DNA of 56,462 nt, the filler included, from Squatina squatina (Eukaryota): NCBI GenBank assembly GCA_031763465.1. It is 4 parts of 4 records of this genome, joined end to end, with 100 filler letters (N's around TTAATTAATTAA, not from the genome) between each part and the next. Parts side by side here need not be neighbours in the genome. Positions count along the whole stretch, not along the records: positions 30,090 to 43,884 come from JARFOE010000038.1; 3 more parts are not named here. One strand, written 5' to 3'. The notes under the pieces were generated by a model. The model saw only the letters and a program-made list of their open reading frames with translations, had not been told where the DNA came from and made no database searches. Of this stretch, positions 1 to 56,462 are shown piece by piece; position 1 is the stretch's first letter, and each line of letters opens with the position of its first letter. A program made the translations under genes and the position numbers.

Positions 1-570
1 GTCACTAGTAAATGACAGATCACTTTTGGGCAGAATTAGCTATCATTACCAGAGGACTACTCAGCACTTCCCTGCCGTTGGGCAAAAGTGTCCACTGCGA
101 TGGATGGGAGTCAAATGAAGCCAAGCAGCCGGTGAAGAATTTACTATTGTGCATTAACCTCTGCCACAAAAGTCTGATTGTGGCTTCACGGCATATTTAA
201 CCAAACCACTGAGGTATTACATTTCCAACTGAAGGCAATGCTCACAGGAGCTCAAGGATTTTCAACACTGAAATGCAGGATCTTACAATCTCATGATTCT
301 GATCTATAAACGGTCAACCCTTTCATATGTTTTTGTCTGTACTCCTGCTTACGCAACCTTATCAAGAACAGATTAAAATCACTGAAGGACTAAGATGGAC
401 AACAGAACGTTTTTTGTTGAATAAGTCAGATCTGTTTCAGTGGCATATCCCAAAGGGAAATCTTCTGGAAAATTCAGAAAAAAGAATTTTAATTGCAATA
501 ATGAAATTATGAAATAATATTTAATAATCCTGTCAGTCTATGAATATGTTTATTAAAAATTATCTGTAGT

Positions 571-1655
571 ATAAGTAACCATAAGACCACAAGAAATTGG
601 AGCAGGAGTAGGCCAATAAGATCATGGCTGATCATCGACTTCAACTCCACTTTCCCACCCGATCTCCATAACCCTTGGTTCCCCGAGACTCCAAAAATCT
701 ATCGATCTCGGCCTTGAATATACTCAATGACTGAGCATCCACAGCCCTCTGGGGTAGAGAATTCTAGATTCACAACGCTCTGAGTGAAGAAATTCCTCCT
801 CATCTCAGTCTTAAATGGCTGACCCCTTATCCTGAGACTGTGACCCCTGGTTCTAGACTCCAGCCAGGGGAAGCAACCTCTCAACATCTACCTGGTCAAT
901 CCCCCTCAGAATCTTATGTTTCAATGAGATCACCTCTCATTCTTCTAAACTCCAGAGAGTATAGGCCCATTCTACTCAATCTCTCCTCATAGGACAACCC
1001 TCTCATCCCAGGAATCAGTTTGGTGAACATTTGTTGCACTCCCTCTAAGGCAAGTATATCCTTCCTTAGGTCAGGAGACCAAAACTGTGCACAATACTCC
1101 AGGTGCGGTCTCACCAGGGCCCTATATAATTACAGCAAGACTTGCTTAATCTTATACTCCAACCCCCTTGCAATAAAGGCTAACATACCATTTGCTTTCC
1201 TAATTGTTTGCTGTAACTGCATGTTAACTTTCTATGATTCATGCACAAGGACACCCAAATCCCTCTGAATCCCAACATTTACTAATCTTTCGCCTTTTAA
1301 AAAATATTCTGCTTCTCAATTCTTCCTACCAAACTGGATAGTTTCACACTTCCCTCATTATACTCCATCTCTCACCTGCTGGCCCAATCACTTACGTTCT
1401 AGATCCCTATGCAGGCTCTTTCCATTTTCCTCACAGCTTACATGTCCACCGAGCTTTGTATCATCAGCAAACTTGGATATATTACACTTGGTCCCCTCAT
1501 CCAAATCATTGATATAGATTGTGAATAGCTGAGGCCCAAGCACTGATCCTTGTGGTACCCCACTAGTCACAGCCTGCCAATCTGAAAATGACCCATTTAT
1601 TCTTACTCTCTGTTTTCTGTCTGTTAACTAATTTCCAATCCATGCCAGTACAGTA
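571..1655 (-). mobile_element. CR1-clade LINE, 5'-truncated and degenerate (RT C-terminal half plus 3' UTR)
   Basis: Minus-strand pieces read [34 protein letters not shown] (RT motifs), [26 protein letters not shown] and RTRGHSLRIRG..RRNFFTQ. They are broken by frameshifts, and a CR1-type short-repeat tail (cataag..) lies near 575-600. Confidence 0.93.
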
Positions 1656-3425
1656 TTAAAATGGCAGGGAGATGGGAACCTAAGCAGGGGGACAAGGGAG
1701 AGAGAAACAAGGACAGAAATGAAAGAAAGAGCAGTAGAACGCAAAAGNNNNNNNNNNNNNNNNNNNNNNNNNNNNNNNNNNNNNNNNNNNNNNNNNNNNN
1801 NNNNNNNNNNNNNNNNNNNNNNNNNNNNNNNNNNNNNNNNNNNNNNNACTAACAAATGAGACACTAAATATACATTTCAGTGTTAGCATTGTTACGTGTT
1901 GCGCGTTGTAGCAATTTTACCAGTCTGAGGCTGAACAGAGCCAAAGACCTCTGTGTTGTGCATTTCTCATTATTTTTCCGTTGAATTAATTACTTTTTTT
2001 TGGATGATCAGTGAGTTTGAACTAATGAATCAGCCCAGAGTTCTTCATAAGCAATGCTGAGAATAAAAAGCACAAAATAGAGTCTTTACTTAGTCATTCT
2101 TTGAATAAATTGAAAGATGTAAACACTGTTACTGCATCTTTTACATTTGTGGGGGTGGCAAACAACCCATAGCACAAAAATACATGCCGAAGTCGCTGTG
2201 ATTCTGAAAGTGATAATCAAAGATAAAATAACAATTACATTCTTGGGTACCCGGTTATAATTGCTTGCTTTACAATAGCCAAACAATTAATTTTCCACAA
2301 ATACTTTCTATTTATTCAAACCTCACTTTGAACTTTTAATACCTCTGCCCTTTGGAACTTTCATGAGGATAACTTGTGTTGTATATTATTCCAAGAAATA
2401 TCACCGACACCTGGCTAACCACCAACCTGCCATTATCCCCAGCAATAAAAATAAAAGGATGTCAGAAGGTCAAGCATCTAGCAACAAGCAGCACAAAAAG
2501 CTGCCTAACCTTTGGCCCTGAAAAGTCCAGTGTTACCGTTGAACTGTAAATAACTGCAACACAGCAGGCTTTTTGATAAAAGCAATATCATATCCGCTGG
2601 TAGATTATACTGTGCAGCAGCCAATAGACATGTGCATTCAGCATTTCAAAAATCCCTTGGTGGCACAGTGGAGCAGCACTGCGTGTCGTAGAGTGGTAGG
2701 ATATACCTTTGTGTTCATAATTCCCACCTGCCAGATTCCCGATTGCAACCTATGCCACCAGGGAAGATGTTAAGTCAAAGAGTTTACCCACAAGGAACTC
2801 TGAGGACAGATTCCCCCACCCCATTGCGGGAGAGTGCTTGCAGAGTCTTATCAACAGGTCAGCCACAAAATGGAACGAAACTCAGCAGATGGTGAGGAAA
2901 AAAGACAATGTAACGTGGATGGGGGAAAACTTTAAGAAACAGGGCATAAAAATCTAATACACCTGTCTTTAGACAGGAGGTACAGAAAGCATGCCAACAC
3001 TCCTTGGTAAAGTCTGCACCAGGCTTGTTCTGTTCCCTGCTTACATCTCGGATTTTGCATGGTAGATGGGGTCTAGGTCTAGATTGGGATAAATTGAATG
3101 GTGAACACACAATAGGGGCATTTAACTCACTTCCCATAATCACTCATCTGAGTTTTGTACAGCAATTGTCAGATCTCCCAGAACTGAAGAACACAATTTG
3201 TCTTGTTCAACATAGGGTAGTACGAGGAAAATTTCCTTGAAGGAAATGGCTTAATTTATTAATAAATGAAACAAAACGGAAGCTTCAAAACCTTAAGTAA
3301 GAAGCAAGTTCCATCACTGGCTGTGNNNNNNNNNNNNNNNNNNNNNNNNNNNNNNNNNNNNNNNNNNNNNNNNNNNNNNNNNNNNNNNNNNNNNNNNNNN
3401 NNNNNNNNNNNNNNNNNNNNNNNNN

Positions 3426-3470
<45 letters not shown>

Positions 3471-3739
3471 CCCTACTTTCAAACTCTGGGAGACATCAAA
3501 CTACAAAAGGAGCCCCTGCTGGCCAAGAACCAGAAGGGAACAAAATATACACACATAATGAACCCGCTCTCTTTCTCTCTCCACAAGATTTCTCTCTAAC
3601 TAGCTGCAGAACAGCACGGGATGCTGGTTTTCAGCAGAGCCACATATCCTTCCCCCCAACTCCTGACTTAGTCCCAGTCAGCGAGGAGTGCTGACATAGT
3701 GAAGGCAGCAACACCTTTTCGGCTCCAGATGGCACCAGG

Positions 3740-3836
3740 CGGTGTATAAATATCCTGCTCGGGTTTCACTGACGCGGCTGCGGCGGCCCCGAGCAATCTT
3801 TGTGCTGGTGTGTTGCTGGCAGAGTGACAAGTAGGT
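3740..3836 (+). promoter_or_regulatory. Possible TATA promoter and short non-coding first exon of an unidentified gene
   Basis: TATAAATA at 3745-3752, E-box CAGATG just upstream, a CpG-rich stretch downstream and a donor-like AA|GTAGGT at 3831. Motif-only evidence. Confidence 0.25.
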
Positions 3837-4109
3837 TGAAGCAGGGCTCGCTCTTTCCCTGTCTGTCTGAGCGGCCGGGGGAGGCGCGCACACACACACA
3901 CAGGGAGGGCTGACATGGTGGCTAAGACACCTCTCGCTCTCCCCTTACCAACTGAACCCTCACTACTTTATCCCCTTACCTATGCACCTTACCCAGTTTG
4001 TTACCTCCTNNNNNNNNNNNNNNNNNNNNNNNNNNNNNNNNNNNNNNNNNNNNNNNNNNNNNNNNNNNNNNNNNNNNNNNNNNNNNNNNNNNNNNNNNNN
4101 NNNNNNNNN

Positions 4110-5992
4110 TTATATATAACTGTGGGGTGAGTTAGTACAAGAGGTAGTGCTGTGTGTCCATTATTATATATAACTGTGGGGTGAGTCAGAACAGGAGGTG
4201 GTGCTGTGTGTCCATTACTATATATAACTGTGGGGTGAGTTAGTACAGGAGGTAGTGCTGTGTGTCCATTATTATATATAACTGTGGGGTGAGTCGGTTC
4301 AGGAGGTAGTGCTGTGTGTCCATTATTATATGTAACTGTAGGGTGAATCGGTACAGGAGGTAGTGCAGTGTGTCCATTATTCGATATCACTGTTGGATGT
4401 GTCAGTGGAGAACGTGTTGCTGTGTGTCCATTATTATAGATAACTGTGGGGTGTGTCAGTACAGGAAGTGGTGCTGTGTATCCATTATTATCTATAACTG
4501 TGGGGTGTGTCAGTGGAGGAGGTGTTGCTGTGTGTCCATTATTATCAAAACTGTTGGATGAGTTAGTACAGGAGGTAGTGCTGTATATCCATTATTTTAT
4601 GTAACTGTGGGGTGAGTCTGAACAGGAGGTGGTGCTGTATGTCCATTATTATATATAATTGAGGAGTGAGTCAGTACAGGAGGTGGTGCTGTGTGTCCAT
4701 TATAATATATCACTGTGGGGTGAGTTAGTACAGGAGGTGGTGCTGTGTGTCCATTATTATCTATAACTGTGGGGTGAATCAGTACAGGAGGTGGTGCTGT
4801 GTGGCCATTGTTATGTATAACTGTGGGGTGAGTCAGTACAGGAGGTCGTGCTGTTTGTCCATTATTAGATATCACTGTGGGGTGATTCGGTCCAGGATGT
4901 CGTGCTGTGTGTCCATTATTATCTATAACTGTGGGGTGAATCAGTACAGGAGATGGTGCTGTGTGTCCATTATTATATGTAACTGTGGGGTGAGTCGGTA
5001 CAGGAGGTAGTGCTGTGTGTCCATTATTATATATAACTGTGGGGTGAGTCGGTCCAGGATGTCGTGCTGTGTGTCCATTATTATATGTAACTGTGGGGTG
5101 AGTCGGTACAGGAGGTGGTGCTGTTTGTCCATTATTATATATCACTGTGGGGTGATTCGGTACAGGAGATGGTCCTGTGTGTCCATTATTATATATAACT
5201 GTAGGGCGTGTCAATACAGGAGGTCGTGCTGTTTGTTCATTATTATATATAACTGTGGGGTGAGTCAGAATAGGAGGTGGTGCTGTGTGTCCATTATTAT
5301 ATATAACTGTGGGGTGCGTCAGTACAGGAGGTGGTGCTGTGTGTCCATTATTATATATAACTGTAGGGTGAGTCAGTATAGGAGGTGGTGCTGTGTGTCC
5401 ATTACTATATATAACTGTGGGGTGTGTCAGTACAGGAGGTAGTGCTGTGTGTCCATTATTATATATAACTGTGTGGTGAGTCTGTACAGGAGGTGGTGCT
5501 GTGTGTCTATTATTATATATCACTGTGGGGTGAGTCAGTGCAGGAGGTGGTGCTGTGTGTCCATTATTATATATAACTGTGGGGTGAGTCAGTACAGGAG
5601 GTGGTGCTGTGTGTCTATTATTATATCTAACTGTGGGGTGAGTCAGTACAGGAGGTGGTGCTGTGTGTCCATTATTATATATAACTGTGGGGTGAGTCAG
5701 TACAGGAGGTGGTGCTGTGTGTCCATTATTATATATAACTGTGGGGTGAGTCGGTATAGGAGTTGGTGCTGTGTGTCCATTATTATATATAATTGTGTGG
5801 TGTGTCAGTGCAGGAGTTGGTGCTGTGTGTCCATTATTATATATAACTGTGGGGTGAGTCGGTACAGGAGTTGGTGCTGTGTGTCCATTATTATATATAA
5901 CTGGGGTGTGTCAGTGCAGGAGTTGGTGCTGTGTGTCCATTATTTTATATAACTGTGGGATGAGTCAGTACAGGAGGTGGTGGTGCTGTGTG
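4110..5992. repeat. 54-bp minisatellite (VNTR), about 35 copies, truncated by a gap on the left
   Basis: Unit TATATAACTGTGGGGTGAGTCAGTACAGGAGGTGGTGCTGTGTGTCCATTATTA. Variant CACTGTG copies at 4711, 4873, 5143 and 5521 are spaced by exact multiples of 54. Confidence 0.98.
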
Positions 5993-5998
5993 TGTTGA

Positions 5999-6026
5999 GG
6001 TTTTTGTAAGGCTCTGTATCACAGTG
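5999..6026 (-). other. V(D)J recombination signal sequence with 12-bp spacer (12-RSS)
   Basis: Immediately 3' of the V exon on the minus strand: heptamer CACTGTG (6026-6020), 12-nt spacer ATACAGAGCCTT, canonical nonamer ACAAAAACC (6007-5999). Confidence 0.96.
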
Positions 6027-6325
6027 TAGAGGGTAGCTCTGATATTGCTGACAGTAATAGTCTGCAACATCTTCGCTCTGCACGTCGGCGATGGTTAGGG
6101 TGAACGTGTTTGACTGTTGACTGCCGGTGAAACGATTGGAGGTTCCTGTGAAACGACTTGTTGCGGCATAGATCAGGAGAGAGGGTTTCTGCCCTGATTT
6201 CTGCTGGTACCAAGCAAGGTAGCTGCTAATGGATGTGCTGGCGGTACAGGTGATGGTTGCGGTCTGCCCCTCACTCACTGACAGCACCGAGGGAGACTGG
6301 GTCATGATAATATCCCCACTGATAC
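6027..6325 (-). CDS. IGKV: Ig light-chain V exon, kappa (shark NS4-like) type, germline and unrearranged
   Basis: Acceptor ttccctcag|GTATC (phase 1). Encodes [77 protein letters not shown], with both Cys, WYQQ and DxAxYYC. It is followed by a 12-RSS, the kappa-type arrangement. Confidence 0.95.
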
Positions 6326-6510
6326 CTGAGGGAAATAGAGAAAGAAAATGAAGAAAGCACGGTTACAGAAAGATGCTGTAAAATGAGAGATTGCTCGAGA
6401 CAGTGACCGTTCGTCTTGTTTCAGCATTTTTCCTTCAATCACTGGTCAGTACAATTGGACAGAAATCGACAGTGGGGAGATATTAAACGTGGAAGGAGAG
6501 AGATTCGTAC

Positions 6511-6559
6511 CTGCGACGCAGAATGCCAGAGGCCAGATCAGCTGGATGGGTGAAATCAT
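6511..6559 (-). CDS. IGKV: Ig kappa leader exon (MISPIQLIWPLAFCVA-G)
   Basis: ATG at 6559, hydrophobic signal peptide, donor GCAG|gtacga at 6510. The 185-bp phase-1 intron joins in frame to the V exon. Confidence 0.92.
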
Positions 6560-6618
6560 GGTGTCTGCTCCTGTCCCTGTGCCTGGTTACTGATAAACTG
6601 CCCTTCACTGGGCTCTGC

Positions 6619-6665
6619 TTTATAAACCTGCAAAAGTCTCACAGCCCGTCCCTCAGTATGTAAAT
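6619..6665 (-). promoter_or_regulatory. Ig V promoter: TATA box plus octamer variant
   Basis: TTTATAAA at 6619-6626. ATTTACAT on the minus strand (6665-6658) is one mismatch from the light-chain octamer ATTTGCAT, in light-chain orientation, about 100 bp upstream of the ATG. ETS-type GGAAG cores lie near 6700 and 6800. Confidence 0.7.
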
Positions 6666-9600
6666 TTCATCACCCAGAGAAATCCTCGTCAGCACGTTTC
6701 ACTTCCTCTGCTGATCCCCCCCACCCCCTCTCTCTCTCTCTCTATCTCTTGCTTCCTCCCTTTCTCTCGCCTAGAGTTTGAGGCTTCACTCAAAGGTCAG
6801 GAAGTAAACAGCTTGCAAGAGCCCTGAGCCGCTGACCCTGTGAAAGTAGAATTCTGAGAGCGCAGGTAATGAGGTGATGCCTTGGAGGCCCCGGGAGACA
6901 CCGAGTCCTGTACAATCAAAGCACTGTTTGATTTACAGCAGGGGCAGTCAGCAGACTCCTAGGAAACCGTGAAGGAAACACTGGGCAGATGTCCAGGTCT
7001 CTAATAACCCTCGGATGCACTCTTCCCCTCGGATACTGTAGTTACGAAGTCTCCCAGTAAGAATAACAGTGGCGACTGATGCGTGACATCTCCCTCAATT
7101 GTCCTGTAGTATGACTTCATCCGCAATCCTGACTAGAGCCCGTGTTTAACTCCGTGTGTAAGAACTTTCTTATGCCTTTGCTCTCCACTGCAGGGTTCAG
7201 TGAGTGAGAGAGAGAGNNNNNNNNNNNNNNNNNNNNNNNNNNNNNNNNNNNNNNNNNNNNNNNNNNNNNNNNNNNNNNNNNNNNNNNNNNNNNNNNNNNN
7301 NNNNNNNNNNNNNNNNACTTCCTTCTCTAATACTATCCAACACTCCCACTCCTTTATGCACCTTATCCCCCTTTTCCACTTCTATATGCTGGTGCCAATT
7401 TAGTTTAAACCCTCCCCAACCACACTAGTGAACTTCCACGCGAAGACAAAAAATTATTTTTCCATAGTTGTATTTCCTAATTACTATTGGGCTGTCAAGA
7501 GATCATTAAACCCACAGATGGCTTGATTTCAATAGAGTAGGCATGTGTTCCAAGACCTCACACCGTTGGAGTTGGAGATGGGCATTCTTGCCTGCAACAG
7601 TTAGAAAACAGATAATCCTGCTGAACTGGAAATCTCAAAATAAGCCTTCACTCTCAGTGCGAAAGAGCTTTAATAAACGTAGCCAGTATGGAATATACTG
7701 AAGATAGTATGCAAGTCATGATTCAGAACAGATGTAGGATCTGTTCCAAAAATACTCTTGGGAAATCTACATATTGAAGCCATCTAAGTCTGTTACCTTA
7801 GGGATTTAACTCTTTGTTTAGCCAATAAACCAAATCGTGAACTAAAACATGAGTTTAGTTGTAATTTTACCACATTAAAATATATATTTTGTTTAAGTTT
7901 ACTGGAGCAGATAGCTGAATATACTTGCATTCATGGTCCTTAGTGAATCTTTTAAATCTAAGGAAGGTAATCAGAAATAAGGAGTGCGGCACTTCTGTGG
8001 AATGGTTTATGGAGCAACACAAGTCTTTTAACATGTAGGAGTGAAGGGTGTAACATGCAACTTATGTTGACCTGGTAATGACCCTTCATACTTCCTCTGA
8101 TCCTGAACTGAAGCCCATGGTAAATCAGTGCAACAACATGAAGGCANNNNNNNNNNNNNNNNNNNNNNNNNNNNNNNNNNNNNNNNNNNNNNNNNNNNNN
8201 NNNNNNNNNNNNNNNNNNNNNNNNNNNNNNNNNNNNNNNNNNNNNNTGATCCTTTATTTTAGTGAGAAAAACAGGGACTTGAGCTTGTATCCTTCACCTG
8301 GGTCAAAGGTAAAGGCTAAGCCAGCACTTCCATGCTGTGGCATTCCCTGGCAGGCAGCTGCCAGTTGTCAAGGAGTTCAGATCCTTCCAAAAACTTCTGA
8401 GCACTTTCCCTTCTCTGTGCTCGATGACCTCAAGGACCTTTTAGCTATTACTAACATTAATGAGGTTCAGCTTATCATTATCTTTCGGCTGTCTGACAGT
8501 CAGACAAAAAGCTGAACCCTTGCTTTTTTGTGTGAGCTGACATGAAAGAACATTCCTTGCTCAAAGAATGGGATTCTACTGTGAACATACAAAAATTAGT
8601 ATTTTGGCCTAAATATTTGAATACTCTTTCAAGAAAGTGGTGATGTGGTAGATAATGGAAGTTTTTGTGTTCTTACAAAGGAGCAAATACTAGAAAATGT
8701 TGGCATCTTGCTAGTTTTAGCACTGAAAAAAAATAGTAACATTTCACTGCTTTGACTTCTTTATTTAAAATAAGTAACTGCAGTAATATTTAATGAAAGC
8801 TGTACTAAGTGATGTGGTAATGTGGAATATATTCAGCATGCTCTGCTGCTATAAAGGGTTCAGTAAAAGCTAATAACGAGAGATAAGTTAATGTAATATG
8901 TGTTTTTAAGAAGATTTATTATGTACTACCTCTGACTGCTAATGGCCAATTGGATTATTAGTAATCAGAAGCCGGGTTATTATACTTTATTTAGCTTTCT
9001 GCATGTGGGTGAAGCTTGTTCATGGGATAGTAAATATCTATAAAGGAGATGAAAGGGCCNNNNNNNNNNNNNNNNNNNNNNNNNNNNNNNNNNNNNNNNN
9101 NNNNNNNNNNNNNNNNNNNNNNNNNNNNNNNNNNNNNNNNNNNNNNNNNNNNNNNNNNNGTGCATGGCCTGTGCATGACCCAGGAAAAGTGTCTGTTCAG
9201 CCTCATTCCCACTGCTCTGAGCTATAAGCGACCGGGGAATAAGTCTGGAAAGTGGATAATATTAAAGGTCATTTCCTATATTTTGAAACAGAAAACTATA
9301 ACCATAAGTGCACCATGTCTCATCACATTACCAATGTGTAATTGTTCACAAAAGGAGCACGGCTATTCAGATGTTTAAACCCGCATCCATTAGGAAGGTC
9401 GCCGAGGCTGTGTGTCAGGATGAAATGTCAGACTCATTGTTGAGCCAATGTCTAGTTTTGCAGAGTCATTAATTTGGTGGAATGACCAATTGAGGTTTGT
9501 TTAATTGAGGTTTTTAAATAATGTATCTGAGCCTTGTTTAGTTAATTAATGACATTTTCTCTTTCCATTTGCTTTGAATATCAGTATCTTCAATCTTCCG

Positions 9601-9800
9601 CAATCATTTGTGGATCAATTCATTTGTTTGTCAAAGGGGCATTGTCTTTGTTGAAACCTTTATTTCAGTTTTTGTCAAGCATTATGAAGTGCAGACATAA
9701 NNNNNNNNNNNNNNNNNNNNNNNNNNNNNNNNNNNNNNNNNNNNNNNNNNNNNNNNNNNNNNNNNNNNNNNNNNNNNNNNNNNNNNNNNNNNNNNNNNNN

Positions 9801-9872
9801 GACCGGCGTAGAGTTCTCCTAGGGTCCTTCAGTTTCATTTGAAGATACATGGCAGTATAACTGGATGCCATA
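9801..9872 (-). CDS. Possible exon fragment of an unidentified gene (..MASSYTAMYLQMKLKDPRRTLRR), cut by a gap
   Basis: Good acceptor tatttttcacattacag|. Only one of three frames stays open to the contig edge. No recognised homology. Confidence 0.2.
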
Positions 9873-10909
9873 CTGTAATGTGAAAAATAAATGGTTTCTC
9901 CTTTCCTAGCTTGGTGCATTCAATTTTATGGAGACATATCTCTTATCGTTATACTGAATATTTTTGTTCTGTTTGAGTAAGACCTTCCGCAGAACAGGAA
10001 ATGGTCCTCTCCTACTTAATTGGCTGGTCAGAATATGCTTACACAGCACCAATGGTTTCTTGACACCGGTAATTGTTTTGCAGTTAATAGTAGCAATACA
10101 AGTTCACCCCTTTGCTCCTATTTTTACTACTTGTTGACAGTTTGGCAGGTCTAAGTAAACCATTAGAGCACGTCTGACTAGCTGCAGACTCCCATGTGTA
10201 CTTGTTTAAAACTTGCAACGAATGAATATTGACAGGATGGAGAAACCAAACTCTTGTGGTTACAGCGTAAACTAAAGAAACAGCTTAACCCTTTTGGGAC
10301 TGTACCAAATATGACAATAGGGGTAATTTTAGCCGGCGCAGCCGCCCGTTGCAGTATGATTGCAACGTGTGATTGGCGGGGCTGGCCCCGATCGCATTGG
10401 TAATGGGCAGCCCACCCGTTGCAGTGCTGGATTTGTGGCGGGCCTGCAGAGGGCTATTTAAAACGGGAATGTACCTCTTAAAGGGAGCTTGCATTCACAT
10501 TGCTAACATTGGTCTCTGTATTTGCTGGAAATATCTCAATCTGGAAAATGACCGTAGAGTTCTGTGGAGGTATGGGCATGGAGGGAGGTACTGTCTATGA
10601 AATGGGAAGACGATAACAAGGCAGAACATTCAACAGGCCTGGAGAGAGGCTGCAGAGGCAGTCGACACTAGGAGCATCACCCCAGGCTACCCAGTATANN
10701 NNNNNNNNNNNNNNNNNNNNNNNNNNNNNNNNNNNNNNNNNNNNNNNNNNNNNNNNNNNNNNNNNNNNNNNNNNNNNNNNNNNNNNNNNNNNNNNNNNAG
10801 AATCACCGACCCTTTAAATAGCAGAAATATCTGTGTGGAGTCGAGGGGGAGATACAGTCTGTCCCAGGAATTATCGCAGAACAGAACTAGTGACTCTGTC
10901 CCTTTAAGG

Positions 10910-11384
10910 GCTTGCCCCTCCCCACTCCCTGCTTTTTCTTGAGTTTCTCATCCTTAAAATTCTCATCCTTTTTTTCAAATCCCTCCGTGGCCTCGCCCGT
11001 CTCTATCGCTTTAATCTCCTCCAGGCTGTACAACCCTCTGAGATATCTGTGCTCCTCTAATTCTGGCCTCTTGAGTGTCCCTGATTTCCTCATCTACTTG
11101 TTGCCCCTTCATGACATCATCCGAAAACACAGTGTCAGCTTCCACATGTGTACTGATGACACCCAGTTCGACCTCACCACCACGTCTCCCGACCCTTCAC
11201 CCGGTCTCTAAATTATCAGACTGCTTCTCCGTTCTGGATGAGGAGAAATTTCCTCCAATTGAATATTGGGAAGGCCAAAGCCATTGTTTTCGGTCCCCGG
11301 CCACAAGCTCCGTTCCTTAGCCACTGACTCCATCCCTCTCCTCAACTTCTGGCTGAGGCTGAACCACACCGTTAGCACCCTTGG
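10910..11384 (+). mobile_element. L2-clade LINE fragments
   Basis: YLLPLHDIIRKHSVSFHMCTDDTQF is a degenerate L2 RT (Y)ADD region. The upstream part matches the L2 3' region also seen at 43985. Confidence 0.8.
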
Positions 11385-12589
11385 NNNNNNNNNNNNNNNN
11401 NNNNNNNNNNNNNNNNNNNNNNNNNNNNNNNNNNNNNNNNNNNNNNNNNNNNNNNNNNNNNNNNNNNNNNNNNNNNNNNNNNNNAAATAAGTTTGAAGAA
11501 CTGAAGAAAAAATAAATCAGATTAACACTTCACTTGAACCAAAACCACAGTATATATATCCTTGTTAATAATCTAGGTTCAATCCATGCATTCCATGGAT
11601 CTGGGGTTTGAGTGGACACCATCTTGGAGCTCTACCAACATATAGACATGTAATAAAATAAGTGGGAAAAGGTTAAAATATCTAACAATGTTATTAGCGC
11701 ATGGGTTGACCAAAATTAGGTTTAGCAATAAATCCCACTCTCATAATACAGAGAACTAAACGGGCCAATCATTTCTCAATTTACACCACTAACCATACAG
11801 AAAACATTTCCTTCACTTTAAAAGTTTATGACCAAGGGTTTTGGTTTCTTTCTACGCAATCATTAAGGGAATTGGATCTTTTTATGTTAATATTGAAGAT
11901 CAAAAGTTTTTTTCTAAGGAAGGAGAGCTTCCTACAAGAAATTGACCACAGAAAATGCTTAAAAAAATTTACACTACTATAAAAAATACTTCTTTGCAGG
12001 AAATTAGCAATTAAATGCTAGGACAGAAAGGTCTGCTTTAAAGTCTACGCTTTCTGTGCACTCCTCTAAAATTGAAGGCGTCCCTTCATATCGTGAAGAG
12101 ACAGTTTTTTTCCTTTGAGGCAAATAATGCAGTCTTGGCAAAACTTCACAAAGTATGGATTGCAAGGAATGACCTTGAAGATACTTTGATAACACTAGAA
12201 TGCAAGCTGATCCTAGTGCTCACCAGATAACTCTCGCCTCCTGTTTATTTGCAACCGTGAGCTCTCGAAATGTCAGAGATTTTGGAATTTTCAGTCTGTC
12301 AGTTTCCCTGGTTGGCAGCGTCCGGACACTTGGCCGAGTACTTCTCTGCCTCCATCTCCAGCACTCGCACCCACTTCCCCCCACCCCGCCCTCCCAGCAC
12401 AGATGCACGCGCATTGCAGTCACTGGCAAGCGTACAATCTTTTGAAATGTGGTATCATCCTTTGCCTTGGGCTCCACCTTGGAAAGTGCGATTANNNNNN
12501 NNNNNNNNNNCATCAGCCATTCTGTGGTTACACAGAGTGAAATTGCCAACTTAATGCCAATTATTGCTGAACCAGGGTTAAGAAATAAA

Positions 12590-12710
12590 AAGAAACTGCA
12601 ATACTGGAAATCTAAAACAGAAAATGAAGAACATTTCGGTCAGCATCTGAAGAGAAAAAAAAAGTAACTTTCCAGAGGTCCCAGGATGTGCATTTCTTTT
12701 CAGACTTGGC
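12590..12710 (-). mobile_element. Decayed Penelope-like 3' terminal remnant
   Basis: Minus strand ..CTCTTCAGATGCTGACC..CATTTTCTGTTTTAGATTTCCAGTATTGCAG resembles the 3' end of the element at 41775-41880. Confidence 0.5.
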
Positions 12711-12923
12711 ATGGTGAGCCTGTTGTAGTGGTACTGCCCGTCTCCTGGGCATTATATGGTGGCACGTTATCCTGTTGTTCGGTCTCAACTGATGGGCTAG
12801 GAGTGTATGGAGGAGGAGCATCACTCAAGCTGCAAGCATCATAGCCCTCTGGTATAGAGAGGGCACGAGCCTCTTCAATGCTTCTGGCTGCATACTCTGT
12901 ATATGGTGGAGGTTTTAAATCAT
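12700..12923 (-). CDS. Terminal coding exon with PPxY (WW-domain ligand) motifs, gene unidentified
   Basis: Acceptor tttttacttgcccctacag|. Open frame DDLKPPPYTEY..DAPPPYTPSP..NVPPYNAQ..SPCQV*. Two PPPY motifs plus PPY are typical of cytoplasmic tails of NEDD4-family adaptors. Confidence 0.6.
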
Positions 12924-13249
12924 CTGTAGGGGCAAGTAAAAAAACTGTTGAAATACTCGTCATAAATCAACAAGACCCTGGAGTGGGTTTCTCATTATTT
13001 ATAAAGCACGGTGGTGTATTCACCATGGCATTTTCAGGGTTTTCTTTTGGTTAAACTGGGAGTACATGCACGGGCGATTATACACACACAGTAGTAGTGG
13101 TGCATTCAACAAATGCGCTATAGGAAAGTACATTTGATGCAGATTATCANNNNNNNNNNNNNNNNNNNNNNNNNNNNNNNNNNNNNNNNNNNNNNNNNNN
13201 NNNNNNNNNNNNNNNNNNNNNNNNNNNNNNNNNNNNNNNNNNNNNNNNN

Positions 13250-13839
13250 GGGCTGGTGGTGGTCAAGGTGTTCGCCGTGCAGGACCCGTCGCTGCCGCTC
13301 ACCGCCTACAAGCAGGAGCTGGAGGAGCTGCGGCACAAGCTGCACGGGGCGCACAACTGTGTCCCCTTCCAGAGGGCCAGCTTCACCGAGAAAGCCGCCA
13401 TGCTCTTCCGCCAGTACGCCCGGGACAACCTGTACGACCGCATCAGCACCCGGCCCTTCCTCAACAACATCGAGAAGAAGTGGATCGCCTTCCAGCTCCT
13501 TAACGCGGTGGAGCAGGCTCACCGGGCCGGCGTCCGCCACGGGGACATCAAGACGGAAAACGTCATGGTCACCAGCTGGAACTGGGTGCTGCTCACCGAC
13601 TTTGCCAGCTTCAAGCCCACNNNNNNNNNNCGAAGACAATCCGGCCGACTTCAATTACTTCTTCGACACCTCCAGAAGGAGGACCTGCTACATCGCCCCC
13701 GAGCGCTTTGTGGACGGGACAATGTTTAGCACGGAGCTGGAAGCGGCTAGAGATCCAACTACCCCATTGGTGGATCTGACTCACAACAACCAGAGGACGA
13801 GGGGAGAACTAAAACCGGCCATGGACATCTTCTCTGCAG
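13250..13839 (+). CDS. PIK3R4: PIK3R4 (VPS15) kinase-domain exon, 5' part lost in a gap
   Basis: [68 protein letters not shown][gap][33 protein letters not shown], with donor GCAG|gtacac at 13840. Confidence 0.97.
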
Positions 13840-14134
13840 GTACACTTATTAAATAGAGCCAGTTTGTTTTGAAGTAAATGAATCTTTGTTGAAACTCACA
13901 GTTGTAATGATCCATATATTGGGAAGGCTGTTTCAGGAGCATAATGTGAGAATACATGATGTTGTAACTATAGACTTTGTGACCACTAAGGTGCTCCCCA
14001 CTGACATACTGTTTTCAATCCATGTGAAGCAAGCACTACTTAGCCAGGCACAGATAAAGCTATCAGCAGTCAAATATGTTGTACCATTGCCTGCTTACAC
14101 AGTTTGTGCAGTGTACTATAAACTAGATTGAGAT

Positions 14135-14265
14135 GAAAAGAAAATAACTGAGAATGTTAAATCTCAAATGAAAACAGAAAAGTTTGGACATATCAGGTTT
14201 GTCAACATCTAAAATGAGAAGAGACTTTTAAATGCAGGCCCTTTGTCAGAATTAGATAAAGAAAC
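14135..14265 (-). mobile_element. Decayed Penelope-like 3' terminal remnant
   Basis: Minus strand TTCTGACAAAGGGCC..AGATGTTGAC..TTTTCTGTTTTCATTTGAGATTT resembles the same terminal repeat. Confidence 0.45.
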
Positions 14266-14469
14266 AAAATGAAGAAGCTAGAATGAGATTAAAGCTAAGA
14301 ATCCGATATACTAACTGTGATCACAAAAAACCAATGAGTTTAATATCCTGCAAACAGTTTTTAAAGAGCGCTGGAGAGTTCAGGATCATGCTTGCAGACA
14401 AAATGGAAATGTTCGTTAAATTGGTNNNNNNNNNNNNNNNNNNNNNNNNNNNNNNNNNNNNNNNNNNNN

Positions 14470-14481
14470 TTAATTAATTAA
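14470..14481. other. Synthetic assembly linker TTAATTAATTAA inside a 100-nt gap
   Basis: 44 N + 12-mer + 44 N. The 12-mer has stops in all six frames and is identical at 30034 and 43929. Confidence 0.95.
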
Positions 14482-16374
14482 NNNNNNNNNNNNNNNNNNN
14501 NNNNNNNNNNNNNNNNNNNNNNNNNATGCGGTTGGTTTTTCCGAGGTAATAAATGCAAAGGTAATTTTCGCTGGTTTTACGCCAGGTCCTTGCTATGTTC
14601 GAACTTCTTCAATCACTTGTGCTACTCCCCAGTTGCATCTGCTCAAATAGAGTTACATTAGTCTCACGCTAAAGACCAGAGAACTGCATTTACACCTGTT
14701 CTGTAAACTTATGTCAAAAGTTTTAGGTGTAGCAGGACCCGAAGTCACTATTTCTGTTTTAAATCAATCTTTTTGGGGGAAATTAAAAAAAAAATTCTCC
14801 TTACTGCGACCTCGCCTATATTTTTTTTAGATCTTTGAATGCTTTTTATGGATTCAGAATTTGTTGCATTAAAAAGAAAAAAGCTTCCACAATTGCATTT
14901 TCTTAAGCATGCTGTACTCAATGATGGTTTGATGACTTCAGGCTTTAATTTTACTGAACAAAAAATAAATATTCCTGACTGTCCCATCAAAATGCACAAA
15001 CTAGTAAATTACTCATTAAAATAGCCAAACTATGCTATAGCAAATTTTATGTAATCAGATTCAATGATGCTTAACCTTTTATGAAGAAACTCTCACAAAT
15101 GGCCTAGTTGCTTTCACTGTTTGGTTCCATTTCATTGAGAGTAATTTGAAGCCAAACCACAAGAGTCATTCAAACACCCCCAGGCACATGTTTTGTTAGA
15201 TTTTAGTCTGGCTATTAGATCCAGCACTTGATGAAAGCAGACTGCTCCATCTTGTTGGGGAGAGGGTGCCAGGCTGTCCAACATCTGTATCATTATCATA
15301 AGAGTAGCTCATAGGGCAGTGCAAACAATGGCAACGATGCTTGGCAAACTATGGCAAACTAACCATCCACCCCATCCAGTTGATGAGAGAATAGCAGGGT
15401 GGGTGGAGAGGGTGATTTAATGAAATCGGTTCTCTAAGTGCAGACAGTATTAACGGCCAGTTACAGTCATAACTTACAATGTGCTGAGAAGCACTTCCTT
15501 TAGTTCATCACCAAGCCCTTGTTGATCATTGTGATTATGTTATCAATAATACGAAGCACATGGGCCAAAGCAAGCAGAAGGAAATCTGTGGGCCTTGGTG
15601 TAGGCTCTCGATATTTGGATTCAGGACCCTAGTAGTTAAATGCACATTTTCAGAGCATTTCCCTTTCTCATTGTGTGTGGTTCACTTAGATTTCACCCTG
15701 AGCTGCCCCTTTGAATTGGCCTCAGCAGTCCCAGCTGTCCCTGCTGCCGCTAGTCTATAATAGAAGTTCATGTTACTCATTGACCGGCAAATAAGTCTTT
15801 CACAGATCTCTGGCAGGGAGCCAAATGGAAGTTGTCCCACCTATAAAAAGACACAAGCGGCCTAGTGTGGTTTTTATTGCTCCGAGCGCTCTTTATTACT
15901 TTCCAACAGAATATTTGTCGAAGCAGTCAGTGAACTGCACATCAGACAGTGCAACTCTGACGTAAGGTGTTCAGCACTTTTGCACTGTCATCTGCTCCGA
16001 GCAGCTAGGTTTGCAGGGAAGGACATCATGTGGCAGCATGAGGAATAAGCCTCACTTCAGTGGATGTCTCTAGCATTGCGTCAGTTCTTGGCTGGAGCCA
16101 ACATGTGAGAAATCAGCAAATTATTTTTTCTTCACCTTGTCCCCCAAAACATGCAAGGATAGAGATTAATGGAACAAAAATCAAGGCGGTTTCTACAATT
16201 AGCAGGTAATCCGCTCTGCTAGGTTACCGCCCAGGCGACAGCACTGAAATTACCCCTCCCCTGACCATGAAATGGGTTGTGGTGCTGACCCATACAGATC
16301 AGGAAGGACCTGGTCTTATCAATCTAAACTGGGTGTTGAAGAAACTATCAATTGCCTTGTACCTTAGAATGGAG

Positions 16375-16600
16375 GAACTGTTATAGCATCTTTCACAATC
16401 TCAGGAAAGTTCCAAAATTCCTCACAACCAATTAAATATTTTTGAAGTATATGTTGTGGTGTAGGAAAACATGGCAACCAATTTGCACACAGCAAGCTCC
16501 CACAAACATCAATGAGGTAAATTACCAGATAACCTGTTTTAGTGGTGTTGGTTGATAGATAAATGTTGGCCAGGACACTAGGGAGAATTTCCCCTACTGG
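16375..16600 (-). mobile_element. DeuSINE-type (SacSINE1-like) SINE, partial
   Basis: Homologous to the copies at 25282, 47268 and 55865 (caatttgcacacagcaagctcccacaaaca..ggccaggacac). Confidence 0.75.
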
Positions 16601-16627
16601 GTAAAAATAAATATCAGACCTAAACTT

Positions 16628-16828
16628 AAGCAACAACAACTTGCATTTATACAGTGCTTTTAACATAGAAAAAAGCATTCCAAGACGCTTCACAGAGACA
16701 TCTGGAATAAACGGACACCAAGCCAAGAAGGACATATTAGGAGGGGTGACCAAAGGTGTGCTCAAAGAGGTAGGTTTTAAGGAGGGCCTTAAAGGAGGAG
16801 ATGGAGGGTCAGAGACAGAGGAGTTTAG
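16628..16828 (-). mobile_element. L2 LINE 3' end
   Basis: caacaacaacttgcatttatacagtgc tail. Reverse-complement similarity to 43985-44285. Confidence 0.7.
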
Positions 16829-17889
16829 NNNNNNNNNNNNNNNNNNNNNNNNNNNNNNNNNNNNNNNNNNNNNNNNNNNNNNNNNNNNNNNNNNNNNNNN
16901 NNNNNNNNNNNNNNNNNNNNNNNNNNNNATGATGTCAGCGGGGATGTCAGCAAATACAAACTCGCTTGGCCGTGGAGATGCTAAACTTTAGTGCTTAAAG
17001 AATTTGGTTGCCAAATTTCGCGGGAGGCGCAAAATGGCAATTTAACGTCTTAAGAATGATTCGTGCTCCAATAACGCCTTAAGTAGGTGTTAATCGGCTT
17101 TTCTAAACAGCCTAATTTTACCCCCAAAGGCTCCTCAATGATCCACGACCTCAGAATAGACTGACCTAAGCAGTACTTTGTCTCAGAATGAGCCCCTTTA
17201 AGGGCTAAGGTGGCTTGACACTTGATTGCAGCTCCTTAGCTCGGATGGTGAATTGGCCCGCTGAAACCAGTGAAGTTCAATCAGCGTCCATCAGACACCC
17301 ATTAGCGCTGAATTCTGCACGACTATTTAAGCTGCCAGAAAATTTTTCACAAAGACCCGAATACTGCGATTTAGCGGGGTAGCACTAAACAGGTGCTAAA
17401 ATCTTTGCATTTCAAACACAGCAGACCAATTGGGCGCCCTACATTTCAACAGCAGATTTTTGCAGATATCTTTGTTTAAAGCAGCAGGTAGGTAATGCGA
17501 TTGGTAATAGTTCAGAAAGAAAATGTTTGGGCTTACAGAGACAGAAAATAATATATTTTCTAACTAAGCACAAGTACTTATTCGAAAGCAGATCTATGTA
17601 TAGACATTACACACACCACAGATTTTGTATGGTAGTTAGCACTTTCCAATAACAAGCTAATGTGCAGCCTGTTCTTTTGTGTGTCTTTATCTTTTCTATC
17701 AAGGACCAGATATAAGATTGCTATGCAAGGTTTTTTTTCTGGTTTCTGCTCTCGTTTCTTGGAAAAAGCTGTGCCTCGCCTTTCGGAAGCCATTTAAATG
17801 CTGCCGATTATGAAATAAGCTTCACATGACTGAAAAGTTTTTTTCTCTGATGCTTTTTTCCACCGTCACTGGGGCAGTGGAACTTTTTT

Positions 17890-18069
17890 GATGTTCATGA
17901 CGTAGGGCGCGGAAGGTAGAGATTGCCCCAGCAGCCAATGAGCGCTTAGCAATCTATGAGGCAGCTCTGACTCGTCTCCCCAGCCAACATGTAGCTACAC
18001 CGTCCTTCGTGTGCACCCTGGCGACCATCTGTCAGCTTTTATTTCCATACCTCCTGCCCAAACGAAGGT
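17890..18069 (+). promoter_or_regulatory. Candidate promoter and first exon
   Basis: CRE-like TGACGT (17898), ETS CGGAAG (about 17910), CCAAT (17935), local CpG enrichment and donor AAG|gtaaat at 18068. Confidence 0.3.
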
Positions 18070-19733
18070 AAATATTGTAGCAATCAAGAGAAAACCACAA
18101 ATGNNNNNNNNNNNNNNNNNNNNNNNNNNNNNNNNNNNNNNNNNNNNNNNNNNNNNNNNNNNNNNNNNNNNNNNNNNNNNNNNNNNNNNNNNNNNNNNNN
18201 NNNCTCTGTGAGACTAATTTTGGGGATGTGAAGAGACAATGCGCTAAGCCAGAAAGTGTATTAACAAGTTGTGTCATATTGATTTGAAAGCCATAAAATG
18301 GATTTGGATACGATGTAGCTGCACTCCAAACCCTCCGAGTTGTTGTAAGTAAAATGACCTTTGGTACGTGCTTGATTATTCTTTTTTTCTCATCTGCAGA
18401 ATTCCTCACACAGTTTGAGATGCTAGCTCCCAAAGAACATGTCCCTTCAATATCAGAGTGAGTGCTTACATTCCATTCAGGCTTTGTCTTGCTAATGTAG
18501 TCGAGGCGAATAAAGCTTCCAAAGGTCTTTTCTGTTTCTGTCTCGGTAAGGGACTGATTTGAGACAGTGGGAGAGGTAACGGATTATAATAGGGTCTTGG
18601 GGACTCCTCTTGCGAAGGGCACTGGGGTCATTGGCAGCGCTACACTAACAGAGTGTACGTTCTTGTTTGGATCTGACAATGGGAAAAGGCTCAAGACAGA
18701 GGACACAATCAGATGAAAGCATTCTCTGAAGCCATTAAACTGTGAGGAAATGATGACCATGAATTGTGACAGACACAGAATTAATAGCCGTGAGGTAGAT
18801 GCCACAGTCAATGATGCTTCAGCACCGCCAACATTATTTGGCTGGTAATAATTTCCATTCGGAAGCCCTTTAAAGAAATATTTTACAAAGCTCCATTTAA
18901 ATTGCATTTATATTCAAATGAAAATTAAAACTTTTACGTACAAACTTATATAAAGACACTTTGCAAAATTGCCAAATATCAGCAGTTTGCACTAAAGAGC
19001 TAAATGGTAACGTTGCTCAAGCGTTGGCCTTGAGAATGAAAAGCTAAATGTGACTGAAAAGCAGGAACTACAAAATAACCTCTCAGAAACAAGGTCTCTT
19101 AAATAAGAGCACGTTGGAGATTATATAGCCCTGGAGTAACCACACCCTTTTTACTTGTGATGGCTGCATTTCCAATTTTCTAATATGATAATGAATTACA
19201 TAATTTCTAATATACCAACATTAAATACAACTTTGTCTTGTAAACTAACAAACCTTTGCTAGTCAAGCCAATTCAGACAGTTATCTTATCAGTGGGGACA
19301 ACAGCCCATCATATATTTTAAAGAATAAATTTATGAAACAATATTGCATTGAATTAAGTAATTGAAATTATTTTTAGGCATCTGTGGCTTGCATCAGTCT
19401 AGGGGTGCAGCGAGCTTGCCAAATCAACCAAAATTGATATAATTCTTATTACCACTTCATTTCTCTGTGTCTCTATGCTTTCCAAAAAATAAGGCTGTGG
19501 AAAGACAATTTAAATGTATCAGACGTAAATCAAACAAATAGTATCTGCATACTGGGGGGCAGGGTTCAGCAGAAGTGAGCAGAAAAGTGGCAGGAGATAA
19601 GGTTGAGGCAAAAATGCAAGGCAGCNNNNNNNNNNNNNNNNNNNNNNNNNNNNNNNNNNNNNNNNNNNNNNNNNNNNNNNNNNNNNNNNNNNNNNNNNNN
19701 NNNNNNNNNNNNNNNNNNNNNNNNNTCCTTCAA

Positions 19734-19932
19734 CTATGCTCCAACGACATGAAGCTCCACTACAGAACTTATTGTAACACGAGGGACCACGATGGGGTAG
19801 GGAAATGCAGCATCACAGTTGGAATTGGAATTCAGATTTATCTGGCCACGTTCACCTGTAATGGTGCTTGTGGAGATTTCCAGACCTGGGATCGCACCTT
19901 CCTCTCCAACTGCAGGTGGAAGGCGTAAGAAC
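19734..19932 (-). CDS. Candidate terminal exon of an unidentified gene
   Basis: Acceptor ttcctcccttgaag|G, then FLRLPPAVGEEGAIPGLEISTSTITGERGQINLNSNSNCDAAFPYPIVVPRVTISSVVELHVVGA*. GC content is higher than in the flanks. Confidence 0.3.
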
Positions 19933-21724
19933 CTTCAAGGGAGGAATATTGTATGAAATCTAAGAAAAACTAANNNNNNNNNNTATTGTTAAAATGTACT
20001 TAATGTAATGATTATAATCTTCAATTAAAGGTTTACGATTTGCCATGACATTTCACATGTGTATGTTCTATTATCATATTGGACAATTTTATAAACCTTC
20101 TCTGTCAGTGCCTTCTTTTTGGGAAACTTCATGAGGATGGCCCACTCTTCTAGTTTACTAAAGGCCTCCAGACTCCTTGGCTACTCCACAGTGTACACAA
20201 GGTGCAAGGCAACGCAATCTGTGCTCTGTGTGCCTGTCTCTCTCTTAGCTTTCACCAAAGTCTAGTTAAAGGAAATGACAGATTAATTTTGTCTGGCATT
20301 ATCAACAGTTGATCTTTAAGAAGCTGTAATAAAGTTCAATAATGTGGAAAATCCATAGCTCAGTCATTAAANNNNNNNNNNNNNNNNNNNNNNNNNNNNN
20401 NNNNNNNNNNNNNNNNNNNNNNNNNNNNNNNNNNNNNNNNNNNNNNNNNNNNNNNNNNNNNNNNNNNNNNNNNNNNNNNNNNNNNNNNNNNNNNNNNNNN
20501 NNNNNNNNNNNNNNNNNNNNNNNNNNNNNNNNNNNNNNNNNNNNNNNNNNNNNNNNNNNNNCATTCAGGAATTGGAGTTGTATCTCAGGACAGACTATAT
20601 CCCATTGACTTTTCCCTCTTCTTAACCAGTAATTGATACATGGTGGATATATGGGCTTGGTGCCCAGTACTGCTAGCATTCATTAGATCTATATGTACAT
20701 TCTGTACTCGTGTCTGGGGCTGTTTTACTACCAATAAAAGGCTGCTTTATTTAAATTTAACCAGACTGCCTATAATTTCAGTCTAGCTTGTATTTCGGGC
20801 ATTTGGTTGCGTATGAAAGGTGACCTATTTTGAATAAAATCTTGTGGCTCAAAAGGAGGAGTGTATGATTTTATAGCATATAACTGCAGCCCAATGGAAT
20901 TTCCAGGCACTTTGCCATCAGCATGAACAACTGATGACTACTTGCAAAGAACAGTTGAGTCCCCTTAAAGAGATAGCAGCCTCCTGGGGAGGGGCAAAAA
21001 CATTTTGTGTGTGAAAATGTGGCAGAACTGACATATTGCTGCTTTTCCATGTCCAATGCAGGAAGTAATTTGGAATTACTGTTGAATTTTTATGTGGATA
21101 ATACAGCAGACATAAGATTACAATGGAAGTGATCCGCAGCTCCTGACATCAAATAAGAGATACAGTACATAAATTGTGACACTATTGACTTCCAACAGGG
21201 ATCTACTTGGTAAATTAATATGTTGCAAAACAATAATAATCCATTGAGGTAATATAAATATGTTCACACACAATACTAATATGAGTGCAAACTGAAATAT
21301 CCTCTCGCTGAATGGTAGTGCTGATATTACAGGCTTTAATTGGTATATGATTTTATTGATTGATATGCAGCAAATTATTCATACCATGATAATAAAGTAT
21401 TACATTTCCAGTGTGCTTTTGTGGATAATGACAACCTGGCAGAACGTGACCATTAAAATAAATAAACTGTGGGTCTTATGTACATAGAGACATGAGAAAT
21501 AATTTCATTTCTTATGCCCTAGTTACCATATTTTGTTTTGCTAAATAAGGTGGGTTAAATAGGAGAGGTAGGCATAAAACAATAATAGTAGCTGAAAGAT
21601 TTAATAATTAGTTGATAACCTCCAAAATACCAAATAATGAAACAGGAGAGGAACTCACATTGAAATGGCCTAACAAACAATTTAACAACGAAATCTCTCC
21701 TGGTGCTGGAGTGGATGTCTCACC

Positions 21725-21995
21725 TGAGGCTCAGTTGACCAACGCACTGCCTGGTGTGGTACTGAGCTGCTGAGCACTGTAAGGATTGAGGTCTGACTGC
21801 TAGTCTGCTTTGTTGAGTGGTGGCAGAGGTGCTATTATTAGCCTCAGTCAGCATTCCAATTCCTGGTGAATTATTCCCAGGCTAGGAAGGAGAAAAATCA
21901 GGCAGCGCTCCCACTCTTGATGGCTATCTAGTGACCCCTGCTGGCATATATAGAAGGTGGGTGAGTAGAGGACTCAGTTAAGCTGTGATCCAGCT
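21725..21995 (+). mobile_element. tRNA-derived SINE-like dispersed repeat
   Basis: A-box-like GGCTCAGTTG head. Core ggagaaaaatcagg..ctcttgatggctatctagtgacccctgctgg recurs degenerate at 23240-23390 (+) and about 28080-28240 (-). Confidence 0.55.
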
Positions 21996-23589
21996 CTTGG
22001 TTGAATAGCTTATTGTCCAGGCTTCATCTGATACTAAAAATGCAATTTTCAGTNNNNNNNNNNNNNNNNNNNNNNNNNNNNNNNNNNNNNNNNNNNNNNN
22101 NNNNNNNNNNNNNNNNNNNNNNNNNNNNNNNNNNNNNNNNNNNNNNNNNNNNNTTCTGGAGGTATGAACAGAGGTAATCATCCGAGACAATTAGCAGTGT
22201 CGCAGGTCAAATGATTAGCAGTAATTATACTAAAAGCTGCCAACACCAGCAGCAACCTTTTCAATCAGATTCACTGAACCTATTTGTGTTGCTTAATCGT
22301 TTTGAACATTGCCATTTTCCTCAATTAAAGAGCCAGCTCCCCGAGCAGCTCAGAGATGTCTCAGATGGCTCCATGCCACCAACGAAGTAGCCAGTGAATT
22401 ATGGGTGGCATGCTGACATTTAGCATGCTGGTTGAATTTCAATGAAAATAAACCATCATGAAGGTGGGAATAATGGTGCAGTACACTATGTGATGAGCAC
22501 TGATTAGAGTGTAGTCACTCCAGATCATGTCAAATCAAATCAAATGCTACGTGCTGCCTCTTCCATTTTTCAGTACTAACAGTAAACACATTTCTGGTTC
22601 AAAAGTTCTCAGTACAACATGGTGCGATGAGTTGCTTAGTTGGGCACATACGCTACCAGTTTATCAATATGAACCACATTTGGATGTCCGATGACACAAA
22701 AATGGAAGCGTAACTTTTGTGACTTCAGACTGAAATCTTGCAAGACATGCGAGAGCACCAGGCTGAGAGCTTTGAAGCTTGAGTTTTTGATGCTCTTCAA
22801 GTTAGCAGGGAGTCCGCACTCTCCTAATGTGAAAATGTGACTGGAATGTGTGAGCCACCTATCGTGAGCTCTGTTATCCCTTGGCAGTGGGCAACACATG
22901 GCTGGCAAAATAATTCAGGCTTTTGTATCACACAAACAGATCTGAGACCCAGGACCTGAGGTCAATGGAGCAGAGTCAGAGTGCTCCCAATTTTTGGCCA
23001 ATGGCTGGACAAGTTTGAGCATCATAAAACCGGGCAGACTGACCGCCATGCCTGATTCCCTGATTTGAGCTCCCGTTGCGTGAGACTCGTCGCCGGGAGC
23101 GGATTCTCACAATTTTGTACTTTGAACTTCAGCGCGTGGTGTCATTGCACCGTCTGTGGCAAGCTTGATGCTGTTGGAACTCCCCAGCGGTATGAGCAGC
23201 ACCGTTACTAAGTTGCTCCCAGGATGGCTTAGGGAGTAACTGCATTATATGGTATGATATTGAGCCAGTTTGTTAATCTCGGTTGGACACTACGTTGACC
23301 TCAGTGTCGCTGGGTTAGAGAGCAGAGGGTGGAAAATCAGCCAGGGATTCTGCTTCTGATTGATATCCAGCAAATCCTGCTGGAAAATATNNNNNNNNNN
23401 NNNNNNNNNNNNNNNNNNNNNNNNNNNNNNNNNNNNNNNNNNNNNNNNNNNNNNNNNNNNNNNNNNNNNNNNNNNNNNNNNNNNNNNNNNTGGATATCCA
23501 AATTCCTTGGTGCCTCTGTAGGTTCTAGTCTATCGTCAGTAAGAAAATATTCTGATTTGTCTCTCTCAGAGCTTTCCCACATTAAATTC

Positions 23590-24290
23590 CAATTGCCACA
23601 GTTTTGCCCACTCATTTAATCTGTCTACGTCCCTTTGTAATGTTCTGTTACCATCTACACAACTTACTGTGCCTCCTAGATTAATGTCATCTGCAAATCT
23701 GGATGGACTACTCTCTATTCCTTCATCCAAGTCATTGATATATATGTTGAAAAGCTTAAGCCCCAATACAGATCCCTGGCGGCACCACTTGTCACGTTTT
23801 GCCAATCAAAGTACATTCCCTTTATCCCTCTTCTCTATCTCCTACCTCCCAACCAATTTCTAACCCATGTCATGAGGATACCTCCAATATGCTCTCAGTT
23901 CTCCTTATAATCTCTTGTGCAGAACCTTATCAAATGCCTTCTGGAAGTCCATTTAGGCAACATCCATAGACATTCCACTGATCACCATTTTAGTGACTTC
24001 CTCAAAAAATTCAACTAGATTAGTCAGGCATGACCTACCCTACACGGATCCATGCTGACTCTCTTTGATCAGCTTATACTTGTTCAAATGCTCAGACACT
24101 CTGTCCCTGTTGATATATTTCATCAACTTATCCACAACTGACGTTAAGCTGACAGGTCTGTAGTCTCCTGTCCTAAATAATTTTCCAATCCAAAGGCACA
24201 AATCCAAAATCTAGAGTGTTTTAGAAAATTATGACTAACGCAGCTGCAATTTCCCTACCTGTTTCTTTTAATACAGGAAACCATCAGATA
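23590..24290 (-). mobile_element. CR1 LINE RT fragment, old
   Basis: [51 protein letters not shown]. Confidence 0.88.
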
Positions 24291-25281
24291 TTTCTGTCCA
24301 GCACCATTGACCAACTGCAATCTTTCTATCCACCATTTCTGAACTCGAATGCCGCTGTTCATGTTGGGTCTGTTCTTGGGGTGGGCTGGGGGAACCCATT
24401 GAGGCAGCAGCCCAGGTTGTTATTGCAGAGCCCAGAGGAGCATTCCCTGCCCCTTCCAACCCCCACAAAAATAAATTAAAACTTACCTGCAGGACTCTGG
24501 TTTAGTGGGTCATACAAGACGGCCCACTGTCTGACTCAGGCAGATACTTCAACCACCCAGTGGTAGGCCCTGAGGAAGATAGGAACTACCACACTGTATT
24601 AATCCATTCTTCAAATGCAGGTTTTTGGTATGATCTGCATACACACTTCTGCAAACGACACAGTGTAACACAGTTAAAAGAAATGTCCAAGCTTCTGTAA
24701 ATCTCATTGCTTGAACATTTAAAATGCAGCAAACTGAATACATCTCATTAAGGTCATTTCAAGAGGGAGTAAGCCCCGCTGTGAGCTTTCCCCTTTAAAC
24801 TCTCCCGAAGTATGTTGTTGGACTGAAGGTTTACGAGTTGGTTCCTTCAGTGTGTGTTTTGATCCCTGCTCCCGGTGGTGCTTCAGTTCAAAGCCAGCCA
24901 CTTTTATTGCAGGGAACACACGGCTGAGTTCTGGCGAGTGCCAGTACACAGTGTTCTCATAATTTGCAGACTGAAGTCAAGCAATTATAGAAGCAGTGTA
25001 AAAAGTTTGCTGGCCGGTGTTCAAGAATTCTGTGAAAGTTAGGTGCAGCGGGGCTCAGCTCTCCTGGCTTCCCTCCATTTTGTTTAGTCAGCATTATATA
25101 CAGCTGTGGGCCAAGTTCCAGCCCTGCAATCTGATGACTGTGTGGAAGCTCATGCCTGGTGCTGTGTCCACCAGTGAGAGANNNNNNNNNNNNNNNNNNN
25201 NNNNNNNNNNNNNNNNNNNNNNNNNNNNNNNNNNNNNNNNNNNNNNNNNNNNNNNNNNNNNNNNNNNNNNNNNNNNNNNNN

Positions 25282-25500
25282 CCAGGGGAGTTATCCCCAG
25301 TGTCCTGGCCAATATTTATCTCTCGATCAGCATAACAAAAACAGAATATCTGGCCATTATCACATTGCTCTTTGTGGGAGCTTGCTGTGCGCAAATTGGC
25401 TGCCGCATTTCGCACAATACAACAGTGACTACACTTCAAAAAGTACTTCATTGACTGTAAAGTGCTTTGGGATGTCTGGTGGTTATGAAAGGCACTGTAT
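25282..25500 (+). mobile_element. DeuSINE-type SINE 3' half
   Basis: caggggagttatccccagtgtcctggccaatatttatc..gcgcaaattggctgccgc is the reverse complement of the 47268-47580 copy. Confidence 0.8.
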
Positions 25501-25929
25501 TTTTTTTCTTTCTTTCATCTTCCCTTTTTTCCCTTTGGTGTACAATCCTTTTTATATTTACAGTGGGAAAGGTTGTTGATGTGAAAAGTATTGCCTTTCC
25601 AGTAATATTATGGTGCTCAACCTTGCATAGTTACGAGAAATCTGAGACATTAATCCTTGCCATAATTGTATACAGCCAACTGAAAGTAAAGTTAAGAATG
25701 GATTTTTTTTGTAATGCTGCAACATATGTTCAAGAAAGTACCAAGAGTCTTTTGAGGGAAGGAAACTATTTAATGGCTCTTTAACCCCAAACACTGGGCG
25801 GTAATGTATCTCCAACAAAGGTATGAAAAATACATGTCGCAGATTATAGCATGGATTTAGAAGTATGTGAGGAATTCCCAAGATTTTAACATCAAGGTGA
25901 AACAGTTCAGAACAGGATTTACCTCAGGG

Positions 25930-26609
25930 AAACACAACAAAATGTCAATCCTATGGAAATGCAGCAATGCCGTCAATTCCAGGCAAAAAAAATCTTCCCG
26001 TCAATCCTAAAGAAATAGAGCAATTCCATCAATCATAGGGAAATACAGCAATCAAGTTGATCCCAAAAATCCACAATTCATCAAACACAGAGGAATACAG
26101 CAAACTTGTTAATCCCAGAGAAATTCAGCAATCCTGCCAATCCCAGGGAAACTCAACAATCCCGTCAATCCCATGGAAATTCAGCAATCCCGTAAATTCC
26201 AGGGAAAAACAGCAATCTGGTCAATTCTAAGGAAATTCAGCAATACCGTGAATCCCAGGAAGCATAGAAATCCCGTTGAACCCAGAAAAAATGCATTCCC
26301 AACAAGCAATCCCGTCAATCCCAGGGAAATATAGCAATCCTGTCAACCAAAGAGAATCAGAGAAATCCTGTGAATCCCAGGGAAACACAGCAATCCCGTG
26401 ACACACATGGAAACAGTGCAATTCATTCATTCCCAGAGAAACACTGCAGTCCCGTCAATCCCAGGGTAACACAGCAAGCCTGTCTATCCCAGAAACAAAG
26501 CAATCCCGCCTATCCCAGGGAAACACAACAATCCCGTCAATCACAGAAACACAGCAATCCTGTCAATGCGAGAAACACAGCAATCCCGTCAATCCCAGAA
26601 ACACAGCAA
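25930..26609. repeat. Degenerate minisatellite, about 28-bp unit (ATCCCGTCAATCCCAGGGAAACACAGCA), more than 20 copies, runs into a gap
   Basis: Repeated caatcccgtcaatcccagggaaa motif at about 26-28 nt periodicity. Confidence 0.9.
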
Positions 26610-29600
26610 NNNNNNNNNNNNNNNNNNNNNNNNNNNNNNNNNNNNNNNNNNNNNNNNNNNNNNNNNNNNNNNNNNNNNNNNNNNNNNNNNNNNNNNNNNN
26701 NNNNNNNNNTCACCCCATCCCGGGCCCGAAATTCACTTCCGCCCCTGCAGAAGCGCCGGGTAAAAACACCACCAGCGGCAGGAGGCGTGGATCAGGTGGC
26801 CGGCCGTCACCGGGGGTGATGATTAAAGGCGAGGTGGCCAAGGTAAGTAAAAAAACCTGACCTATGCTGATGCATTCACTGGTTCCTGCCCGCAATTGTT
26901 AAGCCCAGGTCTCTGCTTGAGTGTGGCGCTGATCATGTGGGTTCACCGCTCCCTTGGTGGTCCAGGTCGGTCCGTTTTAAATTGCAGAGCTTGTAAGGGA
27001 GGGGAGGACCGTCTGTACGTGGCAGCATTGCTGAGGTTTTTGCCCCGCTTGCATCCTTTAGCGCTCCAAGAAGGAAGTGGAGCTCCACTTCCTCCCTGGA
27101 GCGCTAAAGCCAATTTTTTGAGAGCAGAGAAACATTAGTGCCCAACGCAAAGTTTCCCAGCTTTCAAAAGTTACGGCCCCCAATTGGGGCGACAATGAAT
27201 TTCTTCCCCACTATGCCCTAATACACGAAACAAAGAAATCAGTTCCTACTCTCTGACAATGGGAAATATGTTTATTTCAGTGCAAAATAGGTAATCATCT
27301 TCTGCATAAGTATAAAAGCAGAGGGATAGGAGCAAGGCAAGGGGTGGGATTATGACTTGGGTACTGCTGGTGAGGATGAAAATTTATTGGAAACATAAGC
27401 ACATCCCAGGCTTTAGAAAGAGATGGAAAATAGACATCTGGTTCAGAGCCAGAGGTTTGATGCCTGACTTAGATATTTTAGAAACTTCCAGACACGCCTC
27501 TCATAAGACTGGGCTGCCCTGATCCAAAATTGGATGGTTAACAGTGACTCTGCAGCAAGGTTTAGCCACACTCTGAAGGAGCTGTTAGATCGAAGTGACA
27601 GGCAGCATATTGTCTCACAGCTGTGTGCACAGCTGTACAAAAAAAGGCCTCCAAGTTATTTTCCCACTGGGTCAGTTACAAATGTTCTTGGCATTTGGGC
27701 TTGACCCTTGTTGGTTGGGCTTGGCCCTTCTTGAAGATCACTCACAGGTTGAAGTGCTGTTTTGATAAATAGGCTAAGTTGGGCATATTTTCAAACAACA
27801 TTGAACTGTTACTGTCCAGAAAGCATGAACAGTGCTTTGGATTCCTTTGCCTTGCTGCTTAGTTGTGAGAGGACGTAACTGTAAAAGCTAAACTCCCTGA
27901 ATGTGGCCCCTTCACATGTTGGTAGCTGTGTTTTCTTTCCTTTCCCCAATGGTATCTCCACTGGATCTCACTGGGTTCCGTTCCATGGGCACCAGCACCC
28001 CACCAGTATTTCATCCATATGGCCCTTCTTCATATGTGGCAGGCATGATTGTATTCCGAGATCAACAGGAATGGTAGGCTTGACTGATTTTTCCTCTCCC
28101 TAACACAAGCACACTGAGGACAATTCTAGCACCTCAACTGCTGTCTATGCTGAGATCAGCTAGTGTAGGAATTGAACTTGGGCCCTTTTGGTTTGTATAA
28201 TTTAGTGCTTCACAAGTTAATATCTTTACCCACTAGGCTAGTGGCAGGTGGAGCTCAAAATATTTGATCAAATATTTATTCACACATATCCTCACATAGG
28301 CTCGACAGGATTGCTCGTATGTATAATGAGATGCAGTCAGACCCTGATAACACAGTTTGCAATCAGAATAAAAGAGCTCTATCATTCCAATAATTTTGGC
28401 CCACAGTCAGTTGTCAACATATAGCAAGCACTATCGAGTGTTAATACAGAATCACATCCTCTGTCAGCTACTCCTCCCTTCATCAGATTAGCTCTCTCAT
28501 TGTTTGTTTCTCCATATCCTGTCATGTTTTAGCAGCTTACATAATGTAACTCTGTGTGCACAAGGACAGGTGTCATTTTAGGCAGTGNNNNNNNNNNNNN
28601 NNNNNNNNNNNNNNNNNNNNNNNNNNNNNNNNNNNNNNNNNNNNNNNNNNNNNNNNNNNNNNNNNNNNNNNNNNNNNNNNNNNNNNNTAGGTAATAAAGC
28701 CCTCTTTGCCAGTGATGCCCACATCCCAAGAATAAATACTTAAAAATTAGTACTTCCTGACAAATTATGATTTTGAAAAATCTTTAGGCAGCTATCGAAA
28801 AACATTGTGGTAATTTTCAAACATATAAAATTTAAAACTCTAGCGAAGTGATCTAAAATCAGAGCAGACAATAGCAATTTACAGTAAAACAGCGCAAATT
28901 TGCTTCATCTTATAAATACATTGAATGAATAATATGTTGTCAAGAAATTCTTCATAGAAATTATTAAATTTTGCAAACCTAGTGCCAATGCTTCCAATTT
29001 GGCAAGTAATGGGTACATTTTTAGATTCAGTTAGAGAGAGTAATTTTGCTGTTTCTAGCAATAAATAGCAATAATTAAAAACCACAAAGGAAAATGCATT
29101 AAACTATAGGAAATGGTGTACTGTTTTTTAGACTAGATCTTTTTCAAGGTTTAATTTGCAATTTTTTTTAATTGTCAGTAGCAAACACTTCCCATATGTG
29201 CCATTTCCGCTGCTCCTGACTTATGTTCCACCTGCTATGCTCACTCTATTAATCGTTATCTGATTGGCACAATACATTCTGTGGTGGGTTACAAAGACCA
29301 AGTGGCTTGAAAAAGCTCTCAGTTTTCCGAGGATGCAGTTGTCACTTTTCGTTAAGCGGCACGAATTCAAACTGTCACAATTCTCTCATTCACCAGACTT
29401 TGAGAAAAGCACATGCGCGTTCCTCTGGGAATCCTGGGTTATCCCACTGCCGCCTGGGATTGTTCACAGCTACTACTGACATGAAGGCAGCAATAGTGGA
29501 TTGTGAAAAAGCTGGATTCAAATACAGCCGAAAAGCCCACAGAAAGAAAGCCATACTTTGCAGCTGTCTGGAAACCTCACTCAATTGCTTGATGAAATAA

Positions 29601-30033
29601 TGGATTTCAAAGAGATCTCTTACATTGTTTTAGTCAGCTGTTTTCTTGTGTTATGGATTTCCATTGCCTCACTTATTATGACAGACTTAAGAGCTGATCT
29701 TTATTTTATTATAGCTGTGTACTGTTAACATCTTCAACACTTTATGTCATTGTATTTCTTGCCTTCAAACCTATTACAAGCTTGAAAACTTTTCAGTATC
29801 AGTACCTATATTTTTTACCAATTCATTCTATAAGCAAATTGGGAATTCTCTCCCCCACAAGGCTGTGGATGCTGGGACAATTGAAGTTTTCAAGACTGAG
29901 ATTGATAGCTCTTTGTGAGGTAAGGATATCAAAGGATATGGAGCTAAGGCAAGTACATAGGATTACGTAGGATATACACTACAGAAACANNNNNNNNNNN
30001 NNNNNNNNNNNNNNNNNNNNNNNNNNNNNNNNN

Positions 30034-30045
30034 TTAATTAATTAA
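30034..30045. other. Synthetic assembly linker TTAATTAATTAA
   Basis: Centred in the 100-nt gap 29990-30089. Confidence 0.95.
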
Positions 30046-30409
30046 NNNNNNNNNNNNNNNNNNNNNNNNNNNNNNNNNNNNNNNNNNNNGGATCCGGCTT
30101 CGACTGCAATGCCGTCGGTGGCGAACTGTCGGTCAAGAACTTACTAACCAGGCTCACGAACGAAGAGCCGCTGGCGCTGATAGGAGCTCGCTGCAGCAAG
30201 CCAGTGCTTTCTTGGGGTGCGGTGAAAAAGAGAAAAACTGGGGGTGGGGGAAAAAAAGAAAGCACCCAACACAGTTGAAACTAAAAGGTTTTCAAAATGG
30301 TAATAACGGATTCTGCATGTCCGCAATGACTGCGAGCGCGGGTTCTGAAGTAGCAGTTTTATCCTGACTAAGGCCTGGCAATCTGAAGCGAAAGGCAAGA
30401 GTCACTCAC

Positions 30410-30492
30410 CCAGATTCTGTCGGTATTCTGACTTTATTCCAATCTGCAGAAGCTGGTTTTCAAACAGGACCCCGTTGTTTTTGCAGACGAAC
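30410..30492 (-). CDS. AP2A1: AP-2 alpha-adaptin exon, start of the appendage (ear) domain
   Basis: atgtag|[29 protein letters not shown]|gtgagt, 83 nt. Confidence 0.93.
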
Positions 30493-30996
30493 CTACATCA
30501 GTGGGGGGTGGGGGGTGGGGGGGAAAGAGAGAAAGAGGGGGAACGAGGGGTGGACAGACAGTAAGCAAAAGATCAGCCAGCACAGACAAGCACCGTTTAT
30601 ATCTCTAACCGGGACAGACGTGATGGGCCGAACGGCCTCGTTCTGTGCTGTAAATTTCTTTGATTCTACGATAACGTGCCAGTGGGAACAGTAGCCACTG
30701 AAAGGCTAATTCCAGACCTGCGCTGTAACTCGCATTTTAGCACCAACACACTTTTGTTATATATATATAAAAAAAGATCATTATCACACTCACTTATCCT
30801 CTCAAATAGCTCCACCACCAGTGGTGAATCTGAAANNNNNNNNNNNNNNNNNNNNNNNNNNNNNNNNNNNNNNNNNNNNNNNNNNNNNNNNNNNNNNNNN
30901 NNNNNNNNNNNNNNNNNNNNNNNNNNNNNNNNNNNTAAATCCAAGTCTTTCTTTCTTAAAGCTTACGGACCATCTCTTTTACCTTCTTCAGCTCAC

Positions 30997-31094
30997 CTGG
31001 ATCGAGGATCACCGGCAATGAGATTCCCAAATTCTCCCAGAATGTATCCGCCCACCTTCACCATGTTCTCGTGACAGGCTGGGGCCTGGAGTGC
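30997..31094 (-). CDS. AP2A1: AP-2 alpha-adaptin trunk exon
   Basis: ggttttcag|[32 protein letters not shown]|gtgagc, 98 nt. ENM is the AP2A1-type residue (recalled). Confidence 0.93.
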
Positions 31095-31604
31095 CTGAAA
31101 ACCAAATCGAAAATAGTTTAACATGGGCACACACAGACATTGAGTACAAGAGGGGGATATCTAGCCACACTCCCTCTCATGCACTAAATTTAGGCCCCTC
31201 TCGTGGGTTGATTTTTACACCATGTCCCTTTTAAAAAACAATACCTTTTCGAATGCTGTAATCAATTTGCACCAATCACCACTTGTGGCAAAGTGTTCCA
31301 CATTCTGCTAACTCTTAAAATGTTTCTTTTAAATCGCCCTCGTTACATATCGAGACTGTGCCCCGTGTCTCCGATTTATCTACCAATGGAAACAATGTCT
31401 CGGCCTTTTAGCATTTTTTAGTAGTAAATACGTTTTTTGAGATTGTGAAGCAGTTGTAAGAATGGCAGCAGACAACAGACTGGTCAGTTCCTTGTTGAGA
31501 CACAATCTAGATTAGGCCGAGTGGGTCAGCTGGACACTGGCTTGTTTATATTTTCAGCACTGCTTAAAAAGAATCAGGCATGGAAACTCGCCTGACGGCC
31601 CACT

Positions 31605-31898
31605 CAGCAGGTAAATACCTTGTCCAATGAGGGACAGAGTTCTACGCAGTGGGTAAATGCCTCGTCCAACGAGGGACAGAGCTCTACTCAGCGGGTAAAT
31701 GCCTCGTCCAACGAGGGGCAGAGCTCTGCTCAGCGGGTAAATGCCTCGTCCTATGAGGGACAGAGCTCTACTCAGCGGGCAAACGCCTCGTCCAATGAGG
31801 GACAGAGCTCTACTCAGCGGGCAAACGCCTTATCCAATGAGGGACAGAGCTCTACTCAGCGGGTAAACGCCTCGTCCAATGAGGGACAGAGCTCTACT
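31605..31898. repeat. 42-bp tandem repeat, about 7 copies, truncated by a gap
   Basis: Unit GGGTAAATGCCTCGTCCAATGAGGGACAGAGCTCTACTCAGC. Confidence 0.95.
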
Positions 31899-32527
31899 NN
31901 NNNNNNNNNNNNNNNNNNNNNNNNNNNNNNNNNNNNNNNNNNNNNNNNNNNNNNNNNNNNNNNNNNNNNNNNNNNNNNNNNNNNNNNNNNNNNNNNNNAG
32001 ATAGGAGGTTGGAGCAGTGAGATCAACGGAGAACGCAGAGGGATTTGAAGGCAAGGACAAATTGAATTGAAAAATATTTGAAGGAGAAAAAGAAAAATTG
32101 CAGGGATATGCGGGAAAAGAGCAGGGGGAGTGGGACTAACTGGATTGCTCTTCAAAAGAGCCTGCGCAGACACGATGGGCCGAATGGCCTCCTTCTGTGC
32201 TGTACTATACGATGGCAAGGATTTTGAAGTTGATGTACTGAGGGATGGTTGACCAGGATTAGGATGATGAGCAAATTGGGACTTTATGGGAGGAGGAGAG
32301 TGGTGGCGTTCTGGATGAGGGAGTTTGGGAGGTTAGTGGGGAAGAACACAAGGCACAAATTAAAGGTATCAGTATCAACAGAGGAGGAAGAGAGACAGAA
32401 ATTGGCAACATTTTCAGAGACAGAACTAGGTATTTTTTCCGTAATGGGGCTGCCTGTGGAGCTTCAAACGCAACTCAAATTCAAATATGGCTCAAATTGT
32501 TCTCAAAAATCCAGGTCAGACCTTTAC

Positions 32528-32710
32528 CTCGAACACAGTCTTCGCGGCATAACCTTGGACGTCATCACGGTTAATAACGATCTGAATGACTCGGTACCAC
32601 ACCTCCTCACTGACGTAGTCCCCCGCAATGCGGATGAGGTTCAGGATTGTGTCCACGTACCATGTGTAATCCACTGCATACTTCTCAGCTAGAATTGCCA
32701 CCTTCAGGAC
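32528..32710 (-). CDS. AP2A1: AP-2 alpha-adaptin trunk exon
   Basis: gtgtcag|[61 protein letters not shown]|gtaaag, 183 nt, phase 0-0, contiguous in protein with the 31094 exon. Confidence 0.93.
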
Positions 32711-35150
32711 CTGACACGGATTTAAAACAAAAGGAATGCTGAGTGAGTGGGCGCCCTTTCTGAAATGCTGCAGCCGGCCCAGGCCGATGACCGCCTGGGT
32801 TAAAAACAGGGCGGTACTGAGCCACACAGGTCAGGGACCTTAATCGATGTGTTTCAGTACCGCTCTGGGCCAGCCGAGTCAACAGCCGCTTGATCAGCAT
32901 CCGTGTCACTTAACTCGATACCCAAGTCTTTCCACCGCCATGGCTGCAGTATGTACCGGGTGCACTGGAGCAACTCGCCAGCACCTCCCCATTCCTTTAG
33001 TTTTTGCTCTCAGCTCCTTCCTCCGTACTCTGGAAAAACCCAACTGAGAATTACTGTAAACTTGCATAACCCGGCCATGCTGTGCAGCAGCAAGTAAGAA
33101 AAATAAGTGAAACTCAACTCCTCCGAATACACTCGGGGAAAGTAGGGAGGCAAGGCTTGCATCGAAACATTCCTCATAAATGTTTCACTTCATATACAGC
33201 AAATTCGTTTGGAAGTGTAGCGACATACGCNNNNNNNNNNNNNNNNNNNNNNNNNNNNNNNNNNNNNNNNNNNNNNNNNNNNNNNNNNNNNNNNNNNNNN
33301 NNNNNNNNNNNNNNNNNNNNNNNNNNNNNNNNNNNNNNNNNNNNNNNNNNNNNNNNNNNNNNNNNNNNNNNNNNNNNNNNNNNNNNNNNNNNNNNNNNNN
33401 NNNNNNNNNNNNNNNNNNNNNNNNNNNNNNNNNNNNNNNNNNNNNNNNNNNNNNNNNNNNNNNNNNNNNNNNNNNNNNNNNNNNNNNNNNNNNNNNNNNN
33501 NNNNNNNNNNNNNNNNNNNNNNNNNNNNNNNNNNNNNNNNNNNNNNNNNNNNNNNNNNNNNNNNNNNNNNNNNNNNNNNNNNNNNNNNNNNNNNNNNNNN
33601 NNNNNNNNNNNNNNNNNNNNNNNNNNNNNNNNNNNNNNNNNNNNNNNNNNNNNNNNNNNNNNNNNNNNNNNNNNNNNNNNNNNNNNNNNNNNNNNNNNNN
33701 NNNNNNNNNNNNNNNNNNNNNNNNNNNNNNNNNNNNNNNNNNNNNNNNNNNNNNNNNNNNNNNNNNNNNNNNNNNNNNNNNNNNNNNNNNNNNNNNNNNN
33801 NNNNNNNNNNNNNNNNNNNNNNNNNNNNNNNNNNNNNNNNNNNNNNNNNNNNNNNNNNNNNNNNNNNNNNNNNNNNNNNNNNNNNNNNNNNNNNNNNNNN
33901 NNNNNNNNNNNNNNNNNNNNNNNNNNNNNNNNNNNNNNNNNNNNNNNNNNNNNNNNNNNNNNNNNNNNNNNNNNNNNNNNNNNNNNNNNNNNNNNNNNNN
34001 NNNNNNNNNNNNNNNNNNNNNNNNNNNNNNNNNNNNNNNNNNNNNNNNNNNNNNNNNNNNNNNNNNNNNNNNNNNNNNNNNNNNNNNNNNNNNNNNNNNN
34101 NNNNNNNNNNNNNNNNNNNNNNNNNNNNNNNNNNNNNNNNNNNNNNNNNNNNNNNNNNNNNNNNNNNNNNNNNNNNNNNNNNNNNNACTCAATCTTTAGA
34201 TTTAGATCATAACACAGAATAGCTTACCGCACGTGAGCCACTCTGCTTTTTCTAGTCCTCAGCTGCCAACTGTGGATGTCACTGTATCTAGTAAACACAA
34301 GCCAGCATTTATCATCTTAAAATTGAACTTTTAAAATAAAAAAGTTCAAAATGTCAAAATAAAATCAAGCGAGATGTAGAATTTTTCTTGTTTGATAAAT
34401 CTGCAGTCATGATGTCAACAACATGAACTCTTTTCTGATCAGCACATTTCAGGGTCAAGCAACAACAACCAGGTTAAAAAGAAAATAATCCCCCAATCAT
34501 TGTATATTTAAATACCTGTTTCATTTTAAAAAACATATACATTTTATAAAACAAGCCTTTCATCTTCCTCCCCAGTCTCAAGGTGTCTACAGATTAGCTC
34601 TCCACCCAAGGCAGTAATGCTAGCTGCCGACACTGGTCGCGCAACAAAGTCAGCTTGCCAGTGAATCAGGAGCAGGAGCGCAGCCCCCAGGGCAATATAG
34701 AAGCAATTTGCTGGTCCCATGACTACCGCAGTCAAAAGGAGTGAGCAAGGAATCTACTCTTGGCCCTCCGGCTGTTTTAAGGGCGCACAGAAGCAATTCC
34801 TTACCTACTCCCCCGCTTGCCTCTTGCTCAGTGCTCCACAGCTGGAATCAAGAGACCGAGGGAAGACTAGGCTTTAACCCTACCGCATCTGCACAGTAGT
34901 GTCCCACCTCCCACCTGAATTTCTCTCTTCACACTCTCTGGGGTACAGTTCCAAGGGCGCCAGCTGCCCTCGGGATACCTCACCCAACTGGCCCTATGCA
35001 AGCCCAGAGAGAGCGAGTGCTGGGGTGGAGGCTCTCTGGCTGCGAAAGGCAGCAAAGCCAAATCTACTAAGTCAATGAGCGAGCTGCGTTATTTACATTG
35101 CAACATAACCTAACACCCTTTAAATCGCACACAAACGCCATGCCACATAC

Positions 35151-35301
35151 CTGTCGAAATGTATAATGAGGCTGATCGCTTCAAAAAGAATTGCATTCTT
35201 GGCGTTGGAGTGTTGTACCTTTTTGGATTTCGGTGGCTCCTGAGCCTTATTCAGGATAGTCTCCATACATTCGATCAGGCGACCCTTCACAGCAGTGTCC
35301 T
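35151..35301 (-). CDS. AP2A1: AP-2 alpha-adaptin trunk exon
   Basis: ctctgcag|(E)[49 protein letters not shown]|gtatgt, 151 nt. Confidence 0.93.
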
Positions 35302-35879
35302 CTGCAGAGGACGAAACAAAATGAGCACGGAGAACAACTGTCCTCAGTAACCCAGGGTTGCCAAGGCCAATTCGAGAACCCTTACCAATACCCTGGTTGA
35401 ATCAGTTAACACAGCACCGAGCAAGCAATTGAACTGGGTTTCTTCTGGTTTGTACAGCTTTGTTCTACACCCGCTAGATAAGCAGGCAACCTGGATGCCA
35501 TTCACATCGATCTATGTATATTAATTACCAAATCTTGCATGGGGTGCGCAACTCCTGTCTAAACACCTTGCTTCCTGTTGTCACGATTTTTGGGTCATGC
35601 TTTTGTGTCAATATTCACCATTGTAAATTGCTATGTCAACATTTCCCATTCAACTTTGCTATGTCAACTGTCACGCTGTAATTGCAGGCTCCAGCCCTTA
35701 GGTGGCTCCATAGAGCAAGTTTTTGAAGTTTCTTGCAACTCCATTGCCCTCTTACTTTTAAGAATTATACATGGATATCAACTGACTATGGGCAAAGCAG
35801 CAAGTATTACAGAAGTGACCAATAGACTATTCGGTCACAACAACGCAAGAATGCAGTCGTGAGCGGCAAGGTGCCTTAC

Positions 35880-35988
35880 CAGGTGGAGGATAGCACTGCA
35901 GGAGTCGTAGCAGCTTGACAGAAAGCCAGGGTGCGGGAACAAAGTAATAGGTGTAATCCTGCAGGTCAGTGGAGGCCGACGACACAAT
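35880..35988 (-). CDS. AP2A1: AP-2 alpha-adaptin trunk exon
   Basis: ctgttacag|[37 protein letters not shown]|gtaagg, 109 nt, phase-compatible with the 35301 exon. Confidence 0.93.
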
Positions 35989-36910
35989 CTGTAACAGCCG
36001 AGGAAGAAGAACCAGTCAAACTATTGGTCAATTGTAAACCAAGACACACTTGAGCGAGGCCTGAAAAGTCTTGCGACAACACTTGTGTTCATTCGCACAC
36101 ATCTAGATTTTGGGGTGAGTTTTATACTCAAGGTGAGAAATGTTCGTTCTCGTCTATCTCAGGCATCCACCATCAGCATCAAGCATCAGCATCAAGCATG
36201 CCCAGATCAGTTACAGCAGGGTTTGCTGTAAAGACCCTACATTACTACACTTGGGACGTCCNNNNNNNNNNNNNNNNNNNNNNNNNNNNNNNNNNNNNNN
36301 NNNNNNNNNNNNNNNNNNNNNNNNNNNNNNNNNNNNNNNNNNNNNNNNNNNNNNNNNNNNNTTCAGCCCAACTGGGCCATGCAGACCTCCTCCCATTCTA
36401 TTTACTTCATTGCACCCTATCAACATACCCTTCTGTTCCATTCTGTCTCATGTGTTTATCTAGCTTCCCTTTAAATGCATCTATGTTATTTGCCTCAACC
36501 ACTCCACGTGGTAGCGAGATCCGCACTCTTTGCACTTTGGAAAACTTTAACTAATAATGTGTTCTGAAATTGCACTATTGAGCATTGGCAGACATTGATG
36601 ACCAGCGAGTCAGGAGACATCTGCTTTCCTCAAGGAGCCTTAGGTCCCAGTTCCCTGTGGTCCAGCATTGAGAAGGAAGATTGTCGCAGAGAATCAAACA
36701 CAAGTCCAGATACTGGGGATCGTGTCGGAGGAGTCCACCATGCAGTCAACCTGGAGCACATAATTCCCTCTCCCTCCACCCGCCCTCCACCAACGGAAGA
36801 TCTCAGAACAGGCGCAGCTTCTGGCATGAAAGTTGTGGCTTCTTGCAGAGACTGTTGGGGCCCCAGAGTACAAAGGGTCATCTATCGAGGCTTTGATTGA
36901 GTGGCACCAT

Positions 36911-36928
36911 TTAGGGTTAGGGTTAGGG
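36911..36928 (+). repeat. Interstitial telomeric repeat (TTAGGG)3
   Basis: Three perfect TTAGGG units. Confidence 0.8.
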
Positions 36929-38394
36929 TCAAATGTGTTTTCCCACTGATCAATGATCGACAAGACTTGTGTGACATCGATGTCCAGTAGGTCTGTGCCA
37001 ATTGTATGCCATCCCATCAAAAACCCTCAGACGCGCACAAATGCGGGAGGAATAGCCAACATAGGAGGCGCAGCCTACAGAGGTAAACTTGCTGGTGCCT
37101 CAGCCCTCCCGAGACAAGTACCAGCTGTGAGATAAAAACATTACTTCTATCATTCAAGTCCATTATTTTAATCGTTAAAACAAGTCGCAAAAGTCCAAAA
37201 TCCTTCACACCTCAGTTCCCCAGCTCCAGGCGATATAAGCATTAGGAGGGAGAAATTGGCCTCCTTTGCGCCTCCCGTTATCACCTCCAGGGGTGCGGTA
37301 TTGGAGCGCTAACGACTTACCAACCAGGCGCGGCGAAATAAACGACTCCCGCTAACTTCACTTGGAGGTTTGCAGCGGCAGTAACCCCTAGCGNNNNNNN
37401 NNNNNNNNNNNNNNNNNNNNNNNNNNNNNNNNNNNNNNNNNNNNNNNNNNNNNNNNNNNNNNNNNNNNNNNNNNNNNNNNNNNNNNNNNNNNNAGTATTT
37501 GATGTATTAAATACCGAGGCTGATTTACTGTCTTAGAGAGCAGCTGAAAAGAAGGCACGTAACTGCCAGATGAACAGGAAAGCATTGGGGCAAGCATACC
37601 AGAATGGGGAATTGGAAAATAGTTACAGCATTAACACGCAAGACCAAGACATAAACCATGGCTACAAACTCTACAGGCAACACATAAGCGCTTCTTTTCT
37701 GAGGTTTTGTAAAAGGAATTTAATGTACTGTTGATGGCAGAATCACTAACAATGCAAGTTCCCCACTCACAAATCAGGCATAAACCTATTCCCACATCAT
37801 TACCCCGATATGATGAAGACACAGTTTAAAAAAAAATCAAAGACCATGTCCTAGGATTTCTACAGCTTATTCAGCACCATTTCTGCTTTTAAGCAGGGCA
37901 GGTAACTTTCTTTGGTAACAAAATGGGGGTGCTTATTTACCCTCTCCATGATTAGCACACTGAGTCCTGAGTGACCTCATTTAAATACATTAGAATGAGG
38001 GCTGGAGGTGTTGCAATTTTTACACTCACAAAGCACTCGAGGTAAGTTAGCCTGAGAATTATAAGGCAGAGCTGCAACAGGAAAAAGCAAAGAGTTTCTG
38101 AGCAATTCCTGCAACTGGAAAGGACTTTTTTTGCAGCAATTCCTTTTGGCATTCTACCTACACAGATCTAGACTTGCTTCTCACTGATACCACTGGAAGA
38201 TTGTGCAACCCCCCGCCCATAGTGAGGGCTTCTCAGAACAGGTTTGCCATACTGTTTGGGCATAACCTTGTCTGCCGTTATCATGGAGGAACAGCAGAGG
38301 GTGAAGCAGAAGAGAGTCAGGCGGCTGTTTAGAAATATGGGCCTCATCTGTTGTTACTCTTCCCCCTATAGAATATACAAGCAATATACAACTG

Positions 38395-38765
38395 GGGAAT
38401 TTTAATTCAGTTAATTGAATAAAGCTGGAATAAAACGCTAGTGTCAGTAATGGTTACCATGAAGATATCCGATTGTCGTAAAAACTCATCTGGTTCACTA
38501 AAGCCCCTTCGGGAAGGAAATCTGCTGTCCTTACCCAGTCTTGCCTATACGTGACTCCAGATCCACAGCAATATGGTTGGCTCGTAACTGTCCTCTGAGG
38601 AGGCCTAGCAAGAAACTCAGTTGTACCATGCCACTACAAAGCATACTTTACCACACCGACAGCAGCGCACCAAGTAGGTGGCTCACCATTACCTTCGAGG
38701 ACAATTAGGGACGGGCTGGCCTTGCCAGCGATGCCCACATCCCATGAACGATTATTAAAAAAAAA
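38395..38765 (+). mobile_element. SINE-like repeat sharing its 3' tail with a LINE family
   Basis: Tail ggccttgccagcgatgcccacatcccatgaa plus A-rich end, also seen at 28700-28745 and in reverse at 46090-46150. Confidence 0.65.
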
Positions 38766-40096
38766 CATGAAGAACTTTTCTACTGTTATTTCTTGTTCCG
38801 TTTTAACATTTCACTTCATTGCTCTGTCCAACACAGAAAATATTGTCACCATTTTGGCAGGGCACAATTCTCGCAATAACTCCAACCTTTAGCAACTAGT
38901 GCTGAATTCCTGTTTCTAATTAACCCCCCGCTACTTCCCATCACCATCTTTTTAAAACACTACTGTCACATCGCAAACACTTGTTCATTGAGATAATCAG
39001 CTGAAACATAATAGGTTCTGGTTCCCTTTGTAATTTCAGCTCCATCGAGCACCAATGTTCCTATTTGTAGCCTTGTGCATGTCTGAGATGCTAACGAGTC
39101 AAACTGCTCCCTGCATTTGCAATTAAAAGCCCTGACTAAATCATAATGACAGAGTTTTTCTGGAAGTGACAATACTGAGTTTGACTATAGGCAACTGGCC
39201 TGTCAAGAAGCATAAAAAAAGACATGCATTTCAACAGCTTTTTCATTCAAGGTGGTGAGAAAAAGCAACTGGAATTCCCATTCCTCACCACGAACTCAAG
39301 ATTTTGGTTGGGAGGGACAGATATTTTGCAGTCTAATAAGGCGAGGCTCAGGGTTGGACTGATGGGTCACCATGACCAAACACCGCACCAACACAAAGAC
39401 TGATCACTCGGACACACAGTACTGGAGGCTGGGCCGAGCCTAGGCTACTTGGGCCAGGAAGGCATTACAGCTTAGCTTGATTCCCCTCCTCGTTCGCTTG
39501 CTCACTCACTTTCTGGCACCACTCACCAGACAAACGCAGGCCGACTTTTCTCTCCTTAGCCCAGGAACCACCGTCGTGTCCCCCGAGTTGAGATCAGCCA
39601 GTTATTACATGCCGCATGTTTCTCAGTGCCACCGCAGCTCCCATAGTGAGGCATCTGGTAATCCTGACCAATGCTCTCTCCGAGCTGCGTGCGAGGCCGC
39701 ATAGTAATCTGTAAGGTACCGTGCAGGCTGCTCACAAGCTTTTCCAGTGGAAATATCGCACATACGCAAAAAGTGAAAAGGACCGCGCGTTGAAATTAAC
39801 CGGCCCAGCACAACAAAGACATTTAGAGGGAACATTGCTCCTGATTCTTTAACACGTTTAACTATACAATGAAGAAATTCATTAATATAGCATCTTGTGT
39901 TTCAAATGATCTGAAGCACTTCACATACAAATCACTTTCTGCAGGGAAGCACCTTGTGTAGGGAGGTGCAGCAGAAACAGCAATGAAATAAAAGATGTAT
40001 TCCTGGCGAGGGAAATGTGCTAGTTCAGACAGCAGAACTCTGCTTTTCTGCCAACAGTGCCACAGGATCCTTCTGAACAGACAGAGCCTTGGTTTA

Positions 40097-40354
<258 letters not shown>

Positions 40355-40665
40355 TTAAAAAAAGTCACAAAGAGTTTCTGTACCAGAGGTTTATGAACAA
40401 GGTAGAGATTTGGGCTCAAAACTGCTCTGGGAGTCACATTTCTAGGCTGAACACAGGCTCTAATGCTGAACTGAGGTGACTCCAGATTTTCCCTCAGTCG
40501 GGCAAGTGCAGTTGGCACCAGGCCAAGAACTCACCCCAAGAAAACCGCAGCCAGGAACCAAAGTCCTACCAGCCGGCAGTATGACAAGTTGCCTCTGCTC
40601 TGCACAATGTTACACCCATATTAAGCATCAATCTTCGAAATAATGCCCTTTTGATGAAAAGCATT

Positions 40666-41346
40666 GGCCCTGAAATTGCGATCGGAGGCTTCCTGTGTGC
40701 GGGTGCATCCAATGGCCATTTCCCTTACGTACTTACCCAAGGGTCCTGGATCCACGGGAGTTTGCGATATTCAGCCGCCCCCCTGCCCCTCCGAGTTGGA
40801 GATTCGGAGCCGGGCTCTCTAGTTTCCCGGGCAAGTCGAGCGAAGAGGCTGGAAAGGTCACATGGGAGGCCCAGCCAATTAGGTAGGCGTATCTTTTATT
40901 GAAGTTTTGACAGCTCTCAGTGATCTGTCAAGATCTGCCAAAACTTCAATAAAAGATGAAAAACACAAACACATCACAAAACATTTTTAAAACCATTTTA
41001 ACATTAAAATTTAATAAAAAGGAGACAAGACCATTTTTTTTTAAATGAAAAAAAAATCTTTTAAAATGTTTAAAAACACTTACCTTACTGGGAATGGTTT
41101 TAAAGTAATGTCCCATTAATTAAAAAAAAAGTTTGTTACGCAGGTAAAACCAAGCAGATACGCTAGGTTTTACCAAATGTAAAAAATTTGAAGAGATCCC
41201 CAGCAAAAGCTTTGCAAAAATATCACAAAGCTCAGCGCTGGGGATGAGCTCCACAGCCGAAGCGTTGGATTGGTCAAGATTCTTGACAGATCGCAAATGC
41301 CGGTTATGCGGGCTTACGATTGGCAGCCCCCGTAACCGGTTTTTGC
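40666..41346. mobile_element. GC-rich non-autonomous DNA-transposon-like repeat
   Basis: aaattgcgatcggaggc..cgtacttacc..ggcccagccaat is collinear with the reverse complement of about 54430-54625. Contains an internal 27-bp inverted repeat. Confidence 0.5.
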
Positions 41347-41774
41347 NNNNNNNNNNNNNNNNNNNNNNNNNNNNNNNNNNNNNNNNNNNNNNNNNNNNNN
41401 NNNNNNNNNNNNNNNNNNNNNNNNNNNNNNNNNNNNNNNNNNNNNNGTGAACGTTGGCCAGGACACAGGCTGAGCTCCCTGCATACGCTCTCCCTTCAAT
41501 CATCGTCTGCGTCCACCCGAGCAGGCAGAGTTCACCTTGCTTTTAAGGCAGAGGGTTGCCCAGTCCGAAGCTGAGCTACACGATTAGACGTTCTGGTAAA
41601 ATGAATAAGTACTAGGAAATCTTTAAGCAAAGAACTCAGACGTACTAATGCAACAAACATTCCTCATTGAAGCTGTTAATCAGAATGAACAAACTGATAG
41701 ACAGATTAAACTCTTTGCACAGATCTAGTCAGCAAGCTTGGAAGAACCTTAAAAAAAAAGACTATTGATATCAC

Positions 41775-42425
41775 AAACAAAAAAACAGAGAATGCTGGAA
41801 GTACTCAGTGGGTCAGGCAACGTCTGTGGAGAAAGAAACAGAATTAACGTTTCAGGTCGATGACCCTTTATCAAAACTGGAAAAAGTTAGAGCTGTAATG
41901 GGTTTTTAAGCAAGTACAGAGGCAGGGGAAAGGGGGGAGGGGAGGAAAGAACAAAAGGGAAGGTCTGTGATAGGGTGGGAGGCAGGAGAGATTAAGAGAT
42001 GGTGCAAGGCAAACGGAGGTGGTAATGGACAAATCAAGAAATTAAAGATGTGTCTATCAGAGTGTGAATCAGCAACAGCAGTTAGAGGGAAACAAAAACA
42101 CAGAATAACTAAAGAAAGAAAAAAAATTATGGTCTGAAATGGTTGAACTCGATGTTGAGTCCAGAAGGCTGTGAAGTGCCTAATCGAAAGACGAGGGGCT
42201 GTTCCTCGAGCTTACGTTGAGCTTCATTGGAAGAGTGTAAGAGACCAAGGATGGGGAGATCAGAGTGGGAATGAAGCGGAGAATCCAAGTGACAGGCGAC
42301 CGGGAGCTCGGGGTCACCCTTACGGACCGAACGGAGGCTGTTCCGCAAAGTGGGTCACCCAAACTGCGACTGGTCTCCCCAACGCAGAGGAGACTGCGTC
42401 GTGAGCAGTGAATGCAGTGTTATTA
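41775..42425 (-). mobile_element. Penelope-like retroelement 3' fragment (GIY-YIG endonuclease C-terminus plus terminal repeat)
   Basis: Minus strand CIHCSRRSLLCVGETSRSLGD (degenerate YIGET), frameshifting into LRSVRKGDPELPVACHLDSPLHSHSDL..RKLEEQPLVFRLGTSQPSGLNIEF*. Followed by a pyrimidine-rich tract and a hammerhead motif. Confidence 0.88.
41842..41878 (-). ncRNA. Minimal type-I hammerhead ribozyme motif (U3-A8 variant)
   Basis: AGUU-UUGAUAA-AGGGUCAUCGACCU-GAAA-CG-UU^AAUU. Stem I AGUU/AAUU, core box, stem II GGGUC/GACCU, GAAA, palindromic ACGU stem III and GUU cleavage triplet are all present. Confidence 0.65.
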
Positions 42426-43031
42426 AATTAAACAAGCAGGTTTTACGGAGCGTCTCAAAGGAGGACACAATAAAGGAGGAGGCTGGAGGGGGCGGAAAAT
42501 AAGTCTTCGCCAGTAGAGTGAAACACGCTCATACTGAATCGCCAACCCGTTTTACATCGCGCACGATCTTCTCGCGACTGGTGAAGACCTATCTCCCACC
42601 CCCCATGGAAACCTGTCACCTTGAGAAGGGGTTGGAAGTCCGAGGTGAGAAAAAGTTGTCCAATTACAAGATAAGGTTGCTTTGGATCTCAAGTTTTTGG
42701 GCTCGCCAAATGTTAACAGCCCTGGAGCCAAGACCTGACGTTACACCCGAGATGTAAAGAGGGTCCACAAAGTAGAGGTTAGAGCAAGATTCAAAGTCTA
42801 GGTTCATCCAGTTTTCAGCTCTCCCTTCCCTCCGCTGAAGGAACCCTACATAACCCATTGAGCCTTAGTTCCTCTTTTAACCTCTCGTGCTTTTGTGCGC
42901 GCGCTTATTTTACCCTTCAAAGGGTTTTCTTCACAGCATATCCAAGCCTGCCAATCTCTAGCCGGCGCCCACCCATTGGAAGGTCACTACTTCCCCTTTC
43001 CCCCGATTATTTACATTTCTTTCGCATTGTT

Positions 43032-43205
43032 TCAGTCCAAATCCAAGTCCGAGTCCGAGTGCAATGAGATCTGTTCTGCCATCTGCTGCACCGTCTCGTC
43101 CAATGGCGTGAGCTTCCCATCACAGCCTACTCCCATTGGCTGGATAATCTGCTCCCTGTCAGGAAGCGCGTGGCACACTACAACAACTGGCTGCGGAAAA
43201 ACATT
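43032..43205 (-). CDS. Terminal coding exon, probably BCL2L12
   Basis: Open from the contig edge: NVFPQPVVVVCHALPDREQIIQPMGVGCDGKLTPLDETVQQMAEQISLHSDSDLDLD*. It lies between SCAF1 and PRMT1 on the same strand, where BCL2L12 sits in mammals. Identity is inferred from synteny only. Confidence 0.4.
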   Translation of the reverse strand, partial: NVFPQPVVVVCHALPDREQIIQPMGVGCDGKLTPLDETVQQMAEQISLHSDSDLDLD

Positions 43206-43497
43206 NNNNNNNNNNNNNNNNNNNNNNNNNNNNNNNNNNNNNNNNNNNNNNNNNNNNNNNNNNNNNNNNNNNNNNNNNNNNNNNNNNNNNNNNNNNNNNN
43301 NNNNNCCTTCAGGAGAGGAGTGGAGTGGAGTGGAGTAAAGAAATAGAAACTCGTGCCTGACTAAGCAACTACTTCAAATCAGGTACCTAAACCAAGAAAG
43401 GGTGAATAAAAGGAGGATGATAAGTACTGGCCGCACCATCTTGCATCGTTCTACAAAAAAGCCCAGAGTCAACGTGTGAAAGATGGGAGGTGCTCAC

Positions 43498-43626
43498 CTT
43501 ATGTACAGCTTTGCGGAGAATGTCTTTGTAATCGTCCTTGTTGATCTCCTTCCTCTGATAGAACGGTTTGATGGCCAGTTTCACCTCCTCCACCGCTCGC
43601 TCCTGTGTATTCAGCTTCTTCAGGTA
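43498..43626 (-). CDS. SCAF1: SR-related CTD-associated factor 1, CTD-binding domain exon
   Basis: ctgctcacag|[43 protein letters not shown]|gtgagc, 129 nt. SCAF1/PHRF1/SCAF11 family; YLKKL.TQ, AVHK and linkage to PRMT1 favour SCAF1. Confidence 0.8.
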
Positions 43627-43928
43627 CTGTGAGCAGAGGAGCAACAGAATCAGTCTCTGCCCTCTTGCACTGGGACGTCTCGGCTTGGTTCTCCCAAACA
43701 GCTCGAGCCCATGGTGCGCAACCCTTTGGGCGTGAACACAAGGCCCATTGGGTGTTGGCAGCCTATTTGACTGCAGAACGCATCACAGCCCAGTTCGTCC
43801 TCACCCGACATCCACTTTCCCGCAGTGGTCAATGGAGAACAAGTGGGGGATTGGGAGGGGGGATTGGTTACATATTTTTCTACANNNNNNNNNNNNNNNN
43901 NNNNNNNNNNNNNNNNNNNNNNNNNNNN

Positions 43929-43940
43929 TTAATTAATTAA
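43929..43940. other. Synthetic assembly linker TTAATTAATTAA
   Basis: Centred in the 100-nt gap 43885-43984. Confidence 0.95.
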
Positions 43941-43984
43941 NNNNNNNNNNNNNNNNNNNNNNNNNNNNNNNNNNNNNNNNNNNN

Positions 43985-44285
43985 AAATATCTGCGCTCCT
44001 CTAATTCTGCCCTCTTGAGTGCATCTGATTGTAATCGCTCAACCATTGGTGGCCTAGGCCCTAAGCTCTGGAATTCCTTCCCTAAACCTCTCCGCCTCTC
44101 TACCTCTCTTTCCTCCTTTAAGACACTCCTTAAAACCTACCTCTTTGACCAAGTTTTTGGTCATCTACCCTAATATCTTCTTGCATGGTTCGGAGTCAAA
44201 TTCTGTTTGATAGCTCTTCTGTGAAACACCTTGGGATGTTTTACTATGTTACAGGCGCGATACAAATACAAGGTGTTGCTGTAAA
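43985..44285 (+). mobile_element. L2 LINE 3' end
   Basis: ctctggaattcc..cttaaaacctacctctttgaccaag..cttgggatgttttactatgtta..aaatacaag is a typical L2 terminus. Other copies at 16628 and about 51695-51930. Confidence 0.8.
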
Positions 44286-44530
44286 CCAGAGGGAGAACCA
44301 CACTGCAGGAGAACCGGGGTTACAATGTTGTAGCTCATCTCCGACACACCCTCCCCATGGGTGCAGTGTACTGCTGAGGTCACGGAATTACCCCCAATAT
44401 GAATTCTCTGCATTTTTCTTTTGGAAAATGTAGATACATTTGCCCTTAAAAAGCTGAAAATGGACCTGATAATTTCGACAGATGTTGGAAACAAGCATGA
44501 ATCGATTATTGTACAATGCTCTTCTCTTAC

Positions 44531-44684
44531 CTATCTTCCCCACCAGCAATATCCTTCTGATGTAAAGAACTGGGGCCCCACGTCCGGCCTTTCTTTTTAT
44601 GCCCCTTTTTTTCTTCCTCGTCACATTCTTCTCGCTGAAACACTGCACTGCGGCCCCAGGTCTTAGTGCTTTCACCTGGTGTTA
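44531..44684 (-). CDS. MAP3K9: MAP3K9 (MLK1) exon downstream of the CRIB region
   Basis: ttcatag|(L)[50 protein letters not shown]|gtaaga, 154 nt. Matches MLK1 [21 protein letters not shown]. Confidence 0.9.
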
Positions 44685-45599
44685 CTATGAAGAGGTTAAA
44701 AAGATGGCCGTTTATCCCAGTAGTTTCATATCAGTCACTGGTGAAATAATTTAAGGTTATTCAACATGTAGGATTTTTATGCAAAGCGTACAACTTGTCC
44801 AGCAATGGTTCACATCTAGCACATCTAACTGCAAGACCAAATGCGGCTCCGCCGTTGTCGACCAAGCATTAGAGCCTCATTACCTGACGACAATGATCTC
44901 CTTCCCCTCCCCCCACCACCCCCCCGCCACTCTTCCCAAAGGTGCATNNNNNNNNNNNNNNNNNNNNNNNNNNNNNNNNNNNNNNNNNNNNNNNNNNNNN
45001 NNNNNNNNNNNNNNNNNNNNNNNNNNNNNNNNNNNNNNNNNNNNNNNACTCACTATCCTTGTGGTTGAAAAGACTGAGGCCAGGGATTGAGGGGAGCAGA
45101 TTTGAACCAGCAATTGTCCCATTCACACCGCATCCCACCCATCCGCCACCACAGCATTTATCTCACTGGTCCAGTTAAGTTTCTGGTCAATGGTGACACC
45201 CCAGGATGTTGATGGTGCGGTATTTGGCAATGGGGGTCAGTGGATAGACTCTCGCATGTTGGAGATGGTCATTGCCTGGACATGAACAAAACCAAACAAT
45301 TTCCCATGAGAATTTTTAGCAAAAGTCTTCACTGAGTATCTGAAAACTATCTGGAATTATTACAGTGACTGGCTATATTGCATTAACGCTTGTGATGACT
45401 TCAGCATTTCTGATCTCCTAACAGAACTTAAACTTAACTTAACACCCCCTTGAATAATGTGAGGTTCACAACTGCTCTATACATTTTTCTAATTCCCCTT
45501 TTCAACATTCAGCCAAGGAAATCAGCAGACCCTCCCTCTACCCCTCTCACCACCACCCCCAACCCGGTCTGTCCTTTTTGAATGTAGGAGATACTGTCA

Positions 45600-45851
<252 letters not shown>

Positions 45852-46089
45852 TTAATCTGAACAAAACTAACCTCATTGGACAGCTCTTCAAAAACTGGTA
45901 GATATTTATGTCCGTTCAATCTGCAGGAGAGAAAATGTCAAAGAACCATCTAGCTCAAGATATTTTGGTAATTCAAATACAAACATTCTTTAAGATTTTA
46001 GATTTATGATTGGCAGCTTTCTGAATCCAACAGTTATTTAAATGTGGAAGCGCACATGCATTCCTTGTTCTGCTAGTTCAAGTTTTTTA

Positions 46090-46610
46090 AAATTCATTCC
46101 TGGGATGTGGGCATCACCTGCAAAGCCAGCATTTATTGTCCATTGCTAATTGTCCTTGAGAAGGTAGTGGTGAGCCGCCTTCTTGAACCACTGCAATCCA
46201 TGTGATGAAGGTACTCCCACAGTGCTGTTAGGAAGAGAATGCAGGATGTTGACCCAGCGACAATGAAGGAAAGGTGATACAGTTCCAAGTCAGGATGGTG
46301 TGCAACTTAAGGGGGGGAACTTGATGGTGGTGATGGGGTTTCCATGTGCCTGTTGCCCTTGTCCTTCTAGGTGCTGCCAAAGAAGCTTTGGCGAGTTGCT
46401 GCAGTGCATCTTGTGGATGGTACACACTGCAGCCACGGTGCGCCAGTGGTGGAGGGAGTGAATGTTTATGGCGGTGGATGGGTTGCCAAACAAACGGTCT
46501 GCTTTGTCCTGGATGGTGTCGAGCTCCTTGAGTATTGTTGGAGCTGCACTCGTCCAGGCAAGTGGAGGGTATCCCATTACACTTCTGACTTGTGCCTTGT
46601 AGATGGAAAA
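46090..46610 (-). mobile_element. CR1/L2-superfamily LINE 3' fragment
   Basis: IYKAQVRSVMGYPPLAWTSAAPTILKELDTIQDKA is a post-RT C-terminal motif. A second, older copy lies at about 50800-51470 (+). Confidence 0.8.
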
Positions 46611-46775
46611 GCTGTCAATGCGAAATGTGTCTGAAGCGTTCTCCCCGCTTCCTGTTAATCTGTGGAAAAAACCTCCCCTCATTCAGCAGCAACTGACAAT
46701 CTTAGACAGCGCAGGAAGGAATGACGACAAGGTTGGCAGTATGAAGTGCAATTCTAGTGTTGGGGATGAAACACA

Positions 46776-46883
46776 TTTGATGGAACAGTGTAGATGGAGC
46801 TTTACCCTGTATCTAACCCGTGCTGTACCAGCCCTGGGAGTGTTTGATGGGACAGTGTAGAGGGAGCTTTACTCTGTATCTAA
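46776..46883. repeat. 67-bp tandem repeat, about 1.6 copies before the gap
   Basis: tttgatgg(a/g)acagtgtaga(t/g)ggagctttac(c/t)ctgtatctaa repeated at 46776 and 46843. Confidence 0.75.
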
Positions 46884-46983
46884 NNNNNNNNNNNNNNNNN
46901 NNNNNNNNNNNNNNNNNNNNNNNNNNNNNNNNNNNNNNNNNNNNNNNNNNNNNNNNNNNNNNNNNNNNNNNNNNNNNNNNNNN

Positions 46984-47252
46984 AGATACAGAGAAACTAT
47001 TTCCTCTGATGCGGGAATCCAGAACAAGGAGACAGTCTTAAAATTGGAGCTAGGCAATTTCGGAGTGAAATCAGGAAGCACTTTTTCCACACAAAGAGTA
47101 GTGGTAATCTGGAACTATCTCCCCAAAAGGCTGAGGATACTGGGGGTCAAATTAAGTTTACAAACCTGGGATCGACAGATTTTTGTCAGGCAAGGTTATC
47201 AAGGGATATGGAGCAAAGGGGGGTAAATGAAGTTTGGGTATAGGTCAGCCAC
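46984..47252 (+). mobile_element. CR1 LINE 3' end
   Basis: DTEKLFPLMRESRTR, FSTQRVV..WN.LP motifs and CR1-type 3' UTR. Similar tails at about 29830-29990 and 52030-52205. Confidence 0.8.
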
Positions 47253-47267
47253 GAAAAGAGAAAAAAA

Positions 47268-47580
47268 AACTTACATTTATATAGCGCTTTTCACGACCAC
47301 CGAAAGTCTCAAACCACTTTACAGCCAACGAAGTACTTTTGAAGTGTAGTCACTGTTGTACCGTGGGGAAACGCGGCAGACAATTTGCGCACAGCAAGCT
47401 CCCACAAACAGCAATGTGATAATGACCAGGTAATCTGTTTTGTTATGTTGATTGAGGGATAAATATTGGCCAGGGCACCAGGGATAACTCCCCTGCTCTT
47501 CTTTGAAATAGTGCCATGGGATCTTTTATGTCCTCCTGTGAGAACAGACTGAGCCTCGGCTTAATGTTTTATTCAAAAGA
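47268..47580 (-). mobile_element. DeuSINE-type (SacSINE1-like) SINE
   Basis: Contains AAATAGTGCCATGGGATCTTTTA (reverse of the Deu-domain core AAAGATCCCATGGCAC) and an L2-type tail. Several copies in the window. Confidence 0.8.
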
Positions 47581-48168
47581 CGTGATTGAATGTTGGGAGG
47601 GGGCAGGGGGGTGGGAAACTCAGATTCCAATGGCTGAATGCTCCTATTTCCCAATGTAGGTTGATGTTACATTCCTTAGTTTGCAGAGGGAAAGCCCTGC
47701 CCAAATGGGGCTCATTCGCAAAACATCGGCTTAAACTGAGAGCCTTACTTCCTACCACTGAATCTGCCAGGATCTGGTTCCTTCCGATTTTCCGGGACTA
47801 TGCATAAAGTATGTGCTCTGGTAAGGTACCCTTATCTTCATTGGTCCATAGTACAATGGAGCAGTGGAAGAAATCTGCAAACTGTACCATCTGGGCAGAT
47901 TTTACATTATGGGATACACTGCAATTCATGTTAACCCTACCGCCACTTCCTTTTGTATTTCCAACATTAAAAGCACACTCAAGGGAATTAATTTCACATC
48001 GCAACTGAAGGAGTGAAGCAAACCTGAATTTGTATAACTCCATTTCACAATACACTTTTATGCAGCACAATGTATGCAGCAAAACAACTTATGCCCCTAA
48101 GCTGTTTGAACTTCTTCCATTAAAAAAAATCAACAAGCACATCCTTGCCTGGTGGCATTCAATTTTCA

Positions 48169-48744
<576 letters not shown>

Positions 48745-49129
48745 CTAAATAGCCAACAGAGGAAGAAAAGAGAATTGATTTATTGCAGCTCATTTTATGT
48801 ACCTTTTGTCCCTGACAGCACATGTCGTTTCTCCTCGTTTTGCTGATAGTGTTACATTTATTCCATTTTATTTGACTTCATGTTGTCTTTCATACACTGC
48901 AGATACCTACCCACTGATTCCATCGTCAATTCTATTAAATAAGAACTCTCAATTGTCTGATCGACCACCTTTATGCTGTAATTTCTTTTCATATATTTTC
49001 CCACAAACACAATCCAATTAAACAACACAGGAAAGCATCCCTGTAAAAGTAGCTATGTGTATTTGAACTTTGAACCTCAAATTCTTGTTCTCCCCTCTTT
49101 CAAAAAAGGAACTTCTTGCAGCTTAATTT

Positions 49130-49222
49130 TGCCATTCTGATGAAGGACCCCAGGTGTAGCAAACAAGTTTTCTCTTGCAGATGCTGACTGACCTGTTGTG
49201 CATTTCTAGCATCTTCTGTTTG
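49130..49222 (+). mobile_element. Decayed Penelope-like terminal remnant with CTGATGA box
   Basis: ttCTGATGAagg..tctcttgcagatgctgactgacctg..tttctagcatcttctgttt. The GAAA box is lost. Confidence 0.55.
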
Positions 49223-49616
49223 ACACAATTCATACTTAAGACACTTATGTGTGACTCATACTTCACAGCTATCTGTTCTCTTCCTATTCTCCAACTGTCT
49301 TTCCTGTTCCCTATTCCTTAATATTTAGAAATTGTCTTGATAAATAATTCCAGGAACCCATCAAATCGAGACCAGTAGTCAATTATAAGTTGGCATCCGG
49401 TTAGGTTACTCTTCGACTTGTTGTAACAAGGTTTGCTTAGACCAGAGTGACACTGGAATGGTTGAAATAGAAAATGTCTCAAATACCGAATAACCATCAT
49501 GCAGGTTTCAGTGTTACTTAAGCTTGGTCTTTGGAATGAACTCGAGGTTAATCTCAAGCAAAGAAGGAGTCAGAATTATTCTAGACACTCCTTTGATCCA
49601 GATCAGATACTTTACA

Positions 49617-50394
49617 AATAATCAAAAGGGAATATATACTAAGTGGCAGTGCCCTGGGTTAGACTGTGTGTGTTAGGCATAAAAATAACAAACCCAATGT
49701 TAAGTAAGTTGAAACAAGAGAAGCCAGAAATTGGAGAGTATGAAGAAACCTCACTCAAAATGGTGATCACCATCATATCGGAGAAAACATTATTCCTGGA
49801 CCGACATCATTTTGTATGTGGGGTGGGGGATGCGGGGGGAAGGCATGATAAAAACGGGAGGATAAACTTATCAAGGGCAGGGAAGTCAGTATTGAAGAAA
49901 TAAACACACTTCTATTTCTGGCATCCAATCGCAGTTTAACTTAAAGCACAAACCAACATTCCCAAGAACAGGCAATGATTCATGCTGGGATATAATTCAC
50001 CCAAGTACCACTTTTCACGTTCCACCTTAACCAATGAGTGGCATTGGGCCACTTTGAATGTGCAAGACATCATAGCCAAGCTCAGCCTTGTCCTCACACA
50101 GAAATCCATGCAAATGCAATTATTTTTACAAGTGTTCAAGAACAACAACCCTGGACAATGCATAATCCATTGGTAGCCCTGGGCCTTCTGTGTTAACCTC
50201 ACAGCTGCCAGATGAGATTGGCCACATACAATGAGGTAAATTGGCTTGCTCCTATTGCTATCCTTGGTTAGACTGGCTAATCTAGGACTTCTGCTGATTT
50301 AACTTACTTTACATTGGGTCTGTTCCTTTTATGCCGAACACACAAAGTCTAACCCAGGGCACTGCCACTTAGTACATATTCCCTTTTGATTATT
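49617..50394. mobile_element. MITE-like element or long inverted repeat (about 107-bp arms)
   Basis: 49617-49723 is the reverse complement of 50288-50394; the outer 68 bp have 3 mismatches. TA flanks ATCAAAAGGG...CCCTTTTGAT on both sides. Confidence 0.7.
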
Positions 50395-50799
50395 AGGTCT
50401 CTTTGCCACAAATTGGACCTGCCCATTTCTACCCATATCAGGTACTTGTCTGCTGAGAATTCTTACAGACATGGATTAAATCAAGACTATTTGTCTTTAG
50501 CTCAGTGGTTTTTCTGAGAGAGCGTTGATTCTGCTTGAAATTTACTGTGAGGCTTGCACAACATTCCTCCAGAGAATTTACAACACTAAAGGTGCGCCTT
50601 AGCAGCACGTAGAACTATAAATTCACAATGTACAAGACAGAGAAAATTGACAGAAAAATCAGAGTCCAGTAGCTCAGCTTAAAATGGATCACATNNNNNN
50701 NNNNNNNNNNNNNNNNNNNNNNNNNNNNNNNNNNNNNNNNNNNNNNNNNNNNNNNNNNNNNNNNNNNNNNNNNNNNNNNNNNNNNNNNNNNNNNTAGCA

Positions 50800-51470
50800 T
50801 TTGCGTTTCCTTTGACAATGAAGCAGCCCATTCCAACCCAGAACAGGACCCGGAGAACAACTAGACTTGGGCAAATATTCATACCACATAAGTGGCAGGT
50901 AATGACTATCTTTAACAAGGGAAAGCCCAACAACCTTCAGTGGCACCGCCATTGCTGAGTCCTGCACTGTCAACATCCTGGGGTCACTAATAACCAGGAG
51001 CTTAACTGAACCAGCTATATTAACACTGTGGCTACAAAAGCAGGACAGAGACTGTATCCCCTGCAATGAATGGCTCACATTCTGAATCCTCAAAGTCTCT
51101 ACAGCTGCAACAGTACTGAAGAAGCTTGTCACTATCCACAACAGTGCAGTTTTCTTGAATGGTGCTCATACCAATGAATTCATTATCCACCTCCTCCACC
51201 ACTGGTGCACTCTGACTGCAGTATGCACAATCTATAAGATGCACTACAGGAACTCACCAAGGTTATTTCAACAGGACCTCCCTCCCCTGTGACCTCTGCC
51301 ACCAAGAAAAATCAGCAATGTTGTGGGAACACCATCACCTCCAAGCTCCCTTTCAAGTCACACAATATCCTGACTTGCACATACGTTGCTGTTTCTTCAT
51401 TGTAACTGTGTCAGAATCCTGGAATTCCTACCTAACGCCATTGTGGGAACACCATTACCATAAGGTGTAA
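50800..51470 (+). mobile_element. Old LINE fragment, same family as 46090-46610
   Basis: Collinear with the reverse complement of 46090-46610 and 45048-45280 (ctgcagtatgcacaatctataagatgcactacaggaactcaccaagg). Confidence 0.7.
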
Positions 51471-53259
51471 CATCTGAAACAAAAGATGCACTAGGCCAAA
51501 TAGAGATGGGAAATAAATGCAAATGAACAAATAAAAAGACTACTAGGCTGTTTCTTTGCATGACATTTATAAAGTTTTGTTTGTTCATGGCCATTTCATT
51601 GTCAGTAGGGCAGCAGAATTACAGCAAAATCTATATATTCTGCTGCATTGACGTGAAGATTATAAGACTGAATTTTTAAAAAACACATACAGGGACACAA
51701 CAACTAGCAGTCCTACAGCGTCTTTAACACAGTAAAATGCCCCAAGGCGCTTAGCGGGAGTGTTATCAAACAAAAATTGACACTAAACCAAAGAAGGAGA
51801 TATTAGGACTTGGTCAAGGAGCGTCTTAAAGGAGAGGGAGAGAGAGAGGGGTTTAGGGAGAGAATTCCAGAGCTTTGGGCCCAGGTAGCTGAGGGCACGG
51901 CCGTCAATGGTGGGGCGATGAAAGTGAGGAAAGAGCAAATATCTTGCATTTTTTCCTCAAGACACAACTTTACACAAGAGCTATTACAGAATGCTCCCCC
52001 TTACTCAGTACCTCAAGACCTTCATCAGTAGGTTACTGAAGCTGATGCAATCACATTTTAGACAGAATTAGATACAAAGAAAAATATAAACGGGTATGGG
52101 GAGAGAGCAGGGAAAGGGGATTAGAATAATTAGCTCTGATGTAGAGCAGGTCCAGGCACAATTGACCAAATGCCGCCTTCTGCGGTGAAAATTCTACGAT
52201 TCTATGAAACAAATCTCTTTCTAATGGGCATCAATTAAAACAATGCTCAGAATCTCAGAATATTTACATTTTTTAAAATAATTTTTATTACTGTATTTAC
52301 AAAATTAGCAAAACGTCAGTACTACAAACATGGCTTTACAAAAATAAACATTTTTACCGCACTGTTGATTTCTGCCTCTACATTATCCCTGAACTGACAC
52401 ATCCCACTGACTGATGGGGAACGTCTTGGGTAGTACAGCCAGACAACGGCATAGCAAAACCTCACGGGGCAGCACCGTGTGTCCTCACTCAGTCCAGCGA
52501 TGGCCGCAGTGTGGTGCTGTGCACACGTAGTACAGTCTCATTGCATCCTGCGGCAAGGGGGAGTAAAAGACTGCGTTAAAGGCCTGCTTTAAACTCGCAA
52601 TCCTTTGTCACTAGCGACCAGTCACGAATACCACTCGACTCATTCACAAAACGGATTCGGTCATGCTCCTTGCATTCAAACATTTTTCTGGCCATTTTAA
52701 AGCCACTATTGTTGCTAATACTCATTAAAATCCTGAAGCTAAATACTATTCTCATCGTATGAAGCTATTACTGCAGAACTGCAGTATCTATAATCTTTCT
52801 GTTGCCCATATGGAATGTGATACATCATGAACAAAATTTACAATTAAGTGTTCAACTTAAATGATGTATTGTCACATTTTGCCACATTGCCTCCATATTA
52901 ACACATATTATCCACCTTTATTAAAATGAGTTAAATATTTGGAGAGCTGATCTATTTGATTTCAAATTAATGGGTACAATTCCTCTTACTCACAACCATT
53001 TCCTATTGTTATGATAACTTTAATGACATTGGCAGCGCTTAGAGGTTAATGCCTGAAGCATAATGGTGACACCAACTTCTATGATAACATTGGTATGCCT
53101 ACTATTCAGTCATCCCTGCCATACCTGCTTGCCATTTTGTCCTGTTACAATAAATACAGTTTAAAAAAAAGTGTTCACTAAATATATTTTATTTTCATGA
53201 AGGCAGTGTCATCTCCTTTAAGGGCTTGAGACATCAACAACTTCACTGTAACGATTGTC

Positions 53260-53875
<616 letters not shown>

Positions 53876-54184
53876 TAAATATACAGTGTGTAAGAGTTCT
53901 CCTTCCAACAAAATAGGCTGTGTATTAATAATAATATGGGACTTTGATCTAAAATGAATTCTAATCTGACATCTGTGGAAGTACTGGAATAAAAATACAG
54001 CAACAAAATAATTAGTATAAATGTCAATGTTTGAGAACTTAGCTGGAATACAAANNNNNNNNNNNNNNNNNNNNNNNNNNNNNNNNNNNNNNNNNNNNNN
54101 NNNNNNNNNNNNNNNNNNNNNNNNNNNNNNNNNNNNNNNNNNNNNNNNNNNNNNGTTTCTCTGTATTTCTTGCCTGTGTTTATT

Positions 54185-54630
54185 CTCAAATCGGAGTCTC
54201 CACAGAACTGTAAAGACGGAAAATATTACAAATAATAAATGGATTTGGTCATCAACAGCAAATAAGAGTTGGCGTTTACGCAGAGCTCCGACTGTTGTGA
54301 GCGTTATTTTTTGTATTTGGGTCTGTTATTTTTTGACTTTGGGACCTTCCGATTTGTTGACTGGAGTCACTCCATTTCTAATACANNNNNNNNNNCCCAT
54401 AAGCATCGTAGGAATCCCCCTTTTTGATTGGTTGACCGGGCCCACATGATCCTAGCGACGCTTGGAAACTGTGCGCGCCCCTGGGATCTGTTGGCCTTTA
54501 CGCAGGCATATCCCTTCAGGCCCGAGAAGGGAACTCTCCTTAGTTGTGGAACAAGGAGGTAAGTACGGAAATGTTTTGCGGGTCAGAGGGTACTCTGGAG
54601 ATACACCTCCGACCACAAATTATCTTGATT
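54185..54630. mobile_element. GC-rich DNA-transposon-like repeat (family of 40666-41346)
   Basis: Shares motifs in reverse orientation with 40666-40890. Confidence 0.45.
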
Positions 54631-54714
54631 CGGAAAGCAGACAATTGGAGTTAGAGAGTGGAGTAAAGGTGATTTGCATTTTTTTTAATGTCTATCCCGC
54701 AATACATTGCTTGA

Positions 54715-54963
<249 letters not shown>

Positions 54964-55864
54964 TGAGTGATTGATATAACACATGCTTGACTGCGGTCAT
55001 TCAAAAGTGCTGCTACTTTTCAAAAATACTAACTTGCGTAGTCTTATTATTTTGTTCAGGCAACTAATGTTCTCCAAGACAGTGATTACTTGAATGCCAG
55101 AATAATATTACGAGATCACCTGAGATTATTTGAGGTGGCTTTTTGCAAGTTAACCAGACTGTCAATTATCTACAGTTTATTTTCCGTTGCTTTCTAAACT
55201 GTATGATAAGAGTTCAGTTTGAAGAACTTGCTGGTTATTACTGCAGCTTGACATCACCAAGTTTGAAATATAATTGGTTCAAGCATTTCCTCAATACTCG
55301 GTCCATGCCTACAGCTGATTCTATGATTTAAAGTTTTTCATCAAGTCAAACAATGGTACTCATGTACTGAATTCCAAGCTTGGATTATTATATGAAATCC
55401 ACTGACTTGTCATCTGGCATTAAACCTGCCATATGAAAATTAGTGAATATTTTAAAACTGTTTTTAACGGAGCAATAGATATGGCATTGCAATGAAGGTA
55501 TTCTGTGTGATGCAAGGTATTTCACAATATTGGGTTTGTAATAGAGGACCTTTCATTTTACTGGATTGTTTCTGGATGGTGACTGTTGGAAAATTTCAGC
55601 GTCTTAGATAATTTTGTTGAATAAGAACTTCTATCGCAACTATATGATTCTTGTCAGTTCTCTGCAGTAGCAAAGTATCTGTTGAATTCATCGAGAGCTG
55701 TTTATTTGTGGTTCCAGTTTGTGTTGAATCTACTTGGAATGAGGTGTTTTATAATTAGCAACAAGAATAAACTTGACCTGTTTTATAGGTTTTGTGTTCC
55801 TGTGGTAACATGCATCTGTAATTGGTGCAAGAAAGAACTTGCATTCATATACCACTGTTCATGT

Positions 55865-56260
55865 CGCAGAGCACTCTGCAGGCAATTAATTACCTTTGAA
55901 GTGAAGTCACTGTAGTTGTGTCAGCAAACCCAGCAGCCAACTTGGCCCCATCAATAGCAATGAGATAAATAACCATTTAATCTTTTTCCAGTTGTGTTGG
56001 TTGTGGTTTAAGTGCTAACCAGGACAAGAACGCCTCCACTTTATATAGTGCCATGGGATCTTTTAGTTCATGTCAACAGGCAGATGGGCCTTGGTTTAAT
56101 GTCTTGTCCAAAAGTCGGCACGACTGACAATACACCCCTCTCTCGGTACTGCACTGAAGTGTCAGCCTAATTATGGGCTCCAGCCCTGGAGTGGGGCTTG
56201 GATCCATGACCTTCTGGCTCAGCAATGAGAGTACCATCATTGGTCCAGACTGATGGTCAA
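55865..56260 (-). mobile_element. DeuSINE-type SINE, near full length and diverged
   Basis: atagtgccatgggatcttttag Deu core, ggtactgcactgaagtgtcagcct segment and tRNA-like head near 56190-56250. Confidence 0.75.
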
Positions 56261-56462
56261 ACATAATTCGGAATCAGGAAAGTTCTGAATTCCCTTAATT
56301 ATGGTGGTAAATGCCATCAATTAAACTGAGAGCTATACCATGTATCAGTTACTAAATATACAACTGTAGGTCGCACACTCTGGTTGCCCCCCAACCTGGA
56401 GTCTTGCTGCGCGATGCCGGAAGCCCGGTCACTCCTGCTTTGGTTATATGCAGAGAACCGTC

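Follow-up and report, generated by a model that had tools for sequence, protein, structure and literature searches.

The window, by which we mean the whole stretch of 56,462 nucleotides of Squatina squatina DNA analysed here (GCA_031763465.1), is made up of four joined parts; the one from C38 carries on its minus strand a minimal hammerhead motif within the remnant of a Penelope-like element (PLE). The hammerhead is flanked by host-gene exons in the same orientation, namely a SCAF11-like/SRI exon upstream and a methyltransferase exon followed by an adaptin exon downstream. The methyltransferase exon is presumably PRMT1-like, and we take the adaptin exon to be AP-2 alpha-like. The features of the locus are as follows:

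43387-43782, minus strand: SCAF11-like/SRI exon
42127..42418, minus strand: broken GIY-YIG endonuclease, last ~97 codons (86% DNA identity to locus L005 over 292 nt)
41783..42126, minus strand: 3' non-coding region or pseudo-LTR of the Penelope-like copy, holding the hammerhead (BLAST against the fetched loci, ~71-86% identity)
41842..41878, minus strand: minimal type-I hammerhead (from the sequence; same place as locus L001, 100% match)
40094-40354, minus strand: class I methyltransferase exon
32516-32830, minus strand: adaptin exon

In BLAST comparisons with the fetched loci, the homology to other copies starts at about 42418 and stops at about 41781-41783, and everything 5' of the endonuclease remnant, including the reverse transcriptase (RT), is absent from the window copy. 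The preliminary description of this DNA had called the adjacent endonuclease ORF frameshifted, and compared with L005 and L086 the remnant indeed carries one extra base at each of two places, near 42351 and near 42338; it also has CVG in place of YIG and has lost one CxxC cysteine. The better-kept copies of the family read ..CKRRRCNTC..VYCIRCSRCGLLYIGET.. at the endonuclease. For the EN+ Penelope endonuclease and the Neptune zinc finger we used the motif definitions given in the available text of PMC8557442. The EN+ endonuclease motif is present in the family copies, and the Neptune CX2-5CxxC linker before the endonuclease was found with a strict pattern as C-x4-C-x2-C in 6 of 33 loci, in a region that lies outside the window remnant. 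Pfam gave a weak, below cut-off match to GIY-YIG on the L005 frame (E=0.021) and no match on two frames of the window remnant. In the endonuclease protein search of the same genome, 150 of 12,660 first-look candidates were scored. Because no RT was recovered upstream of the endonuclease among the fetched loci, whose three longest "open frames" were runs of N, the clade is called Neptune-like by motif only. On these sequence comparisons, the Penelope copy is Neptune-like, truncated at its 5' end and frameshifted, and the window motif is a hammerhead located in its 3' repeat.

Directly 5' of this Penelope stub, an unrelated sequence (42419-43205, minus strand) has a ..TAACA end and then a TGGCGAGC motif at 42708, which we take to resemble an LTR end with a primer-binding site, in the same orientation as the hammerhead; nothing similar was found among the other loci compared with it. 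Elsewhere in the window, near-perfect hairpins at 40892-40956 and 27056-27109, which had sub-threshold matches to microRNA families in Rfam, are probably small inverted-repeat elements, and ~31600-31900 holds a tandem repeat, seen as repeating translations, whose unit measures roughly 36 nt.

Anatomy of the hammerhead and its published relatives

The minus-strand anatomy agrees with the preliminary description in every part, the motif being composed of a potential 4-bp stem I with one G-U pair, a U3-A8 core, a 5-bp stem II, GAAA, an ACGU palindrome and a GUU cleavage triplet. Its parts, read from the sequence, are:

41878-41875, minus strand: stem I, 5' strand
41868..41874, minus strand: core U3-U4-G5-A6-U7-A8-A9 (UUGAUAA)
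41867, minus strand: one extra, unpaired A on the 5' side of stem II
41866-41854, minus strand: stem II, 5 bp, first pair G-U, loop AUC
41853-41850, minus strand: GAAA
41850-41847, minus strand: ACGU palindrome
41846, minus strand: U17
41845..41846, minus strand: predicted cleavage site after U17
41845-41842, minus strand: stem I, 3' strand, with one G-U pair

The cleavage site, which follows from applying the hammerhead numbering to the sequence, is predicted between 41846 and 41845, where it had previously been placed. The core and GAAA required of PLE minimal type-I hammerheads are both present, the core in U3-A8 form, as are the palindrome at 15.1-16.1 and the NUH triplet (ACGU and GUU, respectively). 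A search with the motif CUGANGA would miss the core UUGAUAA, as had been pointed out, and an Rfam scan of the window gave no match to a hammerhead family even at E<=10, among 8 weak matches.

Minimal hammerheads (min-HHRs) in the pseudo-LTRs of PLEs are known from metazoans, including fish Xena, Poseidon and Neptune elements (Cervera and De la Pena 2014, PMC4209133). As described in the available part of that paper, they share with the Squatina motif the type I form, an unpaired base ahead of stem II, a palindromic 15.2-16.2 and no loop 3, their 4-bp helix I corresponds to the stem I that the window copy may form, and they likewise occur in a repeat 3' of a GIY-YIG frame, mostly as single copies of truncated elements. 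The 5-bp stem II of the Squatina family differs in opening with G-U or A-U, whereas theirs usually, although not absolutely, opens with G10.1-C11.1, and the window copy differs further by three transitions in its core. Family-wide, among the copies counted by patterns, stem II opens with G-U or A-U and never with G10.1-C11.1, and the loop varies by subtype (AUC, AUU, ACA or UUC).

The swap of the tertiary C3-G8 pair for U3-A8, regarded as tolerated in the preliminary description, has support in the literature available to us. Natural U3-A8 hammerheads, reported to be active in vitro, were published in 2011 (Perreault et al. 2011, PMC3088659) and U3-A8 hammerheads in Penelope elements in 2014 (PMC4209133), the latter including the min-HHR of Cercyon in S. 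mansoni, with which the window copy shares the same swap. Another minimal hammerhead of a vertebrate PLE, that of Anolis Poseidon (PAc), requires its 3-8 pair, regains part of its activity with a C3G/G8C swap, and needed the protein of its element for the assisted cleavage shown in vitro, according to the available text of PMC11167929; PAc is an intact Poseidon-clade element, whereas the window copy is a broken Neptune-like stub known from its sequence. Our literature search for shark PLE hammerheads returned one review and no report of such a hammerhead, and it gave nothing further on the kinetics of C3U/G8A rescue; a 2026 preprint, available in part, describes retrozymes in one chondrichthyan genome.

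Core counts across the family

Genome copies were counted using patterns with one exact tail (stem II to GAAA), in which the loop and two known variable positions were left free, and with the core YUGAYRA instead of the U7 class alone, since the family core has C7. These patterns matched 5,650 copies, a number in which better-kept copies are favoured by the exact tail and in which copies may be duplicated or missed, the assembly consisting of 1.15 million contigs. Reversed-pattern controls gave 0 matches in the genome. The motif is not a chance match, and its earlier assignment to the Penelope-associated minimal type-I hammerheads was right.

The cores were CUGACGA in 2,778 copies, CUGAUGA in 1,675, CUGAYAA in 959 and UUGAYRA in 238, the last including 42 UUGACAA and 5 UUGAUAA. 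The commonest core, CUGACGA, places G8 within a CpG at positions 7-8, a circumstance that the preliminary description had overlooked, and the next two commonest cores are its deamination products (U7-G8 and C7-A8). In the C3A8 class, 91 of the 100 matches listed read CUGACAA. Methylated CpG is an established mutation hotspot, and CpG hypermutability would account for the core counts of the family; A8 is presumably common because C7-G8 forms a CpG, in which G8>A is a hotspot change. The core of the window copy differs from CUGACGA at positions 3, 7 and 8, all by transitions. The change at position 8 is also seen in a second copy in the window:

14243-14249, minus strand: core CUGACAA of an older related copy (CpG-type G8>A; from the sequence)

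As described earlier, this decayed copy has G8>A alone; its stem II is degenerate, with no recognisable 3' arm of stem II and no GAAA.

When the 5,650 copies were classified by positions 3 and 8, there were 4,453 C3-G8, 959 C3-A8, 191 U3-G8 and 47 U3-A8 copies. The 47 double mutants (0.8% of the family) compare with 42.4 expected under independence (OR 1.14, 95% CI 0.82-1.58, p=0.44) and with 41.1 expected from the wild-type odds (P(>=47)=0.20). The exact window core, U3-U7-A8, was observed 5 times against ~4.7 expected, the class shares being estimated by eye among the first 100 matches listed per class. The upper end of the confidence interval, 1.58, is compatible with a U3A8 sublineage of up to roughly 20 copies. 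As a control, copies with G5>A, which cannot be compensated, numbered 182, near the 238 U3 copies, and A8 was present in 15 of 100 G5>A copies among the matches listed (p=0.60 against wild type, p=0.36 against U3 copies). The window motif had been proposed to be a compensated variant; in the selective sense this does not hold, the covariation count, which the preliminary description had itself named as the refuting test, showing no significant excess, and the accompanying caveat that the double change could be chance is, on the copy counts, the better reading. In Cercyon of S. mansoni, according to the available text of PMC4209133, ~1,300 U3-A8 matches stand against ~2,000 canonical ones, whereas the U3-A8 form here is at the level of independent mutation. 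Among 33 loci picked by endonuclease similarity alone, 15 hammerheads were found, and all 15 have C3 and G8.

Relationships among U3-A8 copies

We compared 46 of the 47 U3A8 copies (one was without flank) with 56 C3G8, 30 C3A8 and 22 U3G8 copies, 148 of these 154 having enough aligned columns. Among the 148 copies, no clustering of the U3A8 class was seen, either relative to all other copies (p=0.14) or relative to single mutants (p=0.19), and none of 59 columns was diagnostic of them (lowest p 0.047); they are scattered across all tail subtypes. An initial clustering test with 91 copies, in which the comparison was mostly with C3G8, had given p=0.038, an effect that was gone after the addition of 60 more copies including the single-mutant controls. 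The median divergence from the majority was 6.8% for C3G8, 7.4% for U3A8, 8.5% for C3A8 and 10.2% for U3G8. The window copy departs from the family majority in 8 of 59 downstream columns (13.6%, all transitions), compared with the C3G8 median of 6.8%, and its nearest relative among 91 copies examined is 9.4% away. None of the other four copies with U3-U7-A8 shares its private changes. Besides the window copy itself, one locus, L002, matches exactly over 27 bases; we rejected the idea that it is an allele or daughter of the window copy, as the flanks differ and these private changes are absent. Neither covariation nor a subfamily, which would mark a family-level U3-A8 variant of the Cercyon type, was found.

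The palindrome, stem I and stem II were all kept in 12 of 46 U3A8 copies and 6 of 52 single mutants (p=0.07), and in 9 of 29 C3G8 copies, these samples being drawn from different contig sets. In 79 of 143 copies (loci L001-L197), little homology is left upstream of the core, so that many insertions begin only a few bases 5' of the motif. At such truncation junctions, a base of the flank has probably been read as U3 in some copies, which should affect U3G8 and U3A8 alike. In 13 of the 143 copies, a piece of inverted repeat lies within 120 nt upstream, which is the known PLE arrangement.

Capacity for cleavage and origin of the window core

In secondary-structure estimates, stem II of the window copy pairs with a probability of 0.95. 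Stem I can pair, with one G-U, at a predicted probability of 0.06, compared with 0.23-0.61 in six other copies, and the modelled energy of the double hammerhead is -3.9 versus -8.3 to -9.7 kcal/mol, i.e. 4-6 kcal/mol weaker. The copy occupies a separate 1.76-kb piece, with a 100-N gap on either side. No intact second motif was found in the readable part of C38:537,001-617,000 (80 kb around the copy), where the sole other match is 31 kb away and is without the 3' arm of stem II and GAAA; the numerous N stretches of this region could conceal a partner.

Because the two core changes of the window copy co-occur only as often as chance predicts, we regard it as ordinary and likely inactive. Our explanation, which we hold with considerable confidence, is that the motif belongs to an abundant Penelope-like family as its minimal hammerhead, that the single copy carrying it is truncated at the 5' end and frameshifted, and that U3 and A8 most likely came about through separate neutral mutations once the copy had been inserted, leaving it likely inactive in vivo. 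The element would have arrived with C3-U-G-A-C7-G8-A as its core, or with the U7 form of that core; the methylated CpG at positions 7-8 would then have decayed, and an ordinary transition, C3>U, would have happened to restore a U-A pair. Where an element is intact and in tandem, two motifs are expected to pair through their ACGU palindromes and to form a double hammerhead that cuts after GUU, possibly assembled with the aid of the protein of the element; the window copy has a stem I predicted to be weakened and no intact partner in the readable 80 kb around it.

The same chance origin might still have left a functional residue, if the restored U-A pair permitted weak cutting with trans-paired transcripts or with the help of a protein. 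The in vitro activity of natural U3-A8 hammerheads (PMC3088659, as far as available) and the minimal Poseidon hammerhead, with its need for the 3-8 pair, its partial rescue by a C3G/G8C swap and its protein-assisted cleavage (PMC11167929, likewise), speak for this, as do the intact stem II, GAAA, ACGU and GUU of the window copy and its orientation on the same strand as the flanking exons. However, its stem I is predicted to be weakened, no intact partner was seen in the readable 80 kb, and even wild-type min-HHRs are weak, since single ones did not cleave and dimers cleaved weakly in the experiments described in the available text of PMC4209133; we consider such cutting unlikely. That the compensation was selected, either because a small U3-A8 sublineage was transposed with an active variant, as in Schistosoma Cercyon with its ~1,300 matches (PMC4209133, available part), or because host selection held this copy active, is in our judgement extremely unlikely. 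The slight excess of U3A8 copies (47 versus 41-42) and the better retention of the remaining ribozyme in U3A8 copies than in single mutants are in its favour, but the excess is not significant, the U3A8 copies have no clade or common marker, the other four U3-U7-A8 copies lack the private changes of the window copy, the window copy is more diverged than is typical, and C3-G8 is kept in all 15 hammerheads found beside the best endonuclease matches. On a broader reading, neutral decay of the CpG that contains G8 would have accidentally re-paired dozens of U3-A8 hammerheads in this genome; some of them, among these the sense-oriented window copy with a host gene on either side, would still cleave transcripts of the host by forming trans-dimers, and a few would trace back to a source element with an active U3-A8 ribozyme. 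This too is very unlikely.

Under the preferred explanation of independent neutral mutations, the locus adds one vertebrate Penelope family to a published class of hammerheads, which as it stands matters little. The lesson is methodological: in a methylated genome the core CUGACGA decays at its CpG, so that copies seemingly compensated as U3-A8 are expected by chance, about 40 of them here, and compensation seen in one copy of a repeat needs a copy-number test. Should this lone, worn copy nevertheless cleave a transcript of the host, that would amount to an accidental ribozyme rescue with regulatory potential.
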